This document shows, piece by piece, positions 1 to 64,000 of a stretch of 64,000 bases of DNA. The notes under the pieces were generated by a model. That model had not been told where the DNA came from. It worked only from the letters and a program-made list of their open reading frames with translations, and did no database searches. Origin of the DNA: a virus (taxonomy: Duplodnaviria; Heunggongvirae; Uroviricota; Caudoviricetes); IMG/VR virus record IMGVR_UViG_2695420859_000012; one strand, given 5' to 3'. The translations under genes and the position numbers were made by a program. The number at the start of each line of letters is the position of its first letter. Within the stretch, counting starts at the first letter, position 1.

Positions 1-2573
1 GCGTTATCTCTCTCGAACTCTGCCTGAGTAAGTTCCTGAGCAACGGCTTCCAAATGCTCCTGATAACCACGAATACTGCCTTGCAGTTTCTGGATTTGCT
101 CGGTATTGCCATCCTTTTTGGCTTTTTCAAGCTGATCATTAAGAGTCGCGATTTGCTTCTCGGTCGCATTCTTACGAGAAGAAAGTGAATCAACCAGTTT
201 TTGCGCAGGCTCCAGATAGCTTTTGTTTACCGTTTCACGTAACGGTGCCAATAGCTTGTTCTTTTCGTCATCTGAAAGTGAACCGTCATCATTGATTTTC
301 TGGATCTTATCCAGAGCCTCCTGCCGGGCTTTCACGAATGTTGCCGCGAAAATCTGGTTTTCCGCTCGAATTTTCTCAATCTGAGATTCGGCAGCCTCTT
401 TAGCCAAACGCTTTGCTACAGCGCCGTCACCAAGAGCTATCGTGCCGGTTATCTTTTGATACTCTTCCTGATTTTTTTTCAGGCGTGCTTCGATGTCAGC
501 CTTCGACTCTTTGTGAGTAATAACACCGGCAGAGTTAGATACGTAATTAACACCCTCACCAGTTTTTAATGCTCGTTGATCAGCAAGAATCTGCTTTTCG
601 AGCTTTTCTGCGCGGTCGGCCATTTGTGCACGTTTGGCCGCCGTCATCGCCTCTGGTATTTTCCTAATCTCGTCAACGACCTTTGAAGTTTCGCTGCGGA
701 GCATGGTCATGTACGTGATTAGGCCAGCAACAGCTACAGTGGCAACTGTAAATGCTGCCCCTATAGGGTTTGCTGCAATGAACGCCGTTAATCCAGCAAA
801 AGCGCCTTTAAGCCCCGTAATCGCCCCACGGATGGCGAAAATAAGAGAGGGGATCGGAGCCAGCCCCATACGTGCCGCACGATTGAATCGGGTTACTGCT
901 GTAGCGCCGAGGTTAAATGGAGTCTGTATGGCGGTCGCCATCGTGGCAAAGGTGCTAACCATCTGGCTGCCTGCGCCAACTACCCCCATGATCCCTGCTC
1001 GCATCAGTTTGAACGCAACCATCGCGGCCACGACCTTACCGAGATTAATTACCAGCTCTTGGTTCTTTGCTAACCATTGAGCAAGCTGACGCAACCCATC
1101 AATTGCCGTCGTTAACCCCGAGCCTAAAGAATTGGCAAACGAAATCCCTTCGGCGCTATTCATGATTGAAGCCAGTTCTTTCATCCCCTTCGATAGAGAA
1201 TCCAGATATCCGGCCTGACCAACCCGATCAGCAAATAACGTGAATGACGTCTGAAGTTGCGCCAGCGCACCTGTGTAGGTTTGCATCATGTCTTTCGCTG
1301 CGTTCTCATTCTCCGCACGCAGACCAACAAACATCAGAGACAACGCCTGTTTTGCCTCAACCGTACCGCTGGCAACGGCTTTAGTCAGTTCCCCCATAGT
1401 GATGCCTGCGGCGTCTGCCATTGCCTGCATCGCGTTAGGAACGGCTTCACCTAATTGCTGACGTAGCTCTTCCATTGACACAACGCCCTTACCGGACATC
1501 TGCTGAACGGCCACAGCCGCACGTTTCAACAGCTCACTATCACCACCAAAACGAGCAACGGAGTCCACCAGCGCCTTCAGAGAACCATCGGTTGGATCTA
1601 AGCCAGCAGAACGAAACTTCACGAAGGAATCTGTTAACGCCTGCATCGCGAACGGCGCATTTTGCGCCATGTCTACGATGTACTTCATATCATCAGCGGC
1701 AGCCTGGCCAGGGTTGGACTTCTCCTTATTCAACCCTCGAAGCATCACCCGCATACGTTCCATTTCGGCCGCAGCTTCAACAATAGGCTTCTGCCACCCA
1801 AACATGATGTCAGTAACCGTTCTGGCTGCATCTCCGATCTCGCCAAGCAGGAAAATGTTGCCACGAAGGCCAGAGAACATACCTCCTTCGTTACTTTTAC
1901 CGCTATGGCCAGAAGCGCCGCTACGCCGCCCGCTACCACCATCGCCACTTCCAGATGTACGAACGCGTACCGGCTTGCTAATCAGTTGCTGACGTCCGAT
2001 AACTTCGTCCATCTGCTCACGAACCTTTTTCAGTCCCTCGGCAGCCTGACTCGTTGTGACACCCCAATTACTGAGTCGCTTCGTCGTGGTATTAAGGCGC
2101 GTATTCATGCCACTCACGGACGCAGAGGCTTCTTTGACCTCCGTACCAAAGCGGCTTGCGCTTTTGCTTGCATAGGTCGCCCAATCAGAGAAATCATTTA
2201 GCTCTGATTGCACTTTACGTAATGACGCGGTGAGTTTATCTACTGAAGAAGTTGTCGTATCGACGCGCTCAATCAGGGCTTTAAGACCAGAATTGAGGCT
2301 GGTGATGTTGCCACGCATTTTACGCGTAGCATCTGAAGCAAGCTCAAAACCGGCAGCTACATCCTGTAGTTTATCTGCTGTAGAATCGAGCTTGCTTTCC
2401 AGAACGCCAATGATACGGGCGACCGAACCCAAAGAGCGTTCAAAGGTTTGGATTTTTTGAGCAGGCTTTGTTACCTGCTCACCAAATCGAGTAAGCAGTT
2501 TCCCCGCACGATCGATTGACGCTGTAAACTGTTTGTCTTCCAGCGACAGGATAAACTCTACGTTTTGTGACAT
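1..2573 (-). CDS. Tail tape measure protein (N-terminal part; 3' end lies beyond window start)
   Basis: My own reverse-strand translation from an ATG at 2571-2573 (AAGGGA RBS upstream) stays open to the window edge, beginning MSQNVEFILSLEDKQF and including a Gly/Ser-rich stretch. It sits immediately downstream of the G/G-T chaperone pair. It is absent from the ORF track because there is no in-window stop; the forward ORFs at 634-2201 are antisense to it. Confidence 0.65.
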   Translation of the reverse strand, partial: MSQNVEFILSLEDKQFTASIDRAGKLLTRFGEQVTKPAQKIQTFERSLGSVARIIGVLESKLDSTADKLQDVAAGFELASDATRKMRGNITSLNSGLKALIERVDTTTSSVDKLTASLRKVQSELNDFSDWATYASKSASRFGTEVKEASASVSGMNTRLNTTTKRLSNWGVTTSQAAEGLKKVREQMDEVIGRQQLISKPVRVRTSGSGDGGSGRRSGASGHSGKSNEGGMFSGLRGNIFLLGEIGDAARTVTDIMFGWQKPIVEAAAEMERMRVMLRGLNKEKSNPGQAAADDMKYIVDMAQNAPFAMQALTDSFVKFRSAGLDPTDGSLKALVDSVARFGGDSELLKRAAVAVQQMSGKGVVSMEELRQQLGEAVPNAMQAMADAAGITMGELTKAVASGTVEAKQALSLMFVGLRAENENAAKDMMQTYTGALAQLQTSFTLFADRVGQAGYLDSLSKGMKELASIMNSAEGISFANSLGSGLTTAIDGLRQLAQWLAKNQELVINLGKVVAAMVAFKLMRAGIMGVVGAGSQMVSTFATMATAIQTPFNLGATAVTRFNRAARMGLAPIPSLIFAIRGAITGLKGAFAGLTAFIAANPIGAAFTVATVAVAGLITYMTMLRSETSKVVDEIRKIPEAMTAAKRAQMADRAEKLEKQILADQRALKTGEGVNYVSNSAGVITHKESKADIEARLKKNQEEYQKITGTIALGDGAVAKRLAKEAAESQIEKIRAENQIFAATFVKARQEALDKIQKINDDGSLSDDEKNKLLAPLRETVNKSYLEPAQKLVDSLSSRKNATEKQIATLNDQLEKAKKDGNTEQIQKLQGSIRGYQEHLEAVAQELTQAEFERDN

Positions 2574-2580
2574 TCCCTTG

Positions 2581-2967
2581 TCATCCTCTGCCAAATATTT
2601 GCATCAGTTGCTCTTTGGCGTCAGGGTCTGCCTTATCCTGGCTTGGATCGTAGACTTTATCTGTTACGACTGGTCTTCCAATCCTGAGTTGCAAACCCTC
2701 CATGAACGCCTTCACAGCCTCGCCATCCGCCTGGGACGCACGAGCGACTTGTAAGTTGCGGACATCCTCTTCCGCACGCAGACGGTCTATATTGCGACTG
2801 AGCATCCAGAACATCGTGAGAGGAACGTTCAGTAGCTCTAATGGCGACACGGCGTAGTGAGCAACTACACGACTGAAATAGAATCCGAGATCTATTGAGA
2901 CGGTCCTTGTCCCGGATTCATCGCGGGAAATTACTTTGCCCCTTCGCCAGCCGCTTTTTCGTTTTCT
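2581..2967 (-). CDS. Tail assembly chaperone -1 frameshift extension (gpT-like, expressed as G-T fusion)
   Basis: The reading frame of the 2581-2850 ORF stays open upstream to about 2967 and overlaps the 3' end of the G ORF in the -1 frame. A GAAAAAG run (two overlapping AAA Lys codons) lies in the overlap at about 2953-2961. Confidence 0.4.
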   Translation of the reverse strand, partial: RKRKSGWRRGKVISRDESGTRTVSIDLGFYFSRVVAHYAVSPLELLNVPLTMFWMLSRNIDRLRAEEDVRNLQVARASQADGEAVKAFMEGLQLRIGRPVVTDKVYDPSQDKADPDAKEQLMQIFGRG

Positions 2968-3248
2968 TCATCAATCACTTCCATAGCGAAGGTGAAGATC
3001 TGCTGGAGTTGCGGAACAGTCAGTTTTTCAAGAACTTCATCAGGCACTGAAGGGATAACCTTACGAACCAGATCTGCATAAGCTGTCACTTGCTCAACAG
3101 GAGACATGTTCATGAGATCTTTGCCTTCCATCTGCTTGATGGAAACGAACAAACCTACCGTCATTTCAACGATGGGATATTCCTGACCGCCAAATTTGAT
3201 GCTTTTCTTCGGAGGCAGAATGGAATCGAGATCGAGTAATTTGGTCAT
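2931..3248 (-). CDS. Tail assembly chaperone (gpG-like)
   Basis: 105-aa ORF between the major tail protein and tape measure genes, the conserved position for gpG. The downstream ORF is in the -1 frame. Confidence 0.55.
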   Translation of the reverse strand: MTKLLDLDSILPPKKSIKFGGQEYPIVEMTVGLFVSIKQMEGKDLMNMSPVEQVTAYADLVRKVIPSVPDEVLEKLTVPQLQQIFTFAMEVIDEENEKAAGEGAK

Positions 3249-3303
3249 TGGTTTAAATCCTTTTAAAAGAGAGGCTCATCCTGAGCCTCTGCTTAGTTAC
3301 TGA

Positions 3304-4050
3304 TTAATCTGCGGAGTTAATCGTTACTGACTTAGTAGCCTTCTTAGAACCGCTATTGCTGGTGAAGGAGATGTTTGCAGTACCCTGCGCCACACCGCGC
3401 ACAAGACCCGTTTGATCTACCGTGGCCTTTTCCTGGTCTTCGGATTCCCAAACACCGGTTTTGTCTGCGGCATCAGCTGGAGTGATTTCGGCTGTCAGTT
3501 GCACAGTTTCTCCAGCTTTTACGGTTGGAGATTCCGGTTTGATCGACACGGTTTTTACCGGTTTAGGGCCGCTCATTCTTCCCAGAACGCCTTCGTCATC
3601 AGGGTACGCACTGAACTGAACAGAGAACACACGAACATCATCAGACTGGTAAGTCATGGTGAAGTTACCTGCGGTCGCAGCTTTCGGGATGGTCAGAACG
3701 TAGTCGGTAGTGTCCTGCGGAGTCAGAACCAGCTCTTTGGCTACGTCGATCAGGTTGACACCCTGTGCGGAAGTGATGGTCACAGCGTTGTCGTCTTCGT
3801 TCAGAGTAGACCCCGGCATCAGATCGACCATATTTTTCAACACAGACTCGGCCAGCGGCGCAGTAATGGTAATGTTACGACCCTGCACCAGCTCGGACAT
3901 AATTGTCTGCCCGTGCTGGTCGACAGTGACTTTCAGCGTTTCAGTGGCTACTTCAACCTGAACACCACCTTTGGTGTAACCCAAATCCACACCACCAAAC
4001 GACACCTTACAGGCACCAAGTTTGATGTTTTTTACATGGGTATTAGACAT
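3304..4050 (-). CDS. Major tail protein with C-terminal Ig-like (Big_2) domain
   Basis: C-terminal segment (VKTVSIKPESPTVKAGETVQLTAEITPADAADKTGVWESEDQEKATVDQTGLV) matches the Big_2 pattern seen in lambda gpV-type tail tube proteins. Start moved to the internal Met (MSNTHVKNIK), which has an AAGGAG RBS; the track start is 4086. Confidence 0.7.
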   Translation of the reverse strand: MSNTHVKNIKLGACKVSFGGVDLGYTKGGVQVEVATETLKVTVDQHGQTIMSELVQGRNITITAPLAESVLKNMVDLMPGSTLNEDDNAVTITSAQGVNLIDVAKELVLTPQDTTDYVLTIPKAATAGNFTMTYQSDDVRVFSVQFSAYPDDEGVLGRMSGPKPVKTVSIKPESPTVKAGETVQLTAEITPADAADKTGVWESEDQEKATVDQTGLVRGVAQGTANISFTSNSGSKKATKSVTINSAD

Positions 4051-4124
4051 TGATGGAAAACTCCTTTTTCCGTTAATTCTACGCATTCATTGCGCTAATA
4101 GTAAGTATATACTTACCGATTAAC

Positions 4125-4508
4125 TTAATTCAATAAATAGCCAGCAAATTCAACAGGAATGCCTGCTTCTATTAATGCTCCATCATTTTTGGGATAAATG
4201 ATTGGCATCGCAATCGGTCGTACCAGTCGAAAATAAACACCACCAGATTCCGTTTCCTCTACTGGAAACATCTCAATGATTTTATTGGCTTTCTCAACCG
4301 TCGTAGTAATTGACGAACCACGCACAATGATTGTGAATGATTCGTGATAAAAGCCCTGTAGCTCATGATCGATGCTGATACCGGTATTTGGGTTAATAAG
4401 CAGGACGCCAGATTTCACATTGGCAGGCAAGTAGTGACAGAAAATGTCAGTCCCGACCGTGCCAATCTTTGCCTTCTGCATCAAACTTGCAAACGCTTCA
4501 ATAAACAC
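4125..4508 (-). CDS. Phage structural protein (tail completion / neck, hypothetical)
   Basis: ORF in the head-tail joining block. Start placed at an internal GTG with a GAGG RBS just after the stop of the upstream gene; the track ORF extends to 4631 and overlaps the neighbour. Confidence 0.45.
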   Translation of the reverse strand: MFIEAFASLMQKAKIGTVGTDIFCHYLPANVKSGVLLINPNTGISIDHELQGFYHESFTIIVRGSSITTTVEKANKIIEMFPVEETESGGVYFRLVRPIAMPIIYPKNDGALIEAGIPVEFAGYLLN

Positions 4509-4509
4509 A

Positions 4510-4983
4510 TTAACCTCTCGTAAATCCGGCTTTTCTGGCAGCCTCAAGAATCGCTTCTGAGAACTGCTTCTCGCTAATTTCCACCGCTCTTTCCAGAAAG
4601 TGTGGCCCAACACGGGGTTTAACACCGGCAATTGGTGGGTTTGTCACGTTCTTCATTCGAGAAAGATAACCGAGTCGGTATTTACCCAGCTCCATGTACT
4701 TAGCATAGTCACCTACTTCTACGCCCGGATGCCCCTGACGTGGTTTTGCTCCAGACACAGAAAGCTCAATACGCAGCCCTGAATAACCTTCTTTAATCAC
4801 CCTGGCAAAGATGGCTGTCTCCAGAGATCCGGTTTCCAGCGGGGCCATTGCACGGCTGAGGCGCTCAACCAAACGCGCCAGCTTTTCCATGTCCCGAATA
4901 AGATATCGCTTAAATGCTTTCTGGCTGTTGTTGAGTCTATTCCCCGCACGTTTGAACTGATGCGCATCGTATTTCAGACCCAT
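4510..4983 (-). CDS. Phage head-tail joining protein (hypothetical)
   Basis: 157-aa ORF in the conserved position between head and tail genes; no specific motif recognised. Confidence 0.45.
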   Translation of the reverse strand: MGLKYDAHQFKRAGNRLNNSQKAFKRYLIRDMEKLARLVERLSRAMAPLETGSLETAIFARVIKEGYSGLRIELSVSGAKPRQGHPGVEVGDYAKYMELGKYRLGYLSRMKNVTNPPIAGVKPRVGPHFLERAVEISEKQFSEAILEAARKAGFTRG

Positions 4984-5318
4984 ATATTCGCCCCTACTTC
5001 AAGATGCCCAGGTCTTCCTCGTAGCCCCCAGCGGCGATGAACACTGGACACCTTTAATTTTTGACCTTCAAGGATCAGTACATCATCAAGTTGTACAGCC
5101 GCTTCTAAAGGGACAACTAACACAGCATCAAACAGCTCCAGACTCGCCTTACCACGACTACCAGAGCTATCAGCACGAACTGACGATTTCTCATTACTCT
5201 GTTCGAACTTAACCACGCCGACATTCGTCTTCCTGACGAATTGTAATTGCGCCTCACCGTAAACGTTCTTTGCGCCAAAGCGGTAGATCGCAATTTCTGT
5301 TTGCCATGAAATATTCAT
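4974..5318 (-). CDS. Phage head-tail adaptor / head closure protein (hypothetical)
   Basis: ORF in the structural operon. Start placed at the internal Met (MNISWQ) preceded by GGGAG; the track start is 5414. Confidence 0.4.
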   Translation of the reverse strand: MNISWQTEIAIYRFGAKNVYGEAQLQFVRKTNVGVVKFEQSNEKSSVRADSSGSRGKASLELFDAVLVVPLEAAVQLDDVLILEGQKLKVSSVHRRWGLRGRPGHLEVGANIWV

Positions 5319-5397
5319 GCTCTCTCCCTGTTGTTGTCGGTCGCTCTCATTACTGGCCAAAAAACCTTTCGACCAAAAGTAAATAATGCGACTGGCG

Positions 5398-6231
5398 TTA
5401 CGCACGGCGAACAATCATACGGTTGTTGATGTAACTGACCAGCAAGCGCCAGGTACTACGAGCCACATGCACGTTTGCAGCTTTACCGGTACGGTACATG
5501 TTGGTTGTTTCACCGATGGACTCTGACAAAATGCCATCCTCTCGTGCTGCGGCTACATCATTGCCATTTGCGATCTCACACGCTTCGTTGACAACGGCAA
5601 GCATCAACGCTTCTTTGAAGTAGTCAGGGAACTCTTCAAACTTCTCCTGCGTCATCTTTTCCCAATCGACTAAATCATGCCGGTACGCTCCATCTGCTTC
5701 CCACGGAATGTCATACACATTCAGCATATTTTGAGGGCGATCGTATCGGTCAAAGTCGATACGTAGAATTTTGCGGATTGAGAACGGTAAAGTTTTAATT
5801 CGTCTGGTAGCCTCAATGAGACGCTTGCGCATTAAGCCTTCACCATCCGACAGCAAAGTGTCCCCATTCAGCATATCGATCGCCTGCATTTGAGCATCAG
5901 CGACAGTTGCAAACGACTGTTCTGGTATCGACAGTTCAAAACTATTCAGCAGAACATACATTTGCCGCTCTTCATGCGTCAGACCCGATGCAACAGCCTT
6001 CACAATGACGTACCGCAGATCTCGCTCTTTCTCAGAGAGCTGGTTATATTCAGCCGACACGACAACCGGAATCGACATTTGACCGCTGGTAATTTCTAGC
6101 GGCTCGCCATCAACGAGAATAGCCCCGGTGCTGTCCTTTACTGTGTAGGTGGCAGATTCGATATCCAGCACGTTGAAGGCAAATGAAAGAGAAACAGCTT
6201 CACCGCTACGATACGAGTCGATCTGCGCCAT
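5398..6231 (-). CDS. Phage structural protein (hypothetical, 277 aa)
   Basis: Long ORF within the co-directional structural operon, translationally coupled to the downstream gene. Confidence 0.5.
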   Translation of the reverse strand: MAQIDSYRSGEAVSLSFAFNVLDIESATYTVKDSTGAILVDGEPLEITSGQMSIPVVVSAEYNQLSEKERDLRYVIVKAVASGLTHEERQMYVLLNSFELSIPEQSFATVADAQMQAIDMLNGDTLLSDGEGLMRKRLIEATRRIKTLPFSIRKILRIDFDRYDRPQNMLNVYDIPWEADGAYRHDLVDWEKMTQEKFEEFPDYFKEALMLAVVNEACEIANGNDVAAAREDGILSESIGETTNMYRTGKAANVHVARSTWRLLVSYINNRMIVRRA

Positions 6232-6665
6232 TACTCACCGCCTTGTGCTTTCAGGATGCCGTCAATCATTTCGACAATTCCTTTCGCTTTGACACCAACC
6301 TGATTACCAATAACTCGTAGACCGGCAATACCTTCGTTGTCTGCAATTGACTCCAGCTCTTCTCGTGTGAAAGTCTGGATCTGTTTGGCCGGTTCATCTG
6401 GTGTCCCACGTTTCATTGGCACAATGTCAGGCGCTGCTGGCTCGGTAATCAGGTCTGCTGTCAATTCACCACGATCACTGTATGCGGCAGACGGAGAAAC
6501 ATTTTTGCCCTCTACTGTTGACGCTCGCATTGAAGCACAAATCCTCTGCTGATCGATAAAAGGCAACTCCGCTACGGATACCCCGTTCTCGAACTGAACG
6601 CCACACAGCATTCCCGAATAACCGGAAAATTGCGGTTCTAATAAAACAATTTTTGCTGGTTTCAT
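6231..6665 (-). CDS. Phage structural protein (hypothetical, 144 aa)
   Basis: ORF with a start/stop overlap to the next gene at 6231. Confidence 0.45.
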   Translation of the reverse strand: MKPAKIVLLEPQFSGYSGMLCGVQFENGVSVAELPFIDQQRICASMRASTVEGKNVSPSAAYSDRGELTADLITEPAAPDIVPMKRGTPDEPAKQIQTFTREELESIADNEGIAGLRVIGNQVGVKAKGIVEMIDGILKAQGGE

Positions 6666-6709
6666 AACGCTTTCTCTCCACTTGGGCGGCGAAAGCCGCC
6701 CAATATCGG

Positions 6710-7630
6710 TTATTCCTGTGCGGCAGTAACTTCTACAGTTGCTGTCGCTTTGTGGCTACCATCTTGGGTAGTAACCTCGATTGTGGCAGTACCAGCCGCA
6801 ACACCAGTTACAACACCGGTTTCGCTGTCAACCGTTGCAAACTCGGTATTTTTGGATTCCCAAGTAACGGTTTTATTTGTGGCTCCTGCCGGCTCGACAT
6901 TTGCTGTCAGCTGAACAGTTTTGTTTGCCTCAACGGTTGTGCTATTTGGGTCGATTTCGACGCCGGTAACAGCCACAACAGGCGCAGTTACTTCCACCGT
7001 TGCAGTTGCCTTTTTGCTGCCATCTTGGGAAACGATCTCAATCGTCGCAGTGCCAACTTCTACACCAGTAACGTTCCCGCTCTGGTCTACCGTTGCCTTA
7101 TCTTCATTTTTGGAAGACCAGGTAACAGCCTTATTCGTCGCATTTGACGGCTGAACATTCGCTTTCAGACTGACTGATTTCCCTTTCTCAACAGACGTTG
7201 ATTCTGGCGTTACCGTTACGGATTGAACGGCTACCGGATTTACGGTGACTTCCACTGAAGCGGAAAGCTGGGTTTCCTGATCAGTTGCAGTAATTTTTAC
7301 TTTGCCTGGTGCTACGCCAGTTACTAATCCAGTGCCGTTAACGGTTGCAATTTGGTCATTGGCTGACTTCCAGGTGAATGAACTGGCACTCTTACCCATA
7401 CTAATACCTGCACTAAGTTGAACAGTTTTCCCAACCAAAACTGACGGTGAAGCCGGGGTTATGTTTACGGATTGGGAGAGGGGAACCGCCTGCAAACAAG
7501 CAGATAGCTGACTTTGTTGCCGCTCGGTTAAAGGTTCATCGGAGATAGAATTGGTAAATCCGGCACGGCACATATGCCCCGTAAAATCCGAAAATGCCTC
7601 TTCCGTAATCTTCATCTTTTGTTCTGGCAT
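6710..7630 (-). CDS. Ig-like (Big_2 x3) domain protein, probable capsid decoration / surface protein
   Basis: Three tandem repeats of the Big_2-type pattern (KTVQLTANVEPAGATNKTVTWESKN...ATVD...GVVTGVAAGTATI). Located directly after the major capsid gene and its terminator. Confidence 0.6.
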   Translation of the reverse strand: MPEQKMKITEEAFSDFTGHMCRAGFTNSISDEPLTERQQSQLSACLQAVPLSQSVNITPASPSVLVGKTVQLSAGISMGKSASSFTWKSANDQIATVNGTGLVTGVAPGKVKITATDQETQLSASVEVTVNPVAVQSVTVTPESTSVEKGKSVSLKANVQPSNATNKAVTWSSKNEDKATVDQSGNVTGVEVGTATIEIVSQDGSKKATATVEVTAPVVAVTGVEIDPNSTTVEANKTVQLTANVEPAGATNKTVTWESKNTEFATVDSETGVVTGVAAGTATIEVTTQDGSHKATATVEVTAAQE

Positions 7631-7642
7631 TTCTCGCTCCTA

Positions 7643-7672
7643 CAAAAAGGGTGGGCGTATAGCCCACCCTTT
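7643..7672 (-). terminator. Rho-independent terminator downstream of major capsid gene
   Basis: Reverse-strand hairpin AAAGGGTGGGC-TATA-GCCCACCCTTT followed by TTTTTG, between the capsid stop (7704) and the next start (7630). Confidence 0.6.
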
Positions 7673-7703
7673 AACATAGATAACTACTTATCTACTACAC
7701 TGA

Positions 7704-8579
7704 TTAAATTTTTACATTGGTCAGTGCAGCGATAGCCTTATCGTGCTTATTCGCCAGAGAGCAGTACCACTTCACACGGGTACGTACTGCGTCTTTGTTC
7801 TGTACAGTACCAATGTTTTCAACAACGATACCTGCGTTATCGCCGCCATACAGACCAGTAACGCCGTTCTCTTCTGACAGATGCAAGCAGTAGATGCTTG
7901 CTTTGCCAGAATCAGTCGGGATGAAGTCGTTGATGATGAACGGAACGCCGTTATGACACAGCATCGGACGACCGAAGTTCTCCATCATGATTTCAGACGG
8001 ACCTACGTTTACTGTACGCAGCAGCGCACGGTAAGCACGAAGGTGCTCTGAACGCATCATGATGCAGTCAGCACCAAGATCTTTCACCGCATCGACCAGT
8101 TCGTCGAACATAGAGAAAGTCATAGATGCACCGGCGATATCGATCTTCTGATCTGCGTGCATCAGGCGTGGAATGCCGTCAAACGCTTTGTTGTTGGTGC
8201 TGGAGTCACCCAAAATCAGATTGCGACGGAACGCACGAGCCAGACCTTTAACTTTCTGACGAACCTGAATAGCCAACTGGTTATTGGTGTCGGCCATAGT
8301 GGTTGCCAGGAATTTATCAACGTCTACGTCACCAGCCAGAATACGCAGTTTCGCAACGCATTCTTCGAAGGTTGCTGCACCTTCCGGGATGGTGTCGTTA
8401 ACGTCGATGAAGGTAGCCTCACTCAGCGTTTTTTCACGGTTGTACAGATATGCCTTTGAAGTAATTTTCATAAAAGGCAGGATGGCAAACAGGTCATCGC
8501 GATCGATGATGGTTTCAATCACGCCCTGTTCAAGTTCGTTGTTAGACAGCTTTTCAGCTTCTTCACGCAGTAATGGCAT
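7704..8579 (-). CDS. Major capsid protein (putative)
   Basis: 291-aa ORF immediately downstream of the scaffold-like gene and followed by a strong terminator, the typical capsid arrangement. Assigned by position only. Confidence 0.55.
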   Translation of the reverse strand: MPLLREEAEKLSNNELEQGVIETIIDRDDLFAILPFMKITSKAYLYNREKTLSEATFIDVNDTIPEGAATFEECVAKLRILAGDVDVDKFLATTMADTNNQLAIQVRQKVKGLARAFRRNLILGDSSTNNKAFDGIPRLMHADQKIDIAGASMTFSMFDELVDAVKDLGADCIMMRSEHLRAYRALLRTVNVGPSEIMMENFGRPMLCHNGVPFIINDFIPTDSGKASIYCLHLSEENGVTGLYGGDNAGIVVENIGTVQNKDAVRTRVKWYCSLANKHDKAIAALTNVKI

Positions 8580-8604
8580 CTATCAATTCCCTTTGATTTA
8601 GATG

Positions 8605-9492
8605 TTACTTAAGTCCAATTTTCCCCAGACCGGAGGCCAACTTATCCATAGTCGACTTGTTCTTCGGTTGGGATATTGTGTAGGTCGATTTGGAATGTGA
8701 GCCTACACCCTGCTTGGCTTCGCTACGCATCAATGCGTCAGCTTCCGGATCTGCCCGCACAATGCGTTCAATCGCGGATTCAAACGGCAACGGCTTACCT
8801 TCACCGTCAACCAGAACAGCTCGTTCTTTATGACCTGCCGGTTTGTCATAACCCACTACGCTACCGTCTTCACCCACTTCAAAATGAGAACCGTAGATCA
8901 CGCGGGCTTTTGCCGGAGTCATCAGAACTTTGTCACGTAGGAAGAGAGAGTTACTGAAGGAAGCGCCCACGGTCATCTCGACTAATTGAGATTTCAGTGA
9001 TGCGTTTTCACTTTCCAGTGCTGCATAACGTTCGTCACGCTGTGCCAGCTCTGCCTGGTGTGCTTCGATCATCTGTTTTTTAACAGCATCGAACTCACCA
9101 CGACGCTCCAGTTCAGCTTGCTCCGCCTCACGACGTGCGTTTTCTGCGGCCTGTTCAGCTTCTAAAAGCTGGCGAGCACGCGCCGGGTCGATTTCACCGT
9201 ACTGAGCAAGCTGATCGGCCAATGTGCGCTCTTTCTCTTTGCGCTTCATGTTCTCTTTCAGCAGTTCAGCACCAGCTTTCTTGGTTTTGCGAAGTTCGGC
9301 CAGTAACTCTTCATGAGTCATGCCAGCGTATTCGTCATCACCCTTCGGCTGCTCTTTTTGTTCACCCTGCTTGTCAGGATCTTGTGTACTCTGCTCATTA
9401 TCAGCAGCTACACCGCCAGCGCCCCCACGCTCATGCGCTTCAGCAACATCCATCAGACCACGACGGGCCAAAAGCATTTGCCACAGTTTCAT
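8605..9492 (-). CDS. Scaffolding protein (putative)
   Basis: Charged, Ala/Glu/Gln-rich protein with predicted coiled-coil character (AEQAAENARREAEQAELERRGEFDAVKKQMIEAHQAELAQRDERYAALESENASLKSQL), located between portal and capsid genes. Confidence 0.55.
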   Translation of the reverse strand: MKLWQMLLARRGLMDVAEAHERGGAGGVAADNEQSTQDPDKQGEQKEQPKGDDEYAGMTHEELLAELRKTKKAGAELLKENMKRKEKERTLADQLAQYGEIDPARARQLLEAEQAAENARREAEQAELERRGEFDAVKKQMIEAHQAELAQRDERYAALESENASLKSQLVEMTVGASFSNSLFLRDKVLMTPAKARVIYGSHFEVGEDGSVVGYDKPAGHKERAVLVDGEGKPLPFESAIERIVRADPEADALMRSEAKQGVGSHSKSTYTISQPKNKSTMDKLASGLGKIGLK

Positions 9493-9513
9493 AAAAATTC
9501 CCTTTGTTACTTA

Positions 9514-11088
9514 TCACTCGTTCTCTTGAGTAGATGAGTCCCCATTCCCTCGGGGTTGATCTTGCCCGCTTTCTTGGGCTGCACCACGATCATAAGTAAG
9601 TACTGACTTATTTTCAAGGGTATTTAGATCATTTTTTGGCGGAAAATTCAAGAGATCTTTATCAAATTCCTTTTTCATCGCCTCAGTAATGTTCGGGAAA
9701 ATCTTCTCAATAAGCATTTCCATCTGGTGACGACGTACAGAGTCCGGTGCCTGAAGTAATGACAGTTTCTCGGCAACAGAAAATTCATCTGTAAGGCCAC
9801 GAATATCGAAACTTTCTGGATACGCAATTAAAGAGTGGTCTTCGTCCAGATCTACCCCCATCCATTTCGCAACCAGTAGCATGATTTGGCGTTCAGCCCT
9901 TTCCAGACGCTCTGCTTTTGTGACAAGCAAGCTATTTACACGCTGGAAGTCATACATTTTTGCGGCACCAGATGAGTTATCAATTCCCTGTGCGTTGTCC
10001 TGCTTCGTTCGCTCACCAGCGACACCAACTGAATGGTAGATTTCGTTAATCACCGTCTTAATCGTAGTGATGATCATCTGAGCTTGTTTCGGGTCTGGTG
10101 ACAAATAAAACGGCTGGTTTCCACCTTCAGAATCGTAGGTGAAGACTCGCTTTGTGCCCATTTCAAGCACTTTAGTGTGGTTTTCATCACCAGGTAAAAG
10201 CGACTGTACCGGTATAGCCAACTGGCTAAATGTCTGATCCTGAATAATGGCATCAAGGTTTGACAGATAGTTTGCAACCGCACGATCAAGATAAGCGATA
10301 TCATCGATCAACGATGGGCTGAAATACGGTGATTCACTTTCTCCAATACAATCAACAGGAAACACAGGAACTACGCTGAGATTATGCTCACCGCTATCCT
10401 CTAAAATAACTTTTGCCTGACGGCGACCTGCTCCACCAGCGCCCTTCTTCACTTCCTCACGGAACAGATACCACTCGTTTTGTGTCCACAGACGATAACG
10501 TTGGTATTCCTGACCTGTAGAAGTAAAAGGATCTGCATCATCACGAGCGACTTCCACAATTAACGCCCACAACATATTCCCGTCGTCGTCCCATGCCACA
10601 TCCAGCATTTGCTGAGGTGAAATCCAGTAGGCGTAGGCGCGAGCATCTTTCTTTTTCTCGTCAGCTACTGACTCAACATCACCACTCATCGTGCTATCGA
10701 CAACAACCCATATGCGACCGTAAATAGACGACTGCAAATCAATAGCGGCCATAAATGAGTCAATAGAGGCATTCTGGCGAGTCGCACGTTTCCAGAAATT
10801 GCGGATCTGCTCTGGTGCCTCTTCGATATTTCTATGAATGTCTTCTTTAAAGAGATATTTGTTGATGAGGTTTACCACCTCACGAGTGTGGTTGAAGCGA
10901 TAAGCACGCTCAACTCGCTCCTTAAACTCCTGATCTCCCTCTTTAAAGTAACGAAAGATATTGTCTGTAAACCAACCACGCCCGCCAGCGTAAGTGCTGG
11001 CGAGGAAGTCCCAATGTTCTTTTTTCTTTTCGTATTCCGGGTGGCGTCGCGCCACCAGATCCTTAATTTGTTTGTCGTTCAATTCCAT
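9514..11088 (-). CDS. Portal protein (putative)
   Basis: 524-aa ORF immediately downstream of the large terminase gene in the same operon; size and position fit a portal. Confidence 0.6.
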   Translation of the reverse strand: MELNDKQIKDLVARRHPEYEKKKEHWDFLASTYAGGRGWFTDNIFRYFKEGDQEFKERVERAYRFNHTREVVNLINKYLFKEDIHRNIEEAPEQIRNFWKRATRQNASIDSFMAAIDLQSSIYGRIWVVVDSTMSGDVESVADEKKKDARAYAYWISPQQMLDVAWDDDGNMLWALIVEVARDDADPFTSTGQEYQRYRLWTQNEWYLFREEVKKGAGGAGRRQAKVILEDSGEHNLSVVPVFPVDCIGESESPYFSPSLIDDIAYLDRAVANYLSNLDAIIQDQTFSQLAIPVQSLLPGDENHTKVLEMGTKRVFTYDSEGGNQPFYLSPDPKQAQMIITTIKTVINEIYHSVGVAGERTKQDNAQGIDNSSGAAKMYDFQRVNSLLVTKAERLERAERQIMLLVAKWMGVDLDEDHSLIAYPESFDIRGLTDEFSVAEKLSLLQAPDSVRRHQMEMLIEKIFPNITEAMKKEFDKDLLNFPPKNDLNTLENKSVLTYDRGAAQESGQDQPRGNGDSSTQENE

Positions 11089-11114
11089 TTGAATAACCTT
11101 AGATAATTACCTAC

Positions 11115-12371
11115 CTATCGAGAACCACCAAGAATAACACGGTTTTTGACTGGATACCTACGATGTACTGGATAGCCCAATGCGTCTGCACTATGCTCAA
11201 TGCCACCTGTCTTATCCATATCTCGTGTTCCAGGCTTGTAGATGACTTTTTCCAGTGAATCAATCAAATGCTTGCACTTCGGATCGATATACAACCGGAT
11301 ATCTCCAGATGCGGTCATCAGCATTCGGTTAACAGCATTAACACGATCCGCAATTGGCGGGTGCTTTTTCGAATAATCGACACGTAAGAATCCCTTCTCT
11401 TTGAATATGTCGACGTCAGACTCCCCGCGAGCATGTTGGCGATAAGCACCTGCCGGATCTGGAAATACCGTTATCTGTGATTTCCAGCGCCAGAAGCGTC
11501 TCTCAAGCTCATCACAAACCTCTGCCGTGTTAGAGGAAAAGAGCACCAATTCATCAATTGCCCATAGCTCACCATTTGGCTGAGGTTGCAAAATTACTGA
11601 AGACATCGGGTCAATGTTGAAGTCCTGCCCTACCCATATAGGCAACCGAGGGTTGAACTGAAGCGGTTTTACATGCACGTTACGATCGAACGGGTAGTAA
11701 ACGCGCCCGGACATGTTCTCAAAGCTCGCCAGGTACTCCTGAGCGAACGATTTCGGGTCCATATCGTTCTTAGCAGCTTCAATTTCCGCCGTAGGCACAA
11801 ACGGAGAATCGGCAGTTACAAACTGCCAGCTCTTCCACTGTCCCTTTCTTTGCAGCTCTACGTTCTGGCCTATAGTCCACAGTTTGTGAAATTCCGAGAA
11901 ACCTTTTGGCGTACCAATGATAAGTGCACCGCCGCGTGTCGATGAAAGAGTAGGTCGTAACACCTTGTACCAGGTGTCAGCCTTCATATCCTGAAATTCA
12001 TCAAGCACTACAAAATGCAACGCTACGCCGCGCAGAGTGTCAGGCTTATCAGCACCTTTGAGGGCGATCTCCGAACCGTTCTTCAACACGATTGTCATCG
12101 TGGTGTCGTTCTTTTTCCTAACCCACTTACGAGGCAGAACTTCCTGTAGATCGTCCCACAAAATCTGGCGAGCCATCTGGTAAGTAGGAGCGACATACCA
12201 GACCCTTTGCTTTTTTTCCTTTGCCGCCGCACGAATAATAGTGGAGATCGACAACCGGGATTTTCCCCAGCGTCGACCAGCACAAACAACTTTAAATCGA
12301 TGCGGAGACTGGAAGACTTTCATCTGTCCAGAATGCAGTTGCACAAGACTGAGCGAGGACGGGATTGCCAT
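11115..12371 (-). CDS. Terminase large subunit
   Basis: N-terminal Walker A (VVCAGRRWGKS) and Walker B (HFVVLDEF), followed by a nuclease-size C-terminal domain. Start overlaps the stop of the upstream small terminase gene. Confidence 0.75.
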   Translation of the reverse strand: MAIPSSLSLVQLHSGQMKVFQSPHRFKVVCAGRRWGKSRLSISTIIRAAAKEKKQRVWYVAPTYQMARQILWDDLQEVLPRKWVRKKNDTTMTIVLKNGSEIALKGADKPDTLRGVALHFVVLDEFQDMKADTWYKVLRPTLSSTRGGALIIGTPKGFSEFHKLWTIGQNVELQRKGQWKSWQFVTADSPFVPTAEIEAAKNDMDPKSFAQEYLASFENMSGRVYYPFDRNVHVKPLQFNPRLPIWVGQDFNIDPMSSVILQPQPNGELWAIDELVLFSSNTAEVCDELERRFWRWKSQITVFPDPAGAYRQHARGESDVDIFKEKGFLRVDYSKKHPPIADRVNAVNRMLMTASGDIRLYIDPKCKHLIDSLEKVIYKPGTRDMDKTGGIEHSADALGYPVHRRYPVKNRVILGGSR

Positions 12372-13003
12372 TATTCGTCCTCCCCTTCACTTCCATCATC
12401 TGTCGCATCAAATTCGCTTAGAGCTTCTTCTTCCAACGTCTCAAGCAATTCGTCATCGATGATTTCAGGCTCGTCGTCTTCCTGACGTAATTTCGCCACC
12501 TGGGAAGGCGTAAGCTCACCAAATACCAGGTTCGGAATTTCTTCCTCGTCATTTTCCGCATGATCCATGCCCAATGCTTTGGACGAAACTTCAAAGCATT
12601 TTGCAAGGGTATTACTGGCTCTCTGTAAGCTCTTGAGAGAATCCTCAATCGCCCCTAAAGGCTTACCCTCACGTTTGGCCGTAGTGACTTCGACCATCAC
12701 CATCTGCCCCAACGCATACGCCCAGCCGTCATAACGTGTACGACGTTCTTCTATCTTTTCCGCACGGGCTTTAGCGCGAAGCTCTGCGTCAGATTTAAGA
12801 GACTCACGAACCATCTTCCCAACAGAGTCCGCGCCTTTCTCTAATCCTCGCTTTTTGAAATGTCTGGAGAGTGTTTCACGACGAATGCCGTACTCTTCCT
12901 CCAGCTTTGAGAGTGTATATTCGCCTGACGTCCATTTGGCTTCAGCTTCGGCCCACTCCGCTGGTGTCAGGCGAGTTTTTACCTCGTCTTTTTCGACCGT
13001 CAT
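12371..13003 (-). CDS. Terminase small subunit (putative)
   Basis: N-terminal HTH-like segment (YTLSKLEEEYGIRRETLSRHFKKRG) and a highly acidic C-terminus; translationally coupled to the large terminase. Confidence 0.6.
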   Translation of the reverse strand: MTVEKDEVKTRLTPAEWAEAEAKWTSGEYTLSKLEEEYGIRRETLSRHFKKRGLEKGADSVGKMVRESLKSDAELRAKARAEKIEERRTRYDGWAYALGQMVMVEVTTAKREGKPLGAIEDSLKSLQRASNTLAKCFEVSSKALGMDHAENDEEEIPNLVFGELTPSQVAKLRQEDDEPEIIDDELLETLEEEALSEFDATDDGSEGEDE

Positions 13004-13117
13004 AGATCCCTCTAAAACACACAGAGCGCGTCCATGCGCTCTAAAACAACTTGTTTACTGCATTTTCTAACCAACTTGTTTTCTGGGTTGTTTAATTAGG
13101 TCTGGGCATGTCTTATT

Positions 13118-13177
13118 AAGCCTGCTTCCGTATATATTTAATAAGTTACTTATTATTTATATATACAGAAGCAGGTC
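13118..13177. repeat. Long AT-centred palindromic element (copy 1 of 2), upstream of the small terminase gene
   Basis: CCTGCTTCCGTATATAT...ATATATACAGAAGCAGG inverted repeat; a near-identical copy lies at about 37312-37371. Confidence 0.6.
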
Positions 13178-13199
13178 TTTAAATAAGCTCCCAGACCGA

Positions 13200-13466
13200 T
13201 TACATCACCAGTAACTTCGCTTTGGCTCGACCTAAAGTGGTTAACCCAAGAGTTCGGCGGTGATAGCGATTGTCACTGCGTTGGCGCGTATGCCCTTTCT
13301 CCACAAGCCCCTTTTTTATCAGAGCGCGAATTGAGAACTGGATACTTTGCTTGGTTGTCTTGTACGGCAAAACTTCAAGCAATTCGTCCAGATCAAGTAG
13401 ATAACCTCGCTCATAACCGAGATTGAGCGTTTTGATGATGTCCTTTTGTTTATCGGTTAACGTCAT
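13200..13466 (-). CDS. Small winged-helix-like DNA-binding protein (hypothetical)
   Basis: 88-aa basic protein, last gene of the ParB/ABC/GNAT operon; HTH-like segment QSIQFSIRALIKKGLVEKG. Confidence 0.4.
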   Translation of the reverse strand: MTLTDKQKDIIKTLNLGYERGYLLDLDELLEVLPYKTTKQSIQFSIRALIKKGLVEKGHTRQRSDNRYHRRTLGLTTLGRAKAKLLVM

Positions 13467-13475
13467 GGCAAATCC

Positions 13476-14366
13476 TTATGCCGGTAAAGCAATTTCTAAC
13501 GGTTTATCCAAAGGTTGTTTGTCGAATGCCAGCAGTGGCAGCGTGTCAGGCAGTCGACGACCAAAGTCAGGGTTTCGATACACCCCATACAACGGAGACG
13601 TAAAGCTCAGGTTGTGAATGTCCTTGAGCAACTTCACAATGCTGGCCTCGTCCACCAGACTGTCGGCAATGTCCTGAATCGTCGTGCCACGATTCCGCCC
13701 AGCTTTTGCCAGGGAACTGTTCTTGTGGTAGTCCGCCACCAGATCACGCAGTGCACGGCGACGACGAGACTCGCTCATTGCGAACAACTCTTTGACGATC
13801 GCCTCGTTATCACCCGGGTCGGAACGGAAATGGCGCTGGAATACACGCAGTGCACTTTCATAGCTCTTCGGTCGCTCAGGGCGGATGAACTTAAACCCTG
13901 CTTTCATGGCGAAGGGATTGTATTTGCTCATCGAGGACTGGATCTCAATGATTGGCCGGTCATGCATCCTGCTAACCAGGTTAATCATTCGATAAGAGAC
14001 GCCTACGCCACGATACTGAGTATCCACAACTGAGCGACTGATCACCGCAAAGTTGTTATTCACGTACCGACCCCAGTACTGGTTAGCCACGGTGGTATTA
14101 GTGGTTGGTTTCAACTTAGGAAACATGCGGTGGCGAGGTGCCAACAGTAGTTTCGGGTAAGCCATAACCACGACGCCCACCAGACGGTCATCAAGTTCGC
14201 AGCGATAGTAAGTTGGCGCGAAAGGTTTGCCGTCTGTTTTGTAGTGAAGCGACTTAAGAGCGTGCCAGTCCTCTACAGTTCCCTTTGTAACAGTCATTCG
14301 CTCCAGAAAGTCCAGATGACGCGGAAACTCTTCAGGGCGGTAGCGTTTAATGATGATGTCCGTCAT
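13476..14366 (-). CDS. GNAT-like acetyltransferase-fold protein with C-terminal extension (hypothetical)
   Basis: Segment resembling the GNAT acetyl-CoA-binding motif (SVVDTQYRGVGVSYRMINLV); start overlaps the stop of the upstream ABC ATPase gene. Confidence 0.35.
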   Translation of the reverse strand: MTDIIIKRYRPEEFPRHLDFLERMTVTKGTVEDWHALKSLHYKTDGKPFAPTYYRCELDDRLVGVVVMAYPKLLLAPRHRMFPKLKPTTNTTVANQYWGRYVNNNFAVISRSVVDTQYRGVGVSYRMINLVSRMHDRPIIEIQSSMSKYNPFAMKAGFKFIRPERPKSYESALRVFQRHFRSDPGDNEAIVKELFAMSESRRRRALRDLVADYHKNSSLAKAGRNRGTTIQDIADSLVDEASIVKLLKDIHNLSFTSPLYGVYRNPDFGRRLPDTLPLLAFDKQPLDKPLEIALPA

Positions 14367-15028
14367 GAATGGACCTCATCGTGACTACCATTGCGATATT
14401 CCACCTTCACGCGTTCTTTGTAGTGCTTGGTGATCTGCATATCCGGGCGCAGCGCGTTCTTCAGGTCTTCGTGAGTCGTCGCCACCATTACCGTCGCACC
14501 AACCTTTCGAGCGGCACGCTGGAGGTTAGACGCCACAACCTGAGCGGTTACACGGTCGAGAACAGCGCCGAACTCGTCAGCAGCCCACACTTTAGCGCCT
14601 GACTCAATCAGTTTGGCAATCTTGAGACGATATTTCTGGCCGTCTGACATTTCAGAAGGCTTGCGAACAAACAGATATGCATCGTTCAGACCAGCCATAG
14701 ATAACAACCCAAGCGCATCACTGGTCGTTTTGCCCAACTGATCGATGACGTTAACCTCATTATCGAAGGTAAAATCATCGATGGAGGCTACAGACAGCCC
14801 TTCATCCTTCATCTGTCGTTGCAACTCGCGCAGCACAACGGATTTGCCGGAACCGGATTGGCCGGTGATGTACACCACATCGCCCTGCTTCACTTCCAGC
14901 TCCAGATTGTCGTAAAGCGTCCACTCTTTTTCGTCCAGGCCAAGCCCGAACGACTCAGCGATTTCCAACGTGCGCGTGGTTTTATTTACGCGTGTCTGAA
15001 ACGATACGTTGATGATGTATTTGCTCAT
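14363..15028 (-). CDS. ABC-type ATPase (stand-alone nucleotide-binding domain)
   Basis: Walker A (GQSGSGKS), ABC signature-like MSDGQKYRL, Walker B (VWAADEF). Confidence 0.6.
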   Translation of the reverse strand: MSKYIINVSFQTRVNKTTRTLEIAESFGLGLDEKEWTLYDNLELEVKQGDVVYITGQSGSGKSVVLRELQRQMKDEGLSVASIDDFTFDNEVNVIDQLGKTTSDALGLLSMAGLNDAYLFVRKPSEMSDGQKYRLKIAKLIESGAKVWAADEFGAVLDRVTAQVVASNLQRAARKVGATVMVATTHEDLKNALRPDMQITKHYKERVKVEYRNGSHDEVHS

Positions 15029-15693
15029 GCAGCCATCTCCCCGGAAGAGATCTTCTCCGCATATGCCACAAATGCGTCTACCCCGCTTTCTCCCGTCATT
15101 TCTTCCATGTGGGCAAGCAAATCACCAACAACAATGGCAGAGCCAGCAGGGAGCGTTTTAAAGCCCAATACGTCGACAACACGTACTTCTTCCGCTGCAA
15201 CTTCACGACTGATCTCGGTGTGTTCATCCTTCTGTCGTTTAGTTTCTTCGCCAAGATCGATAACTAGCGAGTCGGTGTCCATTTCTTCTGTCATACTGCC
15301 AACGAGAACATTCAACTCACGCTCTTCAAAGCCGAAAACCTCGATATCGTCCAGAACAAGCGACTCAAGCTCTTTCTGTAGCTTAATTGCATCGTAATCA
15401 ATGCTGGCAAGTCGGTTATCTTCAAGGCGCTTCGCACGAACCTCGTCATCACTGAGATCATCGCGAACAATAACCGGTACGCGCTCAAGTCCAGCAAAAA
15501 TTGCAGCCTCACGGCGGCCGTGGCCAGTAATAATTACGTCGTTCTTATCGACCGTAATTGGCTGGTCAAATCCGCGCTTTTTAATGGCTGCGGCTAGATC
15601 TCGGATCTGCTGTTCATCATGCTTTTTGGCATTCATCTCATAGGGAATAAGATCTGCCGGGTCGCGATATACGATTTCAAACTTTTTGGTCAT
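15025..15693 (-). CDS. ParB-like nuclease domain protein
   Basis: ParB N-terminal domain motif (ITGHGRREAA); start placed at the internal Met overlapping the stop of the upstream gene (track start 15726). Confidence 0.6.
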   Translation of the reverse strand: MTKKFEIVYRDPADLIPYEMNAKKHDEQQIRDLAAAIKKRGFDQPITVDKNDVIITGHGRREAAIFAGLERVPVIVRDDLSDDEVRAKRLEDNRLASIDYDAIKLQKELESLVLDDIEVFGFEERELNVLVGSMTEEMDTDSLVIDLGEETKRQKDEHTEISREVAAEEVRVVDVLGFKTLPAGSAIVVGDLLAHMEEMTGESGVDAFVAYAEKISSGEMAA

Positions 15694-16391
15694 TACATAC
15701 GCTCCTTGTAGTAGTCGACCAGCCACACCAGAGCCTCACCAGCGTTCTCCATTTCATTACCGGTGTTAATAGCCTGCTCTTTGATGATGTTTTTTATGGT
15801 TTCTGCAACACGATCTGACGCATCGAAAGTTACTTTGAAGCGCATGGTCTGATGTTCCGCACCCACACGTTCGGTTTTCTCTCGTTTGTCGGTATCGACA
15901 GGCTCATCACTACCACGAGACAACGCCTCCAGTGCTTCAAGGTCGATTGCCGCCTCTTTTGCTAAAACCATCGAGATTTCGTCGTCATACGGGGCGATTT
16001 CAGACAGTTGATAGTCAAGTTCTGACTGAATTTCTTCAATGAAGCGTTGCAATGCGATTTGGTCGTCTTCACCGTATCGCTCGTTGTCCACCAGTGACAT
16101 CTGTTTAGCTACGACATCGCTAATTTTGCCCACAGAAAGCACCGGAACCGTTGAAATTCCTTGCTCAATAGCAGCACGCCAGCGATGTTCGCCGCCGAGG
16201 ATTTCAAAAAATCCATCTTCAAGTTCACGAGCCAAAATTGGCTTAAAAAAGCCCAATTTTTCGATAGAACCTTTCAGTTTTTCAAAATTCTGCGCACCAA
16301 CCGAATTGGTGTTCCAGGTATTCGGGCGAAGGTTGGCAACATCAACCTGCAAAATCGTGATTTTTACATCCATTTTATTGCTACAATCCAC
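15693..16391 (-). CDS. ParB-like nuclease domain protein
   Basis: ParB N-terminal domain motif (ILGGEHRWRAA); first gene of the operon, divergent from the helicase gene. Confidence 0.6.
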   Translation of the reverse strand: MDCSNKMDVKITILQVDVANLRPNTWNTNSVGAQNFEKLKGSIEKLGFFKPILARELEDGFFEILGGEHRWRAAIEQGISTVPVLSVGKISDVVAKQMSLVDNERYGEDDQIALQRFIEEIQSELDYQLSEIAPYDDEISMVLAKEAAIDLEALEALSRGSDEPVDTDKREKTERVGAEHQTMRFKVTFDASDRVAETIKNIIKEQAINTGNEMENAGEALVWLVDYYKERM

Positions 16392-16455
16392 TAAGTAATC
16401 ACTTACTTATTATAATAGCCAAATAACATACAAAAGGCACTAAGGAAAGAGGTTT

Positions 16456-18015
16456 ATGACTGTTCGGATTGTATCTAACGCAGTAAATGCGCTTATTTCT
16501 GGCGCAGATGACAAGGTAAAGCAACTGGTGCAGCAAATGTTGAGCTACGAAGTCGAGACTGGCGACTGGAAGGGCACAAGCACGATGTTCAACTGGAGTA
16601 AAAACTCGTTCCCTGCTGGCTTTGCCAAGCCTGTAGCGGCGAACTTGAACAAGGCGGGCATCAAATGTGTTCATATCCGCAAAGACAAAGCCCCGGCGCT
16701 TGGTAAACCAAATCCGGCGGTTAACCCATTCCCATACAATCCTGATTATGCGTATCAGGATCAGACTGTGGAAACACTGGTTCGAGAGGGAATGATGATT
16801 GCGCAGATCGCTACTGGTGGCGGGAAATCTAACGTTGCCTGCAAAGCAGCTGCACGTATCGGTCGAATGACATTATTTTTAACAACCCGCTCTGTTCTGA
16901 TGTTTCAAATGGCCGAAAACTTCCAGAGATCCATCGACTACCGCGCCGAAAATGGCGAACCGTGGTTAAAAGACCAAAAGGTTGGAGTCATTGGCTCGGG
17001 TGAGTTCCAGGTATCACGACATATCAACGTCGCTACAGTTCAAACTCTTGCAAGTTTCCTCGAAGAACCACCACGCGATGCAACACCAGATAAGAAAAGC
17101 TACCACCTCAAACGTCGGGAGTTGGTGAAACGCTTCCTTTCAAGTGTCTCTCTTCTTATTCTGGAAGAGGCGCATGAGTCTTCAGGCTCAAATTTCTATG
17201 ACATCGCCAGATTATGTGTGAACGCAGACTATCGTCTGGCGCTTACAGCCACGCCGTTCATGAAGGATTCGACGGAAGCCAACATGCGCCTGATGGCGGT
17301 GGCCGGGCGAATTGAAATTAAAGTCACAGAAAAGTACCTGATTGATCGAGGCATTCTGGCAAAGCCGTACTTCCTTTATCATAAAGTTGCCTACAAGCCA
17401 GACGAGGCCAGAATCAAGGCCGAACTTGCCAACAAACACCTCAATTTTAGAGTTGGTATGAGCACCGCCTACCAAAAGGCTTATCAGTTGGGGATCGTGT
17501 ATAATTTGGGACGTAACGAGGCCATTGTTCGCGAAGCATTGCTCTATAAGCAACATTCTCTCAATTGTATGACTCTGGTTCGTCTTAAACGCCACGGGCA
17601 AATCCTGATGGAAATGATGAAAGAGTCCGGCCTTAGAGTTGACTTCATCTATGGGGAATCTAACCAGGCGACAAGGCAAGCAAAGCTGAACAGTTTAGCG
17701 TCTGGAGAAATAGATGTTTTAATAGGCTCGACTATTCTGGATGTCGGTGTTGATGTGCCAAGCGTTGGTGCGGTCATTCTTGCTGGTGGTGGGAAAGCAG
17801 AAGTTGAAATGAGGCAGCGTGTCGGTCGTGGCTTACGAGCCAAAAAAAATCAGGCAAACGTGTGTTTTATCACTGATTTCATTGACATTAGCAACAAATA
17901 CCTGTTGTCTCACTCTTATGAGCGAAAACACATCATCGACACCACACCTGGCTTTGCAGAAGGTGTATTGCCTATTGATGGAGCATTCGATTTTGGAGTT
18001 CTGAAACGAGATTAG
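16456..18015 (+). CDS. Superfamily 2 (DEAD/DEAH-box type) helicase
   Basis: Walker A (ATGGGKS), DEAH-like motif II (LILEEAHES), motif III (ALTATP), motif VI (RQRVGRGLR); AGGAAAGAGG RBS before the ATG. Confidence 0.75.
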   Translation: MTVRIVSNAVNALISGADDKVKQLVQQMLSYEVETGDWKGTSTMFNWSKNSFPAGFAKPVAANLNKAGIKCVHIRKDKAPALGKPNPAVNPFPYNPDYAYQDQTVETLVREGMMIAQIATGGGKSNVACKAAARIGRMTLFLTTRSVLMFQMAENFQRSIDYRAENGEPWLKDQKVGVIGSGEFQVSRHINVATVQTLASFLEEPPRDATPDKKSYHLKRRELVKRFLSSVSLLILEEAHESSGSNFYDIARLCVNADYRLALTATPFMKDSTEANMRLMAVAGRIEIKVTEKYLIDRGILAKPYFLYHKVAYKPDEARIKAELANKHLNFRVGMSTAYQKAYQLGIVYNLGRNEAIVREALLYKQHSLNCMTLVRLKRHGQILMEMMKESGLRVDFIYGESNQATRQAKLNSLASGEIDVLIGSTILDVGVDVPSVGAVILAGGGKAEVEMRQRVGRGLRAKKNQANVCFITDFIDISNKYLLSHSYERKHIIDTTPGFAEGVLPIDGAFDFGVLKRD

Positions 18016-18017
18016 TT

Positions 18018-18296
18018 ATGAGCGAAAAGAAAACAACTTATTGTCAGGTAGCATTGTCTGATAAGGCCAATGACAAACTTGGAAAGTTTCAAGTGAAACT
18101 AAAAGAAAAAAATATCAAAATGTCTAAGGCTGAAGTCATAAATACCATTCTGGAACAATTGACAATGGCCGACTTTGACAAGGTTATATCTTCTGTCGGG
18201 GCTTCCGCTAAGACTCGTGAGAAAATCATGCGTATCTATGAGAACTCTAATATGACAAAGGAAGATCTCGAAACGCTATTAAGCAGATTAAAATAA
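18018..18296 (+). CDS. Hypothetical protein (92 aa)
   Basis: ORF starting 3 nt after the helicase stop, same strand. Confidence 0.45.
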   Translation: MSEKKTTYCQVALSDKANDKLGKFQVKLKEKNIKMSKAEVINTILEQLTMADFDKVISSVGASAKTREKIMRIYENSNMTKEDLETLLSRLK

Positions 18297-18322
18297 TCAC
18301 GCTATCAATTAGGGAGACAAAG

Positions 18323-18787
18323 ATGAAGTCTCCCATACTGTTCACTTTCTGTTCTAAAACTATCATGAAATACTCGCTTCTCCCTCTACTAACGTTACCA
18401 GTGTTGATGCTTACCGCGTGCCAATCACGCCCAATATCAATCCATGACGCCAAACCAGCACCGCAGGCCAAAGTGTTCAAGTATCAAAGCGCAGCGCCAG
18501 CTACGTTGGTGGTAATGAGAGACACAGGTTTTGTAGGAGCTGGATGTGATGCTTCCATTTTCATCAACGGCGAAACTGTCGCAAAACTGGCTACAGGCGA
18601 AAAAGCGACTTTCCATTTAAATGCCGGAGAATTAATTATGGGTGCATCTCTTGAAGGTGCAGGTTTATGTGCTCTAAACCCCGCTCGTCAAGAGCGAGAA
18701 ACGACTCTGAAGAATGGAGACACAAAAGCGTTCAGGGTGTTCACCAGCAATTCTGGTGACATCGACATTCTGCCAACAACTCTGTGA
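18323..18787 (+). CDS. Putative lipoprotein
   Basis: N-terminal hydrophobic segment ending in lipobox-like LTAC (LLPLLTLPVLMLTACQS); GGGAG RBS before the ATG. Confidence 0.5.
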   Translation: MKSPILFTFCSKTIMKYSLLPLLTLPVLMLTACQSRPISIHDAKPAPQAKVFKYQSAAPATLVVMRDTGFVGAGCDASIFINGETVAKLATGEKATFHLNAGELIMGASLEGAGLCALNPARQERETTLKNGDTKAFRVFTSNSGDIDILPTTL

Positions 18788-18791
18788 TGAC

Positions 18792-19316
18792 ATGACAACC
18801 AAAGATATTACCTACGGTATCCAAGCTGAACTCTGGCCGCGAGATTACACTAACGTTGAAAAACTACTGATGTTCTGGCGCAGAGAACAAATTCCTGTAA
18901 GGGTCACTCTCGAAGATGGCCAGGCGTTTTGCATGTACGTTTATGGCCTCATGCCATCTCGTAACAAAGTTGACCTTTGCCCAGCCCCTTTTGACAAAGA
19001 AAATCGTATAAGGCTCCCACTTGAACGCATTAGTACAATTGAATCAGGTGTGGTTGACAGTATCGCTCACGATTTCAAAGGTCGACTAACAGTTCACCCT
19101 GATTATGTCGATAATCGGCCATCACGCCGCGATTTTTTTGCAATTTGCAACCAAGCCTACAAAGCAAACAAATCTATAAGGGTGTACATGGCGGATGGCC
19201 GTGAAATTGAGGGGGTGTCAGCAGGCGCAGATGCTTGTCAGGTTACACTACGTGTCGAGAACGGTAGAAAAATAGTTGTTTTGTTCGATTGGGTTGAACG
19301 AATTTTGCCTTTTTGA
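18792..19316 (+). CDS. Hypothetical protein (175 aa)
   Basis: ORF from the internal Met (MTTKDITY) immediately after the lipoprotein stop; the track ORF begins at 18714 and overlaps. Confidence 0.4.
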   Translation: MTTKDITYGIQAELWPRDYTNVEKLLMFWRREQIPVRVTLEDGQAFCMYVYGLMPSRNKVDLCPAPFDKENRIRLPLERISTIESGVVDSIAHDFKGRLTVHPDYVDNRPSRRDFFAICNQAYKANKSIRVYMADGREIEGVSAGADACQVTLRVENGRKIVVLFDWVERILPF

Positions 19317-19319
19317 GTT

Positions 19320-19628
19320 ATGAAATCGATATTGTTACCACCATTATTTTTACTTTGCTCAGTTACGGCAAATGCAATGGACTATAAGCCTGTCATTCAG
19401 TCGCTGATGAATGACGTGTGCTCAACGTCTCAGAATGTATCAGTTTGCATGTATCAATTTTCGGCAGCCGTAAAAGCAGGAAAAGCGATAGGTGAGAATG
19501 TGGAACTGTGTAAGAAAGTGGCAAATGAAGAAAGGGCAATGTTGGATTGCGAATCTAGCGAGTCATCGGCACAGTTCGTTGATGCGCTATTTGACACCAA
19601 TCGTAAGGCTGTAGAGTCTGTTCAATAA
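19320..19628 (+). CDS. Secreted Cys-containing small protein (hypothetical)
   Basis: Predicted signal peptide (MKSILLPPLFLLCSVTANA), 102 aa, several Cys. Confidence 0.5.
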   Translation: MKSILLPPLFLLCSVTANAMDYKPVIQSLMNDVCSTSQNVSVCMYQFSAAVKAGKAIGENVELCKKVANEERAMLDCESSESSAQFVDALFDTNRKAVESVQ

Positions 19629-19819
19629 ATCTATAAGGTTAATAACCGGCTAAGTCCGGTTATTATTTTTCACATCACTTCTTTATATCTACAAATCAAA
19701 TAACCTAAATATATATAAGGTCTAAAGCCGCAATCGATTATTTATTTAGGGAACACCTTCGACGATCTCGCTTTTATTTCTAGGACTTTCATCCCTGCAA
19801 AAAATTTTAAAAAAACACT

Positions 19820-19850
19820 TGCAATCTATTTTCGCGTATCGATAATTGAA
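19820..19850 (+). promoter_or_regulatory. Sigma70-like promoter for the low-GC cassette
   Basis: TTGCAA - 17 nt - ATAATT upstream of the 19912 gene, followed by an AAGGA RBS. Confidence 0.4.
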
Positions 19851-19911
19851 CTCGTCGAAAGCGAAGACGCTAACGACAATAAATTTTAAATTTACATAAG
19901 GAAAAATTATC

Positions 19912-20562
19912 ATGGCTAACATTATCATTTCTAAAAAATCCATCATTGAAGCTGCTTCCATTGTATCCGATGAACTGCGCGAAAAAGCAGATCTGGCAAC
20001 TCAAACATATAACGAACATTATAAAAATGGTACGCACACTAAAGCAGACAAAGCAAATATGCAAGCTGCGACCACTAAACTTGCTTACTTCATCAACAAC
20101 GTCGTAAACGCAGTAGAAGACGAAAAATTATGCTCTGTTTTCTACTATGCGATTAAAGCAAGCAAACAAGCGCCAGAAGTATTTTTCCGTGATGCAATGA
20201 CTAATAGTTATTCTCTGGAAAAACTGGTTTATCTGGTTAAATCAATTAAATCTGGTAAATGCGTTTATTCCATCGCTGATATGTCAGGATCTCGTGTATT
20301 CGCTTTAATCGATATGATTAACGACGAGATCGACACGTTCACCAATGGCGCTGTTTTCGATTTAATGAATGAAGCTAAAAAAGCGTGCGAAATTAAATTG
20401 GACGCTGGCTATACTCAAGCCAACCAGTTGATCAATCTTTGCGAACGTCTTGGACTTGTTGAGAAAGTCAAAGGAATGGGAAGCGCAAAAGCTGGTACAC
20501 AGCAATATCGCTTTATCAAGAATGATTTCTACAATTATTTAGCTGATGCTTTTAAAGCGTAA
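19912..20562 (+). CDS. Hypothetical protein (216 aa) in low-GC cassette
   Basis: AT-rich coding region with its own promoter-like sequence, RBS and downstream hairpin. Confidence 0.55.
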   Translation: MANIIISKKSIIEAASIVSDELREKADLATQTYNEHYKNGTHTKADKANMQAATTKLAYFINNVVNAVEDEKLCSVFYYAIKASKQAPEVFFRDAMTNSYSLEKLVYLVKSIKSGKCVYSIADMSGSRVFALIDMINDEIDTFTNGAVFDLMNEAKKACEIKLDAGYTQANQLINLCERLGLVEKVKGMGSAKAGTQQYRFIKNDFYNYLADAFKA

Positions 20563-20572
20563 TTAATGGAAT

Positions 20573-20596
20573 CAAGCGCCCACTATGGGCGCTTTA
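20573..20596 (+). terminator. Hairpin (GCGCCCA-CTAT-GGGCGC), weak terminator or RNA structure
   Basis: Same hairpin sequence as the terminator at about 21073; followed by TTTAAAGG rather than a clean U-tract. Confidence 0.35.
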
Positions 20597-20612
20597 AAGG
20601 AGCTTTAAAAAA

Positions 20613-20816
20613 ATGGTCAGCTATGACAAGATCCGCGCAAAGTATCGCGCAAAGTATCGCGCTTATAAACTGGAATTAATCGATGATTTGATCGCGCAAC
20701 GCGACCAATTAAATTTTACGTTTTCTGATTTGCTTAATAGCAAGCGAGATTGCAAGCGCAAACGTGAATACTTACGTTTAAGCGCATTAATCGGAAAACT
20801 TCAAAATTCTATTTAA
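20613..20816 (+). CDS. Small basic protein (67 aa, hypothetical)
   Basis: AAGGAG RBS; Lys/Arg-rich (KIRAKYRAKYRAYK). Confidence 0.45.
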   Translation: MVSYDKIRAKYRAKYRAYKLELIDDLIAQRDQLNFTFSDLLNSKRDCKRKREYLRLSALIGKLQNSI

Positions 20817-20837
20817 TTTTTTTTAAGGAGCTTAATC

Positions 20838-21068
20838 ATGTTTGTTCTTATCGCTGGCGTTAACGTCCATAATGAATATTATGTTAATCGCATCGCTGGG
20901 ATCGCTGGTTACGCTGGGCGCGCAGTCGAGCTTATAGATGAAACGACGCGCAAAATTGACTTATTGAGCGACCAGGAGCGAAAAAAAGCAGACGTGAACG
21001 ACGCTGATATATTTTTAATGTTAAAAGCGTTTGTAGAAATGGGATTTAAAATCAGTTTACACAAATAA
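20838..21068 (+). CDS. Small protein (76 aa, hypothetical)
   Basis: AAGGAG RBS; last gene of the low-GC cassette. Confidence 0.45.
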   Translation: MFVLIAGVNVHNEYYVNRIAGIAGYAGRAVELIDETTRKIDLLSDQERKKADVNDADIFLMLKAFVEMGFKISLHK

Positions 21069-21072
21069 AATC

Positions 21073-21100
21073 GAGCGCCCACTATGGGCGCTTTTTTTCG
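21073..21100 (+). terminator. Rho-independent terminator
   Basis: GAGCGCCCA-CTAT-GGGCGCT hairpin followed by TTTTTTTCGTTT; a second GC hairpin plus T-run follows at about 21120-21150. Confidence 0.7.
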
Positions 21101-21684
21101 TTTCCAATACACCTACCATAACGCGCCATCATTGGCGCGTTTTTATTGTCTTTAACTCACTCCAACAACATAAAAATAAGCGCCAAAATAACGCCATAGA
21201 CGCGCTTTTATATCCTTACCAGTACATGCCCATTACTTAACACATTAACGCGCTTAAAACGCATTATATTGCGCTATAGAGTATGGTTAATCATTGGCTT
21301 TTAGTCTTGCTATGTGATCCGCGTTTATTTGTCGGTGCGGATCGGCATTTTGTTTTGTTCTGTATCCGCTCGCGTATTATGTGCGCGTGATTTTTCACAT
21401 AATCACACCACTTAATCACGTATGTGATTATGCTACGAAAGAAATCTGGATGTCTCAGGCGACGAAAGTCATCATAATTTCCCCCGCTCACCTGTCCGAC
21501 AACCGCTGGTTGGATTCCACCAGCTTCCCGATGTTTTTTCTACACAAAGGCGAATGCAGCCGTTTCCCGAAAAAATCCTGGCCGTTCCCCGTCGGCTCAT
21601 GAATACGTTCCTCGCCGTTTCTGAAAATTTCCCTGCGGCAGCTGGTGGCTATAGAGAAAGGGCCGTTTCTGGCCCTCTTCTCAG

Positions 21685-22167
21685 TTACACGCCATCAAGG
21701 ATGTGGATGCGGTTGCTTGCGTATACATTCAGCATAAAGTTAGCGCAAAACAGTTTCCATGTATCAACGCCAGCGGTATACGTAATGTTTTTGCATTTAA
21801 TTGCATTGTTGGCGATCCGCATCCCCTGCGATACTGCTTCATCGTCGGAAAATTTGAACGACGATTGAGTTTTAATCCAGACAGAAATCTGCGTAGCGAA
21901 CTCAATCAGCTTGGACTGGCAGAATCGCCCGGAGCGCACCGGAAAGACGAACGTTCCGAATCCAGAATTTACCACATATGCTTTCTCAAATACCCGCGAG
22001 TAACGACGATTGCCAATGATGTCGCGTGCAATAATGCATTTTTCTTGTGCTGACAGTTCTACCGTCTCATTGTCGCGCCATGCACCAAGTACTCGTTTTT
22101 CAATGTCAGAGAACGTTACAGCGATATTGCCATGTGCGGGTGCGTTTACAGTAGCGATAAAATTCAT
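21685..22167 (-). CDS. Hypothetical protein (160 aa)
   Basis: ORF preceded by an AAGGA RBS and the conserved AACAAnTTGTTTTCT upstream element. Confidence 0.5.
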   Translation of the reverse strand: MNFIATVNAPAHGNIAVTFSDIEKRVLGAWRDNETVELSAQEKCIIARDIIGNRRYSRVFEKAYVVNSGFGTFVFPVRSGRFCQSKLIEFATQISVWIKTQSSFKFSDDEAVSQGMRIANNAIKCKNITYTAGVDTWKLFCANFMLNVYASNRIHILDGV

Positions 22168-22517
22168 GATTAATTCCTTATCGTAAATAACAAATTGTTT
22201 TCTTGTTGGTGTTAATTATCGTTGTACGAATAAGGCGTCAAAGTGGAAAGTTGCGGTAGCCGGACGGGAACAGGTGGGTTTGTCGGTTGCCTGGAGGTAA
22301 GAGGTTGGTGTTATTAGCCTGAGGGAAACAGGATGGTCATTTAAGACCACCAATGCTGGTGGCCTTAATAATTATCGCCCGATTACGCTAAGGATCTTTT
22401 CCTCAACTGATTTGTTGTTGCGACTAAACTGCCTTGCGTATCTGATGACAGAAGAGGCGTTTTGCTTTCTGACCATCTCGGCTCTTTCCTTCAGGCGTTT
22501 CTTGAAATCGCCCATAT

Positions 22518-22892
22518 TTACCACCAGGCGCAGAAGGTCAGTCTGTTATTGTGAAAGTCGTGGTTCTTAATCAGATCTTCCACAAGCTCTTTCAACTGCC
22601 CCACATCATGCCAGTAACCTTCGTCGTACTCCTGACTGCCGAAGAAAAAACCTTCCCGAGTAGGCAAGTACTCTTCGCAATTGCTTTCGTTTATGTGCAT
22701 CAAATGAGCTTTCAGAAGACAAATGTCATTCATCGTTAATTCTAAAAGCTCACAATTTTCGACTTCACCTACGTTGCGCTCCATCCACCCAACGAGCGCA
22801 TTGAACTTACGGAAGTAAGCAACCTGCTTTCTGGATGCCTCGTTATTCAGATCGTTTTTAGGCTGTGTCTCGATATAGATATCAAGTCCCAT
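22518..22892 (-). CDS. Hypothetical protein (124 aa)
   Basis: Start placed at the internal Met (MGLDIYIETQ) with AAGGA RBS; conserved upstream element at about 22940-22975. Confidence 0.45.
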   Translation of the reverse strand: MGLDIYIETQPKNDLNNEASRKQVAYFRKFNALVGWMERNVGEVENCELLELTMNDICLLKAHLMHINESNCEEYLPTREGFFFGSQEYDEGYWHDVGQLKELVEDLIKNHDFHNNRLTFCAWW

Positions 22893-22983
22893 GATGGTTT
22901 CCTTATTAACTTGCTTCAGTAAAATCATTTTCACAAATCAGATAAGGCAGAAAACAAATTGTTATCGGGCTTAATAAAATGGC

Positions 22984-23008
22984 GCGGTTTACGCGCCATT
23001 TAAAGAGG
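22984..23008 (-). terminator. Rho-independent terminator
   Basis: AATGGCGCG-GTTTA-CGCGCCATT hairpin followed on the reverse strand by TTTTATT, just downstream of the 23010-23405 gene. Confidence 0.55.
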
Positions 23009-23009
23009 A

Positions 23010-23405
23010 TTAAGCGAATACGCTTTCAGGGATTAAGGTGTCGGCAGGAATGCCAGAGGTAATGCGCAGGCCGTACTGACCAATCCAGGTAGTGTTGGTA
23101 TTCAGGCTGGAGGCGAATACGGTGTTAACCATATTCATCATGGTTTCAAACACCTCTTCATCAACCTGGCGGAAGTAGTTCTCGATTTTCAGCAGCAGCG
23201 GGTCAGTTGCATCGAGAATGGACTGGTATTGAGTCGCGTACTCGCCGCCGGAGGCATCACCTTTACGCACGATCGTACTGGCCTGGACTTCGGCACCAGT
23301 TTCGGTGTTGTACGTAACAACGGTAATTTTTGCCACATTCTTACCTTCGGCGGTTTCAGAGGCATAGTAAACATCAACTGTCAGTTTTTCGCGTTTAACG
23401 GTCAT
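23010..23405 (-). CDS. Hypothetical protein (131 aa)
   Basis: ORF with RBS, an upstream AT-rich palindrome and a downstream terminator. Confidence 0.5.
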   Translation of the reverse strand: MTVKREKLTVDVYYASETAEGKNVAKITVVTYNTETGAEVQASTIVRKGDASGGEYATQYQSILDATDPLLLKIENYFRQVDEEVFETMMNMVNTVFASSLNTNTTWIGQYGLRITSGIPADTLIPESVFA

Positions 23406-23530
23406 TTCACTCTCCGTAGTGTATTGGTTATTTTTATATTCTATAATCGTAAGTATTTACTTACAATACAAAAAGCCCCGTAAGGATGGCGGGGCTGTCG
23501 TACTGTCGACTAATTGCCACTTGCACATTA

Positions 23531-23842
23531 TCAGGCTATTGCCATCACTGATGCTCTCTGAATTTCTTGCTGGGCCACGCGGTTAACTTCCATCAAGGCC
23601 AGTTCGAGCTGATGTTCCGGCCACATTCTTTGAAACGCCATCCAGCCTTTTCCACGCTGGCGACGAACATTCATTACATAACGAGTAAAGGTGTTTTTAT
23701 CGAAAGACACCGCTGTTTCACGGAACAGACGAATAGAGGTTCCATTGGCAACGATGTCCAGCAAAGTTAATTGAGCAACCAGCGCAGGCTTCTCTTTTCT
23801 CTTCTGGTCTTTGTCCAGACCAAGAACCAATGATTTTTTCAT
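23531..23842 (-). CDS. Hypothetical protein (104 aa)
   Basis: Start placed at the internal Met (MKKSLVLGL); conserved upstream element directly 5'. Confidence 0.45.
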   Translation of the reverse strand: MKKSLVLGLDKDQKRKEKPALVAQLTLLDIVANGTSIRLFRETAVSFDKNTFTRYVMNVRRQRGKGWMAFQRMWPEHQLELALMEVNRVAQQEIQRASVMAIA

Positions 23843-23996
23843 CACAACTCCGTAAACAACTTGTTTTCTCAATGGCGTAAATAATACCAATAAAAAAACG
23901 GCTACAAAGCATAATGATCAGGTGCATGAGCGATATGCAGGTTCTTCCCTGCGGCTACAGATTAAGTTAAGCCAGCAATGCTGGCTTTGGTTGGGA

Positions 23997-24326
23997 TTAC
24001 GCGAATACCTCAAGAAACTCCTGAACGTCCCAATGCTGGACGAGGTGAAGATAGACCTTAGAAATCACGTCATTTTCGCTATCGCATGTGAAGTAGTACT
24101 TCTGGCTGCGGTTGTATGTGTCCACACAAAATTCGCTCATATCCATAAAGTCAGCATCATCACCCAGGTCGCTAATCATCAAAGCAGGTGCATCATCACG
24201 AGTCATCAGCTCCAGCACCCATCTTGAATTAATCAGAGTGGAAGACCAACCTTCCAGCTCATAAAACTGGTCAAACTCTTTTTGAGTCAATTTCTTAATT
24301 TGGTTGATGTCGATATTTGCAAACAT
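23997..24326 (-). CDS. Hypothetical protein (110 aa)
   Basis: Start placed at the internal Met (MFANIDINQ) preceded by AAGGA; conserved upstream element directly 5'. Confidence 0.45.
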   Translation of the reverse strand: MFANIDINQIKKLTQKEFDQFYELEGWSSTLINSRWVLELMTRDDAPALMISDLGDDADFMDMSEFCVDTYNRSQKYYFTCDSENDVISKVYLHLVQHWDVQEFLEVFA

Positions 24327-24499
24327 AAAGCAATCCTTAAACAAGATGTTTTCTTAATGGTGTTATTATCGCAATAACGCACAGGCGAAAAAGGATTTTA
24401 TTCCGGTGAATGTGGTTTTGGCAGTGAGTTTTCAGGTTCAGTACAGAGTACACTTTTTACATTATTCTGATTTAGTGGCCGAAGATGGCTGGTGGGCAG

Positions 24500-24850
24500 A
24501 ATAATCATCTCCCCGAAAACCTACTGAAATCGATTGTGACCCGTTGGCTGTCTGGCACAATTACGCTGTAACTGGGCATTCAGAGGGAATCCAGCGGTAA
24601 GTAGGTTCGCCTTCACGTGAGCGCCTCTCTTCTTCCCGCACATTACAGGTGGGTAGCCGCAACTCTCCCTCTCGCTATGCCGGTACGCCGCCGTTCCTGA
24701 ACCGGCATCGAGCCTTTTCCCGAAATCCACACAGGCAACTCGACCGTTTCCCTGAAAACCTCCAGCCGTTCCCCGAAGGCAACCCAGCCGTTTCTGTAGC
24801 GGGATGCAACCTTTTCCCTGTATGGACCGAAGGCTGACCGTAGGGGTGTT
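24500..24850. repeat. Degenerate direct repeats of a CCGTT(T)CC(C)GAAAA-type unit (second locus at about 21537-21680)
   Basis: At least six related copies here (CCGTTCCTGAACC, CCTTTTCCCGAAATCC, CCGTTTCCCTGAAAACC, CCGTTCCCCGAAGG, CCGTTTCTGTAGCG, CCTTTTCCCTGTATGG) and four at 21537-21680. Confidence 0.5.
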
Positions 24851-25019
24851 ACGGGGGATAAAATCAGGAGTTGAATAAATACGAAAAAGGAGGCGACACC
24901 CCTCCTTCCCTCCCCACTTATACATACCTGGCTTCTTCGCTATACATGTTGTGTTTTATCTGTCTCAACCTCTCTATAGGCGTTAATGCTCACTCCTTCC
25001 AGAATGTTCTATACGGCAA

Positions 25020-25620
25020 CTATTTCTGTTGGTGAATTGGGTGTGTTGTTCTCTCTGTCGGTGTATGTGGTTTCGTTCGTTTTGCGGTGGTTCTTCTATG
25101 GGGTGTTCTCGTCGTTTTGGTGATTGTTCTTCTCCGTGTATGGAGTAATGGCAGGTGGGCGATTCCTTTCGTTGTTGTGTTTGAGTTGTTTGTCTGGAGT
25201 GTGTGAAAGGCTTTTGCAGTTATTCGTGTATTGGGTAATGGCATTTCCCGTGATTGTTGTGTTTCGTGTCTTTTGGGATTGAGAGAAACCTTGCGGTTAC
25301 AGGCTTCGTTGGGGTTTCAGTGATTCTGGTGTTCTTCGCTGTTTGGGGAATGGCGTGTCGTGGGTATCGCGCGTATGAATGTTTTCGGATTGCCTGTGAA
25401 AGTTAGGTTGGTTGTCCGGTAGCCTGGGGAGAAGAGGTGGGTCTTTTCGGTAGCCTGGGGAGAAGAGGTGGGTCTTTTCGGTAGCCTGCCATAAAGAGGT
25501 TGGTTGTTTTTGGAAATGGCATTTGTGTTATTTAGTTGTTTTGTTATGCCTGAAAATAAGTTGTTTATATGGTTGTGTAACGCAACGGGAGCGATTTTGA
25601 GCGTGTGTTTTTGTTGGTAG
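25020..25620. repeat. G+T-skewed non-coding repeat region with a 32-bp tandem direct repeat (about 25418-25500)
   Basis: Forward strand strongly G/T-rich for about 600 bp; recurring GG(A/G)(G/A)(T/A)AATGGC units at about 25142, 25232, 25345 and 25511; GGTAGCCTGGGGAGAAGAGGTGGGTCTTTTC repeated about 2.3 times in tandem. Only low-complexity ORFs are present. Confidence 0.6.
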
Positions 25621-25921
25621 TGTGTTGGGTCGTCTGTGGTGAAAATTGGACGCTGTGGCGCTGTCTGCTGCGTAGAGTTACGGGTATAAGCAGTGATGTG
25701 TGAAAACGTCAATTTTTTAGACCAAATCGGGTGAAAGCGTTGATGTTTCGTTGATCTGTTATTCAGTTGTTTTCTTGATTGTATAAACAACTATAACTTA
25801 TTGATATTTAAGGATGTGATTGCGGGTATGGAAGAAGAGTAGTGGCGATCAACGGATTCTTATAGAAAAGAATCAAATTGTGACCGCCATTATCAACTGA
25901 TTGATTTGTTTACTTGTGTAG

Positions 25922-26320
25922 TCAGTTCTCGAAATGAATAGGGTCAACGTAATGCCGCTCACCGCTTTTACCATTACACAGCACTGTAACTTTCGCCTTT
26001 TCACTCCAGGCTGAGTATAGAAAGTTCCCATCAGGTTGAACATGGTAACGAGAGAAGTAAACATCGCCGACTGAGGCGTCGAACATGTTCCTATCTTTTT
26101 CACTTTGGGCAAGCGAGATGGATATCACCGAATTCCCATTTGGGGAAACGATTTTAAATTTATTCCCTATATCCATAACAATATTGTAACCAGGTAATTG
26201 CTTGTGTGTTTCCGGATCTATTTTCATGCATCGTGGGTACACGATAGTGTTAGGCTCTTCAACTGGCGTGGCATTAGCAGAAAGCACAAAAAATATTAGT
26301 GCCAATGGTGCATATTTCAT
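25922..26320 (-). CDS. Secreted protein (hypothetical, 132 aa)
   Basis: Predicted signal peptide (MKYAPLALIFFVLSANA). Confidence 0.5.
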   Translation of the reverse strand: MKYAPLALIFFVLSANATPVEEPNTIVYPRCMKIDPETHKQLPGYNIVMDIGNKFKIVSPNGNSVISISLAQSEKDRNMFDASVGDVYFSRYHVQPDGNFLYSAWSEKAKVTVLCNGKSGERHYVDPIHFEN

Positions 26321-26432
26321 TTATCCCTCACAATTTCCAATTTTCCAGACCATCGTCTATTTCAGCGTCAGGGTGGAATTGTACCGCATCAAATCCTACA
26401 TCGAGCACCTTTCGAATGTTCTTGATGGTTTG

Positions 26433-26621
26433 CTATGTGACACCGTAATCACGCAGCTTTTCTTCCCTCCCCTGACTCCCCCATACTCCGTTTCTGTACC
26501 CAATTGAGTCCGAGATTGTATGGTGCTCGAAACAGATATTTGGTAGACACTCAGAGTCATGCTGTGTAACGAGGGTAGGGCTACTAACTGTCGTCTTATA
26601 CAATTTGGTGAGTTTCAGCAT
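26433..26621 (-). CDS. Small hypothetical protein (62 aa)
   Basis: Start overlaps the stop region of the upstream gene; no other support. Confidence 0.25.
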   Translation of the reverse strand: MLKLTKLYKTTVSSPTLVTQHDSECLPNICFEHHTISDSIGYRNGVWGSQGREEKLRDYGVT

Positions 26622-26857
26622 TTTACCACCCCGTTCGGAAACAACTCATTCGCCGTAGTTGATATAACCTCCCAATTAACGCCGACATCAGCGTTATGGC
26701 ATTGTCTGATTTTTTGCATCACCTGTACGCATTGTTCATCAGTGAGATCTGTCCTTACTTCAGCAATATCTTCTTTGTGCCACATAACCATGAGTAAGGG
26801 TTCGTCTTCTGGATAGTTTTTCAGTTTCTCGATGATTTCTTTTGCTGTTCCAAACAT
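26615..26857 (-). CDS. Hypothetical protein (80 aa)
   Basis: Start placed at the second Met after a GGAG RBS; two copies of the conserved upstream element directly 5'. Confidence 0.45.
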   Translation of the reverse strand: MFGTAKEIIEKLKNYPEDEPLLMVMWHKEDIAEVRTDLTDEQCVQVMQKIRQCHNADVGVNWEVISTTANELFPNGVVKC

Positions 26858-26969
26858 CTTCATCTCCTAAACAATTTGTTTTCTTATATGACTTATTATC
26901 TCAATCAACAAAAGGTAGAAAACAAATTGTTTTAGAGTTTGTTAAAGTCAGAAGGGGTTGTGTCTATAT

Positions 26970-26995
26970 GAAAATGCCCGGCGTGTTGCCGGGCA
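26970..26995 (-). terminator. Rho-independent terminator of metG
   Basis: GCCCGGC-AACAC-GCCGGGC hairpin followed by ATTTTCAT on the reverse strand, 25-45 nt after the metG stop. Confidence 0.7.
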
Positions 26996-27016
26996 TTGCG
27001 AAGAGAGGTTGTTTAA

Positions 27017-29050
27017 TTACTTAACCTGGTGGCCAGGTTTAGCACCAGCATCCGGGCTTAACAGGAAGATATCTTTCCCGCCGGGGCCAGCAGCCATCAC
27101 CATGCCTTCAGAGATACCGAAGCGCATTTTACGTGGTGCCAGGTTAGCCACCATAATGGTGTGACGACCAATCAGTGCCTGTGGATCTGGATAAGCGGAA
27201 CGGATGCCTGAGAAGACATTACGCTTTTCACCACCGAGATCCAGCGTCAGGCGAAGCAGTTTGTCAGAACCTTCTACAAACTCTGCGTTTTCAATCAGCG
27301 CCACGCGCAGGTCAACTTTGGCGAAGTCGTCAAAGGTGATAGTTTCCTGAATCGGGTCGTCAGCCAGTGGGCCAGTTACCGGTGCGGCTGTGGCTTTCAC
27401 TTCTTCTTTGGATGCTTCCACCAGTGCTTCAACCTGCTTCATATCGATGCGGTTATACAGTGCCTTGAACGGATTCACTTTATGGCCCAGCAGCGGTTGC
27501 TGGATACCATCCCAGGTCAGTTCTGTATTCAGGAATGCTTCTGCACGTTCAGTCAGTTTCGGCAGTACCGGTTTCAGGTACGTCATCAGCACGCGGAACA
27601 GGTTAATGCCCATAGAGCAAATCGCCTGCAGATCGGCATCGCGTCCTTCCTGCTTTGCCACCACCCACGGAGCCTGTTCATCAACATAGCGGTTAGCCAG
27701 GTCAGCCAGTGCCATGATTTCACGGATAGCTTTGCCAAATTCGCGGCTTTCCCATGCTTCGCCAATCACTTCAGCGGCATCAGTAAAGGTTTTGTACAGT
27801 TGCGGGTCAGCCAGTTCGCTTGCCAGCACGCCGTCAAAACGCTTGTTGATAAAGCCTGCATTACGGGAGGCCAGGTTAACCACTTTGTTAACGATATCGG
27901 CATTCACACGCTGAACGAAATCTTCCAGGTTGAGATCGATATCATCAATGCGCGAAGAGAGTTTCGCAGTGTAGTAGTAACGCAGGCTGTCGGCGTCAAA
28001 ATGATTCAGCCAGGTGCTGGCTTTAATAAAGGTGCCGCGAGACTTGGACATCTTCGCGCCGTTCACCGTCACATAGCCGTGAACAAACAGGTTGGTCGGC
28101 TTGCGGAAGTTGCTGCCTTCCAGCATGGCAGGCCAGAACAGGCTGTGGAAGTAAACGATATCTTTGCCGATGAAGTGGTACAGCTCGGCGGTGGAGTCTT
28201 TCTTCCAGTATTCGTCGAAGCTGGTAGTGTCGCCGCGTTTGTCGCACAGATTCTTGAAGGAACCCATGTAGCCAATCGGCGCGTCCAGCCAGACGTAGAA
28301 GTATTTGCCCGGTGCGTTCGGAATTTCAAAACCGAAGTAAGGTGCGTCACGGGAGATATCCCACTGTTGCAGGCCGGATTCAAACCACTCCTGCATTTTG
28401 TTTGCCACCTGCTCCTGCAACGCACCGCTGCGGGTCCATGCCTGCAACATTTCGCTGAAAGAAGGCAGATCAAAGAAGAAGTGTTCGGAATCACGCATTA
28501 CCGGTGTAGCGCCAGAAACCACTGATTTCGGCTCGATCAGTTCCGTCGGGCTGTATGTCGCGCCGCAGACTTCACAGTTATCGCCGTATTGATCCGGCGC
28601 TTTACATTTCGGGCATGTGCCTTTTACAAAACGGTCCGGCAGGAACATGCCTTTTTCCGGGTCGTACAGCTGAGAGATGGTGCGGTTTTTAATAAAACCG
28701 TTCTCTTTCAGGCGAGTATAGATAAGCTCGGACAACTGACGGTTCTCTTCGCTGTGCGTCGAGTGATAGTTGTCATAGCTGATGTTAAAGCCTGCGAAAT
28801 CAGTCTGATGTTCCTGACTCATTTCGCCAATCATCTGTTCCGGTGTGATACCAAGCTGCTGTGCTTTCAGCATGATTGGCGTACCGTGGGCATCGTCGGC
28901 ACAGATGAAATTAACCTCGTGGCCGCGCATTCGCTGGTAACGAACCCAGACATCAGCCTGGATGTGCTCCAGCATATGGCCGAGGTGGATTGAGCCGTTA
29001 GCGTACGGCAGCGCGCACGTCACCAGAATTTTCTTCGCGACTTGGGTCAT
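27017..29050 (-). CDS. metG: Methionine--tRNA ligase (host-type, near-identical to E. coli MetG by recall)
   Basis: 677-aa protein from [29 protein letters not shown] with HLGH and KMSKS (GAKMSKSRG) class I signatures, C4 zinc knuckle and C-terminal tRNA-binding domain. The track ORF extends 43 codons further upstream to 29179. Confidence 0.95.
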
Positions 29051-29207
29051 AGTAGGCATTACTTCTTTGTAGTGAAAAGGGGCTTGATAGTAACAAAATG
29101 GCCTTATGTCTGCCATGTGATAACAGCATTTCTCATAAATGATTAAATGTCGTAGCTGGAGTACACTACAAGGCGACAATTGCGCAAATTAAAATAAAGG
29201 AGACGGG

Positions 29208-30308
29208 ATGAGCGAGTCCAAATCGCCGGATGCCCTGAGAGCAATGGTAGCCGGTACGCTGGCTAATTTTCAGCACCCAACCCTGAAACACAACCTGACT
29301 ACGCTTAAAGCGTTACACCATGTTGCGTTGATGGATGACACACTGCATGTCGAACTAATCATGCCTTTCGTGTGGAATAAGCCTTTTGAAGACCTGAAAG
29401 AGCAATGTAGTGGTGATCTGCTACGTATCACTGGCGCAAAGGCTATTGACTGGAAGCTGTCGTACAACATTGCCACGCTTAAGCGCGTCAAAAACCAACC
29501 AGGCATTAATGGCGTTAAGAACATTATCGCCGTCAGCTCAGGCAAGGGCGGCGTGGGTAAATCCTCCACGGCGGTAAACCTGGCACTGGCGTTGGCTGCT
29601 GAAGGTGCGAAAGTTGGTATTTTGGATGCCGATATCTATGGTCCATCAATTCCAACCATGCTGGGCGCGGAAAACCAACGTCCAACCTCACCGGACGGTA
29701 CTCACATGGCACCTATCATGTCTCATGGCCTGGCAACCAACTCTATTGGTTATCTGGTCACCGACGACAATGCAATGGTGTGGCGTGGACCGATGGCCAG
29801 CAAGGCGCTGATGCAGATGTTGCAGGAAACACTGTGGCCTGATCTGGACTATCTCGTTCTCGATATGCCACCGGGCACTGGTGATATTCAATTGACGCTG
29901 GCGCAGAACATTCCTGTAACTGGTGCGGTTGTGGTAACTACGCCGCAAGACATCGCGCTGATCGATGCGAAGAAAGGCATTGTGATGTTCGAAAAAGTCG
30001 AAGTGCCGGTACTGGGTATCGTTGAAAACATGAGTGTGCATATTTGCAGTAACTGCGGTCATCACGAGCCAATTTTTGGCACCGGTGGCGCACAGAAACT
30101 GGCCGAGAAATACAACACGCAGTTGTTAGGCCAAATGCCACTTCATATCTCTCTTCGTGAAGATCTGGATAACGGAACACCAACCGTTATTAGTCGTCCA
30201 GATAGTGAATTTACGGCTATTTATCGTGACCTCGCAGATCGCGTTGCTGCCCAAATGTATTGGCAAGGTGAAGTAATACCTGGCGAAATCGCATTCCGCG
30301 CAGTGTGA
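29208..30308 (+). CDS. apbC: Fe-S cluster carrier ATPase Mrp/ApbC (host-type)
   Basis: P-loop ([20 protein letters not shown]), conserved CxxC (CSNCGHHEP); divergently arranged with metG as in enterobacterial chromosomes. Confidence 0.95.
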
Positions 30309-30317
30309 TAAAAAGGT

Positions 30318-30444
30318 GGTGCTTTTGCCGTTACGCACCACCCCGTCAGTAGCTGAACAGGAGGGACAGCTGATAGAAACAGAAGCCACTGGAGCACCTC
30401 AAAAACACCATCATACACTAAATCAGTAAGTTGGCAGCATCACC
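30318..30444 (-). mobile_element. insA: IS1 left-end remnant (terminal inverted repeat plus first 24 codons of insA), truncated internally
   Basis: Track ORF 30126-30389 (-) begins [24 protein letters not shown], the InsA N-terminus, then reads antisense mrp. Upstream of it lies the IS1 terminal repeat GGTGATGCTGCCAACTTACTGAT (reverse-complemented on the forward strand, ending at about 30442-30444). Confidence 0.8.
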
Positions 30445-30606
30445 GAGCGCCAGCGGCGAACATATGAGCTTCGGAAATACTAGACATTCTTAACTCCGTT
30501 GTTTTCTAGTTGTGGTTATTTTCACAAATAAGAAAAGATAGAAAACAATTTATTTAAGGCCACAACTTATGGCCTTTATTTATTCATGCCGAAGGATTTG
30601 TAGCGT

Positions 30607-30987
30607 CTAATTGCCGGATAAAATGGGGTGAGGTGCTTGCCAGTAGGCTCCACCGTTCCATGTGAACCCCATGCGAATAAGAGTGTTTATTGCGGCTTTG
30701 GTAGACTCCGATTCGACACTGGCTTTACGAAACTCTTGAACCTCTTTCGCCAACTTGTATGTAATTGTGCAGGGGACGATTGCAGCCCAGCCTTTCTCAT
30801 GACTGTTAATGACCATCTGGATGTGACCATCCAGAATAGGTTGATTAGGCATGTTATTGAAAATGTCTGCCTGTTTTTGAATGTGAAGAAAAAGCCTTGC
30901 CAGCGCCATTTGCTCACTACGAGACAAGGGATTATCAAGAGGGCTTTTTGCAAAAGCTGCTATACGCTGTGCATCAATGCCAAACAT
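30607..30987 (-). CDS. Hypothetical protein (126 aa)
   Basis: ORF translationally coupled to the upstream gene; hairpin downstream. Confidence 0.45.
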   Translation of the reverse strand: MFGIDAQRIAAFAKSPLDNPLSRSEQMALARLFLHIQKQADIFNNMPNQPILDGHIQMVINSHEKGWAAIVPCTITYKLAKEVQEFRKASVESESTKAAINTLIRMGFTWNGGAYWQAPHPILSGN

Positions 30988-31691
30988 CAGCGCACCTCAC
31001 CATCTTTATGGCTGGAGTTAACTTCCGTCATTAAATGTCTGACGTAATCGACAAGAGAGCCGCCTGGTGGAATCTGGCATTCCTCAACTAACTGGAAGTA
31101 GATATCCGCTGCATTACGTGTATTGCTACCCGCGCATATTCTTTCTTCCCGAAGTGCATGAAGCTCGTTGATCAAACGGTCACACTCTCCGTTACGCTGA
31201 TCCACAACGGCCTCAAGCTCTGCGACGCGTTCACCTGGCGTCTTACCTTCTTTGCGTTGGATGGTAACGACGAAATCGCCAATTGCAGGGACGTTGTAAT
31301 CCAGCTCAAGGTAGTTTTTGGCACCGCTGCGGACGAACTCACCCGCGAACATGGTGGCGAACATCGCAGAGGCCACTTCTCCGTTGAAAAGTGACTCCAG
31401 ATCTAACGGAGTCCCGGCAGCAAGAGCCTCTTTTGCTGTATCCATTGCATCCATGAACCGATCAAACTCACTAGCGCGCTTTTCCAGGTCTTTCCATTGC
31501 TCGCTCCAACGTTTGGCAACGAAGTCTATGAATGTTTTCGCGGATTCATCAAAATTCCCCTCAAACTTAACGATGCCTTTATCAATAATGATCTGGCCTA
31601 CCGCATCCTCTGCATAACCTTTCAATGTAAACTTGAAAGGAAAATCGGAATGGCCTGTGACGTTAAAATGCTCTAACTGGAGGTTGCTCAT
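30987..31691 (-). CDS. Hypothetical protein (234 aa)
   Basis: ORF with an upstream AT-rich palindrome. Confidence 0.5.
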   Translation of the reverse strand: MSNLQLEHFNVTGHSDFPFKFTLKGYAEDAVGQIIIDKGIVKFEGNFDESAKTFIDFVAKRWSEQWKDLEKRASEFDRFMDAMDTAKEALAAGTPLDLESLFNGEVASAMFATMFAGEFVRSGAKNYLELDYNVPAIGDFVVTIQRKEGKTPGERVAELEAVVDQRNGECDRLINELHALREERICAGSNTRNAADIYFQLVEECQIPPGGSLVDYVRHLMTEVNSSHKDGEVR

Positions 31692-31752
31692 GTGTTTTTC
31701 TCTTATCGTTTAGTAACTACATTCTTACATAAATTAAGTAAGCATTTACCTA

Positions 31753-33438
31753 TCATTTAACGCGTTTGAAAACGTATACGCTGACTGTGATCCCTGTGTC
31801 TTCAAACTCGTTGGTAAACGACTTCCCTCTGGCATAAACGTAATTATCCATCGTCATCCAGTCCAGTATTGGCGCAGTGCCCGGCAATACTGCTACAAGA
31901 CGCCCGCCGACTTTCAGATGCCCCAGCGCAGCCAGCGTGTGCTCTCTATGACGACCAAGCGAGTACGGCGGGTTCATAACGATTTTGTCGAACTGATAAC
32001 CTGCGTTGTCCTCAGACCACTTTATGAAGTCGCAGCAAATCGTGTTCGTATACCCTTTTCCACGCAGGATATCAGCGAAGAGAGGTGCGATTTCTATGCA
32101 GGTAACATCTTCCAGATCGGCGTCAATATAGGCCAGAAGATCCCCACGTCCGGCTTGAGGCTCCAACAGCTTCTCACCAGGCTTCAATTCAGTGGCTCTT
32201 GCAACGTACTCAGCAATCAAGCGTGGGGTAGGGTAGAACTGGTGTGATTTTGTATCCGGTATTAAACCGGTAGCCACAATCGTATTTAGCGTATGGCCGA
32301 TGTCATACGGGAACTGCCAGTGCTTTTTCTCCTGCACGCCGCCAATGAAGCTCAGTGTGCGCTCAAGCTCTTCCACCTGCGACTTCTGGAGAGCTGAATC
32401 AGAGAAGTACCATACACCTTTGTCTTTGCTCAATCGCCCGTCACGAAGCGCAGTGCGAACCGGCACGGAGATCGTCTTCTGGATTAAACCGAACTGCTTT
32501 GGTGCCCGTGTTTTTGGCGCAGTTCGGCATGGCGCGGGGATTGCAGCAGGCATACTGTAAGCCAGCACCTCATTCAACTTCCAGGCCACGTCAGGATGTA
32601 TTTCAAAGTGAACGTTGCCGTTCTTGAACATCTTCACGCGCATCAGATTTCCATCGACGTTCATCCAGTCACCGGTCTGGCAGTCGTTTGCCCGATACGC
32701 AGCTGATAGCACCTCAGCAGTGCGGTTGATGGTAATAAATTCTTTGTGCGCGAAGAAATGAAGCAAGACACGCAGATCGTCGATGTAGTCCTCTTTGCGA
32801 TAGTTCACGCTAACGCTGTCCCGCCAGAAATCAGAAATGCAGTCAGCGATTATCAGCCGCTCGCTGAAACCATTTGTCTTATTTGTCTTGTGCACAGGAC
32901 TCAGCGCCTTAAACAAGCCATACACGCGCTCAGAGAGATATTTGTGCCTGTCATTCAGCAAATTAAGCATCGTGGGTATGACCGTTTCTGCTTTGAACTC
33001 CGGTACACCAACGAACTCTTTAACCTTCATCTGGTAGCCGGTTCTGTCAGTTTTGATGACTTCCTGTTTGCCCTCTATAAACTGCTCGCGCCACTCATCT
33101 CGACGGGAAGCTGGCATGATCAGCAAAACGTTAGTCATGTCCGTGACCTTCCTCCAGTACTCGGCCCAAATATTCTGTTTCACCCATTCCAGATCGACTT
33201 TATCCAACCAACCTCGATTTAAACGCGAGCGATCTTCATCTGGTCGATGGTTTAGTTTCAGCAGGCGATTAATCATGTTGTGGCGTTCGTCGCCATAAAC
33301 GAAGTTGTGAACCTGATACATGAAGGCGATCTCTTTCTCGCACTCGGCCACAATTTCGTGGATAACGTTCATTTCCTGACGATAATCGATAGCAGTGTTT
33401 GAGCTGGCATCGTCGATGATGGAAAGGGCTGTATTCAT
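31753..33438 (-). CDS. DNA N6-adenine methyltransferase with large N-terminal domain of unknown function
   Basis: C-terminal about 190 aa carry motif I-like LEPQAGRGDL and motif IV (IVMNPPYS); the N-terminal about 370 aa are unassigned. Conserved upstream element directly 5'. Confidence 0.6.
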   Translation of the reverse strand: MNTALSIIDDASSNTAIDYRQEMNVIHEIVAECEKEIAFMYQVHNFVYGDERHNMINRLLKLNHRPDEDRSRLNRGWLDKVDLEWVKQNIWAEYWRKVTDMTNVLLIMPASRRDEWREQFIEGKQEVIKTDRTGYQMKVKEFVGVPEFKAETVIPTMLNLLNDRHKYLSERVYGLFKALSPVHKTNKTNGFSERLIIADCISDFWRDSVSVNYRKEDYIDDLRVLLHFFAHKEFITINRTAEVLSAAYRANDCQTGDWMNVDGNLMRVKMFKNGNVHFEIHPDVAWKLNEVLAYSMPAAIPAPCRTAPKTRAPKQFGLIQKTISVPVRTALRDGRLSKDKGVWYFSDSALQKSQVEELERTLSFIGGVQEKKHWQFPYDIGHTLNTIVATGLIPDTKSHQFYPTPRLIAEYVARATELKPGEKLLEPQAGRGDLLAYIDADLEDVTCIEIAPLFADILRGKGYTNTICCDFIKWSEDNAGYQFDKIVMNPPYSLGRHREHTLAALGHLKVGGRLVAVLPGTAPILDWMTMDNYVYARGKSFTNEFEDTGITVSVYVFKRVK

Positions 33439-33579
33439 AATTACACCATTAAATAATTTGTTTTCTGATTGGTGTAATTATCGCAAACTTGAAAAGGCAT
33501 AAAAGCTGCATTCATAGGCGTTACAGCAGATTTAAGGCGTAAAAATGGGGGCTGTCGCCCCCTGTCGACTGGTGCTGTA

Positions 33580-34146
33580 TTAGAGTGCGTATTGCGTTTT
33601 GTGCGGCTGCTTATTCAAGTCATGGCGATGCGTGAGCTCCCGCATCATGTCTTCAAGGCGACTCTTTGTGTCGTCGAGCTGGTCGGCCATTGCACCTAAA
33701 AGCTGGCGAACGGCCATCGGACCGTCGCTGTTTAGTGATGGCATTTTAGAACCTGCTTTAGAAGACATAAGGTTGATTGCAGACATCAACATCGTTAGAG
33801 AGGATTTAAGCCCGGCAATTTCACGATCTTTGCTGGCAATAATCGTCTCACTTTTGTTACCGTCATCAGTTTCTTGAGTCTCGCTCACCATATCCAAAGT
33901 CGCTTGCAACTTATCAGCTCTCTCTTTTTCAGCAAGGTAATGAACACCGAAATGGTGTGCCAAAGCTACAATCTGAGTTGGCTCTTCAAAGGTGGAATTA
34001 AAATTAAGTATTGTAAACAGTCTCTCAAATATGGAAACGTCTTCTATTCCTCGAAGAATGGCTAACATTTTGACCAGTTCATTAGCATCCATTTCTTCGA
34101 ATAAGGCGTTTTGTTCATCAGCTATCGCTTTGCATTTCTTGCACAT
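33580..34146 (-). CDS. Hypothetical protein (188 aa)
   Basis: ORF with AGGA RBS and the conserved upstream element. Confidence 0.5.
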   Translation of the reverse strand: MCKKCKAIADEQNALFEEMDANELVKMLAILRGIEDVSIFERLFTILNFNSTFEEPTQIVALAHHFGVHYLAEKERADKLQATLDMVSETQETDDGNKSETIIASKDREIAGLKSSLTMLMSAINLMSSKAGSKMPSLNSDGPMAVRQLLGAMADQLDDTKSRLEDMMRELTHRHDLNKQPHKTQYAL

Positions 34147-34285
34147 GTGTTTTTCCTAATGCTTAAACAAGTTGTTTTCTTATTGTCTTTATTGTGATGT
34201 GGCATAAAAGGGGAGCAAGCTAAACGTAAAGGTGCAAACTCTCTATTTCGGTCAACGAAACACAAGGGCCATTTGGCCCTTGTCA

Positions 34286-34444
34286 TTAACACTTTGCTTT
34301 ACGAACTAACGGATAAGCGAAGTAGATCGCCAAACCAATGAGGACGCCATCAGAAATGACAGACATCATCTTTCCCGTAAAATCCACCAACACCGCCATC
34401 ACCAGAAGAGCAATGACGATCACAAGCCGGAATCTCTCAAGCAT
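34286..34444 (-). CDS. Small membrane protein (52 aa, hypothetical; below ORF-track threshold)
   Basis: My own translation MLERFRLVIVIALLVMAVLVDFTGKMMSVISDGVLIGLAIYFAYPLVRKAKC, two hydrophobic segments; its ATG overlaps the TAA stop of the upstream gene. Confidence 0.3.
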   Translation of the reverse strand: MLERFRLVIVIALLVMAVLVDFTGKMMSVISDGVLIGLAIYFAYPLVRKAKC

Positions 34445-34869
34445 TAGAGATAAGCATCCAGTGACAACTGAAGCGCCTGGGCGATCTTTTTCAGTGCCTG
34501 CTCTTCTTGTTCACCAATGCCGTCCTGATCGGCAATATCAAGGCACAGACACAGAACATCGACCGCCTCTGGAGTACCCGCAATATCAGACAGCTCACGA
34601 ATAGCCTGTGCATTAGCAGAACGAGGGGACGCTTCGTAACGAGCACGGATATTGGCGCTCATTTGGGCAATTTCACCAGCAAACGGAGAAAACGCAGGCA
34701 GAGCTGCAATTGTCTTCTCAAGAATGGCAATTTCTTTTGCGTCACATGTGCCGTCGGCATAGGAGATCATGTACGCGCCCCACACGGTGGCCTCAACCGC
34801 ATCACGGTTCTCCATTTTTTTGACTTCGATAACAGCTTTACGAGTTTTCTTTTTGAAGAAACCTAACAT
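34444..34869 (-). CDS. TerB-like domain protein (hypothetical)
   Basis: About 140 aa; loose resemblance to TerB/DjlA-N type domains (ISYADGTCDAKEIAILEKTIA...QEEQALKKIAQAL). Conserved upstream element present. Confidence 0.35.
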   Translation of the reverse strand: MLGFFKKKTRKAVIEVKKMENRDAVEATVWGAYMISYADGTCDAKEIAILEKTIAALPAFSPFAGEIAQMSANIRARYEASPRSANAQAIRELSDIAGTPEAVDVLCLCLDIADQDGIGEQEEQALKKIAQALQLSLDAYL

Positions 34870-34962
34870 GTGCTTTCCTTTTATTATTTGTCAAAACAAG
34901 TTGTTTTCTAATTACATAAATTGCTTACGCAGAGATGGTCAATGCATATGCACTAACAGCCG

Positions 34963-35151
34963 TCAGAAATAACCAAGTACCGAACCAACTGGAAAAACAA
35001 AAATCCCAACTACACGAGCCAAGGTCATGCCAGCCTGAAACTGGAGATCGCCAGAGCAAACAAGTTTTATAATGTTCGATACCCAACCGGCGGCCATAAG
35101 GGCAAGAATTGCCAGCCAAATTTTTCCAAAGTGATTTGAAAACCAGTTCAT
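34963..35151 (-). CDS. Small membrane protein (62 aa, two predicted TM segments)
   Basis: Hydrophobic segments IWLAILALMAAGWV and VVGIFVFPVGSVLGYF; ATG overlaps the stop of the upstream ORF. Confidence 0.4.
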   Translation of the reverse strand: MNWFSNHFGKIWLAILALMAAGWVSNIIKLVCSGDLQFQAGMTLARVVGIFVFPVGSVLGYF

Positions 35152-35399
35152 ACAACCGCCTTAGTCACAGCATGATCCTGAGTAACTGGATGAACTTGAG
35201 GTATCGCATCCACCGCCATCCCATCCAGAGTGACAGGACGCTCCACTGGAGTGGTGGTAATTGTCGTCGACGAAGGTGTGGTGATGGATGAATCCGGCAT
35301 CAAAAGGCTCTGACCGGCTGGAACGGCTACCGTCGCCAGTGAAACTATAATGAGAACGTAGGCCATTGGTTTCAGCCTCTTTCTTTGAAAATTTTCCAT
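35148..35399 (-). CDS. Small secreted/membrane-anchored Thr/Pro-rich protein (hypothetical)
   Basis: Hydrophobic N-terminal segment (MAYVLIIVSLATVAVPA); start/stop overlap with the downstream gene. It overlaps the 35161-35655 ORF in another frame, so only one of the two may be real. Confidence 0.3.
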   Translation of the reverse strand: MENFQRKRLKPMAYVLIIVSLATVAVPAGQSLLMPDSSITTPSSTTITTTPVERPVTLDGMAVDAIPQVHPVTQDHAVTKAVV

Positions 35400-35655
35400 T
35401 CGAACTGTCCTTGTTGTTTTTCTCCTTCACTAAAGGCCGTGCATTTTTCGCTTCGCGTGAAGAACCAGAGGCAACAATCGCCCCCACGTTCGCAACAACT
35501 GACGCTTGATTATCTAAACGTTCATTCAGCAACCGAACGGTAGTCTCTAGTTCATCAAGGCGTGACATAACACGACCGCTAAATAATTCGGCCAAAATTT
35601 GACGTAAAGAACGAGGACGTTTAGTTACAGAAGTGAAATAGGTTTGACGTGCCAT
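35161..35655 (-). CDS. Hypothetical protein (N-terminal about 90 aa look protein-like; C-terminal part may be out-of-frame read-through)
   Basis: The N-terminal part is helical and charged; the C-terminal Ser/Gly/Cys/His-rich tail looks like non-coding translation. Confidence 0.3.
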   Translation of the reverse strand: MARQTYFTSVTKRPRSLRQILAELFSGRVMSRLDELETTVRLLNERLDNQASVVANVGAIVASGSSREAKNARPLVKEKNNKDSSNGKFSKKEAETNGLRSHYSFTGDGSRSSRSEPFDAGFIHHHTFVDDNYHHSSGASCHSGWDGGGCDTSSSSSYSGSCCD

Positions 35656-35803
35656 GTGGACTCCATCCAGTGTCAGAAAGAGTTGCGGCTGGCGATTGCC
35701 AGCCGCCTTTCTCGTTCCATCCTGGAACTGTGTCTTACCGACACATTGTCATCCTGACGCCGATAAGATACATGATTTAAAATGATAGGTAAACACTTAC
35801 TTA

Positions 35804-36394
35804 CTATTTATTATAAACAAAACCAATATCTTTCTTGTGAGGCATATCTGCTGCTGAAAAAGCTGCGATCTTCGCGAGTCGATCACATATTTCATTTTCA
35901 CGATGCCCGGCGTGACCTTTAACCCACTTCCAGCGAACATTATGTCGACTTGCGGCCTCATCCAGACGCTTCCACAGATCAACATTCTTTACCGGTTTTT
36001 TGTCAGAAGTCATCCATCCATTGCGTTTCCACCATTTCATCCACTGTGTCATGCCGTTTTTCAGATACTGGCTATCAGAGTGCAAAATAACGTTGCATGG
36101 ATATTTCAAACGCTCCAGCCCGATAAGTGCCCCCATCATCTCCATGCGGTTATTGGTGGTGCTATGAAAACCATCTGAGAACTCGCGTTCCTCACCACGA
36201 TACTGGAGAACGATACCGTAACCGCCCGGGCCACCCGGATTTTTAAGGCAAGAGCCATCACTAAAGATTTTCACGGTTTTAAGCTGGGGATTGAACTCTA
36301 CGACAGGCGTTGTGGGATTGGTGCGGGGGGAATTTTTGTTTTTGGCTTTTTTGCGAGTTTTTGCTTGCGATCGGGCTGGTGTCTTCGTCGTCAT
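35804..36394 (-). CDS. rnhA: Ribonuclease HI with basic N-terminal extension
   Basis: RNase H domain near-collinear with E. coli RnhA ([27 protein letters not shown]...[16 protein letters not shown]...HSDSQY...[18 protein letters not shown]). Start placed at the internal Met ([10 protein letters not shown]); the track ORF starts at 36478. Confidence 0.85.
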
Positions 36395-36479
36395 ATAAAC
36401 TCCTGAATCAAGCGCCGCGCCGATTTTTCCTCGCGCGTGCGCACACGCGTGCGTGTTAATAATTATTAAAATAAACAAA

Positions 36480-36960
36480 TTACTTCCCAGAACAGGTTTT
36501 TATAAACCTGAACTGAACGAACGAAGTGAGTGAAATTCACCTCGAACGAAGTGAGAGGTTGTCTTTTCAGGTAATACTCTCCCAGGGAGGTGAGTATAAA
36601 AATCTCTCACCAACCTGGTCGTTTCATAACCTGAAAAGTTATGGTCTAAGTCTACTGCCAGCTTAGACTTGGGAAGTTATGGATGACAGCACCCCAGAAC
36701 CGAGATCTTCCCACACTTTATGAAGGGGAGTACTGGATTCAACCTCTCGAAACACCCCAGACTCGACAATCATAAAGTGACCCTTGTCTCTGCTCACTTT
36801 GGTTCCCCCTTCCCCGACACCTAAACGGCACCAGTTCTACGCTGGTAGTGAGCTTTTTTAAACCTGACGCCAGTGACGCTTACCCCCACCCATCAGGTCG
36901 AGTCTCCAGTCTACGACTGGAAACTATCAGATCTTAGCACTTACAATTCACTTTATGAAT
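36480..36960. other. ORF-free region (about 480 bp) with multiple hairpins and short direct repeats
   Basis: No ORF of 60 aa or more on either strand; GAACGAAGTGAG repeated twice; hairpins such as CAGGTTTTTATAAACCTG and CATAACCTGAAAAGTTATGG. Confidence 0.4.
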
Positions 36961-36976
36961 AGTTTGTACTTATCTA

Positions 36977-37231
36977 TCATTGTGATTGATTATTTTCTCT
37001 ACCATGTAGTTGAACATTCAAGGCAAACACCTCATTGATCAACTCACCTAAAAGCTGTTCAACAAGTTCGCGATGCTCGCCAAGATGCAAGCACTTAATT
37101 GCCCATTCGTACAAGTTGAAAGCCTGCTCACGATCTTTCATCATTTCACGAGCCTGGGCCAGAAAATCGCTCTCTACGAGCGCAACGACATTAGTCGGGT
37201 ATGACATGTTGGTTTCCTTAAAGTGGTTCAT
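36977..37231 (-). CDS. Hypothetical protein (84 aa)
   Basis: ORF downstream of the second long palindromic element. Confidence 0.45.
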   Translation of the reverse strand: MNHFKETNMSYPTNVVALVESDFLAQAREMMKDREQAFNLYEWAIKCLHLGEHRELVEQLLGELINEVFALNVQLHGRENNQSQ

Positions 37232-37311
37232 AAAATCGATTTTAAAGCGTCTGGGAAGGGGTTCTAGTGGATTCTGTTGTGATGTTCAGGTCTGGAGTCT
37301 CTGATACAAAA

Positions 37312-37371
37312 CAGCCTGCTTCCGTATATTAATAATTAATATGTAGTTATTTATATATACAGAAGCAGGCT
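37312..37371. repeat. Long AT-centred palindromic element (copy 2 of 2)
   Basis: AGCCTGCTTCCGTATATTAATAATTAATATGTAGTTATTTATATATACAGAAGCAGGCT, near-identical arms to the element at 13118-13177. Confidence 0.6.
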
Positions 37372-37392
37372 AATTACAGACGCCAGAACAAA

Positions 37393-37986
37393 CTAAGCAG
37401 CCTTCTTTGATGGTCTTTTTTTCCTGATCACATTCGCAGGATCATACCCTCCCAGACTTTTCATGACGTCCAAAGGGATCTTGCTTATAGAGTGCCCAGC
37501 GTCCTGACAGAATCCTCGAAAAACAACGAGCATACTGCCACCTGGGTTGATGTTTACTTCTACCTGACCCAGATTTACGTCAGGCTCGACAAACGCTACG
37601 CGGCCACCAGACAGAATAATCGTCTCATTCGCACACTCTGTTGCACGCTCATACCACTTTGTATCTAGGGATTGAGGAATTAGCATCACTGTTGTAACTC
37701 CGCGAGCCTGCTCACGTATAGCCGCATCAATCCAGGGGTAGATTTTGGAGTAGGGTGGATTGAGGAAGGCAATTGTACCTGGCTGTCCCCATTCAGATTT
37801 CAAAGCATCACGCTCAACGCCTATGAAATTAGGCAGCTTTGCATTGTCCTTGTTGCAGGCAACGTCAACATCAAATGTCACTCCAAGATAACGTTGAATG
37901 GCAGAAAACAGCCAGTCAGGTGTTCTCCAGAGGTCACGAAGAGAGTTGTCACGCTTTCGCTGTTTGATTTTTTCGGCTGCAATCAT
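37393..37986 (-). CDS. Phage-type DNA N6-adenine methyltransferase (Dam-like)
   Basis: About 197 aa with FLNPPYS motif and cofactor-binding-like region; size and motif order fit the small phage Dam family. Confidence 0.7.
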   Translation of the reverse strand: MIAAEKIKQRKRDNSLRDLWRTPDWLFSAIQRYLGVTFDVDVACNKDNAKLPNFIGVERDALKSEWGQPGTIAFLNPPYSKIYPWIDAAIREQARGVTTVMLIPQSLDTKWYERATECANETIILSGGRVAFVEPDVNLGQVEVNINPGGSMLVVFRGFCQDAGHSISKIPLDVMKSLGGYDPANVIRKKRPSKKAA

Positions 37987-38169
37987 CTTCTTTCTCGATA
38001 GGTAAGTAAATACCTATTTTTGCATTTGATTTTATGTCTGGCAATCAAATAAAACGCGCCAGAAATGCAAACGAGAAGCTCTCTGGCGCGTTTTTGTGGT
38101 GCTGGGTATGTGATTGGCTTACCCAGTACTATAAAGCTCTCTATGGGCTTTATTTTAAGTAGGGGAACG

Positions 38170-38979
38170 TCATCCAATAGTGTACTCCGCGACAAACTTC
38201 TTAACGATCGGTGATTCTTCGTTCAATGTTAGATTTCCACCGTCTCTAACGGCAATTCCTGTCGCTGGAAATACAGCCATCATTTGCCCAGCCTGAGTTG
38301 ACGCAGTGTTAAGCGGATACGGTTTTTCTGGATTGCTCATTAAAGCAATCTTAATACTATTACTTGTAGCCTTCTTTTCTGTGAGAAGGTGTCTCATGGA
38401 AATTACCGTGTAAACACTAATATCTGGACCTCCGCTAAACCAATTAAGAAGGTTTAATATCTTATCCTTTGCTTTGACAGGCGCGTTATCGTAAGCGTCT
38501 AAGAAAATATCTTTTTCTAAGCCCGCTTTATTGAAAAACGAATCATCTTTATCACTTAAAGTAAAACGAGGACCTCTTGCAGTACGAGCTTTTTTATTTG
38601 TATTGCTATCATTTGACTGTTGAACTTTTAATTCATCATTAACCTCAACACACTCTTCAACCTCAATAAATCCCAATTGTTCTGGCTCGTTTTCGGCAGC
38701 TTCAACACTTTCAGCGTTAATTACGTTTATAGGCTCATGCGCTAACTCCAACTCATTTAAAGCAGAGCTGAAATCACCTGCTTTTTCTTCATTGAAAAGT
38801 TCTTCGGCAACATCATCAGAACTCATGGCTACGCCAGCATCTAGGCCGAGCAGCAGATCGTCAATATCATCAGTATTTTCAACCTGTGCAGCTTTTTTTA
38901 CTGGTTCATCAAGTGATTGCAACATGGCTGTCAGCTCGTCCAGATCATCATTTGTCATTACATTTTCAACCGAACTCAT
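38170..38979 (-). CDS. Acidic protein (hypothetical, 269 aa)
   Basis: N-terminal half strongly Asp/Glu-rich (DDLDELTAMLQSLDEP...NEPEQLGFIEVEECVEVNDEL). Confidence 0.5.
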   Translation of the reverse strand: MSSVENVMTNDDLDELTAMLQSLDEPVKKAAQVENTDDIDDLLLGLDAGVAMSSDDVAEELFNEEKAGDFSSALNELELAHEPINVINAESVEAAENEPEQLGFIEVEECVEVNDELKVQQSNDSNTNKKARTARGPRFTLSDKDDSFFNKAGLEKDIFLDAYDNAPVKAKDKILNLLNWFSGGPDISVYTVISMRHLLTEKKATSNSIKIALMSNPEKPYPLNTASTQAGQMMAVFPATGIAVRDGGNLTLNEESPIVKKFVAEYTIG

Positions 38980-39137
38980 GTAAGTCTCCTTCTGTTTGGT
39001 TACATTTGCGTTTCGATGGCTGCATTTTGACTAAACCTATCAGGCGGAAAAGTATTAAATACAGGCAGAAAATGATTGAAAGGCGACTGTTCTTTAAAAA
39101 AAAGCCTACTTTAAACTTTTTAAAGTAGGCTTTTGTT

Positions 39138-39695
39138 TTACACAATTTCAGAGGGTAATTTAAAAAATCCGTACTTATTACGTGCCTTAAAGAAGCATTG
39201 CATCATTAAGTTTGTGTCATATAAGGCACTATGTGCTTTGGCATGATCGTATATAAAGCCAAGAGAGAAGGCCAACTCTTCAAGGCGGGGACGTTTACCG
39301 TCTTCTGTGGCCCACAATCCCGATAACATAGTATCTATAACAGGAACTTCTGGCAGTCTTACTCCATACCCTGAAAACTCGTGTCGAATAAATGGTATAT
39401 CAAATGCTTCGCCGTTATGAGCAACCCACACACTACATGCCCCCATATAAGCGCCAATTTCGCTGGCATGATTTGACAACAAAGGTTCAGCTGCGAGCTG
39501 TTCCAATGAAATGCCATGAACGGCTTGAGCTTTCGGATCTATGTTTCTGCGAGGGTTAAAACGCATCTCCAGACTATCAATATGTCTCTGTGTCTCCAGT
39601 TCATAGCGGGTAATTGCGATTTCAATAATTTTATGACCAGCAAGGAAATCCAGTCCCGTAGACTCGATATCGATGCCTGCAACAATCGTTGTCAT
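39138..39695 (-). CDS. DEDDh-type 3'-5' exonuclease (DnaQ-like fold)
   Basis: Exo I (GIDIESTG), Exo II (HNGEAFDIPF), Exo III (HSALYDT) motifs. Confidence 0.7.
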   Translation of the reverse strand: MTTIVAGIDIESTGLDFLAGHKIIEIAITRYELETQRHIDSLEMRFNPRRNIDPKAQAVHGISLEQLAAEPLLSNHASEIGAYMGACSVWVAHNGEAFDIPFIRHEFSGYGVRLPEVPVIDTMLSGLWATEDGKRPRLEELAFSLGFIYDHAKAHSALYDTNLMMQCFFKARNKYGFFKLPSEIV

Positions 39696-39704
39696 CAGAA
39701 CTCC

Positions 39705-40124
39705 TTACAACTTCTTAGCGCCCTTAAGTAGTGCGCTACGTACAAATTGAGCCGCTTTTTTCAAAGTTTCTTCACTGGTTTCACAGACAATCGGATCTTT
39801 CCACTTACCTGACACAGTGTTGAGAATATTGATTTGGTTGCTATCCAGACAAACAGAGATATAAAGCACTGTGCCACCAGCCAGCATCAAATGCATAGGA
39901 AACAGAGGCTTTTTACTGCCTTCACTGAACTGAGACATGGCGATGTTAATGGCTTCACCCACTTGTGTACCAACAAGCCCCTGCGCAGTTTCGAATATGG
40001 CACGAATAGCCAGACGAGCCTCTCGATCGCTCATAAGCGACCGGGAATGTTCGTCCGCTACACGAATCAAAGCCTCTGTTGTTTTCCGATCCAGTTCATC
40101 TTCAAGCAACATTTCACTAAACAT
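39705..40124 (-). CDS. Hypothetical protein (139 aa)
   Basis: ORF in the DNA-metabolism operon. Confidence 0.45.
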   Translation of the reverse strand: MFSEMLLEDELDRKTTEALIRVADEHSRSLMSDREARLAIRAIFETAQGLVGTQVGEAINIAMSQFSEGSKKPLFPMHLMLAGGTVLYISVCLDSNQINILNTVSGKWKDPIVCETSEETLKKAAQFVRSALLKGAKKL

Positions 40125-40185
40125 TTTTTATCCTTAACCCATTTTGAGAGTTTTATTGTCGCAATGTCGAAGAGGCGAACAATTT

Positions 40186-40830
40186 CTAATGAACGGTCAC
40201 TCGGCCACAGAACCGGTTTTCTATCTTTTCTACAGCGTTATCTAGCATTCTCATCACTGATCTGGCTCTTGCTTCAACCGTGCGATATCGGTTGGAAACG
40301 ACGAAGGTTTGCAGATCTCCCCTTTGCGGATGCAGGTGAATTTTTGTCAGTTCCCCGCACATCAACGCATCAATACGAGCGACATACAGACGGTCTAATG
40401 ATGCTCGTTGTGATCGCAAGTAATCTCGCTCTGAGAGAGCGACTCCCGGGCGTAAGCCAGCAATGGCGTTAAAGTTTGAAATAGCAGTTTTGTGGCAAAA
40501 CTTTTCGATATCGAGGGCTAACTCAATACACCGATCTTCATTTGTATGGCCGACCAAATCCAACGTGTAGGCCATAACATCAGCAGGTGTGCGATCGATA
40601 ACAAAGCCTTCAACACCACGCGTAAGTAGCTCTATATGCTTTGCTATTTCCATTTGAATCTGAAGCCGCTCATATAGAGGCATAGAATCACCTACTCGAA
40701 CACCGAGGCGGCTCATCAAACTTCCGACACCAGCATCCACGTAAGGGATTCCGTAATGTTTGTCGATATATTTAGCCAGGGTTGTTTTCCCACTGCCCTG
40801 AGCACCAGTGATCCCAATCCGGTAATCCAT
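40186..40830 (-). CDS. P-loop nucleotide/nucleoside kinase-like protein
   Basis: N-terminal Walker A (GITGAQGSGKTTLAKYI); about 214 aa; the stop overlaps the DHFR gene region. Confidence 0.5.
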   Translation of the reverse strand: MDYRIGITGAQGSGKTTLAKYIDKHYGIPYVDAGVGSLMSRLGVRVGDSMPLYERLQIQMEIAKHIELLTRGVEGFVIDRTPADVMAYTLDLVGHTNEDRCIELALDIEKFCHKTAISNFNAIAGLRPGVALSERDYLRSQRASLDRLYVARIDALMCGELTKIHLHPQRGDLQTFVVSNRYRTVEARARSVMRMLDNAVEKIENRFCGRVTVH

Positions 40831-41306
40831 TACGACCTTCTGTATACGATCTGCGAAAAGCCAGGCTCTTCCTCGCTGGCTCGTTGGGTATAAGCTGTTT
40901 CAACAGGCACAAAGCCTAAGTTACGCATCATGCTTGCCGGGAAGAATGCATCGGCGTTTGGTACATCAATGCCGATGTGGGAGAGCCAAATCTCTTCAAC
41001 ATGCGGCATGAATAGCGAGTAAATTTGTTCCCCGCCAATCACCCACACAGGCTCTGGTAATCGCAACACATCATCCACACCAGCAGGGTAGAATCCATTT
41101 GGTACAAAGCCATGAGAGCGCGTCAAAACGAGGTTATGACGCTCTGGAAGAGGGCGTTTGAGACTTTCCATCGTTTTACGCCCCATAACGACAGTGGCGT
41201 TTTTGGTGAGTCTCTTAAATAGCTTCAGATCGGTAGAACAACGCCAGGGGAGTTCATTCGCTATGCCGATCTCATAGTTACGGCCAACAGCAGCGATCAT
41301 CTTCAT
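40830..41306 (-). CDS. folA: Dihydrofolate reductase
   Basis: 158 aa; DHFR N-terminal signature (IAAVGRNYEIGIANELPWRCSTDLKLFKRLTKNATVVMGRKTMESL). Confidence 0.85.
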   Translation of the reverse strand: MKMIAAVGRNYEIGIANELPWRCSTDLKLFKRLTKNATVVMGRKTMESLKRPLPERHNLVLTRSHGFVPNGFYPAGVDDVLRLPEPVWVIGGEQIYSLFMPHVEEIWLSHIGIDVPNADAFFPASMMRNLGFVPVETAYTQRASEEEPGFSQIVYRRS

Positions 41307-41716
41307 TTGCTCACCTCATAGATGACCGGTCGATGGTGAGAGTCGGCTAAAGCGGCACGGAGTCGAGGATCGTGCACCAGCGCAGCGATAAGCAGATCGC
41401 CTTTATGCTCCGCTAATGTGCGCTTAATATGCTTCTCATAACTGGTGCCATTCGGTACGAGATGAAGCCAGTCATAATCAACGCCAAAATCTTTCAGCCA
41501 TCGTTTAGTTGGCGCTTCAAGAGTTTCAGAGCGGCTACTGATAAGCACCACTTCAGCCCCTGAGCGAGCAAAACCACGCAACATACGGCTGGTGGGGAAA
41601 ATGAGTTCATCACCGGCAATGAATTGGCCTGCATCCGAGTCAGATACAGATTTACGATGGCTGGTATTTGCCAGCACACCTTCAATTTCGCATAAGACAT
41701 ACATACCTCTTGCCAT
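41303..41716 (-). CDS. Hypothetical protein (137 aa)
   Basis: Start placed at the internal Met just after the thymidylate synthase stop; the track ORF extends to 41812 and overlaps the upstream gene. Confidence 0.4.
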   Translation of the reverse strand: MARGMYVLCEIEGVLANTSHRKSVSDSDAGQFIAGDELIFPTSRMLRGFARSGAEVVLISSRSETLEAPTKRWLKDFGVDYDWLHLVPNGTSYEKHIKRTLAEHKGDLLIAALVHDPRLRAALADSHHRPVIYEVSK

Positions 41717-41717
41717 A

Positions 41718-42848
41718 TCACACCGCCACTGGAACCTTGATCCACGGTAGAGGGGCATAGCCAAGAATAAGAATCTCGTCCCATTTGAAATCATCCAGCT
41801 CAGACCATTCATTAGGGAATATAACGACCGGATCTGAATGCTCTGGAGCCTGTCGTTGCATTAGCTCACACACACCTTCCATGTGGTTGTTGTACAAATG
41901 CACGTCAAAGCCAAAATGCACAAATGCACCGGCCATGTGACCCGTAATCTTCGCGAGAAAATGAGTGAGAATGCCATAGCCAGCAATATTGAATGGCATA
42001 CCAACAAAAGTGTCTACGCTACGCTGTACGAGGCAGGAGTTGAGGATGCGTTTGGGGATTCCAAGTTCATCCAGTTCAGTTTCAGTAACACTGCCGTCCA
42101 TCTCCAGATCGTATAGCATCTTGGTGTAGATAGACTCATAACCGAGGCGACTGTGTTGAAGACCAATGTCAGTTGCCATCGTTAAACGGGTTTCAAAATC
42201 CAGTTCACGACTCCACAAAGAGAAGACAAAGTGGCAAGGTGGCAGTTTCATATCCTCAAGCTCGCCTACGTTCCATGCGTTAAGCATGATGCGACGATCG
42301 GTAGGGTTCGTGCGCAGTGTATCGACAATACGCTGTAGCTGATCGATTTCACGGGACAGCACTACGCGATCTTCACTGATACCCAGGTATCCCTCGACTT
42401 TGTACCCGCGTTCACGGAAAGTAGCGATCTTGCTCAGATATTCACTATGGCTCACGATGCGGGTATCTTCCCATCGACGCCACTGCTTACCGTAAACCGG
42501 CCCCAAATCGCCATTCTCATCGGCCCATGCATCCCAAATCTTAACGCCGTTATCCTTGAGAAATTGGATGTTGCCCGTGCCTTTCAGATACCACTCAAGT
42601 TCGACAAGCAGTGGCTTAAGATTTACCGCCTTTCCAGAAATAAGCGGCACAGTCCCACCAGTAAGCATGTAGTAAGAGGGAACGTAGCAGGTGCTTAAAG
42701 TACCAGTGCCTGTGCGATCATCAGCCTGCACGCCGCTTTTAAGCACCGTCTCAATAACTTTTGCATACGATGCGTTTGTTACCTGACCGTTCGTATGCTC
42801 ACGATTCAAAAGGAGTGACACAAAAACCTCACAAAGATAAGTAACCAC
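41718..42848 (-). CDS. thyA: Thymidylate synthase (ThyA family) with two insertions
   Basis: Conserved blocks DDRTGTGT, KIWDAWADENGDLGPVYGKQWRRW, DRRIMLNAWNVGEL, catalytic PCH (KLPPCHF) and FNIAGY. About 100 aa longer than E. coli ThyA. The true start may be an internal GTG near 42821. Confidence 0.8.
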   Translation of the reverse strand: MVTYLCEVFVSLLLNREHTNGQVTNASYAKVIETVLKSGVQADDRTGTGTLSTCYVPSYYMLTGGTVPLISGKAVNLKPLLVELEWYLKGTGNIQFLKDNGVKIWDAWADENGDLGPVYGKQWRRWEDTRIVSHSEYLSKIATFRERGYKVEGYLGISEDRVVLSREIDQLQRIVDTLRTNPTDRRIMLNAWNVGELEDMKLPPCHFVFSLWSRELDFETRLTMATDIGLQHSRLGYESIYTKMLYDLEMDGSVTETELDELGIPKRILNSCLVQRSVDTFVGMPFNIAGYGILTHFLAKITGHMAGAFVHFGFDVHLYNNHMEGVCELMQRQAPEHSDPVVIFPNEWSELDDFKWDEILILGYAPLPWIKVPVAV

Positions 42849-42992
42849 TTATTCATTAAGTGAGTTTACATTTATTGAGGGAACAAGGCCAGATAGATAA
42901 AAAAATGGTGGCCATAGGCCACCAAAAACGAATAGTTGTTTCAGAAATTTAACGCGCCAGCGCAATATACACAGATAGATAACTACCTACAA

Positions 42993-43862
42993 TTATTTTT
43001 TGATCATTCCGTACATTGCTGAGGCTTTAGCTTGCTCAACAAAGGAGGATAAATCGACATCACTATAGGTTGGAGACTTCAGAATCTTTCCATCGGAAAT
43101 TCGAAAACCGATCATCTTATCGGTGCCATCAGCATGGCGAAATCCCAGGTCAGAAGAGTCGTATTTGCAGTTGGCCACAGCATGGCGACGCTCTTCGGCA
43201 TCTGCAGGCCATAATTTTGTCATGTTGGACCGATGAATTTCGCCAACCAGCTCGACGACATTGATACCGAGAAAATCAGCCAGTCGATAAGTCATCATGC
43301 ACGCCACATAGATTTTGTTCATTACACGGCGCAGTTCCTGAATCAGCTCAGAATCCTTAACAGTCTTCTTCTCAAGTTTATCTGCCAGCTCTTCGAGCAT
43401 ACATGACGCCTCACGAGCTTCCTGAAATGGCATTGCCATATCATCGAAAACAGTGTTACCAGGCACAAAAATTGTCTGCATAAAGCGATCAATGCTCTGT
43501 TCCTGCGTGTAATAAGTCATGCCGGTAGAAATACCACCTTTGATGGCGACCATCGTACCAACACCAACGTATAAAAAGTCGGCCATTGCATCCAGCAGTT
43601 GCTCAATATCCCCATTCATTGCGGCTGGAATACCTTCCACTACAGCTTCTTCATGAATCAGGCTTGCACGGAGACGAAGCAGCTCTGGTGTCGGCATAAC
43701 GCGTCTCGGATGCTGGAAGAGTTCATGAAACTGATCGACCATCTTGTAAATACTTTCAGTGGCTACACCATGGCCTTCATGCAATTCATATGGTTCTGGC
43801 TTAAATCCAATGAGTCGATCGGTGGCAAGTTTCAGGTGGTCAGTCAGTTTGGTAAAGTTCAT
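42993..43862 (-). CDS. Hypothetical protein (289 aa); possibly an all-alpha NTP pyrophosphohydrolase-like enzyme
   Basis: Only a weak helical, charged-motif resemblance; position within the nucleotide-metabolism block. Confidence 0.3.
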   Translation of the reverse strand: MNFTKLTDHLKLATDRLIGFKPEPYELHEGHGVATESIYKMVDQFHELFQHPRRVMPTPELLRLRASLIHEEAVVEGIPAAMNGDIEQLLDAMADFLYVGVGTMVAIKGGISTGMTYYTQEQSIDRFMQTIFVPGNTVFDDMAMPFQEAREASCMLEELADKLEKKTVKDSELIQELRRVMNKIYVACMMTYRLADFLGINVVELVGEIHRSNMTKLWPADAEERRHAVANCKYDSSDLGFRHADGTDKMIGFRISDGKILKSPTYSDVDLSSFVEQAKASAMYGMIKK

Positions 43863-43939
43863 GCTAGTTTTGTTCCTTCTTAATTCTTGTGATCCATTGT
43901 GGCCCAGCGTTGCCAGGCCACATAATGCTTTGTATCGGT

Positions 43940-45082
43940 TTACAGGTCTGCAAACTGGCTTAGAGAAGCCTTATCCACGGTAGAATCGATCTGACCTACC
44001 AGATATGTGCTTTGCTCTGCCTCTTGTGGTGCAATTTGCAGTGTGTCGGTTAACAACCACTTGTTCATCCAGACCAGCGGGTCAGTGGTAACTTCTGGAA
44101 ATAAAGCCTTCAGGCCAAGACGATTCATAGCCAGATTGGTGCGGTATTTTACATAGGTTTTGAGAATATCCGCGTTTAAACCAATCATCGAACCGTCTTT
44201 GAAGAGATAGTCTGCCCAGTTCATTTCTTGTTCGGCGACTGATTTCATGGTGTCGTAAATGACGTTTTCTTCATCAGCAGCAATCTCTTTCCACAATAAA
44301 CCTTCGCGACCGGTACGCATGAAGCGGATCATGCGTTCAGTTCCTTCGCAATGCAGAGCTTCATCACGGGCAATAAAGCGCATAATTTTGGTGTTACCCT
44401 CAAGCAACTTCCGTTCACCAAAGGCAAACGTACATGCAAAACTTACGTAGAAACGGATCGCCTCAAGCGCATTAATGGACACCAACGTGCGGAAAAGCTG
44501 ACGATGCAAAGGGTATGGCTCCCAGCCATATTCATTTACGTACAGACGCTCAAATTCCTTCTCACCTAACGACTGGCGCTCGCAGGTCATCCCATAAAGC
44601 CTGTCATATTCAGCAGAGATACTGATCGCTCGGTTGATGATTTCTTCATCCGTAACAATACCGTCAAAAACAATGCTCGGATCGTCCACCATGCCACGAA
44701 TAATGTGGGTGTAGCTGCGGCTATGGATAGTCTCAGAGAAAGACCACGTTTCAACCCACGTTTCCAGTTCAGGAATAGAGATAAGCGGCAGCAGCGTTGC
44801 ATTTGGGCTACGTCCCTGAACTGAATCGAGTAACGTTTGATAACGGAGATTGCTCAGAAAAATGTGACGTTCGTGGTCCCGCAGCTTCGTGTTGAAGTCG
44901 ATACGATCGCTCGAAATATCAACTTCTTCCGGCCGCCAGAAGAAAGACAATTGACGTTCAATCAACTTTTCAAAATCACGGTATTTTTGCTGATCGTAAC
45001 GTGCCACGTTGACAGATTGTCCGAGGAACATAGACTCTTTGGTTGCATCATTAGCACCCAAACGGAACGTTGAATATGACAT
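43940..45082 (-). CDS. nrdB: Ribonucleotide reductase class Ia beta subunit
   Basis: Near-collinear with E. coli NrdB ([15 protein letters not shown]...[11 protein letters not shown]...ARDEALH). Start placed at the internal Met (MSYSTF); track start 45118. Confidence 0.9.
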
Positions 45083-45187
45083 GTGTTTTTCCTTTTTCTT
45101 TTTTATGTGTTTAAACAAGCTGTTATCTTATTTGTTTAAACAAGGCTTACAAATCAAAGAGAAGGTGGGGATACACCCCACCATATG

Positions 45188-47503
45188 TCAGATTTTGCAG
45201 GCTCCGTCGCACTCATCTTCTGGCTCGACGGCTACAGCTTGCGTCAGTGGATTCTGCGGTTCGTCGTCATCACGCTTTCCTGCCCCATCTCTGGTGTTGT
45301 GGTAGTAAAGCGTTTTAACTCCCATCTTGTAGGCGAGAAGCACATCTGACAGTAGCGTCATCATTGGGACTTTATCGCCTTCAAAGCGAGAAGGGTCATA
45401 GTTGGTATTGGCTGAAATAGCCTGGTCAAAGAACTTCTGGATGATCGCCACCTTTGTCAGATAGCCGCGGTTGTCCGGCATATCCCACAGGTATTCATAC
45501 TGTTCCTTCAGTTTTTCAAACTCAGGCACGACCATCTTGACGATGCCGTCCTTAGAAGATTTCACTGACACCGGGCCACGAGGCGGTTCGATGCCGTTGG
45601 TGGAATTAGTGATCTGGCTGGAAGTCTCGCATGGCATTTGTGCCGTCAGTGTGGAGTTGCGAAGGCCGTATTTTGCAATACGTTCACGCAGTTCTTCCCA
45701 CGGCATCTTTAACTCAAAGTTGGTTTCGCCACTTTCGTCTAATGAAGAACGGTAATGGTCGATCGGCAACTGACCAATTGCGTACTTGGTCTGCTCAAAC
45801 CAGTCACACTCACCTTTTGCTTCAGCAAGTCGGCAGCTGGCATCAAGAAGGTAATACTGGATAGCTTCGAACGTTTCATGCACCAGTTTATTGCCAGCGG
45901 TATCAGAATAACGAACGCCATTTTTTGCCAGGTAATAAGCAAAGTTGGTTACACCAATTCCCAAGCTACGACGAGCTTTGGCAGGCACTTCGGCTGCCTC
46001 CATCGGATAGTCTTGATAATCCAGTAACGAATCCAGTGCAGCAACGGCATAGAACGCCACCTCTTTAAGAGACTCCAGTGAACGGATGGCTCCGAGGTTA
46101 AAAGCGGATAAAGTGCATAGCGCGATCTCACCGTTCGGGTCGTCGGTAAATGCCAGTGGACGGGTGGGTAGGGTGATCTCCATACACAGGTTTGACTGGC
46201 GGACAGGTGCAAGAGCAGGAATGAAAGCGCCATGCTCATTAATATGATCGACGTTCGCAATATAAATTCGGCCCGTGGACGCTCGTTCCTGCATCAGAGA
46301 TGAGAACAGCTCAATGGCAGGTACTGACTTCTTGCGAATTGAATCATCGGCTTCGTATTTATGGTACAGCTTTTCAAACAGATCCTGGTCTGTGAAGAAG
46401 GCTTCGTACATATCAGGCACATCATGCGGGCTGAACAGAGTGATGTTCTCGCTTCTGACGAGTCGACGGTACATCAGACGGTTACTCATGACACCGTAAT
46501 CAAGATGGCGAACGCGGTTTTCATCGATACCACGGTTATTTTTCACCACCAGCAGACTTTCAACTTCAAGATGCCAAATCGGGTAAAACGCTGTTGCTGC
46601 GCCACCACGGACACCACCTTGCGAGCAAGATTTAACAGCAGTCTGGAAATGCTTCAGGAATGGAATAACTCCGGTATGGGTGGCTTCACCATTGCGGATC
46701 TCGCTGCCCAGCGCACGGATACGGCCAAAACCAATACCAATTCCAGCACGACGTGAAACGTAGTCGATAATTGCGGCTGAAGCTGCACTAATCCCTTTCA
46801 GACTATCGCCAGACTCAATCAGCACACAACTGGAGAACTGACGGGTTGGAGTACGGACGCCGGCCATGATTGGTGTGGGCAGAGACAGTTTGAACGTACT
46901 TGTAACGTCATAGAAACCTTTGACCATCTCCATACGTGTTTTGCCAGCGCAGTCGTCTTCCCAATTCTGGAACAGACACATGCCCACCAGCATATAGATA
47001 TGTTGCGGCCCCTCATGAATCTCACCAGTAACACGGTTTTGAACGAGGTATTTGCTTTGCAATTGCACCGTAGCCGCATAGCCAAAAAGATCGTCACGTT
47101 TAGGCTTAATGTAATTGCCGAGTTCTTCGATCTCTTCAAATGAATAATGTGTCAGCAAATCCTTGTCATAAACGCCCTTGCTAACGTTCTTGATAATGTG
47201 TTGGTAGAAGTTCGGATAGTCGTAACGACCGAAGGCATCTTTGCGGATTTTAAAAATGTTCAGGCGGGCAGCCACCTGCGAGTAATTTGGTGCATCTGGT
47301 GAGATCAAATCAGCGGCAGATTTAACCAAAGCCTCATGCAACTGGCTGGTGGTAATCCCATCAAAAATGCTGGCCGCAGCTCCCATTGCTACAGCGGATG
47401 CGCTTACACCACGAATGCCTTCTACGCCATACATTACGACGCGGTTGTATTTTTCTTCGGATAACGGCTCTGTTTGGCCGTTACGTTTTACGATGCTTAT
47501 CAT
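45188..47503 (-). CDS. nrdA: Ribonucleotide reductase class Ia alpha subunit
   Basis: 771 aa with N-terminal ATP-cone-like region and conserved catalytic core (NLCMEITLPT, C-terminal CxxC tail ...ECDGACKI). Confidence 0.9.
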   Translation of the reverse strand: MISIVKRNGQTEPLSEEKYNRVVMYGVEGIRGVSASAVAMGAAASIFDGITTSQLHEALVKSAADLISPDAPNYSQVAARLNIFKIRKDAFGRYDYPNFYQHIIKNVSKGVYDKDLLTHYSFEEIEELGNYIKPKRDDLFGYAATVQLQSKYLVQNRVTGEIHEGPQHIYMLVGMCLFQNWEDDCAGKTRMEMVKGFYDVTSTFKLSLPTPIMAGVRTPTRQFSSCVLIESGDSLKGISAASAAIIDYVSRRAGIGIGFGRIRALGSEIRNGEATHTGVIPFLKHFQTAVKSCSQGGVRGGAATAFYPIWHLEVESLLVVKNNRGIDENRVRHLDYGVMSNRLMYRRLVRSENITLFSPHDVPDMYEAFFTDQDLFEKLYHKYEADDSIRKKSVPAIELFSSLMQERASTGRIYIANVDHINEHGAFIPALAPVRQSNLCMEITLPTRPLAFTDDPNGEIALCTLSAFNLGAIRSLESLKEVAFYAVAALDSLLDYQDYPMEAAEVPAKARRSLGIGVTNFAYYLAKNGVRYSDTAGNKLVHETFEAIQYYLLDASCRLAEAKGECDWFEQTKYAIGQLPIDHYRSSLDESGETNFELKMPWEELRERIAKYGLRNSTLTAQMPCETSSQITNSTNGIEPPRGPVSVKSSKDGIVKMVVPEFEKLKEQYEYLWDMPDNRGYLTKVAIIQKFFDQAISANTNYDPSRFEGDKVPMMTLLSDVLLAYKMGVKTLYYHNTRDGAGKRDDDEPQNPLTQAVAVEPEDECDGACKI

Positions 47504-47576
47504 GTATCACCAAATAAAGAGGGCCACTATATTTAGTGGCCCATGTTAATAGATAAGCACTTACCTATCAATGAGA

Positions 47577-48146
47577 TCAAATGAGAGACTTGAGAACATC
47601 GCGCACCTGGCGAAACTGATCTGTTTGCATACCGGTATGGATGGCAGCCACCGCATCAGCCAAATGTTCGTTTTTGTTCACGAGAACATCCTGTCCAGAT
47701 TGCTTACGACGCAGCCACGGTGCTTTAGGGTGTTTTTTCGTAGCCCACTGGATAATCTCTTCTTTCGATGTAGTAAGTTTATTGCCAACAAAATGCTTGA
47801 TTTCGTTTGGAGTGACCTGGATCAATGGCTTATCCACACACGCAAGTACACCGATACAAATACCGTAAGACGTCTGCGAACGAGAGTTTTGGCTCCCAAC
47901 CGGTAGTTCACAAAAAACCATATTCGCCTTATCAATGATTGGCTTCGCAACACGCCATATTTCACTGGCACGGCGCAGATCGTCACTGTTCACACGAACG
48001 GTCTTTTTGTTACTCCCCGCTTTAGTCTCAACAAGAGTAAGGCCGTGAATCTCAAGTTCGTCCGTTTCAAGGTCTAAAGTGCCCACAGCAAGCCCAAAGT
48101 TGCTCATAGAGGGATCAACACCAACTACGCTGATTTTTTTACTCAT
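47577..48146 (-). CDS. RuvC-like Holliday junction resolvase (putative)
   Basis: N-terminal VVGVDPSMSNFGLAV pattern typical of the RuvC/YqgF fold; 189 aa. Confidence 0.55.
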   Translation of the reverse strand: MSKKISVVGVDPSMSNFGLAVGTLDLETDELEIHGLTLVETKAGSNKKTVRVNSDDLRRASEIWRVAKPIIDKANMVFCELPVGSQNSRSQTSYGICIGVLACVDKPLIQVTPNEIKHFVGNKLTTSKEEIIQWATKKHPKAPWLRRKQSGQDVLVNKNEHLADAVAAIHTGMQTDQFRQVRDVLKSLI

Positions 48147-48155
48147 ATAGTCTCC

Positions 48156-48899
48156 TTACCATGTTCCCCATAGAGGGTTTTCCAATAATCTCGCCTCCAA
48201 CGAATTGGCTACTATTGCCGTTTGCAACGTTGGTTGGGGATAGTTTGCAAAGTCTGAATACTCATTTTCCTGCGTGACACGTTTATCTACGGCATGTTTA
48301 ACGCCACTTGCTATGAAATGACGCATGATGCCCAACAGCCTCCGACTGTCTGCACTATCGTTTGCTAAAACATGAGGGAGCTGAAGTTCGATTTCTACCA
48401 TTTCTCCATACTTACCAACAAACTGTAGTTTGTCCGCACTGTACTTTTTATCCCTCCTTTGGATAAGGAAACCAGTAAAAGCATCACCTGGCGATGCCAA
48501 ACTATCCACCCGCTTATTGGCAAGTCGAATAAGGTTCGTGAAAGCCATACAGTGATGCGCACCCATTCCCCCAAAGAACCCTTCGCTATTAATGTTAAGA
48601 TCTTCAGTTTCATGGGATGCAATAAACCCAGGCCCGACGTTGGGAAGATATCCCCCCTCAACAAAAGGATTAATCAGGATCGGCGCAATACATCCAGGTG
48701 GTAGTGATTTCAAACTTTGCATCAATGGTGTCTCGGATATTAGACCAAGCAACGCGGCGAATTGTACTCCGTCAATATTGTTGCTGCCCCATAGAATACG
48801 TGGAGCCGCACCATTGGAAGTATGCCCATTGATCAGTTTTATCGACTGCATCACTGCAAATACCTGCAAAAACTGCGAGCGGCTTAATTTAAACGACAT
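48156..48899 (-). CDS. Hypothetical protein (247 aa)
   Basis: ORF between the Rad50-like ATPase and the resolvase; overlaps the upstream gene by 11 nt. Confidence 0.45.
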   Translation of the reverse strand: MSFKLSRSQFLQVFAVMQSIKLINGHTSNGAAPRILWGSNNIDGVQFAALLGLISETPLMQSLKSLPPGCIAPILINPFVEGGYLPNVGPGFIASHETEDLNINSEGFFGGMGAHHCMAFTNLIRLANKRVDSLASPGDAFTGFLIQRRDKKYSADKLQFVGKYGEMVEIELQLPHVLANDSADSRRLLGIMRHFIASGVKHAVDKRVTQENEYSDFANYPQPTLQTAIVANSLEARLLENPLWGTW

Positions 48900-50805
48900 A
48901 GCTGCGCCCCTCTTTAACTTCCAGCGTAATAGTTTCCCGGAACCATGACTTCATCTCTTTATGGGAGATAATCAGCACAGTACCTCGCTCGCGAGCTTTG
49001 GACTCCAGAATACCCATGAGGCGTTCAAGACCGGCTGTATCGAGTGCATCGTCAATTTCGTCGCCGATAAACAAATCGATGTTTTTACTCGCCCGGTTAC
49101 TAACCAGATCCTGCAATGCCAAAGAACACGCAATGCGAACCTTCCGCTTCTCACCACCAGAGAGGGTTTGGAACGACTTACTTGAACCTTTCTTCTGCAC
49201 ACTAATGTTGAATTTGTCGCGATACTCACCTTTTTTAGTGACATCCATCGTCGACCACTCAGCAGTAATATTCCCGTCAGACAACGTATTGAGATACTCG
49301 GCAGTGCGTGTATTCAGGAAAGGCGTAACAGACGTCAAAATATGAGAACGCACCCCGGCAGGAGAGTAGACCTGACGAGCTTTTTCCAATAGCAACGTTT
49401 GTTCCTGAATAGCCTTCAACTCATCTTTTAAGGACTTGAAGGTAGACTTACTGGATACCAGGTTATCTTCGTGTCTGGCGATAAGAGCAATAAACGGATT
49501 AATCTCTTTTGATATACGATCGACCTCAGTACGAGCACGAGTCACAAGAGACTCAATAGCAACAACCTCCTTCTCACGATGACGCAAAGATGAGAGTTGT
49601 TTCGTAAGCTCTTCAATCCGGGCAATGATAGCCGTTACATCAGGTGTCGTTTTAACAAGGGCAGACTCAATGCTTAACGCTTTCTCAAGATTCGTTTTGT
49701 GTTTAGCCATTGCCTCTGCAAGTGTCTTCGCCTGACCAATTTCCTGACGTGCTTGTTCAATGAAATTCTCCTTCACCGTTGATAGATCTTCTTCGCAGTA
49801 GGCTTTGCCACAAGTAGGGCATGGTGATCCCACTTTAGTACCAACCTCTTCTGCTTTGGTCTTAAAATTACGCGCGCGGCTCATTGCATCAGCCTGACTA
49901 TTTTCTGTAGCTTTGATGCTTGCCCGAATATCAGTTATCGCACCACGAACTTTGAGCAACTTGGCGTCATGTTCTTCTTTTGAGGCTAACTTTTTGCGCT
50001 CACTTTCGATTGCCTTCTCGGTATCACGGATCTGTTCGGGAAGAGTGCGGATCTCAAGTTCAACTTCCGTTAACTCAACTTCGGCACTGGCCAGCCCAGC
50101 CAGGGCATCGTCATAACGTTTAGAACGCTCTTGCTCCCATGATTCAGAGGAGGCTTTCGCTGACTCAATTTCTGACTGTGTTGCCTCAATGGTCGAGATT
50201 GTCGACTCCAATTTGGTTTTAACCACATCCATACGTGCGGCAGCTGCATTAGCTCGCTCACGAGCAATAGCGTAGGCGCGTGTCAGTCTGTCAACGCCAG
50301 CGGCTTCTTCTACGATGGTTTTGAGGTTTTTGTCGGACATTCCAGGTAAATCTGGCATAGCTTCTTGGCTCGCATAGATGGAAGCCATGAAAACCTCTTT
50401 AGATGCACCGATCAGACGCTCGACGAACTCTTGCGTCAGCGCATCTTTGCCTTTCGTCATATCGCCGTCTTCACCACGAACGATAAGCCGATTTTTGAAC
50501 TCTTTGTGTTTACGGTGACGAATGATCGCATATCTCTTGCCTTCATCCTCGATGGTTACTGCAACACGACAGTTCTTTTCATGGTCGGTAGACAACACAT
50601 CGTCCCCCTTCACACCATGAGCTGTTTCGCCATAAAGACACCACATCAGGCTATTCATTAGCGTTGACTTTCCAGAGCCATTACTTGATGCGGAACTATC
50701 ATCACTATTAACACCCTGAATGAGCACTAAACCACGCTGATCTAACTCGACCTCCGCGCTGGCGATAGCCATAAAATTCTCAACCTGGAGCTTTAAAAAC
50801 TTCAT
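48889..50805 (-). CDS. SbcC/Rad50-like recombination ATPase
   Basis: N-terminal Walker A (GVNSDDSSASSNGSGKST), long central coiled-coil with CPTC hook-like motif (KVGSPCPTCGK), C-terminal signature and Walker B (LSGGEKRK...LFIGDEIDDALD). Confidence 0.75.
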   Translation of the reverse strand: MKFLKLQVENFMAIASAEVELDQRGLVLIQGVNSDDSSASSNGSGKSTLMNSLMWCLYGETAHGVKGDDVLSTDHEKNCRVAVTIEDEGKRYAIIRHRKHKEFKNRLIVRGEDGDMTKGKDALTQEFVERLIGASKEVFMASIYASQEAMPDLPGMSDKNLKTIVEEAAGVDRLTRAYAIARERANAAAARMDVVKTKLESTISTIEATQSEIESAKASSESWEQERSKRYDDALAGLASAEVELTEVELEIRTLPEQIRDTEKAIESERKKLASKEEHDAKLLKVRGAITDIRASIKATENSQADAMSRARNFKTKAEEVGTKVGSPCPTCGKAYCEEDLSTVKENFIEQARQEIGQAKTLAEAMAKHKTNLEKALSIESALVKTTPDVTAIIARIEELTKQLSSLRHREKEVVAIESLVTRARTEVDRISKEINPFIALIARHEDNLVSSKSTFKSLKDELKAIQEQTLLLEKARQVYSPAGVRSHILTSVTPFLNTRTAEYLNTLSDGNITAEWSTMDVTKKGEYRDKFNISVQKKGSSKSFQTLSGGEKRKVRIACSLALQDLVSNRASKNIDLFIGDEIDDALDTAGLERLMGILESKARERGTVLIISHKEMKSWFRETITLEVKEGRSYVV

Positions 50806-51034
50806 ATAACACCTTTGATACCGTGTGTTAGCTTTTGACCTTCTTTCAATCTGAACTCCGTATGCGCCGGGAAGGATCTGCGCCTCAATACGCCTTTTCT
50901 GGTTAACCTTCCAAGATAAAACGCTACGGGATTTCCTTGTGGCGGGTAGGGCTTGTGAAACATCACCGTCTGGCCTCGTTCAAGTCTTTTCATCGTGATG
51001 GCAAAGTCTCGAAAGCTCCCATAACGACTTTGCC

Positions 51035-52120
51035 TCACACAGCCTCCGAACTCTCCGCTTCGGTGAGGATTTCCTGACACAAAATATCCAACTTGCTCAG
51101 ATCAAATCCGCCGTCAGTATCGTGGACAATCTTGCAATAAGCAGATACCGACTCTCCCAGGCTATCGATTTTGCTGGTTTCCGTTGTGCTTGCTGTCCCT
51201 TCCATCATTGATGACTTACGGATGAAGTTGCACACGACACCTTTTGCACCCATTGTTTTGAGGATGTTCTGGTACTTAATGCCTTCTTCATCGTTCTCAA
51301 TTACGGCGCGGAAACGCACGTAGTTGCCGCGAATTTGGTCATCGGCAACATAATCTTCCAGGTTAATGAATTTAGGCGCACTGGTTTCGTAGTGACTGAA
51401 ACTGCCGTCCGGGTTTACGATCATGTAACCAGCCAGAGATCCAACATCTCCCCAATTTTGATGGGTCAGCGCACCGACACTGATAACTCCAGGAATGACC
51501 TCTTTGTGGTTGTGGTAATGCCCACTAAGCACGAGACGAAAGCCGATATCCTTTAACTCCTGCGCATCGATACCGACGTCAGGCATTGTTGGAATGGCTT
51601 TGTTAATGGATGTATGGATAACAACGTCATGGTTATCACCTTCTACGCTCTTACGTAATGCTTTCAGATCGCTGATAAGCTCCGCATGATTGTTACGCCA
51701 GCTAATCAGGTGGACAGTCACATCACCAATTTTTATTGAGTGTGGGCGCTTGCCACATACGATTACCACGCCGATAGAACTCAGCGATGCTGCTGCGTTG
51801 GCGCTATATACTGAATCGTTGGTTTCAAGATCGTGATTACCGGCCAGCATTACTACTGTCAGATCAAGCTCGTTGATAATCCACTTGTACGTTTCAGTTA
51901 CGTAATGCAAAACAGAAGGGGACACAGTTCCTCGGACGTGAAATGTATCACCGGCAACCAACATGTACTTACAACCGGCCTTCTTCATGGCGATGGCTGC
52001 TTCTTTCGTTGCTTCCAACTGTATTTCAAGTCTGGAGTTAAGCCCCTCTGCGTTCGTCGTGGAGAACGCATCCCATTTGTGGTAGTGGCAGTCAGAAATG
52101 ACGCCGTATGGCAAAGTCAT
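51035..52120 (-). CDS. SbcD/Mre11-like nuclease (calcineurin-like metallophosphoesterase)
   Basis: Phosphoesterase motifs (ISDCHYH, LVAGDTFH, GNHD, SGHYH). Confidence 0.8.
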   Translation of the reverse strand: MTLPYGVISDCHYHKWDAFSTTNAEGLNSRLEIQLEATKEAAIAMKKAGCKYMLVAGDTFHVRGTVSPSVLHYVTETYKWIINELDLTVVMLAGNHDLETNDSVYSANAAASLSSIGVVIVCGKRPHSIKIGDVTVHLISWRNNHAELISDLKALRKSVEGDNHDVVIHTSINKAIPTMPDVGIDAQELKDIGFRLVLSGHYHNHKEVIPGVISVGALTHQNWGDVGSLAGYMIVNPDGSFSHYETSAPKFINLEDYVADDQIRGNYVRFRAVIENDEEGIKYQNILKTMGAKGVVCNFIRKSSMMEGTASTTETSKIDSLGESVSAYCKIVHDTDGGFDLSKLDILCQEILTEAESSEAV

Positions 52121-52374
52121 GTGTTTTTCCTTTGTGGTTATTTTGATACAAATTTTAAGAGCAATGAGAAGGTAAACAACTATGCATAACGGTATGTTAG
52201 GAATGAAACGAGCGTCTTAATATACAAAACTTATAAGTAAGTATATACCTATTTATTGTGGCGCAACTTTGCTTGTCTGTATGACTAAAAATAAGACAGG
52301 ATCACTGTAGAACGCTATGAGAGCTATTTTGAGGAGGCGTAGATTCTATCTACGCCAATATACGATCTGGAGGG

Positions 52375-53019
52375 TTACAGCGCGTCAGTGGGCTTTTTAC
52401 GCGCTGCGTTTATGCTTATGACGCCAGCTTTTGGACGTGGGTCAACAAGGTTAAGCTCTTCTTCGCTGTGGTATTCGAGGTCGAACTCACGTTTTACATG
52501 TCTGATGTAGATTGCGGTGAGCAGGCTATCTTTGGTCAGAAAGTGTCCGTAGGATTTGCGGATCACTTCTTCTACCTTCTCGATTTTCTCACCACCCATA
52601 CAGAGATGATTAAACCGGCTGTGTTTCCGCAACATTTCGTCTACTGGGCCTGAGTAAACCTTGTCTACTTTCCCAAAACGGATGATTTTCCCTGTGTCTG
52701 CGGATACGAGGCAAATCAGCTTGTCTGGTGATAAACGATCTCGCCACGTCACACCTGAACGGAGTGTGTTGAAGTAGGGAGCATCCAATCCGATGATCGG
52801 TTTACGAAATGCGAGTAATGGAACGTACCTGATGCAACTGTTTAAATGAAAATTCACACCAGCCTTATCAAGTTTAATTCTGGTTTCGTAGATCGGGCAC
52901 TTCGCCGCTATACCGCAGATGTCACAAAGCAACTTCTGCTTATTCAGGTTGGAATTTGATTCGATAGTGTAGGAGCCGTCTTCAAGACGACGAACCCAGC
53001 GCGTGCGTTTTAGATCCAT
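52375..53019 (-). CDS. Hypothetical protein (214 aa) with Cys cluster
   Basis: CDICGIAAKCP-type Cys pairs suggest a metal-binding motif; no family assigned. Confidence 0.45.
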   Translation of the reverse strand: MDLKRTRWVRRLEDGSYTIESNSNLNKQKLLCDICGIAAKCPIYETRIKLDKAGVNFHLNSCIRYVPLLAFRKPIIGLDAPYFNTLRSGVTWRDRLSPDKLICLVSADTGKIIRFGKVDKVYSGPVDEMLRKHSRFNHLCMGGEKIEKVEEVIRKSYGHFLTKDSLLTAIYIRHVKREFDLEYHSEEELNLVDPRPKAGVISINAARKKPTDAL

Positions 53020-53094
53020 ATGTCATTTTTCTGTGATTGTTAGCCGAGGCAACGATAACCCACCAGGTGCGCCGAAGGTAGTAAATGCCTGTTT

Positions 53095-53215
53095 TAATTA
53101 TTCACATATCCACAGGATAGATCCTAATAAAGAGATCCATAGATAGATCCTTATATAGATCAAATAAGATCCCCGATCGCTGTAAGCCGCGCCACGACTG
53201 GTCTGAAGTCATGTT
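53095..53215. promoter_or_regulatory. Origin-like region: DnaA-box-like site and GATC cluster upstream of repA iterons
   Basis: ATATCCACA (one mismatch to the TTATCCACA DnaA box) at about 53101-53113, followed by GATAGATCC-type repeats containing at least five GATC sites in about 70 bp. Confidence 0.5.
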
Positions 53216-53218
53216 CAT

Positions 53219-53321
53219 GTATGCTGTCAGCGGTAATTGATAGTCTGTCAGCGGTTCACCGTATGCTGCCAACTGTTTTTGGTATTCTGTCAGCGGCAAA
53301 TCAAGTATGCTGTCAGCGGTT
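53219..53321. repeat. Iterons upstream of repA (about 5 copies, 22-24 bp spacing)
   Basis: (G)TATGCTGTCAGCGGT and variants (TCTGTCAGCGGT, TATGCTGCCAACTGT, TATTCTGTCAGCGG) at regular two-turn spacing. Confidence 0.8.
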
Positions 53322-53340
53322 GAATGACAAAGGTGTCCAC

Positions 53341-54435
53341 ATGTCCACAAAAAATAAAAAAGGTAAAAATAACAAAGAAGTAGAAGATAACATCGACAAC
53401 TTTGAAGAAGGTTCCCTTGAATTGTACACAGGGGAACTTGTCCCTAATAGCAACAATACAGTCCAACCAATTGCGTTGATGCGACTGGGGTTGTTCGTCC
53501 CCACGCTTAAGGGAACAAAATACAGTAAACGTAACAAGCCAAATGAGATCGATGCTTCAAAGGAGCTTGTCCAGCTCGAAGTAGCCCGTTCTGAAGGCTA
53601 TTCCGATATCAAGATAACCGGTCCTCGTCTCGACATGGATCATGATTTCAAAACGTGGGTGGGCGTTGTGCGTTCGCTGGCAGAATACGGCGAACCTAAC
53701 GGTCGTGTCGAGTTAAGCATCACGAAATTTGCGAAGTTTTGTGGCTATCCATCGTCACAGATCCGCAAAACACTCCGCGACCGGCTTACAAACAGTCTTT
53801 TGAAGATCATGCGTACAACTCTGTCTTTCCAGAGAACGTATGAAGAAAAGAACGTCGACGGCTCTAACAAGATCTCGCTTCTGATGGTGCACCTCATCAA
53901 TAGCGTGGACTACAACGAGCAGAAAGATACGGTGGTGTTCTATGCAGAACCGAAGCTGGCCGAACTATATCGCTTTGACCATAAGGTTCTTTTGCAGTTA
54001 AAGGTTATCAATAAGCTACCACGCAAAGAAACAGCACAGGCTCTGTACACCTTCATCGAAAGTCTTCCAACCAAGCCTGCGCCGGTATCGCTTGCTCGAT
54101 TGCGTGCGCGACTCAATTTGAGTAGCAGGAATGTCAGCTCGCAGAATCAGACTATACGTAACGGCTTAAAAGCTCTCCAAGATTTGGGCTATCTCGAATA
54201 CAGCGAGATTAAGCGTGGGCGGTCGATCTATATCCAGATTCACAGCCGCAATCCAAAACTCAAAGTCGCACCGCCAAAACCTGAAGACATCGAACCCAAA
54301 AAACCAGATGAGAAAGCCGGGGAAATTGATGCCAAACAGAACATTATCAATAAGATAACCGAACTTTCGCAGAATTTGACGCCTGAAAATATCAAGATGA
54401 TTGAGATCCTTTCCAATAGTCTCAAACTGCTTTGA
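53341..54435 (+). CDS. repA: Iteron-binding replication initiator RepA (putative)
   Basis: 365-aa basic protein flanked on both sides by arrays of its probable binding iterons. Start placed at the internal Met after an AAAGGTG RBS; the track ORF start at 53221 lies inside the iterons. Confidence 0.7.
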   Translation: MSTKNKKGKNNKEVEDNIDNFEEGSLELYTGELVPNSNNTVQPIALMRLGLFVPTLKGTKYSKRNKPNEIDASKELVQLEVARSEGYSDIKITGPRLDMDHDFKTWVGVVRSLAEYGEPNGRVELSITKFAKFCGYPSSQIRKTLRDRLTNSLLKIMRTTLSFQRTYEEKNVDGSNKISLLMVHLINSVDYNEQKDTVVFYAEPKLAELYRFDHKVLLQLKVINKLPRKETAQALYTFIESLPTKPAPVSLARLRARLNLSSRNVSSQNQTIRNGLKALQDLGYLEYSEIKRGRSIYIQIHSRNPKLKVAPPKPEDIEPKKPDEKAGEIDAKQNIINKITELSQNLTPENIKMIEILSNSLKLL

Positions 54436-54970
54436 TATGCTGTCAGCGGTGAAATGTATGCTATCAGCGGCTATTTTTCTGAAAAGTATGCTGTGAACGG
54501 TTAAAGATATGCTACCAGCGGTATAGTGAGATGAACGTATGCTGTGAGCGGTAAATCATCTATCACCACTCAATGCTCTGCCATACCTCCCCAGTGGTTA
54601 CTAACCTCGAAGAGTGCATTCCATATAGGTTTGCGCTCACTAACATTCTATTGCTATTGCGCTGATTGCTTGTAGTGAAAGGCATTTATTGCCTGCTACT
54701 CCCTGATAGAATGTATGCTGTCAGCGGTGTTTTATTGAGGAATTTTTGTTTGGATATGCTATCAGCGGTAATTAATGGTATATGTCAGACCTTCGTATGC
54801 TGCCAGCGGTAATTTTGTTCTGGTTATACCCATACCGGGACACATTATTCATGCAATGTCTTAAGTATGCTGTCAGCGGTAAAAAATCGAGTAAAGTATG
54901 CTGTGAGCGGTGAGATAGACTCTCGATATGCTATCAGCGGTAGTTGATTGTGTATGCTGTCAGCGGTGAC
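54436..54970. repeat. Iteron arrays downstream of repA (about 12 copies in two clusters)
   Basis: TATGCTGTCAGCGGT, TATGCTATCAGCGG, TATGCTGTGAACGG, TATGCTACCAGCGG, TATGCTGTGAGCGG and similar at about 54436-54552 and 54712-54967. Confidence 0.8.
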
Positions 54971-55014
54971 GACTATGAAATATGACTGCGGAACGTGCCG
55001 CAGTCAGTTTGCAT

Positions 55015-55227
55015 TTAGTGTATTTTCTTTAACAGACCCCAAAGTGTTCCGGCTTTTGTAGTCAGTTTTCCTGTTTCTGGATCGTACATACGCCATTCAC
55101 GCCGCTGGTGGACGATATACCCATCTTCACGTTCCAGACGCTCAAGAATGCCAGGCTGCTTGAAACCCTTAGCACGCCAGTAGCCGCTTGTTTTCTCGAT
55201 TTCCAGACCTGCCAGTGTTAATGCCAT
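55015..55227 (-). CDS. Hypothetical protein (70 aa)
   Basis: ORF whose start overlaps the stop of the upstream gene. Confidence 0.4.
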   Translation of the reverse strand: MALTLAGLEIEKTSGYWRAKGFKQPGILERLEREDGYIVHQRREWRMYDPETGKLTTKAGTLWGLLKKIH

Positions 55228-55562
55228 TACCCAACCTCCTTGCAGTCATCGAAAAGGTAGCTGTCGTTCTTCGCGTGAACGCCGTATACATCACCCGATT
55301 TGTTGTAAACGAACCTATCTTTACCTACGCCAGATAGTTCGCCGTTACGTTTAGTGAGAAACGGGGAAGACAGGACGCGATCATCGCGTACCACATAAAA
55401 CTGTTCGCCACGGTCCACAACCATCGCGCCGTAATTAGCTTTAACGGCGTTGCGGATCAGGCCGTTTTTCGCTTCGACCACAAACATTTCGCACTCATAG
55501 ACATGTGTGTCCGCAAAGACGGGGAGAGTGAGCAGCGCCAGTACCAGGGCTGTTTTCTTCAT
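55227..55562 (-). CDS. Secreted protein (hypothetical, 111 aa)
   Basis: Predicted signal peptide (MKKTALVLALLTLPVFA). Confidence 0.5.
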   Translation of the reverse strand: MKKTALVLALLTLPVFADTHVYECEMFVVEAKNGLIRNAVKANYGAMVVDRGEQFYVVRDDRVLSSPFLTKRNGELSGVGKDRFVYNKSGDVYGVHAKNDSYLFDDCKEVG

Positions 55563-55736
55563 GCCACGACTCCTTTGAAAACGCCTAATGCTGAGTCGAA
55601 GACCAGTACTACGGCCAGCGCATTGATCATCACATCATTAACAGGCGCCAGCGCTTTACGGATTGCCCCTGTGAAGATGCAGTCGAGCACAAAGGCTATC
55701 GAGATAATAAGTAACGTGATATCTAATAAAATTTTC
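55563..55736 (-). CDS. Small membrane protein (58 aa; below ORF-track threshold)
   Basis: My own translation from a GTG start: VKILLDITLLIISIAFVLDCIFTGAIRKALAPVNDVMINALAVVLVFDSALGVFKGVVA; its stop overlaps the ATG of the downstream secreted-protein gene. Confidence 0.3.
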
Positions 55737-55777
55737 ACGATAGGTAAATGCTAACTTATATATTTTTGCTGTAAATA

Positions 55778-56116
55778 TCACTCAAAAGTGCTGATACCCA
55801 AAATGCGCTCAAGATGGGCCGCGTCTTCATCGCTTACCAGCATTGTGTCGTCTACGTACCAGCAGCTACCGTTGTGCCAACAAACACCGTCATCATCGAT
55901 ATAAATAGAATCCGCATCCATTCCTGTGTATTCAACTAGATTGCGTTCAATTGCCGCTTGAATTTCTTCATCGTTCAGCCCGTCGCACTTGATCATGAAC
56001 AACGGGTAAACGTCATAGTCGGTACTAGATGAAATGCGAACCAAAGTCTTCATGTGTTTTCTCCTTGTTGGTAAGTACTTATCTATCTTAATGGGCGCTA
56101 TAAGGCGCACAATCAT
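55778..56116 (-). CDS. Hypothetical protein (112 aa or shorter)
   Basis: ORF with a possible internal start (MKTLVRISS). Confidence 0.4.
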   Translation of the reverse strand: MIVRLIAPIKIDKYLPTRRKHMKTLVRISSSTDYDVYPLFMIKCDGLNDEEIQAAIERNLVEYTGMDADSIYIDDDGVCWHNGSCWYVDDTMLVSDEDAAHLERILGISTFE

Positions 56117-56232
56117 TGTGTTCAGGCTGGTGGAAAGAACTTCTCCAGCGTGTGGTTGATAGCCTTATCAATGTGCATCAGGTGCCAGACGATCATATCT
56201 TTGCTTCCAATGCCGCGAGTGTAGATGAAGTG

Positions 56233-59951
<3,719 letters not shown>

Positions 59952-59965
59952 AATTGTAAGTTCCC

Positions 59966-61129
59966 TTAATCAAAATTCTTCTGTTTCATTGCCTCAGCCG
60001 CTTTTTGCAGCGGTCCTTTTAAGGCTTTTTCTAACTTTGTCATCTGCTCTAAGTGCCACGCAACCGCTTGGGGCCAAGTCTCTTTGTTAAACCCGTCAGC
60101 TTTGGTCGAAAACTGGATACGGCAAGATTTCTTCTCATCCAGCCTCATCCACTCAAGTTCTGCACCAAAAGTATGCTCAATGTCTTGTTTGGACTGACTC
60201 AACAAATCAAAAAGGTATTTATTCTCTTCGGTAACCCCACGGCTGATCCAAAGCTCTACTCGAAGCTCTTTTTGCAGAAATATCAGGTTATACGGACATC
60301 CACTTAGCCCTGAGCCTGCTGATAACCAATGATCTTTGCTTGGGCTAATGTTGTTATAGAGTTGGCAAGAGCTTTTCTGAAACGCCTCTAAGGCACGCTC
60401 CCAGTACTCGCGACGCACGGTATGGCGGTTTTTTAGTACCACTTCGGTGGTTTTTTCTTCCGCTTCCTTGGCATTAATGCCGATCATCAACTCTTTCGCT
60501 TCTGGCGTTGGAATGATCTGGTCAATATTAATCAGTAGCTGTTCACCCAGTGAATAAGGCGTGATTTTGAAGCAGGCAATGCTAATGCCTTGACCCAATA
60601 ACCACAGCGCGGTGCTGGTCACTTCTTTGCGAAAGTTTGCCGCAACTAACATAATGCGCTGGCTGTTACCCAGGTTGAGCTTTAACTCATCGAGATCGGG
60701 CGCATCCAAAAACTCACATATTCTAGCAGAGGCACTTGCAGGGGTATTAAACAAGTCAACCTCTCCTGTTACAGGCTCATAGCGGTCTAAGTACTGCTGG
60801 TAAATTTCAACGATTTGCGCTTTGGTTAAACTTGCGCAGTAGGAGGCATATTTAAGCGCCTGCCACACCACATCGCGGCCACTGTCGTCCAGCTTGTTTT
60901 CAATAATGACCAAGTTGCCATCTTTATCCAGTGCCAGTAAATCTAAGCGTTCACGGGTGTCATCAAAGCCATCGAACTCTTTTTGAATAATCAGCAGCTC
61001 TTCACCCAGTGCGGAAGGCTCGTGTGCCAACCATTCCTGAAGATTTTTGCGCTCAGTAAAGCCCAACTCACTGAATCTCTTCGTCTTAACCGGACTAATC
61101 CTGTTGGTCTGATGATTTACCGTGAACAT
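59966..61129 (-). CDS. NucS-like / DUF4268-type protein inserted in the type I R-M operon
   Basis: N-terminal region resembles PD-(D/E)xK NucS-type nucleases (ERLDLLALDKDGNLVIIENKLD...VWQALKYASY); located between hsdS and hsdR. Confidence 0.45.
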   Translation of the reverse strand: MFTVNHQTNRISPVKTKRFSELGFTERKNLQEWLAHEPSALGEELLIIQKEFDGFDDTRERLDLLALDKDGNLVIIENKLDDSGRDVVWQALKYASYCASLTKAQIVEIYQQYLDRYEPVTGEVDLFNTPASASARICEFLDAPDLDELKLNLGNSQRIMLVAANFRKEVTSTALWLLGQGISIACFKITPYSLGEQLLINIDQIIPTPEAKELMIGINAKEAEEKTTEVVLKNRHTVRREYWERALEAFQKSSCQLYNNISPSKDHWLSAGSGLSGCPYNLIFLQKELRVELWISRGVTEENKYLFDLLSQSKQDIEHTFGAELEWMRLDEKKSCRIQFSTKADGFNKETWPQAVAWHLEQMTKLEKALKGPLQKAAEAMKQKNFD

Positions 61130-61138
61130 ATTCGCTTC

Positions 61139-62470
61139 CTATTGCTCAACCATTTCTGGGGTGATCTTGATTTTTCCTGTCACGGCGCTGTTGATCAGGG
61201 TGGTTTTATATTCTTTAAGCTTTTCGATTTGTATTTTTTGATACTCTATAGCTCGCTCAACATCACCATTTAATCTGTTAATGTACGTAATAATTCCATC
61301 TCGTTCATTTTTAGAAGGGGGGAAAGGCACAAAAATGCTATTAAGATTCCCCACTGTAAGCTGATTAATTGTTGATGTAAGAAATGTCCCTGATAACATT
61401 TTGAAAACATCACTATTTAGAATGCAAAATAAATACTCATTGTGTTTAGATCTGAATACCGTAGTAAAGGCCCCGAAGCTGTTTCCCTCATCAGCGTCAG
61501 ATACAAATGCACACTTGCCAATTAGGTCTCGACTTCCATTCCTGGAGCATATCAAAATATCACCTTTTTTAAGCTTTAAGTGCTCAGGAATAAAGCAATT
61601 GACATAAACATTTTCCTTTTCACCATACTTAAACTTCCCTTCGTATAAGTTTGATGATCGCGCAACTAGAGTTCCGCCTTTTTCATCACTTAAATCATTT
61701 GGCGAATAAGTTAACCCAATGATCGATTTACCAAGATATTTTAACCTCTTAACGTCCCAATGCGCTGGAATCTTACCAATCCAATCCACACCGGAGTCTT
61801 TCATTGGCACATTGGGATCAAGCCCTTGGGTCACCGCCTGTTGGATGATGATCTGCTTACGCTCTTTCAGCAGGCTAATTTGCTGCTCTTTGATCGAAAT
61901 CGCTTCGTCGATTAGAGCGGTTTTCTTGTCGAGAAAATTTGCAATTAGGGACTGCTCTTCTTCTGAAGGCAGGACAAAAGGAATCACCTTCATCCGTGCT
62001 TTTGAAAGGTCCCACTGACCAATCCTTACACCATCTGATGCACTACCAAAAAACGATACATATAACTTACTGCGTATCGCCCAATTGAAAAACTCAGGAT
62101 TTATTGCCTTTGTAAAATCAAAAATAAAATACGCAGGACTTACAATTCCAGTGAACTTTGATACACCGTAAGAACCCTGCCACGCTTTCATTTTATTCAT
62201 TCCAAATTGACCTTTCTCAAGCTTTTTATAGCCGCTAAGATCATCTGGTATAAAATTGTGATTTGACTCTTGATTATCCACGTCTCTCTCGATAACACCT
62301 TGTTCGCGTGTTATCGAAAGTAGTGGCAATTCAGGGCAGTTTTTGACCGACACCGGAGATAGGCACGAGCCTAACTTAACCAAGTCCCAATGCTCTGGAA
62401 TCTCGCCAATCCACTCATAACCAGAGTCACTATATTGATCATACTTTAGCGTTGAGGTAATGCTTTCCAT
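61139..62470 (-). CDS. hsdS: Type I restriction-modification specificity subunit
   Basis: 443 aa with two target-recognition-domain halves, each introduced by an IP(E/A)HWD-type motif (GEIPEHWDLVKL and GKIPAHWDVKRL); start overlaps the hsdM stop. Confidence 0.8.
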   Translation of the reverse strand: MESITSTLKYDQYSDSGYEWIGEIPEHWDLVKLGSCLSPVSVKNCPELPLLSITREQGVIERDVDNQESNHNFIPDDLSGYKKLEKGQFGMNKMKAWQGSYGVSKFTGIVSPAYFIFDFTKAINPEFFNWAIRSKLYVSFFGSASDGVRIGQWDLSKARMKVIPFVLPSEEEQSLIANFLDKKTALIDEAISIKEQQISLLKERKQIIIQQAVTQGLDPNVPMKDSGVDWIGKIPAHWDVKRLKYLGKSIIGLTYSPNDLSDEKGGTLVARSSNLYEGKFKYGEKENVYVNCFIPEHLKLKKGDILICSRNGSRDLIGKCAFVSDADEGNSFGAFTTVFRSKHNEYLFCILNSDVFKMLSGTFLTSTINQLTVGNLNSIFVPFPPSKNERDGIITYINRLNGDVERAIEYQKIQIEKLKEYKTTLINSAVTGKIKITPEMVEQ

Positions 62471-64000
62471 TAGGCTTCTCCCTGAACTTCCGCCACTTTC
62501 ACGCCTAATATTTGTGCAATCAAACCATCAGCCTTCTGCTCTAGATTGATAATGTCAGTTGCTACTTCTTCAAGACTACGTAATGGCTTATGCAGATAGA
62601 AATACTTATTGAAGCTGATTTCATAGCCAATTTTTACCGTATCTAGGTTTATCCATGCTTCATCGACATGAGGCTTCACTTCATCTAGGAAGTACTGGTA
62701 AATGCTTTGCTTTAATGGAACAGATTCTGTATCTCGCAGGTCTGAATTGGTCTCGTAAGTGATATACTCGCCTTTTTTACCGCCTTCTGCTGAAGGAACG
62801 GGGTAATAACCAAAATCTGGCAAGTCAGCGACTTCACACTCATAGCGCTCCAGCAGGTCGTTTAATTTATCACCCGTTAATTTAACTACCTTTTTAACCA
62901 CTTTCTTGGCGGTTTCGTCATACCAGCTCACCGCGTGAAGAATGGCATTTTTCTCAGGTGCTGAAAGCTTAATAGCATGGGCTTTTAGCGATTTATCAAC
63001 TTGGGTTTTAAAGCTATTGAAGTCATCAAATTCAATGCTACCGATGTCAGCCATCAGCGTTTGTGCAGTTTCAAGCAATGCTTTTAGCGCCAGCCAGTGT
63101 TTCACATCAAGCAGTTTGGCCTTAGCCTTAGCATTGAGACTGATGTCGTTATCTTCACACCAAGAAAGAATGTCTTTCTCGATGGATTTTAAGAAGCTCT
63201 TTTTCTGATCTGACCCGTAGCCAGTTTTTTCGTAAACACGTTCGCCGTGCTCTGCGTACACGTACTCCATCACTTCACTAAGTTGCTTATCAAAACGCAG
63301 TGGGGCTATGGCATCTTGAGTAAACTTGGCTTTGCGGCGATCTGGGCGCTCGATAGTGACTTTGTAGTAGCCAAAATCGTCATTGCTGAATACCTTACTG
63401 GCGATGCCAACAGGATCATTGTTTGCATCCAGTGCTCTTTCAACATCCTTACACGCGAGGTAAGTATCGGTAATTTCCGTGATGTGCTCAGGCGCAAATT
63501 CGCAGTTTTTGTTACCTAAGTTCTTGCGCAACTTACGGTAGAGCAAGCTGGCATCAATTAATTGCACCTTACCTTTACGCGCCTCAGGTTTATTGTTGCT
63601 CAACACCCAAATGTAAGTGGTAATGCCAGTGTTATAGAACAGGTTATTAGGTAACTGAACGATGGCATCTAGCATGTCGTTTTCAATGATGAAGCGACGA
63701 ATATTACTTTCACCACCGCCCGCATCTCCGGTAAAGAGCGATGAGCCGTTATGAACAGAGGCAATCCGGCTGCCTAATGGACTTACGCTCGGATCTTTCA
63801 TCTTGTTGACCATCTCCATTAAGAAAAGCAGCTGGCCATCACTCGAACGTGGCGTGGCATCCACCACTTCGAGATTTCCCCAATAGTCTTTCAGGCTAAC
63901 CTTAAAACGCGGGTCAATCACATCACTGCCGTCTTTAATGTACTTCTGTTCAGACGCCCAACTCTTACCGTATGGCGGGTTAGACAACATAAAGTCAAAG
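62470..64000 (-). CDS. hsdM: Type I restriction-modification methyltransferase subunit (5' end beyond window)
   Basis: Frame is open to the window edge; NPPYG motif IV sits at the in-window N-terminus, so motifs X and I must lie upstream of 64000. Confidence 0.85.
   Translation of the reverse strand, partial: FDFMLSNPPYGKSWASEQKYIKDGSDVIDPRFKVSLKDYWGNLEVVDATPRSSDGQLLFLMEMVNKMKDPSVSPLGSRIASVHNGSSLFTGDAGGGESNIRRFIIENDMLDAIVQLPNNLFYNTGITTYIWVLSNNKPEARKGKVQLIDASLLYRKLRKNLGNKNCEFAPEHITEITDTYLACKDVERALDANNDPVGIASKVFSNDDFGYYKVTIERPDRRKAKFTQDAIAPLRFDKQLSEVMEYVYAEHGERVYEKTGYGSDQKKSFLKSIEKDILSWCEDNDISLNAKAKAKLLDVKHWLALKALLETAQTLMADIGSIEFDDFNSFKTQVDKSLKAHAIKLSAPEKNAILHAVSWYDETAKKVVKKVVKLTGDKLNDLLERYECEVADLPDFGYYPVPSAEGGKKGEYITYETNSDLRDTESVPLKQSIYQYFLDEVKPHVDEAWINLDTVKIGYEISFNKYFYLHKPLRSLEEVATDIINLEQKADGLIAQILGVKVAEVQGEA

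Follow-up and report, generated by a model that had tools for sequence, protein, structure and literature searches.

Introduction

Aminoacyl-tRNA synthetases (aaRS) encoded by viruses are known from giant viruses and from jumbo or huge phages, among which Microcystis phage MaAM05 and two uncultured phages of ~635 kb carry a full-length MetRS homologue, as does the locus described here. The MetRS of those phages are distant (24–30% identity) and belong to very large, mostly lytic genomes, whereas the one described here is 98.8% identical to that of the host, resides on a temperate phage-plasmid of ~110 kb, is accompanied by apbC, its neighbour on the chromosome, and continues to recombine with the host gene. 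Plasmid-encoded second synthetases that confer inhibitor resistance, namely the MupA and MupB IleRS and the second MetRS of Gram-positive bacteria, are likewise extra aaRS on mobile elements in cells that keep the chromosomal gene. However, MupA/MupB-type alleles have diverged strongly from housekeeping synthetases, while the present MetRS has no copy-specific residue and is freely replaced by host tracts. The ydfZ ‘moron’ slot of SSU5 and pHCM2 occupies the same position between two repeats, also holds host-type cargo and also has one gene oriented against leftward phage transcription; here, in contrast, the cargo measures 3.3 kb, includes an essential translation gene and is confined to an Escherichia clade. 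Lambda gal and bio transducing phages and IS-mediated captures resemble the locus in placing packageable chromosomal genes in a temperate phage genome, but such captures are recent, host-identical and usually defective, whereas the present block has diverged from all hosts sampled, is fixed throughout a clade whose elements look complete and, from its substitution pattern, is under purifying selection.

To our knowledge, nobody has previously examined this second MetRS gene, although it is multicopy and potentially phage-transmissible in ~1 in 25 completely sequenced E. coli. If expressed, it would alter MetRS and Fe-S carrier dosage in strains of clinical relevance, among them AIEC LF82, Shigella sonnei and E. 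albertii, and an extra metG could confound metG-based tolerance or persistence phenotypes or the targeting of MetRS by inhibitors. Its clear, copy-specific conversion tracts would also allow the recombination of a phage-plasmid with an essential gene of the chromosome to be measured in a natural setting and, for those who scan genomes, a host housekeeping gene within a phage is in this instance neither artefact nor recent accident.

A complete metG-apbC pair in a phage-plasmid

The original prediction, made from the letters of the 64,000-nt window (the whole stretch of DNA analysed), was that an intact host housekeeping pair, metG and the divergent mrp (apbC), is embedded in phage DNA, and this was borne out. 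The element around metG-apbC is an SSU5/pHCM2-like phage-plasmid: the window, which is collinear with SSU5 and pHCM2, encodes portal, terminase, major tail protein, helicases and NrdA and shares with these two elements the gene order DUF4942 – Ead-like – accessory slot – small genes. Matching plasmid records are ~105–115 kb in length, non-mobilizable and typed IncFIB or rep_cluster_488. G+C content is ~0.52 in the block compared with ~0.42–0.46 in its flanks. An Rfam scan of positions 20–35 kb gave no match, and a scan for tRNAs found none.

The metG gene (27017..29050, minus strand) encodes an intact methionine–tRNA ligase of 677 aa, matching equivalog model NF001100 over its full length (1019.8 bits, cut-off 587; residues 4–677) as well as PF09334, PF19303 and PF01588. 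Its translation contains HLGH, KMSKS and the CPKC...CEVC zinc knuckle, and the C-terminal tRNA-binding/dimerisation domain matches TIGR00399 (163 bits). The apbC gene (29208..30308, plus strand) encodes an intact Fe-S cluster carrier P-loop NTPase of 366 aa with a full-length match to NF008669 (759.3 bits, cut-off 348), a match to PF10609, a deviant Walker A motif (GKGGVGKS) and a CXXC cluster-binding motif (CSNCGH). The description of both proteins as near-identical to those of E. coli was too generous: MetG has 8 differences from K-12, conservative and at polymorphic positions (94.2% nt and 98.8% aa identity to HB101), while ApbC is 3 residues shorter and shares 93.8% aa identity, its gene sharing 81.9% nt identity. 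Across 27016–30304, identity to E. coli chromosomes was 89.7–90.5%. The 98.8% identity to E. coli MetRS, together with purifying selection, suggests that the phage-plasmid MetG aminoacylates tRNA. No MetG residue shared by all phage-plasmid copies was missing from the 8 chromosomal references; substitutions specific to the phage-plasmid ApbC were concentrated in residues 1–73.

In an alignment, the divergent intergenic control region (29051..29207) is nearly invariant among phage-plasmid copies. Its ~60 nt beside metG are E. coli-like, and the half on the apbC side is diverged, with indels. A consensus promoter scan was silent on this region and also on the native E. coli metG-apbC intergenic region, and is therefore uninformative.

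Flanking repeats and the metG hairpin

The conserved motif reported on both sides of the pair is real, TTGTTTTCT-N32-AGAAAACAA being present exactly twice in 64 kb (26876–26925 and 30499–30548) and never in shuffled sequence. The two promoter/operator-like elements containing it form a 60-nt direct repeat (73% identity), and within each of them lies an inverted repeat. The left element (26864..26937, minus strand) has 21-nt arms at 26864–26884 and 26917–26937 separated by a 32-nt spacer, and lies directly upstream of a leftward DUF1380 gene (26615–26863); the block conserved among relatives begins at 26864. The right element (30489..30558, minus strand) lies, in relatives, upstream of an HD-domain gene, and a terminator-like hairpin (30556..30576, plus strand) lies just downstream of the leftward gene at 30607–30987. 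Since the motif also occurs in backbone intergenic regions of SSU5 and pHCM2, the flanks are phage DNA and not, as had been allowed for, chromosomal.

After metG, 20 nt past the stop codon, lies a terminator-like hairpin (26973..26997, minus strand; −19.1 kcal/mol, z = −5.8) with a 10-bp stem followed by UUUUCAU. It had been taken for the retained metG terminator: a strong hairpin does stand at the position of the chromosomal terminator, but its sequence is not that of E. coli, and it was found only in phage-plasmid loci, being absent from all chromosomal loci fetched.

Distribution

The block was present in 208 PLSDB plasmids (191 from Escherichia, including E. albertii, and 6 from Shigella; 203 non-mobilizable), at ≥80% coverage in 202 plasmid records, and also in 4 phage records, one of them Cyrano/pLF82; the records come from unrelated studies. 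The left junction is the same in ~200 block-bearing complete Escherichia/Shigella plasmids and the 4 phage records, and a 5.5-kb stretch that includes both junctions shows 100% identity among complete plasmids obtained independently from isolates of human, swine and chicken origin. Block-bearing elements are nonetheless diverged from each other by up to 5%. Both genes are annotated as intact in nearly all records listed.

Complete E. coli genomes contained 5,426 chromosomal copies in 5,426 genomes and, besides these, 221 plasmid copies, so that about 4% carry the extra copy and the chromosomal metG-mrp is still present in every genome. The backbone DUF4942 gene was found in 557 plasmids, including 185 from Klebsiella, 81 from Enterobacter and 47 from Salmonella. 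Phage-plasmid relatives from these three genera lack the block and have ydfZ in the slot, as seen in the relatives examined (Enterobacter pDR25-3, pHCM2 and SSU5).

Cyrano/pLF82 makes virions, as shown by qPCR and TEM, and is present at ~5.5 copies per cell (PMC9928086). PhiR41_1 was deposited with K-12 MG1655 as host. Because the block lies on elements deposited as phages, a packaged, transferable metG is plausible; this part of the original prediction stands, but the recent capture coupled to it does not. No paper discussing a metG-apbC module was found in the literature on SSU5, pHCM2, pLF82 and phage-plasmids, and the LF82 papers do not mention it.

MetRS matches of any kind are rare in phages, occurring in only 26 of 50,697 phage records, many of them short or chromosome-like. 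Candidates for independent captures were discarded: the contig recorded as Acinetobacter phage MD-2021a resembles a chromosome (dcd, pfs, mrp, metG, emrB), the record of Pseudomonas phage Y5 is UNVERIFIED and unannotated, and several Listeria, Staphylococcus and Salmonella ‘phage’ records are 2–8-kb fragments.

Origin and age

Judged by sequence comparison, the capture is neither recent nor from E. coli. All E. coli alleles of apbC differ by 18% from that of the phage-plasmid, whose best identity among the species matches listed was 82.6%. When chromosomal loci retrieved by a MetG scan (at least 600 matches) were compared as donors, in a set that left out E. albertii, E. fergusonii, E. marmotae and E. 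ruysiae, the best non-coli locus among the matches listed was that of Escherichia sp. E1V33 (87.6%), followed by Citrobacter (~85%); by the triangle inequality, Escherichia species within ~10% of E. coli cannot be the donor. One locus, ‘Enterobacter hormaechei B56’, showed no difference from E. coli K-12 and HB101; it was judged mislabelled and set aside. Backbone dS is 0.02–0.07 within the Escherichia clade of SSU5-like elements, throughout which the block is already present, compared with 0.45 to SSU5 and pHCM2.

Exchange with the chromosome

Phage-plasmid copies are mosaic, combining donor-type tracts with tracts of E. coli type (runs test, p < 0.0002), and site patterns revealed that the latter are long and not the same in different copies. 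The longest run identical to the HB101 chromosome was 204 bp (p = 0.0005), and the Cyrano apbC contains an 80-bp run identical to the chromosome. The first 1300 nt of metG in pEC881_2 are 99.1–99.2% identical to about 1,450 chromosomes, and ~238 chromosomes (~4%) carry a phage-plasmid-like tract at metG nt 1300–1740. Such mosaic copies indicate recurrent gene conversion with the chromosome and, as far as can be read from these patterns, that the block still swaps patches of sequence with its host. Integration at metG was considered and rejected, a second copy being found in 0/5,426 chromosomes, as was addiction through loss of the chromosomal metG, the chromosomal pair being kept in all 5,426.

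Selection

Among phage-plasmid copies, dN/dS of metG and apbC was 0–0.02, compared with 0.09–0.33 for neighbouring phage genes. Private minority alleles, defined as those absent from 12 chromosomal references, comprised 51 synonymous and 9 non-synonymous changes in metG and 19 and 1 in apbC, where ~23% synonymous is expected at random. The 11 copies sampled are 11 distinct DNA alleles, of which 9 encode identical ApbC. Substitution patterns thus place both genes under very strong purifying selection.

Part of the low dN/dS between copies is an import, since conversion brings in chromosomal alleles that are under constraint in their own right; testing private alleles lessens this problem without eliminating it, as some chromosomal donors may have escaped sampling.

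Nature of the module

The pair is probably a long-standing cargo module, diagnostic of the Escherichia clade among SSU5-like phage-plasmids and maintained there, adding MetRS and ApbC dosage. A complete enterobacterial metG-apbC pair, with its own control region and terminators, would have been captured once from an enterobacterium other than E. coli and placed between the two promoter/operator-like repeats, in the accessory slot that holds ydfZ in SSU5, pHCM2 and Enterobacter relatives. Purifying selection would then preserve this second copy alongside the chromosomal pair, which the cells always keep. As metG is still similar to the host gene, conversion of a RecA type may repeatedly overwrite patches of it, along with shorter, central patches of apbC, making every copy a different mosaic. 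On this proposal the block acts as a moron-type auxiliary housekeeping module, presumably driven by its native promoters while the element is a multicopy plasmid-prophage, and the additional MetRS and ApbC, both of the ordinary kind, would increase Fe-S delivery and the charging of Met-tRNA for use in initiation and elongation. The benefit may lie in host fitness under stress or in translation capacity on induction, and would not operate through an altered or resistant enzyme.

Two explanations offered by the original prediction are hard to reconcile with the distribution and divergence of the block. That an assembly chimera joined chromosomal and plasmid contigs could be read from a G+C content above that of the flanks, but 5.5 kb over both junctions is invariant in independent complete plasmids, 202 plasmid records and 4 phage records share the block and its left junction, and a block that differs from every E. 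coli chromosome cannot consist of mis-joined host chromosomal reads; a chimera is virtually excluded. A recent capture of the current host's metG-mrp, by specialised transduction or through IS1, would fit the host-type genes, the chromosomal architecture (a divergent pair with its own terminators) and the IS1 fragment adjoining apbC. It is scarcely credible given ~90% overall identity to the E. coli chromosome (82% in apbC), the same left junction in ~200 elements diverged by up to 5%, and an IS1 remnant that most relatives lack and that forms no composite transposon. That the pair is instead a neutral passenger with decay still to come might be suggested by its lack of a known phenotype and by occasional disruptions: metG carries a 1-bp indel in one copy from E. 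albertii and one phage-plasmid copy has an IS inside the intergenic region, so loss is tolerated at least occasionally. Nevertheless, ApbC is identical in 9/11 copies that differ at up to 5% of sites, changes in MetG are few and conservative, the synonymous excesses of 51:9 and 19:1 are incompatible with neutrality, and dN/dS is 5–20 times higher in neighbouring phage genes, which makes this reading highly improbable.

Function of a different kind has also to be weighed. Plasmid-borne second aaRS with inhibitor resistance are an established kind, MupA and MupB models match MetG weakly, and ApbC has its phage-plasmid-specific substitutions in residues 1–73, all of which could point to a distinct MetRS variant, whether inhibitor-resistant in the manner of MupA against mupirocin or of a second MetRS against MetRS inhibitors, a back-up escaping an anti-MetRS factor encoded by a phage or competitor, or an addiction module allowing the chromosomal gene to be lost. 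A MetRS without any phage-plasmid-specific residue is unlikely to be a resistant variant, however, the free replacement of large parts of the gene by host sequence would destroy a variant-specific property, and the chromosomal copy is never lost (5,426 genomes), so that we consider a variant very unlikely. Alternatively, protein function may be secondary, the pair serving as homology through which a phage-plasmid without an integrase recombines with, integrates into or mobilises the chromosome at metG. Abundant conversion tracts, and the ~238 chromosomes with a phage-plasmid-like tract, are in keeping with this, but none of the 5,426 chromosomes has the second copy that Campbell-type integration would leave, apbC (82%) is too diverged for efficient homologous recombination and yet encodes an identical protein in 9/11 copies, and private mutations are overwhelmingly synonymous in both genes; such a role is unlikely. 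Conceivable, though doubtful, is a reading in which the copy goes beyond spare dosage and is a standing recombination interface, with alleles of an essential translation gene passing both ways between phage-plasmids and Escherichia chromosomes, and its retention in one slot with an HD-domain (p)ppGpp-hydrolase-like gene reflects selected manipulation of tRNA charging and the stringent response favouring carriage or induction.

The right-hand junction

An IS1 fragment does lie near the segment, a point that had been raised for checking. The fragment adjoining apbC is a remnant of ~130–134 bp (30315..30444, minus strand; IRL and the start of insA, 99% identical to the IS1 of P1). From comparison of the junction with Cyrano and PhiR41_1, it meets the left half of the hairpin that terminates apbC at a GGTGGTGC microhomology (30315–30322). 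On its other side it truncates the HD-domain gene, a homologue of SSU5_099, after 14 codons (MSSISEAHMFAAGAR and a stop), leaving a stub (30440..30487, minus strand) recognised by comparison with the HD gene of pM-199-4197. As only one IS1 end is present, on one side of the cargo, there is no composite transposon, and IS1 was likewise rejected as capture vehicle, being missing from most relatives and marking a later event. In those relatives an S24-peptidase gene follows apbC, and the ~3.1 kb missing here is kept. The right junction is thus secondary, the scar of a ~3.1-kb deletion running from the S24/UmuD-like gene through the HD-domain gene, and the IS1 is a later mark confined to a sublineage.

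A recurrent metG-apbC block in Escherichia phage-plasmids

The window represents an E. coli phage-plasmid of the SSU5/pHCM2 type and encodes a portal, large terminase, major tail protein, helicases, NrdA and an SbcC-like nuclease. Positions 26000–31500 match complete, non-mobilizable E. coli plasmids of ~113 kb from human, swine and chicken strains at 100% identity, and the local gene order (DUF4942 methylase-like, Ead-like, then small genes running leftward) follows that of phage SSU5 and S. Typhi pHCM2. Here lie host-type metG (27017..29050, minus strand, 677 aa) and, divergent from it, apbC, or mrp (29208..30308, plus strand, 366 aa). Both are intact, as originally predicted for metG: full-length NCBIfam equivalog matches are far above cut-off (1020 bits against 587 for metG, 759 against 348 for apbC), the expected Pfam domains were found, and signature motifs are readable in the translations. 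Both genes are already annotated in public records, as intact CDS in almost all of those listed.

The block, whose left junction starts at 26864, recurs widely: in phages CMS-2020a (two records), Cyrano and PhiR41_1, at 95.6–98.1% identity, and in 208 PLSDB plasmids (at least 80% of the block covered in 202), of which 191 are from Escherichia, including E. albertii, 6 from Shigella, and 203/208 non-mobilizable. This recurrence of the same block and left junction, in 208 plasmids and 4 phage records, contradicts an assembly chimera, one of the two origins offered in the original prediction. Cyrano is pLF82 of AIEC strain LF82, has ~5.5 copies per cell and makes virions (PMC9928086). The DUF4942 backbone gene was found in 557 plasmids (205 Escherichia, 185 Klebsiella, 81 Enterobacter, 47 Salmonella and 24 Citrobacter among them), the block being essentially limited to their Escherichia/Shigella members.

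Left of the block, 24357–25922 is a stretch of ~1.5 kb without annotated CDS in an identical plasmid, strongly GT-rich on the plus strand (GC skew +0.37, AT skew −0.33) and containing a 31-bp tandem repeat (25417–25504). An Rfam search of this region gave no match; similar unannotated gaps occupy the equivalent position in SSU5, pHCM2 and the Enterobacter relative pDR25-3, and the region could be an origin or encode a non-coding RNA.

Origin of the block

The stretch that aligns to E. coli chromosomes (27016–30304) is bounded precisely by the two stop codons, but identity is only 89.7–90.5%, with apbC 18% diverged, which is too low for recent capture of the host pair, the other origin offered; this explanation too is contradicted. 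The description of the products as near-identical to E. coli proteins overstated the match: MetG is 98.8% identical in protein but 94.2% in DNA, and ApbC, its N-terminus three residues shorter, 93.8% and 81.9%. apbC is about equidistant from Escherichia, Citrobacter and Salmonella (80–82.6% DNA, ~95% protein identity). Backbone dS is 0.02–0.07 inside the Escherichia clade, compared with 0.45 to SSU5, pHCM2 and pDR25-3; judged by these distances, the divergence of apbC cannot postdate the radiation of the clade, which points to a donor in a different enterobacterial lineage, not E. coli. No match to a donor lineage was found, apbC reaching at most 82.6% DNA identity among the matches listed. 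One record (CP170191.1, ‘Enterobacter hormaechei strain B56 chromosome’; locus L004) has a metG-apbC that equals E. coli HB101/K-12 base for base, and looks mislabelled or contaminated.

Used as query, the chromosomal locus matched at 5,426 chromosomal places, exactly the number of complete genomes (5,426), and at 221 plasmid places. The chromosomal pair is thus still present, at one place per genome and with no second chromosomal copy in any of the 5,426, and carriers of the extra pair (about 4% of complete genomes) are always merodiploid.

An accessory slot with a secondary right-hand scar

The conserved motif predicted on both sides of the pair was confirmed: TTGTTTTCT-N32-AGAAAACAA has exactly two occurrences within the 64 kb (26876–26925 and 30499–30548; 0/100 shuffles matched), a relaxed search adding one poor match, no more than in shuffles. 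The copies form a 60-nt direct repeat of 73% identity, each being internally an inverted repeat. The motif belongs to phage rather than chromosomal DNA, since the backbones of SSU5 and pHCM2 carry it as well; its position there, directly upstream of leftward genes, suggests a promoter/operator element.

The motif copies bound an accessory slot, holding SSU5_103, ydfZ and three further genes, the last an HD-domain gene, in SSU5, and metG, apbC, an S24/UmuD-like gene, three small genes and the HD-domain gene in E. coli relatives such as pM-199-4197. ydfZ (host-type, encoding a putative selenium delivery protein) lies on the opposite strand at 6032–6235 of L084 (the SSU5 locus), 5459–5662 of L090 (pHCM2) and 7084–7287 of a further locus, L089. 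In these non-Escherichia SSU5-like phage-plasmids it takes the place that metG-apbC has in the Escherichia clade, and the slot appears to be a hotspot for cargo genes of host origin.

Retention of the metG terminator was borne out in position but not in sequence. A strong hairpin (26973–26997; −19.1 kcal/mol, z = −5.8), 20 nt past the metG stop codon, sits where the chromosomal terminator does, but is unrelated to the metG terminators of E. coli, Citrobacter, Salmonella and Kluyvera and, among the loci compared, was seen only in phage-plasmids. In most plasmids, as in Cyrano and PhiR41_1, the hairpin GGCGGTGCAATGCACCGCC stands at the end of apbC and the S24 gene comes after it. The window has the left half of this hairpin joined to an internal IS1 site via the 8-bp microhomology GGTGGTGC; ~130 bp of IS1 end remain (30315–30444), then come 14 codons from the start of the HD-domain gene, and ~3.1 kb are missing relative to pM-199-4197. 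The suspected IS1 is indeed nearby, but this right-hand arrangement is a secondary scar, so that IS1 was not the capture vehicle. The IS1-end scar and truncated HD-domain gene (30315–30487) mark a phage-plasmid sublineage without the S24/UmuD-like and three small genes; the truncated gene is SSU5_099-like, annotated as a guanosine polyphosphate hydrolase/synthetase homologue.

Exchange with the chromosome

Patterns of variation indicate that phage-plasmid metG still exchanges sequence with the chromosome. metG dS among phage-plasmids reaches 0.32, several-fold over backbone diversity, and differences between copies fall in tracts: pairwise, sites where either copy matches E. coli were strongly clustered (runs test p < 0.0002, several pairs), and the longest runs identical to the HB101 chromosome reached 204 bp (p = 0.0005). 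Within the 18%-diverged background of Cyrano apbC, 80 consecutive bp are the same as in E. coli (p < 0.0005). When sites were plotted at which any of eleven copies has a base missing from five E. coli alleles, every copy showed a different mosaic; 7/182 such sites in metG were non-E. coli in all eleven copies, and 148/214 in apbC, where E. coli-type tracts were confined to the conserved centre. In the relative pEC881_2, E. coli-type sequence makes up around two thirds of metG, and the first 1300 nt from the 5′ end are 99.1–99.2% identical to ~1,450 chromosomes.

Sequence may also flow from phage-plasmid to chromosome at metG nt ~1300–1740, the sharing seen being possible in either direction. 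Here ~238/5,422 chromosomes are ≥95% identical to the window copy, the rest 91–93%; among themselves, metG alleles of E. coli diverge by as much as 4.6%. The chromosomes of FDAARGOS_1260 (L093) and its close relative NGF1 (L092) differ by a ~400-bp tract (nt 1323–1731), in which FDAARGOS_1260 has the bases of most phage-plasmid copies, unlike other E. coli.

Selection and function

Both genes evolve under very strong purifying selection. dN/dS among six phage-plasmid copies was 0.004–0.022 for metG and 0–0.022 for apbC, compared with 0.09–0.33 for two adjacent phage genes, and in a set of eleven copies no two shared a DNA allele of either gene, with ApbC protein identical in 9/11. Because part of the variation is imported from chromosomes, private minority alleles, missing from 12 chromosomal references, were counted separately (synonymous:non-synonymous 51:9 in metG, 19:1 in apbC; random expectation ~23% synonymous). 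A neutral passenger is contradicted, as is a pure homology platform. Disruptions are rare: E. albertii plasmid NZ_CP099888.1 (L095) has a 1-bp indel in metG, without CDS annotation, and pCPF6 (L088) an IS transposase in the intergenic region.

The eight differences of MetG from K-12 are conservative, no residue shared by every phage-plasmid copy is missing from chromosomal orthologues, and tracts of host sequence freely overwrite the gene, all of which suggests an ordinary MetRS. This counts against models of resistance, immunity or escape; the results above also contradict a resistant variant or addiction module. The pair retains its own terminators and its own intergenic control region, nearly invariant across copies and E. 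coli-like in the ~60 nt nearest metG; together with an ordinary MetRS, this favours a maintained auxiliary (moron-type) module, in which a multicopy plasmid-prophage would supply additional MetRS and ApbC dosage, its expression and benefit being inferred, and gene conversion with the chromosome would follow incidentally from the homology retained.

All but two phage-plasmid-specific ApbC substitutions lie in the N-terminal domain (residues 1–73, window 29208–29430), including W44L, S61K, A62P, A72G and the three-residue shorter N-terminus; the ATPase and CXXC core is conserved.

The block is of the same kind as known host-derived auxiliary genes, aminoacyl-tRNA synthetase genes included, on phages and plasmids; its unusual feature is documented recombination with an essential host gene. 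Full-text literature searches found no paper tying SSU5, pHCM2, pLF82 or phage-plasmids to metG, MetRS or apbC, and LF82 papers do not mention the module. Such carriage is rare in phages, as supposed, with MetRS homologues in 26/50,697 records; once the four E. coli elements described here are set aside, the credible cases are distant relatives of the enzyme, encoded by jumbo or huge phages. Some other phage-labelled matches resemble bacterial chromosome (dcd, pfs, mrp, metG, emrB context) or short fragments, such as CAKLQF020000011.1 ‘Acinetobacter phage MD-2021a’ (L101), OR850913.1 ‘Salmonella phage S.Kent 1-2-1’ and several 2–8-kb Listeria and Staphylococcus ‘phage’ records, and inflate the apparent count of phage aminoacyl-tRNA synthetase genes.

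Follow-up and report, generated by a model that had tools for sequence, protein, structure and literature searches.

The insertion sequence IS1 generates direct target-site duplications of about 9 bp and causes adjacent deletions as well as cointegrates. In adjacent deletions of the type described by Reif and Saedler, the insertion sequence stays intact and the new joint is located at its terminus. Spontaneous deletions in lacI are said to have been traced by Albertini and coworkers in 1982 to pairs of short direct repeats. The elements SSU5, pECOH89 and Cyrano (pLF82) have been described as phage-plasmids of Enterobacteriaceae (PMC3999498, PMC9928086, PMC7969092). In the present study, a stretch of 64 kb of viral DNA (referred to as the window in the following, at its full length) was analyzed with a focus on positions 30309 to 30606, where a fragment of IS1 lies between the gene pair metG-apbC (apbC being the gene also known as mrp) and genes of phage type. 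The locus was compared with complete IS1, with relatives of the source element that carry no IS1 at this place, and with the types of deletion mentioned above.

Results

The window is best taken to derive from an SSU5/pECOH89-type phage-plasmid of E. coli, with which it shares both synteny and high nucleotide identity (SSU5, pECOH89 and Cyrano). Around the site under study it is 97-100% identical to those E. coli elements: the flanking region matches the E. coli plasmids pM160133_p3 (NZ_CP022167.1) and NZ_CP015915.1 at 100% identity, and the same neighbourhood matches phage Cyrano (pLF82) and many other non-mobilizable E. coli plasmids of about 110 kb at 97-98% identity. The gene order is shared as well, metG-apbC being followed by a variable region of ea-type accessory genes and by a DUF4942 gene. 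In contrast to these elements, the lineage of the window is devoid of the HumD-like gene, of about eight small accessory genes and of the HD_4 gene, and carries an IS1 scar instead. The features of the locus are compiled in Table 1.

Table 1. Features at and around the IS1 scar, ordered by position in the window.
Feature	Position	Strand	Basis and remarks
metG (methionine--tRNA ligase)	27017-29050	-	RefSeq annotation of the identical plasmid; left half of the metG-apbC block
apbC (mrp) CDS	29208-30308 (stop TGA 30306-30308)	+	ORF list, annotation
Chimeric 87-aa ORF	30126-30389	-	ORF list, translation; insA codons 1-24 read on, antisense, into the apbC 3′ end
Rebuilt hairpin	30310-30344	-	Arms from IS1 (GGGGTGGTGC, 30344-30335) and from the plasmid (GCACCACCTT, 30322-30313); 12-nt loop
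Deletion junction	30315-30322	.	Three-way alignment (window, relatives, IS1); GGTGGTGC remains as one copy of the 8-bp near-repeat GG(C/T)GGTGC
First 24 codons of insA	30389 (GTG start) to 30318	-	Translation
Promoter-like site CTGCCA-16-TATGAT in IRL	30437-30410	-	Consensus scan; directed towards the apbC 3′ end
IS1 left terminal inverted repeat GGTGATGCTGCCAACTTACTGAT (23 bp)	30422-30444	-	Identical to IRL; terminal inverted repeat annotated in the P1 IS1 copy
Truncated ORF MSSISEAHMFAAGAR, then stop	30440-30487 (ATG 30487-30485)	-	Translation
GGAG ribosome-binding site of the truncated HD gene	30497-30494	-	Sequence
Copy of the 16-bp motif AGAAAACAAWTTRTTT	30540-30555	+	Upstream of the truncated HD gene, in the gap to the Eaa-like gene
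Intact upstream neighbour	30607-30987	-	phrog_10451, named 'Eaa-like' in the record of Cyrano; final intact gene of the minus-strand operon ahead of the scar

Over the full window, pM160133_p3 is 99.9% identical, with the exception of a 1.3-kb insertion of the IS3 family and a short hsdS segment. The IS3-family insertion (60548-61857 of the plasmid record) corresponds to window positions 1738-1740, at which the window carries no insertion, and falls in the gap in which one would look for the tail tape-measure gene. The only segment that does not align to pM160133_p3 comprises about 575 bp (61934-62509) and is followed by 1.5 kb of 98.3% identity. Because this segment falls in the gene for the specificity (S) subunit of the type I restriction-modification system of the plasmid, an exchanged target-recognition domain is suggested. 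Furthermore, a tandem repeat with a unit of 31 bp (CGGTAGCCTGGGGAGAAGAGGTGGGTCTTTT; 2.3 perfect copies, 2.8 copies at 89% match) is located at 25417-25504, in a stretch of about 800 bp to which no gene is annotated in the identical plasmid.

Directly downstream of apbC, positions 30318-30444 of the minus strand are identical in 127 of 127 bases to nt 1-127 of IS1 (numbering from the IRL end, IS1 copy of phage P1 as reference); extended to 30315, the match amounts to 129/130 (E = 2e-66). The remnant starts 7-10 bp past the apbC stop codon. Its outer end, bearing the left terminal inverted repeat, is the exact terminus of IS1, and its inner breakpoint falls at IS1 nt 127-130. The initial annotation had described about 127 bp of a reversed IS1 end with 24 insA codons after the mrp stop and had regarded most of IS1 as deleted, and both statements hold. 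Over nt 1-127 the remnant is 100% identical to IS1 of the IS1A/IS1R type (phage P1, plasmid R100), with the terminal repeat, the promoter region of insA and its first 24 codons, but it amounts to only 17% of the element; insB, the frameshift site and the right inverted repeat are absent. IS1 nt 128-768, and with them insB and the programmed -1 frameshift required for the InsAB′ transposase, are missing from the window and from pM160133_p3. No second IS1 match that could supply the right terminal inverted repeat was found in the 64-kb window or in the whole of pM160133_p3, the remnant being the unique IS1 sequence in both. The promoter-like site in the IRL presumably corresponds to the insA promoter of IS1. 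Since the retained part of insA encodes the first CxxC of the zinc finger and no HTH, InsA′ would surely be inactive, and the remnant is probably a dead end-fragment unable to transpose; the chimeric 87-aa ORF is most likely a meaningless by-product. RefSeq labels 30315-30389 as 'IS1 family transposase, incomplete, missing C-terminus', and the fragment is an ordinary scar, already annotated as a partial IS1 transposase, and not a novel element.

The outer junction marks the insertion site. The joint bears the mark of a genuine transposition, because the IS1 identity ends exactly at the IS1 terminus and this terminus is joined to nt 43 of an HD gene without any additional or missing base. The intact counterpart is a 642-bp gene of pECOH89 and p4_0.2, of which window position 30445 is nt 43; from 30445 outward the window is 100% identical to its 5′ end. 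The gene is also intact in about 40 other complete plasmids. When 30445-30640 was used as query against PLSDB, 60 plasmids were matched with a coverage of at least 80%, and the query 30445-30520 matched 49 plasmids of complete genomes, with the annotation 'HD domain-containing protein' in most among the matches listed. The reverse ORF with ribosome-binding site and start codon that had been noted initially is indeed the beginning of a phage gene interrupted by IS1. The proposed length of about 15 codons agrees with the reading MSSISEAHMFAAGAR followed by TGA, but the phage-plasmid DNA contributes only 43 nt (14 codons and 1 nt, 30487-30445); 5 nt of IS1 follow, and codon 15 and the TGA stop come from the IS1 inverted repeat. 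With one IS1 end surviving, the predicted duplicated target is the 9-mer GAGCGCCAG (30445-30453).

The intact product of 213 aa matches Pfam HD_4 (PF13328) with 67.8 bits against a cutoff of 27.2 (residues 8-135, determined for the pECOH89 homologue) and phrog_990, 'metal-dependent phosphohydrolase'. Its PDB matches are Rel/SpoT, Mesh1 and small alarmone hydrolase domains with E values from 1e-13 to 1e-5, those to Rel/SpoT/Mesh1 ranging from 1e-13 to 1e-9. The interrupted accessory gene would therefore encode a phosphohydrolase resembling RelA/SpoT/Mesh1. Only residues 1-14 are left in the window, so no HD_4 domain is encoded there. Homology to Cyrano, pDETEC87, pMTY12368 and pYUYZPE244-1 resumes only at 30513, and these four relatives therefore carry a different module at this position. 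The 'Eae-like' gene of 552 bp in Cyrano was considered as the intact version and rejected as belonging to a separate module, given the same position at which homology to Cyrano resumes. BLAST extensions of 20-35 bp past the IS1 end (near wcaD and in IS1B plasmid copies) proved to be gapped chance extensions upon direct alignment.

Two further sequence features were observed in the vicinity of the truncated gene. The partly palindromic 16-bp motif AGAAAACAAWTTRTTT is present in nine copies in the window with at most one mismatch, compared to 0.02 expected: in addition to the copy in Table 1, it occurs at 22188-22203, 22949-22964, 23854-23869, 26869-26884, 26917-26932, 33451-33466, 34165-34180 and 34894-34909. 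Every copy is located within 22-35 kb, the three copies that were placed against genes are intergenic, and two of these three lie directly upstream of starts of minus-strand genes (26863 and 33438). The motif is a candidate operator or promoter element of accessory or early operons of the phage-plasmid. The spacer separating the truncated HD gene from the Eaa-like gene also contains a GC-rich hairpin (AAGGCCACAACTTATGGCCTT, 30556-30576); with a T-rich tail behind it, it is oriented along the plus strand, against the direction of the surrounding minus-strand genes.

At the inner junction, the ancestral sequence can be read from the relatives. In every relative examined, the apbC stop codon is followed by AAAAAGG(C/T)GGTGCA(A/T)TGCACC(G/A)CCTAA, a hairpin with a 9-bp stem and a 3-nt loop, with TTTTTAT following on the minus strand. 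This ancestral hairpin is the terminator-like end of the convergent minus-strand operon. The homology of the relatives extends to 30322 and the identity to IS1 begins at 30315/30318; therefore, the two parental sequences overlap in the near-repeat GG(C/T)GGTGC, which is present both at IS1 nt 123-130 and in the left arm of the hairpin 3′ of apbC. The two copies match at 7 of 8 positions, and the overlap that is exact in both parents is GGTGC (30318-30322). In the plus-strand orientation of the window, IS1 nt 123-130 read …CCGGCGGTGCTTTTGCC… and the window reads AAAAAGGTGGTGCTTTTGCC. At 30317 the window has the T of the pECOH89 type; this variant is shared by at least 16 complete plasmids with 100% identity over a probe of 81 bp. 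The shared endpoint sequence is kept in a single copy. IS1 happens to contain GGGGTGGTGC at a distance of 12 nt upstream of the joint, and for this reason the minus strand refolds into a hairpin before the original T-run (TTTTT, 30314-30310). RNA folding of the rebuilt hairpin yielded a 10-bp stem and -22.5 kcal/mol in a context of 65 nt (z = -2.9). It is plausible that this structure confers some termination of the minus-strand operon, and of any transcript from the IRL promoter, before apbC is reached, and that it would be weaker than its ancestor.

The DNA between the two endpoints is 5,595 bp long in all four of the plasmids combining the T variant with the HD gene (pECOH89, NZ_CP027358.1, NZ_CP124493.1 and NZ_CP145681.1), and 6,227 bp long in p4_0.2. 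Together with IS1 nt 128-768, this interval is lost from the window. It comprises the gene of an S24 peptidase of 129 aa (annotation: HumD family/UmuD-like), about eight short phage ORFs (encoding a ClpX-type zinc-finger protein, ea22-like proteins and PHROGs of unknown function) and the other 599 bp of the HD gene. No match to the pECOH89 segment 1406-7000 (coordinates of locus L009) or to IS1 nt 128-768 was found elsewhere in pM160133_p3; therefore, this DNA was deleted, and an inversion or translocation was rejected for this near-identical complete plasmid. The region from apbC to the Eaa-like gene, corresponding to window positions 30309-30606, is highly mosaic among the six relatives compared. 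Its length ranges from about 0.6 to about 6.3 kb, and its gene sets differ (ea22/ead-like, DUF551, pol III theta, ClpX zinc-finger and HD genes). In Cyrano the interval measures about 3.9 kb and contains other genes, and in pYUYZPE244-1 it measures about 0.6 kb, with the S24 (HumD-like) gene as the sole annotated gene. Owing to this mosaicism, the deleted accessory interval would evidently be dispensable.

On the other side of the scar, metG and apbC are divergent, in the same arrangement as on the chromosome of E. coli, to which the block is about 88% identical over exactly 27016-30304, the similarity being bounded by the stop codons of metG and apbC. The same block is contained in relatives lacking IS1 at this place (Cyrano, pECOH89, pDETEC87, pMTY12368 and others), with shared flanks, a DUF1380-family gene on the left and the terminator hairpin on the right. 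Of 5,426 complete E. coli genomes, 197 contain the junction of apbC, hairpin and HumD gene, nearly always on a plasmid. In a comparison at megablast sensitivity, SSU5 itself gave no match to the block. A full-text search of the SSU5 literature retrieved no paper on metG or methionyl-tRNA synthetase, and the Cyrano paper does not mention metG or MetRS. The other IS1 end or a second breakpoint, which the initial annotation had proposed to look for near 26940-26965, was found neither in the window nor in the comparison of 25500-27300, which aligns with the relatives end to end, so that there is no plasmid-specific breakpoint. From these comparisons, metG-apbC appears as an old, diverged and long-resident block of the phage-plasmid family, to which the designation as host DNA does not apply, and not as freshly captured E. 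coli DNA.

Eight complete genomes of E. coli isolated from human, pig, chicken and giant panda share an identical junction of 201 bp. The same junction was found in seven PLSDB plasmids, one of them additional to the eight complete genomes, as well as in one metagenome contig and one IMG/VR contig. Some of the carriers differ elsewhere in the 7-kb neighbourhood (86% coverage). Since the breakpoints are identical in the carriers, these data argue for a scar that would have arisen in a single event and has since spread.

Discussion

The locus is explained best, with a probability that we put at about 0.85, by an insertion of IS1 into the HD_4 gene and a subsequent short-homology deletion reaching to the apbC hairpin. 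The base-level junctions, the parental arrangement preserved intact in relatives and the absence of the missing DNA from the near-identical plasmid are the observations underlying this reading. In the first step, IS1 would have transposed into the 5′ end of the gene for the 213-aa HD_4 protein, after nt 43, with the IRL facing the start of the gene and insA co-oriented with the HD gene. In the second step, a RecA-independent short-homology (illegitimate) deletion would have joined GGCGGTGC in insA (IS1 nt 123-130) to the near-identical GGTGGTGC, which forms the left arm of the terminator hairpin just past the apbC stop. Lost in this step would have been IS1 nt 128-768, the second copy of the duplicated target and an accessory stretch of 5,595 bp spanning the HumD/UmuD-like S24 gene, the small ea-type genes and 599 bp of the HD gene. 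With regard to the enzymology, replication slippage or template switching at the hairpin would be conceivable. The order of the events, the deletion in one step and its enzymology are what we infer from these sequences.

Full-length IS1 in the HD gene was not found in complete E. coli genomes, PLSDB, IMG/VR, JGI metagenomes or GTDB representative genomes; it is for this reason that step one as a separate stage is reconstructed from its product. Searches of the same five collections for the right junction, in which GGCAGCATCACC is joined to GAGCGCCAGCGG and a full-length copy would continue into IS1 nt 128 onward (…GGCAAAAGCACCGCCGGACATC), returned either the truncated form or nothing, and the predicted left junction of …CCACCATGAGCGCCAG with GGTAATGACTCC gave nothing in IMG/VR and in the GTDB representative genomes. 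A point against the two-step reading is the shortness of the homology, 5 bp exact (7/8), for a deletion of about 6.2 kb. As in deletions of the lacI type, a short sequence common to the two parental endpoints is left once in the product, and the palindrome at one endpoint of the scar can form a hairpin, a classical context of slippage. The scar differs from them in its imperfect repeat (7/8, 5 exact), in that one copy belongs to a mobile element, and in its span of about 6.2 kb. With deletions of the Reif and Saedler type it shares the loss of DNA adjoining an IS1 insertion, but instead of an intact IS with its terminus at the novel joint, the joint lies at IS1 nt 127-130 and the IS is destroyed.

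This position of the joint bears on the mode of recombination. The remnant sits between a chromosome-like block and phage-type genes, and IS1 is generally known for adjacent deletions and cointegrates, so that a cointegrate, an adjacent deletion or an inversion mediated by IS1 could be thought to have put metG-apbC beside the phage gene, with most of IS1 lost afterwards. The initial annotation had favoured such an origin. However, transposase-mediated deletions keep the IS whole, and here the joint is internal to IS1 at a short homology of which one copy is retained, which is why recombination at short homology and not the transposase is considered responsible. Moreover, metG-apbC is present with identical flanks in relatives that are free of IS1 at this place, and it occurs in about 197 complete E. 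coli genomes; its identity of about 88% to the chromosome indicates an old block, and its left border shows no plasmid-specific breakpoint. As the block is only about 88% identical to the chromosome and exists without IS1, it was not brought in by IS1, and a rearrangement of this kind is very improbable. The role of metG-apbC in the event is that its downstream hairpin gave one deletion endpoint, nothing more. Taken together, the initial observation was confirmed with coordinates off by a few bases, and of its interpretation the insertion into a phage-plasmid gene stands, whereas the capture of metG-mrp and the transposase route find no support.

A course of events in several steps, in which IS1 in the HD gene gave rise to an adjacent deletion on the IRR side of part or all of the 5.6 kb and IS1 nt 128-768 were deleted later up to the apbC hairpin, would fit the general frequency of IS1 adjacent deletions. 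The accessory interval varies greatly, from 0.6 to 6.2 kb, among relatives, and the loss in the final step could therefore have been smaller than 5.6 kb. Such a course is nevertheless unlikely: it requires more events than one short-homology deletion, the left endpoint exactly on the 8-bp homology beside apbC is directly explained by a single step, and its intermediates were not found in complete E. coli genomes, PLSDB, IMG/VR, JGI metagenomes or GTDB representatives. IS1 occurs in very many copies in E. coli (72,777 places), and assemblers can be misled by repeats; even so, the probability that the 127-bp piece is a repeat misassembly or a chance similarity is practically negligible in view of the match of 127/127 bases (E = 2e-66) and of the identical 201-bp junction in eight independent complete genomes and in a further plasmid and contigs.

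The deletion favoured here might also have been of adaptive value and not neutral. Without the SpoT-like alarmone hydrolase and the HumD-like gene, the interaction of this phage-plasmid lineage with stress signalling or defence of the host could be altered; moreover, the surviving IRL promoter is now directed antisense into apbC, behind a rebuilt but weaker terminator. Either effect, if true, could contribute to the occurrence of this scar in plasmids of human, pig, chicken and giant panda origin; an adaptive value of the deletion is, however, very unlikely.

Conclusions

The scar represents a clean, base-resolved case in which an insertion sequence and a later short-homology deletion would have trimmed the accessory region of a phage-plasmid, and it may serve as a convenient lineage marker for one sub-clade of the SSU5/pECOH89-like elements of E. 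coli. Beyond such bookkeeping, it matters little. The idea that IS1 captured metG-apbC is corrected, as the block is older and stable across the family. The perhaps more interesting question is why a phage-plasmid keeps a second, 88%-diverged methionyl-tRNA synthetase together with an Fe-S carrier.

Follow-up and report, generated by a model that had tools for sequence, protein, structure and literature searches.

The locus and its host element

The question raised by this locus is what is encoded in a stretch of about 480 nt, positions 36480-36960 of the window (the whole 64-kb stretch of DNA that was analysed), which lies between genes for a 76-aa protein and RNase HI. A sequence-only reading had described the region as free of ORFs of 60 aa or more, with several short hairpins and a duplicated (C)GAACGAAGTGAG unit, and had suggested that it might encode a small RNA or act as a replication or processing site. 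The description is accurate: a list of ORFs of at least 30 aa contains only ORFs of 30-46 aa inside 36480-36960, inverted repeats I1, I7, I9 and I10 were found, and the duplicated unit is present in two copies. Indeed, CGAACGAAGTGAG has exactly two occurrences (36518-36530 and 36543-36555), forming a 13-nt direct repeat with copies 25 nt apart, and a search for the repeat 12-mer with at most one mismatch returned only these two sites in the 64 kb (0.41 expected by chance). The limits first drawn around the region also fit well, the conserved unit spanning 36483-36924 with its promoter reaching out to ~36959. The principal features are:

36977-37207, minus strand: p76, gene for a 76-aa protein (phrog_5343, unknown function), upstream neighbour of the RNA
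36483-36924, minus strand: proposed structured non-coding RNA of ~440 nt (conservation, covariation, G.U strand signal, transcript evidence)
36901-36911/36915-36925: inverted repeat I10
36714-36723/36770-36779: inverted repeat I9
36563-36575/36626-36638: inverted repeat I1
35804-36394, minus strand: rnhA, RNase HI (Pfam PF00075 RNase_H, 152 bits), downstream of the RNA and not part of it, expressed ~14-40-fold below the RNA segment

The window is an SSU5/pHCM2-type phage-plasmid, a kind of element frequent in clinical Enterobacteriaceae. A 600-base segment around the region matches 12 phage records, among them SSU5, Cyrano, PhiR41_1 and Klebsiella phages, and 687 PLSDB plasmids, including pHCM2, from Klebsiella, Escherichia, Enterobacter, Salmonella, Citrobacter and Cronobacter. 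The region is carried by 232 of 5,426 complete E. coli genomes, with 232 places on plasmids and 2 on chromosomes. Genes near the locus are all on the minus strand; going upstream, the RNA is followed by the 76-aa gene, then Dam and a 3'-5' exonuclease, with thymidylate synthase, dihydrofolate reductase and nrdAB beyond, placing the locus inside a nucleotide-metabolism and replication gene block.

Sequence conservation was profiled as mean pairwise identity among 12 relatives aligned over the rnhA-to-Dam interval. The non-coding core (~36480-36900) shows values of 0.90-1.00, compared with ~0.82-0.91 for rnhA and 0.77-0.95 for the 76-aa gene, and identity falls to 0.59-0.75 in the spacers at 36900-36980 and 36300-36380. 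By this measure the core is more conserved than the coding DNA on either side and is evidently under selection. In a deep clade typified by a plasmid of Cronobacter sp. JZ38 (the JZ38-like, or J, clade) the core keeps ~67-69% identity. Further homologs were sought in several ways: a pattern scan of genome contigs yielded two copies in Kluyvera, a truncated one in Buttiauxella and otherwise chance matches; a metagenome scan built to skip the main clade returned JZ38-like copies only; a scan of viral contigs with the neighbouring proteins recovered the same set; and look-ups of p76 homologs added the L194 lineage and some main-clade variants of the RNA. One apparent homolog, L195, was discarded as a C-to-T converted artefact. 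The RNA is thus known only from phage-plasmids of Enterobacteriaceae, with a narrow spread over about three lineages (main, JZ38-like and L194).

Conserved base pairing and the sense strand

Folded as RNA, the minus strand from 36924 to 36483 has a minimum free energy of -164.8 kcal/mol (z = -4.5), and none of 100 shuffled sequences folded as well. The conservation of this folding was examined by covariation analysis. RNAalifold applied to 29 representatives predicted 97 pairs, with compensatory changes at 34. When the centroid fold of the window sequence was imposed on an alignment of 36 sequences, 92% of its cells were paired, and 37 pairs were changed on both sides as against 6-12 when the pairing partners were slid. 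A curated consensus of 93 pairs performed similarly, with 95.3% of cells paired (33-49% in slid controls), 29 pairs changed on both sides (3-10 in controls) and a covariation score of 0.266 (0.05-0.085 in controls). None of 500 shuffles reached the values of the curated consensus; the sequences are related and fall mainly into three lineages, so that they represent few, non-independent events, and these control statistics overstate significance and are not to be read as probabilities. Several candidate helices were removed during curation: ACCAG/CUGGU and a closing helix AGAG/CUCU, which are 61-89% paired and not kept in relatives, and P12b (helix 17), which is 97% paired, with pairs that never vary and with gaps in the J clade at most of them. 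Pairing of the 3' tail UGGGAAGUAAU with AUAACUUCCCA is not kept in the J clade and was taken as chance.

About 12 helices beyond the 5'-terminal hairpin are backed by compensatory changes and by base-pair insertions and deletions across the three lineages. In L194, for example, P3 has lost one base pair through deletions on both strands, a paired C and G of P10' are lost, an A:U pair is gained in P11, and a U-A pair of P6 is changed to A-U; in L201 the inner half of P5 has been rewritten with pairing kept. Across the alignment, cells with G.U greatly outnumber cells with A.C (330:27), which fixes the RNA strand as minus, and the minus strand folds 27 kcal/mol better than the plus strand (-164.8 versus -137.9).

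These observations bear directly on the alternative that the region acts as DNA, as a protein-binding array or as a packaging, partition or recombination site. Palindromes and a 13-nt direct repeat would suit such an element, a 27-nt hairpin motif from the region recurs inside a gene of unrelated phage contigs, and one Klebsiella phage record starts 305 nt from its match, by calculation at about the start codon of p76. The G.U over A.C asymmetry, however, is explained only by selection on RNA from one strand, the compensatory changes keep pairing as opposed to sequence, a promoter and 5' hairpin stand in register in all lineages, and an abundant transcript is recorded. A DNA-level role is therefore considered very improbable.

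Promoter, 5' hairpin and ends of the RNA

Upstream of the folded unit, alignment of the relatives revealed a candidate promoter directly followed by a hairpin:

36954-36959, minus strand: -35-like hexamer TTCATA (sequence and alignment)
36931-36939, minus strand: extended -10 element TGCTAAGAT (TGnTAAnAT), at a fixed position relative to the 5' hairpin (alignments)
36902-36924, minus strand: P1, 5'-terminal hairpin GUUUCCAGUC-GUA-GACUGGAGAC, present in every lineage

The -10 element varies among representatives as TGnTAAAAT, TAAGAT, TAACAT or similar, and reads TTGTAGAAT in the Klebsiella group. The -35-like box lies 17 nt upstream of the -10; in relatives it reads TTTAAA, TTTACC or TTTACG, and the ATT(T/C)A columns are invariant within an otherwise variable spacer. 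P1 begins 6-7 nt past the -10 in all lineages, with at least eight different stem sequences in which pairing is always kept; other stems include GCUGGCAGA/UCUGCCAGC, GAUUUCGA/UCGAAAUC and GUCAUUU/GAAUGGC. The alignments thus show a predicted sigma-70 extended -10 promoter of the RNA's own, together with a putatively protective 5' hairpin.

The probable 5' end of the RNA was placed from the position of this promoter, and the probable 3' end from the limit of conservation and from recombination breakpoints. Conservation ends at UUCUGGGAAG, at ~36483, and in most JZ38-like members a 720-nt insertion with an extra ORF follows directly after a conserved UUCUGGG tail. In JZ38 itself the 3' end of the RNA carries a terminator-like hairpin, ACCCAUUCUGGGU, followed by AUUAUUU; no canonical intrinsic terminator was found at the 3' end in the main clade. 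Downstream of the 3' end the DNA is first AT-rich and then alternates between pyrimidine and purine for 24 nt.

Architecture of the RNA

Taken together, the comparative data show a predicted fold with 12 helices or more. P2-P4 form its 5' domain and P5-P9 its central domain; the long hairpin P10'/P11 comes next, and a 3' domain completes the RNA. Following the RNA from its 5' end, all on the minus strand, the elements are:

36862-36898: P2 (ACCUGAUG / CGUCAGGU plus inner GGUG / CACU), 12 pairs, 100% paired, 4 changed on both sides
36793-36852: P3 (GCUCACU / AGUGAGC), within which lie hairpin P4 (variable) and conserved strands, ACCAGCG-UAGAAC and the G-rich GGGGAAGGGGGAACCAAAG
36779-36770 / 36723-36714: P5, with covariation, enclosing P6
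36764-36757 / 36736-36728: P6, with covariation, in three different versions across relatives
36713-36707 / 36676-36670: P7, 100% paired, 3 pairs changed on both sides
36694-36690 / 36685-36681: P8, 100% paired, 1 pair changed on both sides
36668-36662 / 36650-36644: P9, 100% paired, 5 pairs changed on both sides
36643-36625: P10 (CAUAACU / GGUUAUG), a short hairpin, competing alternative to P10'
36638-36563: P10' (CUUUUCAGGU / ACCUGAAAAG), a 77-nt hairpin with P11; covariation and the pair losses of L194
Inside P10': P11 (CCAGG / CCUGG plus GGUGAG / CUCACC), covariation and the A:U insertion of L194
36483-36561: 3' domain, with CAACCUCU, P12a, P13, the AU-rich hairpin P14 and the conserved tail UUCUGGG

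Invariant or near-invariant single strands are distributed among these helices. P6 has a 20-nt loop containing the near-invariant AGAGGUUG (36747-36740), and the invariant strand GAUCUNGNUUCUGGG joins helices within the P7-P9 block (36713-36644). The duplicated unit noted above, which reads CUCACUUCGUUCG in the RNA sense, has its copies in the loops of the neighbouring hairpins P12a and P13, which show the near-identical UCACUUCGUUC. P13 is 100% paired, with 3 pairs changed on both sides; P12a is invariant and so offers no covariation.

The strand CAACCUCU at the start of the 3' domain (36561-36554) is a candidate partner of the P6 loop: GGUUG of the loop is complementary to CAACC of the 3'-domain start, and neither varies across the main and JZ38 clades. 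In L194 the two have changed in a coordinated manner, AGAGGUUG becoming AGAGUUUG together with a change of CAACCUCU to AAACUCU. This joint change supports a long-range interaction, and the P6 loop and the 3'-domain start probably pair. The same strand also stays complementary to a downstream GAGG (GAGAG in L194), setting formation of P12a against pairing with the P6 loop, and GGUUAUG is able to pair with either CAUAACU or UAUUACC. With segments that have two possible partners, the RNA may switch between folds.

Expression and coding capacity

Evidence of transcription was taken from a published RNA-seq study of E. coli LF82/Cyrano (PMC9928086, Table 1 and S1 Table), in which gene-level counts are reported for CYRAN_81, a 135-nt ORF inside the core, as 117 fpkm in LB compared with 9.5 for p76 and 8.4 for RNase H. 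Expressed as log2(fpkm+5), CYRAN_81 reaches 6.8-6.9 in overnight LB, 9.0-9.3 in samples labelled B1 and 6.9 in samples labelled B6, and in macrophages 8.2-9.0 at 1 h and 10.3 at 6 h (PMC9928086). The neighbouring genes range from 2.6 to 5.8 across conditions, both being at ~5.0 in macrophages at 6 h (PMC9928086). By these tables the core segment is ~12-40 times as abundant as either flanking gene in all five conditions, and the RNA is hence far more abundant than its neighbours in lysogens, that is, in the plasmid state. An excess of this size fits a discrete, stable RNA, not a leader that is mostly read through into rnhA.

In the record of phage Cyrano (OV696614) the 44-aa ORF CYRAN_81 is annotated as a CDS, and the RNA-seq study counts it among the expressed 'moron' genes as a hypothetical protein (PMC9928086). 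The locus might accordingly be a small protein gene, for this ORF or for another short one, and the ORF is intact in many main-clade members. However, its frame is broken by 1- or 2-nt indels in 7 of 36 representatives (L010, L040, L055, L013, L014, L051 and L060), in the eight JZ38-like representatives both its start and its stop codon are missing, and the lineages all together share no further ORF. Substitutions across the region preserve base pairs, and PGAP/RefSeq annotation places nothing at the locus in the 232 complete E. coli genomes. A protein-coding function is thus extremely improbable, and the annotation can be corrected, in that the 'hypothetical protein' moron CYRAN_81 is not a protein gene.

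With these data, the features of a structured non-coding RNA gene are all present: a promoter of its own, compensatory pairs, a strand-specific G.U signal and, at the level of gene counts, a transcript. We regard it as very probable that 36483-36924 (minus strand) is an independent structured RNA gene of ~440 nt specific to SSU5/pHCM2-type phage-plasmids. The suggestion of a small RNA therefore stood in so far as the region appears to encode an RNA, and fell as to size, the product being a multi-domain minus-strand RNA of ~440 nt. That suggestion was to be abandoned should neither transcript nor conserved structure be detected and the region prove variable or absent in relatives; a transcript is recorded, and the conserved structure covaries.

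Neighbouring genes and the downstream slot

The upstream neighbour is constant: in all 77 loci where the sequence extends far enough, the RNA comes after p76. The p76 family is small, with 29 clusters, all from this phage-plasmid group. Its AlphaFold model consists of three helices (pLDDT 79); a Foldseek search of this model against the PDB gave a best match of E = 5.6, with no Rop and no recognisable RNA-binding fold, and neither a profile search of PDB sequences (no meaningful match) nor Pfam (no match) was more informative. The idea that p76 is a Rop-like protein was set aside, having found no fold or sequence support.

The slot downstream of the RNA is occupied by rnhA in 66 loci, by other DNA in 6 (main clade) and by a Tad2-like gene (PF11195, 31.6 bits) in 5 JZ38-like loci, where it replaces rnhA. 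In some plasmids IS elements or betT stand in place of rnhA with the RNA intact, and in L194 only an rnhA-like leader follows the RNA before the contig ends. Adjacency to RNase HI, which had been thought suggestive of a functional link, is consequently not obligatory, and in E. coli LF82 the RNA segment is ~12-40 times as abundant as rnhA. RNase H genes still follow the equivalent slot both in the main clade and in an unrelated lineage, L191, and a functional link to RNase H therefore keeps some probability.

The variable slot is also pertinent to the possibility that the RNA acts in cis, as a long riboswitch- or attenuator-like 5' leader controlling read-through into a variable downstream accessory gene. 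The RNA is directly upstream of the next gene and in the same orientation in all clades, and the main clade lacks a canonical terminator. Its excess over rnhA would also fit the abundant terminated leaders typical of 'off' riboswitches, there are alternative pairings, P10/P10' and P12a/P6-loop partner (the latter covarying with both), and a CGCGCGAG box 45-60 nt past the RNA is kept in all clades. Against this, the downstream gene is not constant, an AT-rich promoter-like spacer parts the RNA from rnhA, and in JZ38 the interval before the next gene contains, besides the terminator-like hairpin, a promoter-like site and a strong bidirectional terminator. At 440 nt with at least 12 helices, moreover, the RNA far exceeds known leaders. 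A terminator that could act as expression platform was likewise not found in the main clade. Assignment as a riboswitch or attenuator was rejected on these grounds, and a cis-acting leader is considered unlikely.

Comparison with known RNAs

Rfam 15 (4227 models) was searched at permissive thresholds with the window and the JZ38 homolog, and no family reached its gathering threshold; the best matches were to microRNA-hairpin models at chance level (15-24 bits versus thresholds of 47-101). The models covered included those for RNase P, tmRNA, 6S, group I and II introns, GOLLD, ROOL, OLE, HEARO, c4, RNAI and CsrB. A weak CsrB match was seen outside the element, at 35714-35759. ARAGORN predicted no tRNA or tmRNA gene in the whole window. 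Of the analyses proposed with the sequence-only reading, the Rfam scan returned no known family, and the comparison across relatives revealed conserved compensatory pairing. Among the papers covered by a literature search, none describes the RNA or contains its sequence, and term counts for a 2026 preprint on heteroresistance gave no occurrence of RNase H or non-coding RNA. Since no relative is detectable among described families, the RNA is a new family among the large structured RNAs of mobile elements.

In general, RNAs that are both large and structured are uncommon. The known bacterial classes perform fundamental cellular processes (PMC10861870), and the RNA described here resembles GOLLD, ROOL, OLE and raiA (PMC12286853, PMC9723947, PMC10861870) in its length of several hundred nucleotides, its many helices and its invariant loops and junctions. 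It is also like them in having its own transcription unit and in that their functions are unknown or only recently emerging, and like GOLLD and ROOL, which are often found on a mobile element or prophage, in its location. It differs in matching none of the four in sequence or structure in Rfam 15, in being smaller than GOLLD, ROOL and OLE, and in its very narrow distribution, confined to phage-plasmids of Enterobacteriaceae.

The second suggestion of the sequence-only reading, a replication or processing site, is best considered alongside ColE1, where the closest parallel would be a replication primer or R-loop origin: an RNA II-like transcript forming a hybrid with the downstream DNA and cut by the adjacent RNase HI into a primer. 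The two are alike in having a long folded plasmid transcript with G-rich stretches (here the single strands GAUGGGUGGGGG and GGGGAAGGGGGAACC) and AT-rich DNA past its 3' end, which here is followed by the alternating pyrimidine-purine tract, and the size and elaborate fold of the RNA are comparable with those of RNA II. The neighbouring genes for RNase HI and a small helical protein resemble the RNase H/Rop set, an RNase HI gene lying next to the RNA in the main clade and occupying the equivalent place in L191, an unrelated lineage (L194 has the rnhA-like leader only). Location in the nucleotide-metabolism and replication block and constitutive expression in the plasmid state would also suit a primer. 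However, a consensus promoter scan, which is a weak test, found on the plus strand of 36480-36900 no promoter for an antisense, RNA I-like transcript, there is no RNAI/RNAII-type or other Rfam match, and p76 is not Rop-like by fold search. Replicon typing of these plasmids identifies protein-dependent IncFIB/rep_cluster replicons elsewhere on the plasmid, and the J clade lacks rnhA, a gap that the RNase HI of the host could fill. At the site neither GC skew nor gene orientation was seen to shift, which is uninformative for unidirectional replication, and invariant loops along the whole length would not be needed in a primer. A replication origin drew no support from these tests, and a primer function is judged decidedly improbable.

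Other classes share some properties with the RNA. The immunity RNAs c4 of P1 and P7, CI of P4 and CA of N15 are antisense RNAs of ~70-80 nt that are cut from a leader and have their targets nearby. They are alike as non-coding RNAs expressed in the lysogenic state of a temperate element among silent lytic genes, but the present RNA is ~440 nt long, has no c4 match and has no target complementary to its loop motif: no site complementary to the repeated motif was found in the 64-kb window. The RNA also resembles the protein-sequestering 6S RNA and CsrB/RsmZ in being abundant, stable and structured and in having repeated loop motifs; it differs in that there are only two copies of the loop motif and that this is not a GGA motif. 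By analogy, the repeated loop motifs could bind several copies of one protein. An RNA antitoxin of a type III toxin-antitoxin system was considered and rejected, there being only two 13-nt copies with no tandem array, and p76 and RNase HI as neighbours.

Possible function

The invariant loops and junctions, the twin hairpin loops, the absence of a target in the window and the independence from the downstream gene together point to a trans-acting, protein-binding RNA. In the mechanism that we favour, the folded RNA would be neither an mRNA leader of rnhA nor a DNA site and would act in trans, most likely as scaffold or decoy in a ribonucleoprotein, the invariant loops and junctions serving as contact surfaces for one or more proteins. 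The co-inherited 76-aa protein is one candidate partner. An autonomous structured RNA gene with a trans-acting role is, as a single joint explanation, rather probable; the specific scaffold or decoy mechanism is put forward more tentatively, as plausible but falling somewhat short of probable. What probability remains belongs to functions not yet imagined, including catalysis.

Whatever its mechanism, this unannotated RNA of ~440 nt is among the most conserved and best-expressed loci of these phage-plasmids. As its hosts are genetically tractable (E. coli LF82/Cyrano and Salmonella SSU5) and RNA-seq data already exist, with the segment rising in macrophages, its function should be directly testable.

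A broader and more doubtful proposal, to which we give some but not much credence, is that the RNA represents a new class of large, switch-capable RNA at the core of a module in which p76 and the RNA are joined by a variable effector slot for RNase HI or an anti-defence gene. Were this so, the RNA might serve as an RNA-based device for copy number, immunity or anti-defence, or as a ribozyme, with specificity residing in the RNA itself. Such a module would also explain an observation from a distant lineage, L191-L193, in which a 76-aa protein of 70% identity is followed by two RNase_H genes and the ~470-nt spacer between p76 and RNase H is unrelated to the present RNA but folds equally well. 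This spacer showed no similarity to the RNA by BLAST, or in filter-free runs of nhmmer and of a central-domain (R1) covariance model; its sense strand nonetheless folds with -161 kcal/mol and z ~ -5.9, as against z -2 for the antisense strand.

Genes and intergenic DNA flanking the RNA

The gene that follows the structured RNA differs between clades of the phage-plasmid. In the JZ38-like clade, rnhA, which encodes RNase HI, is replaced by a Tad2-like (Thoeris anti-defence 2) gene (2458-2769, minus strand, in the relative L004), and most members of this clade carry an additional ORF directly after the RNA, listed at 233 aa (3230-3931 in L169). Together, the replacement of rnhA and the presence of the extra ORF indicate that the slot after the RNA behaves like a hotspot for accessory genes. 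The phage-plasmid RNase HI itself has a Lys/Thr/Pro-rich extension of approximately 39 residues preceding the Pfam RNase_H domain, and this is the least conserved part of rnhA.

Window 36278-36394, minus strand: rnhA N-terminal extension (~39 codons; the RNase_H domain begins at residue 40)

A 24-nt tract with perfect pyrimidine-purine alternation, CGCGCGTGCGCACACGCGTGCGTG (window 36432-36455), lies after the 3' end of the RNA and before the rnhA ribosome-binding site; alternating tracts of this type are able to adopt Z-DNA. Additionally, a CGCGCGAG box is located 45-60 nt past the RNA in all three clades, regardless of the identity of the next gene. Upstream of the RNA, between the Dam gene and the gene encoding the 76-aa protein, a hairpin (AGCCTGCTTC ... 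GAAGCAGGCT; window 37313-37371) with a long, AT-rich loop is conserved across relatives with 0.89-0.92 identity, and could feasibly function as a terminator or regulatory site.

The equivalent locus and matches to the RNA elsewhere

A more distant phage-plasmid lineage (L191-L193) encodes a 76-aa protein with 70% identity to its counterpart in the window. In these sequences a spacer of ~470 nt, identical in all three, occupies the slot equivalent to that of the RNA, with the 76-aa gene on one side and two RNase_H genes on the other (L191, 2766-3235, plus strand). No similarity between this spacer and the RNA under study was detectable. The sense strand of the L191 spacer is associated with a fold of -161 kcal/mol (z of approximately -5.9) and the antisense strand with a z of -2; the spacer may specify a structured RNA, either unrelated or very diverged.

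The 27-nt hairpin motif AACAACCTCTCACTACGTTCGAGGTTG, comprising a stem and the loop motif that is repeated in the RNA, was observed also in two unrelated viral contigs (L034, 6304-6330; L061, 1756-1782), in both cases within a 442-aa ORF. The match includes an exact 23-mer, which is unlikely to have arisen by chance. A copy of the RNA lacking its 5' end, and beginning at helix P3, is present in a Buttiauxella gaviniae contig (L175, 4830-5163), where the 3' end of a 387-aa ORF is fused to it in frame; this arrangement appears to be a phage-plasmid remnant left by recombination. The apparent RNA and protein variants in L195 (Logan SRR8137545) were rejected as artefacts unusable as homologs, since nearly every C is read as T in this public assembly of the locus, a bisulfite-like pattern. 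Finally, the annotation of a near-identical plasmid (L190; NZ_CP022167.1; 99.8% identity over this region) places two host-like genes inside the phage-plasmid backbone: metG, which encodes methionine-tRNA ligase, and apbC.

L190 10618-13909 (NZ_CP022167.1 87105-90396): metG and apbC region, from annotation, ~7-10 kb left of the RNA when oriented as in the window

Follow-up and report, generated by a model that had tools for sequence, protein, structure and literature searches.

The stretch of DNA analysed here (64,000 nt, hereafter the window) carries at 53098-54967 an ordered series of elements, namely tandem DnaA boxes, a cluster of GATC sites, a G+C-rich stretch, five iterons, the gene repA and twelve further iterons. 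The iterons were identified by scanning the 64-kb window for TATGCTGTCAGCGGT with at most three mismatches. The scan gave 19 matches, while 1.5 would be expected by chance, and 19 matches were reached in none of 100 shuffles. At 53220-54967, 17 iterons of the form R-TATGCTGTCAGCGGT were found, all on the (+) strand. With a weight matrix these 17 copies scored 19.8-28.4 bits, and nothing else in the 64 kb exceeded 13.3 bits. The informative length of the iteron is 16 nt (R plus 15), with T1, A2, C5, T6, A10, C12 and G14 invariant, a weakly A-rich tail follows, and the iteron sequence itself contains no GATC.

The two DnaA boxes lie outermost (leftmost) in the origin (53098-53114, (+) strand) and were recognised by pattern scans and by alignment with P1 oriR. 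TTATTCACA (53098-53106) fits TTWTNCACA exactly, a pattern with only five sites in the window, and the abutting ATATCCACA (53106-53114) has one mismatch to TTATCCACA; neither box is a perfect TTATCCACA. The pair aligns with the annotated boxes of P1 oriR and is kept in Klebsiella, Cronobacter, Rosenbergiella and F RepFIB relatives. Two weak DnaA-box-like sites with two mismatches each, GTGTCCACA and ATGTCCACA (53333-53349, (+) strand), overlap the start of repA. Their position holds GTATCCACA in Klebsiella and L008, TTGTCCACA in L009, TTATCCACA in JK004 and CTATCCACA in P1. Two DnaA-box arrays are described for P1 (PMC4980987), and the weak sites may be the counterpart of the right-hand one.

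The GATC cluster (53118-53180), delimited by pattern scan, shuffles and P1 alignment, consists of five AGATC(C/A) heptamer-type repeats and one CGATCG. Its six GATC sites (53120, 53134, 53146, 53158, 53168 and 53175) fall within 59 bp, which is the densest such group in the window (the runner-up has 3 per 70 bp), and six GATC in 60 bp were reached in 0 of 300 shuffles. The A+T content of 53115-53178 is only 66%. This stretch is presumed to be the unwinding region and the target of Dam and SeqA. Between the heptamers and the iterons lies a spacer (53179-53218) with the G+C-rich stretch GCCGCGCCACGAC (53186-53198). In a five-way alignment (A1), GCCGCGCCACG-CTGG is common to the window, P1 and Klebsiella phage pJN2-26, with looser versions in SSU5 and JK004. 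Brendler et al., writing in 1991, are said to have presented the G+C-rich stretch as a defining and functionally critical feature of P1.

Directly upstream of repA there are five in-phase origin iterons (53219-53320, (+) strand; incC-equivalent), separated by about 21 bp. Their 16-nt sites start at 53219, 53240, 53261, 53282 and 53305, and the matches to TATGCTGTCAGCGGT at 53220, 53241, 53262, 53283 and 53306 (spacing 21, 21, 21 and 23 bp). A weak candidate repA promoter, TTGGTA-N18-AAGTAT (53279-53308, (+) strand), was placed by positional analogy with P1 PrepA; it spans iteron 4, touches iteron 5 and matches just 7 of 12 positions. The sigma-70 consensus scan upstream of repA detected no (+)-strand promoter.

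A second set of iterons, of the incA control-locus type, is present downstream of repA, where pattern scan and weight matrix delimited 12 copies at 54435-54967, all oriented like the origin iterons. Array A (54435-54552, (+) strand; incA-equivalent) has five copies, with matches to TATGCTGTCAGCGGT at 54436-54552 and spacing of 21, 30, 21 and 30, and the first copy begins right after the repA stop codon. Array B (54713-54967, (+) strand) has seven, with matches at 54714-54967 and spacing of 41, 41, 70, 31, 30 and 26. The spacer between the arrays (54553-54712) is free of iterons: degenerate or inverted copies, as would make a more P1-like array, were looked for with the weight matrix, and neither strand had a site reaching 8 bits. 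A G+C-rich hairpin of nine pairs (54983-55006), terminator-like on both strands, closes the replicon against a convergent gene at 55015-55227. The original prediction had described about five iterons at two-turn spacing before repA, about twelve in two clusters after it, and a DnaA-box-like site and a GATC-dense stretch upstream. Each of these was found, the DnaA-box-like site being two tandem boxes, and the predicted span of 53095-54970 brackets the feature almost to the base.

The gene repA (53341-54435, (+) strand) is predicted to encode an iteron-binding replication initiator of 364 aa. Its ATG at 53341 is the start in many database records and is preceded by the Shine-Dalgarno sequence AAAGG (53329-53333). 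The RepA assignment of the original prediction was borne out by a profile search, in which the protein matched Pfam Rep3_N (3.9e-9), and the protein also matched PHROG 775 (5e-133). It is 52% identical to the RepA of F RepFIB (E 2e-110) and 46% identical to P1 RepA (BLASTP, E 3e-86); by tblastn the identity with P1/P7 RepA is 43.5% over residues 32-309 (E 2e-64). Homologues numbered 477, from Enterobacterales plasmids, and were mostly named as RepB-family or RepFIB initiators. NCBIfam returned no family for RepA, and RepE gave no detectable sequence similarity (BLASTP E 0.26). No PDB chain matched the sequence at E up to 1, and kinship with RepE and RctB is seen only via the predicted fold. 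The AlphaFold2 model, with a mean pLDDT of 66, is of mediocre overall quality and has a winged-helix core at residues ~90-305, where pLDDT is mostly 70-90 and lower at ~210-230. Foldseek search with this model found RctB domains 2-3 (2e-8), RepE (5e-5) and a Rep-ssDNA complex (8e-5). The model thus indicates that RepA carries the winged-helix (WH1-WH2) initiator fold.

Over the whole replicon, sequence identity with the E. coli plasmid pSJC33-2 is 100%; pSJC33-2 is an SSU5-like phage-plasmid recorded as a closed 113-kb circle. Among 5,426 complete E. coli genomes the replicon occurs in 119 (~2%), and all 184 places are on plasmids, none being chromosomal. The plasmid-type, extrachromosomal maintenance proposed from the letters is supported by these places and by the closed circle, and the contrary possibility, that the element exists only in integrated form, is not borne out by the data. 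Most matching plasmid records (199 of 206) are non-mobilizable, and the full-length matches listed are mostly 107-127 kb long.

According to PMC3999498, pECOH89 and p09EL50 have 100% identical RepA proteins, and p09EL50 shows 99.6% identity with window 52900-55100. CP124485, which is 99.4% identical to the replicon, is reported as highly similar to, and is grouped with, IncFIB(H89-PhagePlasmid) plasmids (PMC12838234). Through this chain of sequence identities and two papers, the replicon belongs to the PlasmidFinder type IncFIB(H89-PhagePlasmid) (pECOH89, p09EL50), from which no substantive difference was seen, the assignment going indirectly, via p09EL50 and CP124485. Published and database descriptions of the H89 type end at repA; none was found that deals with its iterons, its DnaA boxes or its GATC cluster, a search for experiments on this replicon likewise gave nothing, and the word 'iterons' was absent from the phage-plasmid literature searched. 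The replicon type is already known, and only annotation of its cis-elements had been lacking.

The layout of DnaA boxes, GATC cluster, five 21-bp slots, repA and downstream direct iterons is kept in seven relatives (Klebsiella phage pJN2-26, Klebsiella sp. BIGb0407, Rosenbergiella, two E. coli plasmids, phage PhiR41_1 and a 34.7-kb plasmid), with some of the five origin slots scoring below the three-mismatch cut-off. The 34.7-kb plasmid is not a phage, has parAB and ccdAB, and bears the same replicon type. The number of downstream iterons varies among relatives (12, 9, 8, 6, 4 and 4), while the origin is constant at five slots. In relatives from E. coli that are 96.6-99% identical, array B is complete, PhiR41_1 lacks its last three copies, and an intact repA with all 17 iterons is still seen in relatives as little as 96.6% identical. 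Scanning of genome contigs yielded just two loci, in Klebsiella sp. and Rosenbergiella, too few for covariation between RepA residues and iteron bases. GenBank labels two iteron copies of Klebsiella phage pJN2-26 as attR and attL.

Outside the replicon, the Dam-like methyltransferase that the element had been predicted to encode was located at 37393-37986 ((-) strand), 15 kb from the origin. Its sequence points to a Dam-family N6-adenine DNA methyltransferase (PF05869 Dam, 2.9e-38; PHROG 111, 8e-65), and in pSJC33-2 the gene is annotated as phage N-6-adenine-methyltransferase. The element also encodes its own DnaB-like helicase, primase and ligase, and, away from the replicon, a site-specific integrase; pECOH89 has been reported with dnaE. 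No par genes are adjacent to the replicon. ParB/Srx-domain genes (window 14370-16380) were considered as a partition system and rejected, as they sit in the terminase/packaging block. A ParA-like AAA ATPase is encoded beyond the window (record 12722-13390).

Nucleotide alignment of window 53087-53201 with the P1 oriR core gave 78% identity over 118 nt (E 5.5e-18), and the origin core (DnaA boxes, GATC sites and G+C-rich stretch) is 75.6% identical to the F RepFIB origin. In the five-way alignment the mean column identity is 72%, the DnaA boxes, heptamers and G+C-rich stretch are conserved, and all five Dam sites annotated in P1 are matched by a site at the corresponding position of the window. 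The GenBank annotation of P1 runs in the order of tandem DnaA boxes, five Dam sites, five incC iterons overlapping PrepA, repA and incA. With 46% identity between its RepA and that of P1, and an origin core that can be aligned at 78%, the likeness to P1 is, judged by sequence, homology (common descent) and goes beyond analogy.

We conclude that 53098-54967 is very probably the replicon by which an SSU5-like phage-plasmid of E. coli is maintained in the plasmid (prophage) state, and a member of the P1 R-replicon/RepFIB family with iteron-controlled theta replication. Its dependence on Dam and SeqA, the binding of RepA to iterons, the promoter and autoregulation, handcuffing and copy number are inferred by homology with P1. 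RepA monomers would occupy the five in-phase iterons (53219-53320), and host DnaA would bind the tandem boxes (53098-53114) and perhaps also the weak boxes that overlap the start of repA. Acting jointly, DnaA and RepA may open the A+T-rich GATC-heptamer stretch between them, leading to helicase loading. Firing would need fully methylated GATC sites, and SeqA would hold the hemimethylated ones. Origin-bound RepA would cover its own promoter, resulting in autorepression, and the 12 downstream iterons might titrate RepA and handcuff the origin iterons, giving about one copy per chromosome and incompatibility. In P1, deletions of incA give copy-up. Since the downstream iterons are all direct here and mixed in orientation in P1, SSU5 and F RepFIB, the details of pairing could differ.

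The role of methylation in this scheme can be read in another way. The GATC cluster might not be needed for firing and might serve only SeqA sequestration (negative timing), or might be an unwinding element indifferent to methylation. Against this reading, all five P1 Dam sites are matched in position in the window, and when P1, SSU5, Klebsiella, Cronobacter and F RepFIB are compared, the heptamer columns rank among those with the highest conservation. Furthermore, going by the titles of published papers, P1 replication reportedly requires methylated DNA, and methylation is said to have a role in the REPI replicon, which we take to be of the RepFIB type. The absence of GATC from the iterons points the other way, as RepA binding should then be independent of methylation, and for oriC the Dam requirement was found to be an artefact of plasmid context and not intrinsic to the origin (PMC2865523). 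We regard a dispensable GATC cluster as unlikely, though as an alternative to be taken seriously.

It is very improbable that, in place of copy control, the arrays downstream of repA (54435-54967) serve as a second origin or as a centromere-like partition site. Their iterons have the sequence of the origin iterons and so must be bound by the same protein. With 12 copies in two clusters and a single direction, the arrays are unusually large, and the absence of par genes next to them leaves room for another cis-acting role, but neither array is flanked by a DnaA box, a GATC cluster or an A+T-rich stretch, and their position matches that of P1 incA. Moreover, array copies vary freely among relatives and the origin is fixed at five slots, which fits a dosage-type regulator. 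That the repeats are the attL and attR of an integrated prophage, or that the replicon is a non-functional relic of an element maintained otherwise, is hardly credible: the att labels of the pJN2-26 record, the integrase and a related SSU5-type repB/parA region reported in the S. Agona chromosome (bioRxiv 10.1101/2025.09.12.675607) would agree with it, but there are 17 copies rather than two, the labelled repeats are themselves iterons, the records are closed circles, repA and its iterons are intact in relatives, the non-phage 34.7-kb plasmid has the same replicon type, and integration was rejected both for the number of repeats and because none of the 184 places is chromosomal.

With 53098-54967 read as a P1/RepFIB-family replicon, the comparison with SSU5 reveals break points exactly at the boundary of core and iterons (53179/53180) and just past the last iteron (55016/55017). 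The block of iterons, repA and iterons behaves as a swappable specificity cassette beside a conserved host-factor core. From these break points, and from a core 75-78% identical to P1 and F while RepA is only 46-52% identical, we tentatively suggest that the core of DnaA boxes, GATC sites and G+C-rich stretch could be a fixed 'socket' constrained by host factors, into which specificity cassettes are exchanged by recombination among P1-, RepFIB- and SSU5-type elements; this is possible, but at present the less probable case. If true, phage-plasmids could switch incompatibility group with the rest of the genome untouched. As a corollary, the all-direct 12-copy array could lose copies through deletion between repeats, as from 12 to 9 in PhiR41_1, and such contraction could give heritable copy-up variants with altered dosage of cargo such as resistance genes.

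The replicon would explain the low-copy plasmid persistence of a widespread E. coli phage-plasmid family, some members of which carry blaCTX-M-15. With the base-level map, annotation errors can be put right, namely a start of repA set within the first iteron and, in a relative, the naming of iterons as attL and attR, and the map supplies defined targets for curing, copy-number studies and the building of mini-replicons. It also predicts compatible pairs of phage-plasmids and IncFIB plasmids, compatibility being predictable because iteron sequence tracks RepA clade (TATGCTGTCAGCGGT here, GATGTGTGCTGGAGGGAAA in P1 and JK004, CCACTGTAGTGAG in SSU5 and ATAAGCTGT in F RepFIB). No new principle beyond the P1/RepFIB paradigm emerges, and the replicon is real but ordinary.

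One of the known systems compared is RepFIA of F (ori2, repE, incC). The RepFIA layout comprises DnaA boxes, an A+T-rich region, origin iterons, the initiator gene and downstream control iterons, and RepFIA has in common with the present replicon its logic, this layout and the winged-helix fold (Foldseek to RepE). Since RepE is without sequence similarity, the likeness is limited to fold and layout, and RepFIA is best seen as an analogue, the present replicon not being a member at the sequence level. The P1/F-like layout of the original prediction therefore stands for P1 and for F RepFIB, which have a homologous RepA and origin core, and does not extend to RepFIA in sequence.

SSU5/pLF82 (Cyrano), of type IncFIB(pLF82-PhagePlasmid), has a common phage backbone and genomic position. 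The flanks, with the DnaA/GATC core included, are 77% (52385-53179) and 86.5% (55017-55714) identical, whereas the block between them is replaced: RepA is only 47-48% identical, and the SSU5 iterons (CCACTGTAGTGAG) bear no relation to those here, are present in larger number and lie in both orientations. There is also an additional iteron/DnaA/GATC stretch upstream in SSU5.

In P1, the DnaA boxes, all Dam sites and the G+C-rich stretch are in register with the window. There are likewise five incC iterons (spacing 21/21/21/22, compared with 21/21/21/23 here), the incA iterons abut the repA stop codon as array A does, and PrepA (TTGCTA, an 18-nt spacer and TAGGAT) lies at the position homologous to that of the candidate promoter. 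The plasmid prophage of P1 also encodes an adenine methyltransferase. The differences are that P1 has another iteron (GATGTGTGCTGGAGGGAAA instead of TATGCTGTCAGCGGT), nine downstream iterons (3 direct, 6 inverted) instead of 12 in two clusters and all direct, five GATC sites instead of six, and a RepA of 286 aa instead of 364 aa, which is without the disordered Lys-rich N-terminus and the C-terminal two-helix tail found here. Additionally, there is no adjacent parAB here, and P1 is a myovirus while the present element is of the SSU5-like siphovirus type.

The closest characterised RepA, C-terminal extension included, is that of RepFIB (IncF plasmids F and P307; IncFIB(AP001918)). The F RepFIB core has five GATC sites, and iterons flank repA on both sides, but these iterons are of the ATAAGCTGT type and the downstream repeats are mixed in orientation. 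With distinct iterons, coexistence of the H89 type and IncFIB(AP001918) is predicted. The two have in fact been reported together in one strain (PMC12838234), indicating functionally distinct incompatibility specificities.

The original prediction placed about five iterons at two-turn spacing before repA and about twelve after it in two clusters; direct counting gave 5 + 5 + 7, and the predicted limits of 53095-54970 proved correct almost to the base. A scan of the 64-kb window with the 15-mer TATGCTGTCAGCGGT, allowing up to three mismatches, yielded 19 matches (1.5 expected; none of 100 shuffled sequences reached 19), 17 of which fall within 53220-54967, every one on the plus strand. The five origin iterons start at 53220, 53241, 53262, 53283 and 53306 (+), upstream of the repA ORF, with spacings of 21, 21, 21 and 23 bp that correspond to two helical turns. 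The first downstream cluster (n = 5, 54436-54552, +) begins immediately after the repA stop codon, and the second (n = 7, 54714-54967, +) was found by the same TATGCTGTCAGCGGT scan. With a weight matrix built from the copies, members scored 19.8-28.4 bits and everything else in the window at most 13.3 bits, and no iteron copy was detected by the matrix in the 160 bp that separate the downstream clusters. The informative length of the iteron is 16 nt (R-TATGCTGTCAGCGGT), followed by a weakly A-rich tail. Inside the repA coding region there is a weak inverted iteron-like site, GTATTCTGCCAGCGAA (53673-53688, minus strand), whose 13.3 bits fall short of the true copies; it could be due to chance or be an internal operator.

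The DnaA-box-like site and GATC-dense stretch expected just upstream are both present. The DnaA boxes upstream of the iterons are imperfect; TTATTCACA at 53098-53106 is an exact fit to TTWTNCACA, one of only five such sites in the window, and a second box, ATATCCACA, adjoins it. The window's densest GATC cluster packs six sites into 59 bp (53120-53178; matched in 0 of 300 shuffles), and five of these are part of AGATC(C/A) heptamer-like repeats. A Dam-family methyltransferase is encoded by the element itself, as had been claimed (37393-37986, minus strand; PF05869, 2.9e-38). Two weak DnaA-like boxes at 53333-53349 overlap the repA start, a position at which relatives carry better boxes, consistent with the second DnaA-box array described in P1 (PMC4980987).

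The repA ORF is best read from the ATG at 53341, giving 364 aa, because AAAGG precedes it at 53329-53333, because homologues align from residue ~30 on, and because many depositors make this ATG base 1 of their record; the PhiR41_1 record uses the equivalent start. The RefSeq/PGAP start is the ATG at 53221 (404 aa), which lies within iteron 1, so its first 40 residues ('MLSAV...' repeats) are translated iterons. The RepA profile search suggested as a check matched Pfam Rep3_N (3.9e-9) and PHROG 775 (5e-133). RepA is 85% identical to the Klebsiella phage-plasmid RepA (E 0) and 47-48% identical to SSU5 RepA (E 4e-78, tblastn). In the AlphaFold2 model (mean pLDDT 66, core mostly 70-90), structural matches to RctB domains 2-3 (2e-8) and RepE (5e-5) indicate that the predicted fold of the initiator is winged-helix. 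The C-terminal part (residues ~306-364, window 54258-54432) contains a disordered Pro/Lys-rich linker (308-329) and a tail of two confidently predicted helices (331-363, pLDDT ~85) with a Leu-rich end, ...IEILSNSLKLL; this tail could serve dimerisation or a chaperone or helicase contact.

The genes annotated around the replicon mark the element as an SSU5-like phage-plasmid (tape measure, capsid, portal, terminase, nrdAB, thyA, dfr, RNase H and exonuclease), and other parts of the record carry primase, DnaB-like helicase and ligase genes. Over the 2.2-kb region, E. coli plasmid pSJC33-2 (a non-mobilizable circle of 113,446 bp) matches at 100% identity. Dozens of plasmids from E. coli and Shigella, most of them ~107-127 kb long and p09EL50 of E. 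coli O104:H4 among them, match at 99-100%, and Escherichia phage PhiR41_1 matches at 99%. Of 5,426 complete E. coli genomes, 119 carry the replicon; its 184 occurrences are all on plasmids and none is chromosomal, which supports the predicted plasmid-type maintenance.

The replicon corresponds to a catalogued type and is in that sense already known. The announcement of pECOH89 (PMC3999498) reports that its RepA is fully identical to p09EL50 RepA and shows 48% similarity to pLF82 RepA, the same figures as obtained here, and counts parA, parB and dam among the genes in common. Such 110-kb plasmids have been typed as IncFIB(H89-PhagePlasmid) and described as highly similar to CP124485 (PMC12838234), which is 99.4% identical to the window replicon. 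The same study found a single strain harbouring an H89-type plasmid alongside an IncFIB(AP001918) plasmid, as distinct iterons would predict. According to Pfeifer et al. (PMC7969092), most typed phage-plasmids are IncFIB, mainly in the SSU5 supercommunity, and P1-like elements carry alternative replicases at the same position. The phage-plasmid literature found does not describe the iterons, DnaA boxes or GATC cluster of the H89 replicon and nowhere uses the word 'iterons', and none of the database records examined annotates them. The attR/attL labels in the record of Klebsiella phage pJN2-26 (MZ779062.1; 1378-1397 and 2648-2667) were rejected, since these 20-bp repeats flanking repA are iteron copies; the labels are an artefact of prophage-prediction software.

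The layout is repeated in pJN2-26, Klebsiella sp. BIGb0407, Rosenbergiella collisarenosi (RepA 78% identical), three further E. coli elements (two plasmids and PhiR41_1) and a 34.7-kb non-phage E. coli plasmid. The origin iterons of these relatives always occupy five slots (21/21/21/23 bp), while the downstream number varies across the elements compared (12, 9, 8, 6, 4, 4), as expected for an essential origin beside a dosage-type regulator. Iteron sequence follows RepA clade, as it should if RepA recognises the iterons: TATGCTGTCAGCGGT in the window and the Klebsiella/Rosenbergiella clade, GATGTGTGCTGGAGGGAAA in P1 and Cronobacter phage JK004 (RepAs 85% identical to each other), CCACTGTAGTGAG in SSU5 and ATAAGCTGT-type in F RepFIB. 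In the comparison with SSU5, backbone identity is 77% as far as 53179 and 86.5% from 55017 onward, and the block between is replaced, so the iteron-repA-iteron unit behaves like a specificity cassette with a conserved host-factor core next to it. These cis-map details and swap boundaries are useful yet predictable from the P1/RepFIB paradigm. The fuller proposal, that a conserved 'socket' in the origin receives exchanged cassettes and that copy-up variants arise when the all-direct control array contracts, is speculative and rather doubtful.

Several relatives depart in detail. PhiR41_1 (99% identical; listed host E. coli K-12 MG1655) is missing the final three iterons (window 54866-54967; ~4061 of its record) through a deletion that fuses the copies at 54866 and 54953; two E. 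coli plasmids examined closely keep all 17, and other plasmids give megablast matches without a break. By analogy with P1 incA deletions, this shortened control array might raise copy number. SSU5 (JQ965645.1) keeps the shared DnaA-box/GATC core at 780-848, and its 780-1400 region carries extra iterons (895-981) and a second DnaA-like/GATC stretch (1108-1293) ahead of the repA-proximal iterons, so that its origin looks composite or duplicated; its downstream iterons are of mixed orientation, with ~21 sites over the whole locus. The 94-kb phage JK004 (MZ188976.1, 1190-2580) has a P1-type replicon with P1-type iterons, three direct then four inverted downstream, and a RepA 85% identical to that of P1, further evidence that replicon cassettes move between phage backbones. 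The 34.7-kb plasmid pCFSAN004176P_01 (NZ_CP012492.1, 6000-7460) carries the same replicon type (DNA 81%, RepA 87% identical). Its two DnaA boxes are perfect, it has five GATC sites, the origin has five slots and the downstream array four iterons, and parAB, an IS3 element, integrase and ccdAB lie on its flanks; phage genes are absent from the 13.4-kb stretch examined, so the replicon type is not restricted to phage-plasmids.

Neighbouring genes were also inspected. The gene diverging from the origin (52375-53019, minus strand, 214 aa) belongs to a conserved phage family (PHROG 2105, 1e-132) and gave no match in Pfam and NCBIfam searches; the Cyrano record names its counterpart an ASCH RNA-binding-domain protein, and it is linked to the origin core in H89-type and SSU5-type elements alike. 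About 1.3 kb past the replicon, 56233-64000 holds an IS3-family transposase fragment (56233-56919) and a type I restriction-modification system (hsdR 56934-59951, then a DUF4268 gene, hsdS and hsdM). PhiR41_1 has unrelated small genes at this position, indicating a variable cargo or defence slot beside the replicon. Full-length metG (methionyl-tRNA synthetase) and apbC/mrp, host-type housekeeping genes at 27017-30308, are complete as a pair in at least 202 plasmid records and are thus fixed cargo of the lineage, not a one-off capture.

By homology with P1 and RepFIB, RepA monomers would bind the five phased iterons and DnaA the flanking boxes, and the heptamer stretch between boxes and iterons, which is 66% A+T, would open for loading of a helicase, either the host's or the element's own. 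P1 and a RepFIB-type replicon are reported to require Dam; here firing would need full Dam methylation of the heptamers, and SeqA would sequester hemimethylated DNA. Bound at the origin iterons, RepA would repress its own promoter. No consensus promoter was found for repA; a weak candidate, TTGGTA-N18-AAGTAT, lies at the P1 PrepA position and fits 7 of 12 consensus positions. The downstream iterons would titrate RepA and handcuff the origin, giving low copy number and incompatibility specificity.

The original observation is thus confirmed and its interpretation supported, and homology of the origin core goes beyond that reading. Positions 53087-53201 share 78% identity with the P1 oriR core (E 5.5e-18), and 53098-53181 are 75.6% identical to the F RepFIB origin. 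In a five-way alignment of the window, P1, SSU5, pJN2-26 and JK004, the tandem DnaA boxes, AGATCC heptamers, AGATCCCCGATCG motif and G+C-rich GCCGCGCCACG-CTGG stretch are in register, and similarity stops at the start of the iterons. At sequence level the likeness to F holds for RepFIB (RepA 52% identical, E 2e-110) but not for RepE, with which pairwise comparison detected no sequence identity (E 0.26). The likeness to P1 (RepA 46% identical, E 3e-86) extends to the order annotated in GenBank: DnaA site, five Dam sites, five incC iterons, repA and nine incA iterons. The incC iterons are spaced 21, 21, 21 and 22 bp and overlap PrepA, the first incA iteron abuts the repA stop codon as in the window, and each P1 Dam site has a window counterpart, the sixth window GATC being AGGTCC in P1. 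P1 RepA lacks the disordered Lys-rich N-terminus and C-terminal two-helix tail of the window protein, whereas RepFIB proteins share the tail. The replicon is a true member of the P1/RepFIB family; its downstream iterons are all direct, which sets them apart from the arrays of P1, SSU5 and F RepFIB.
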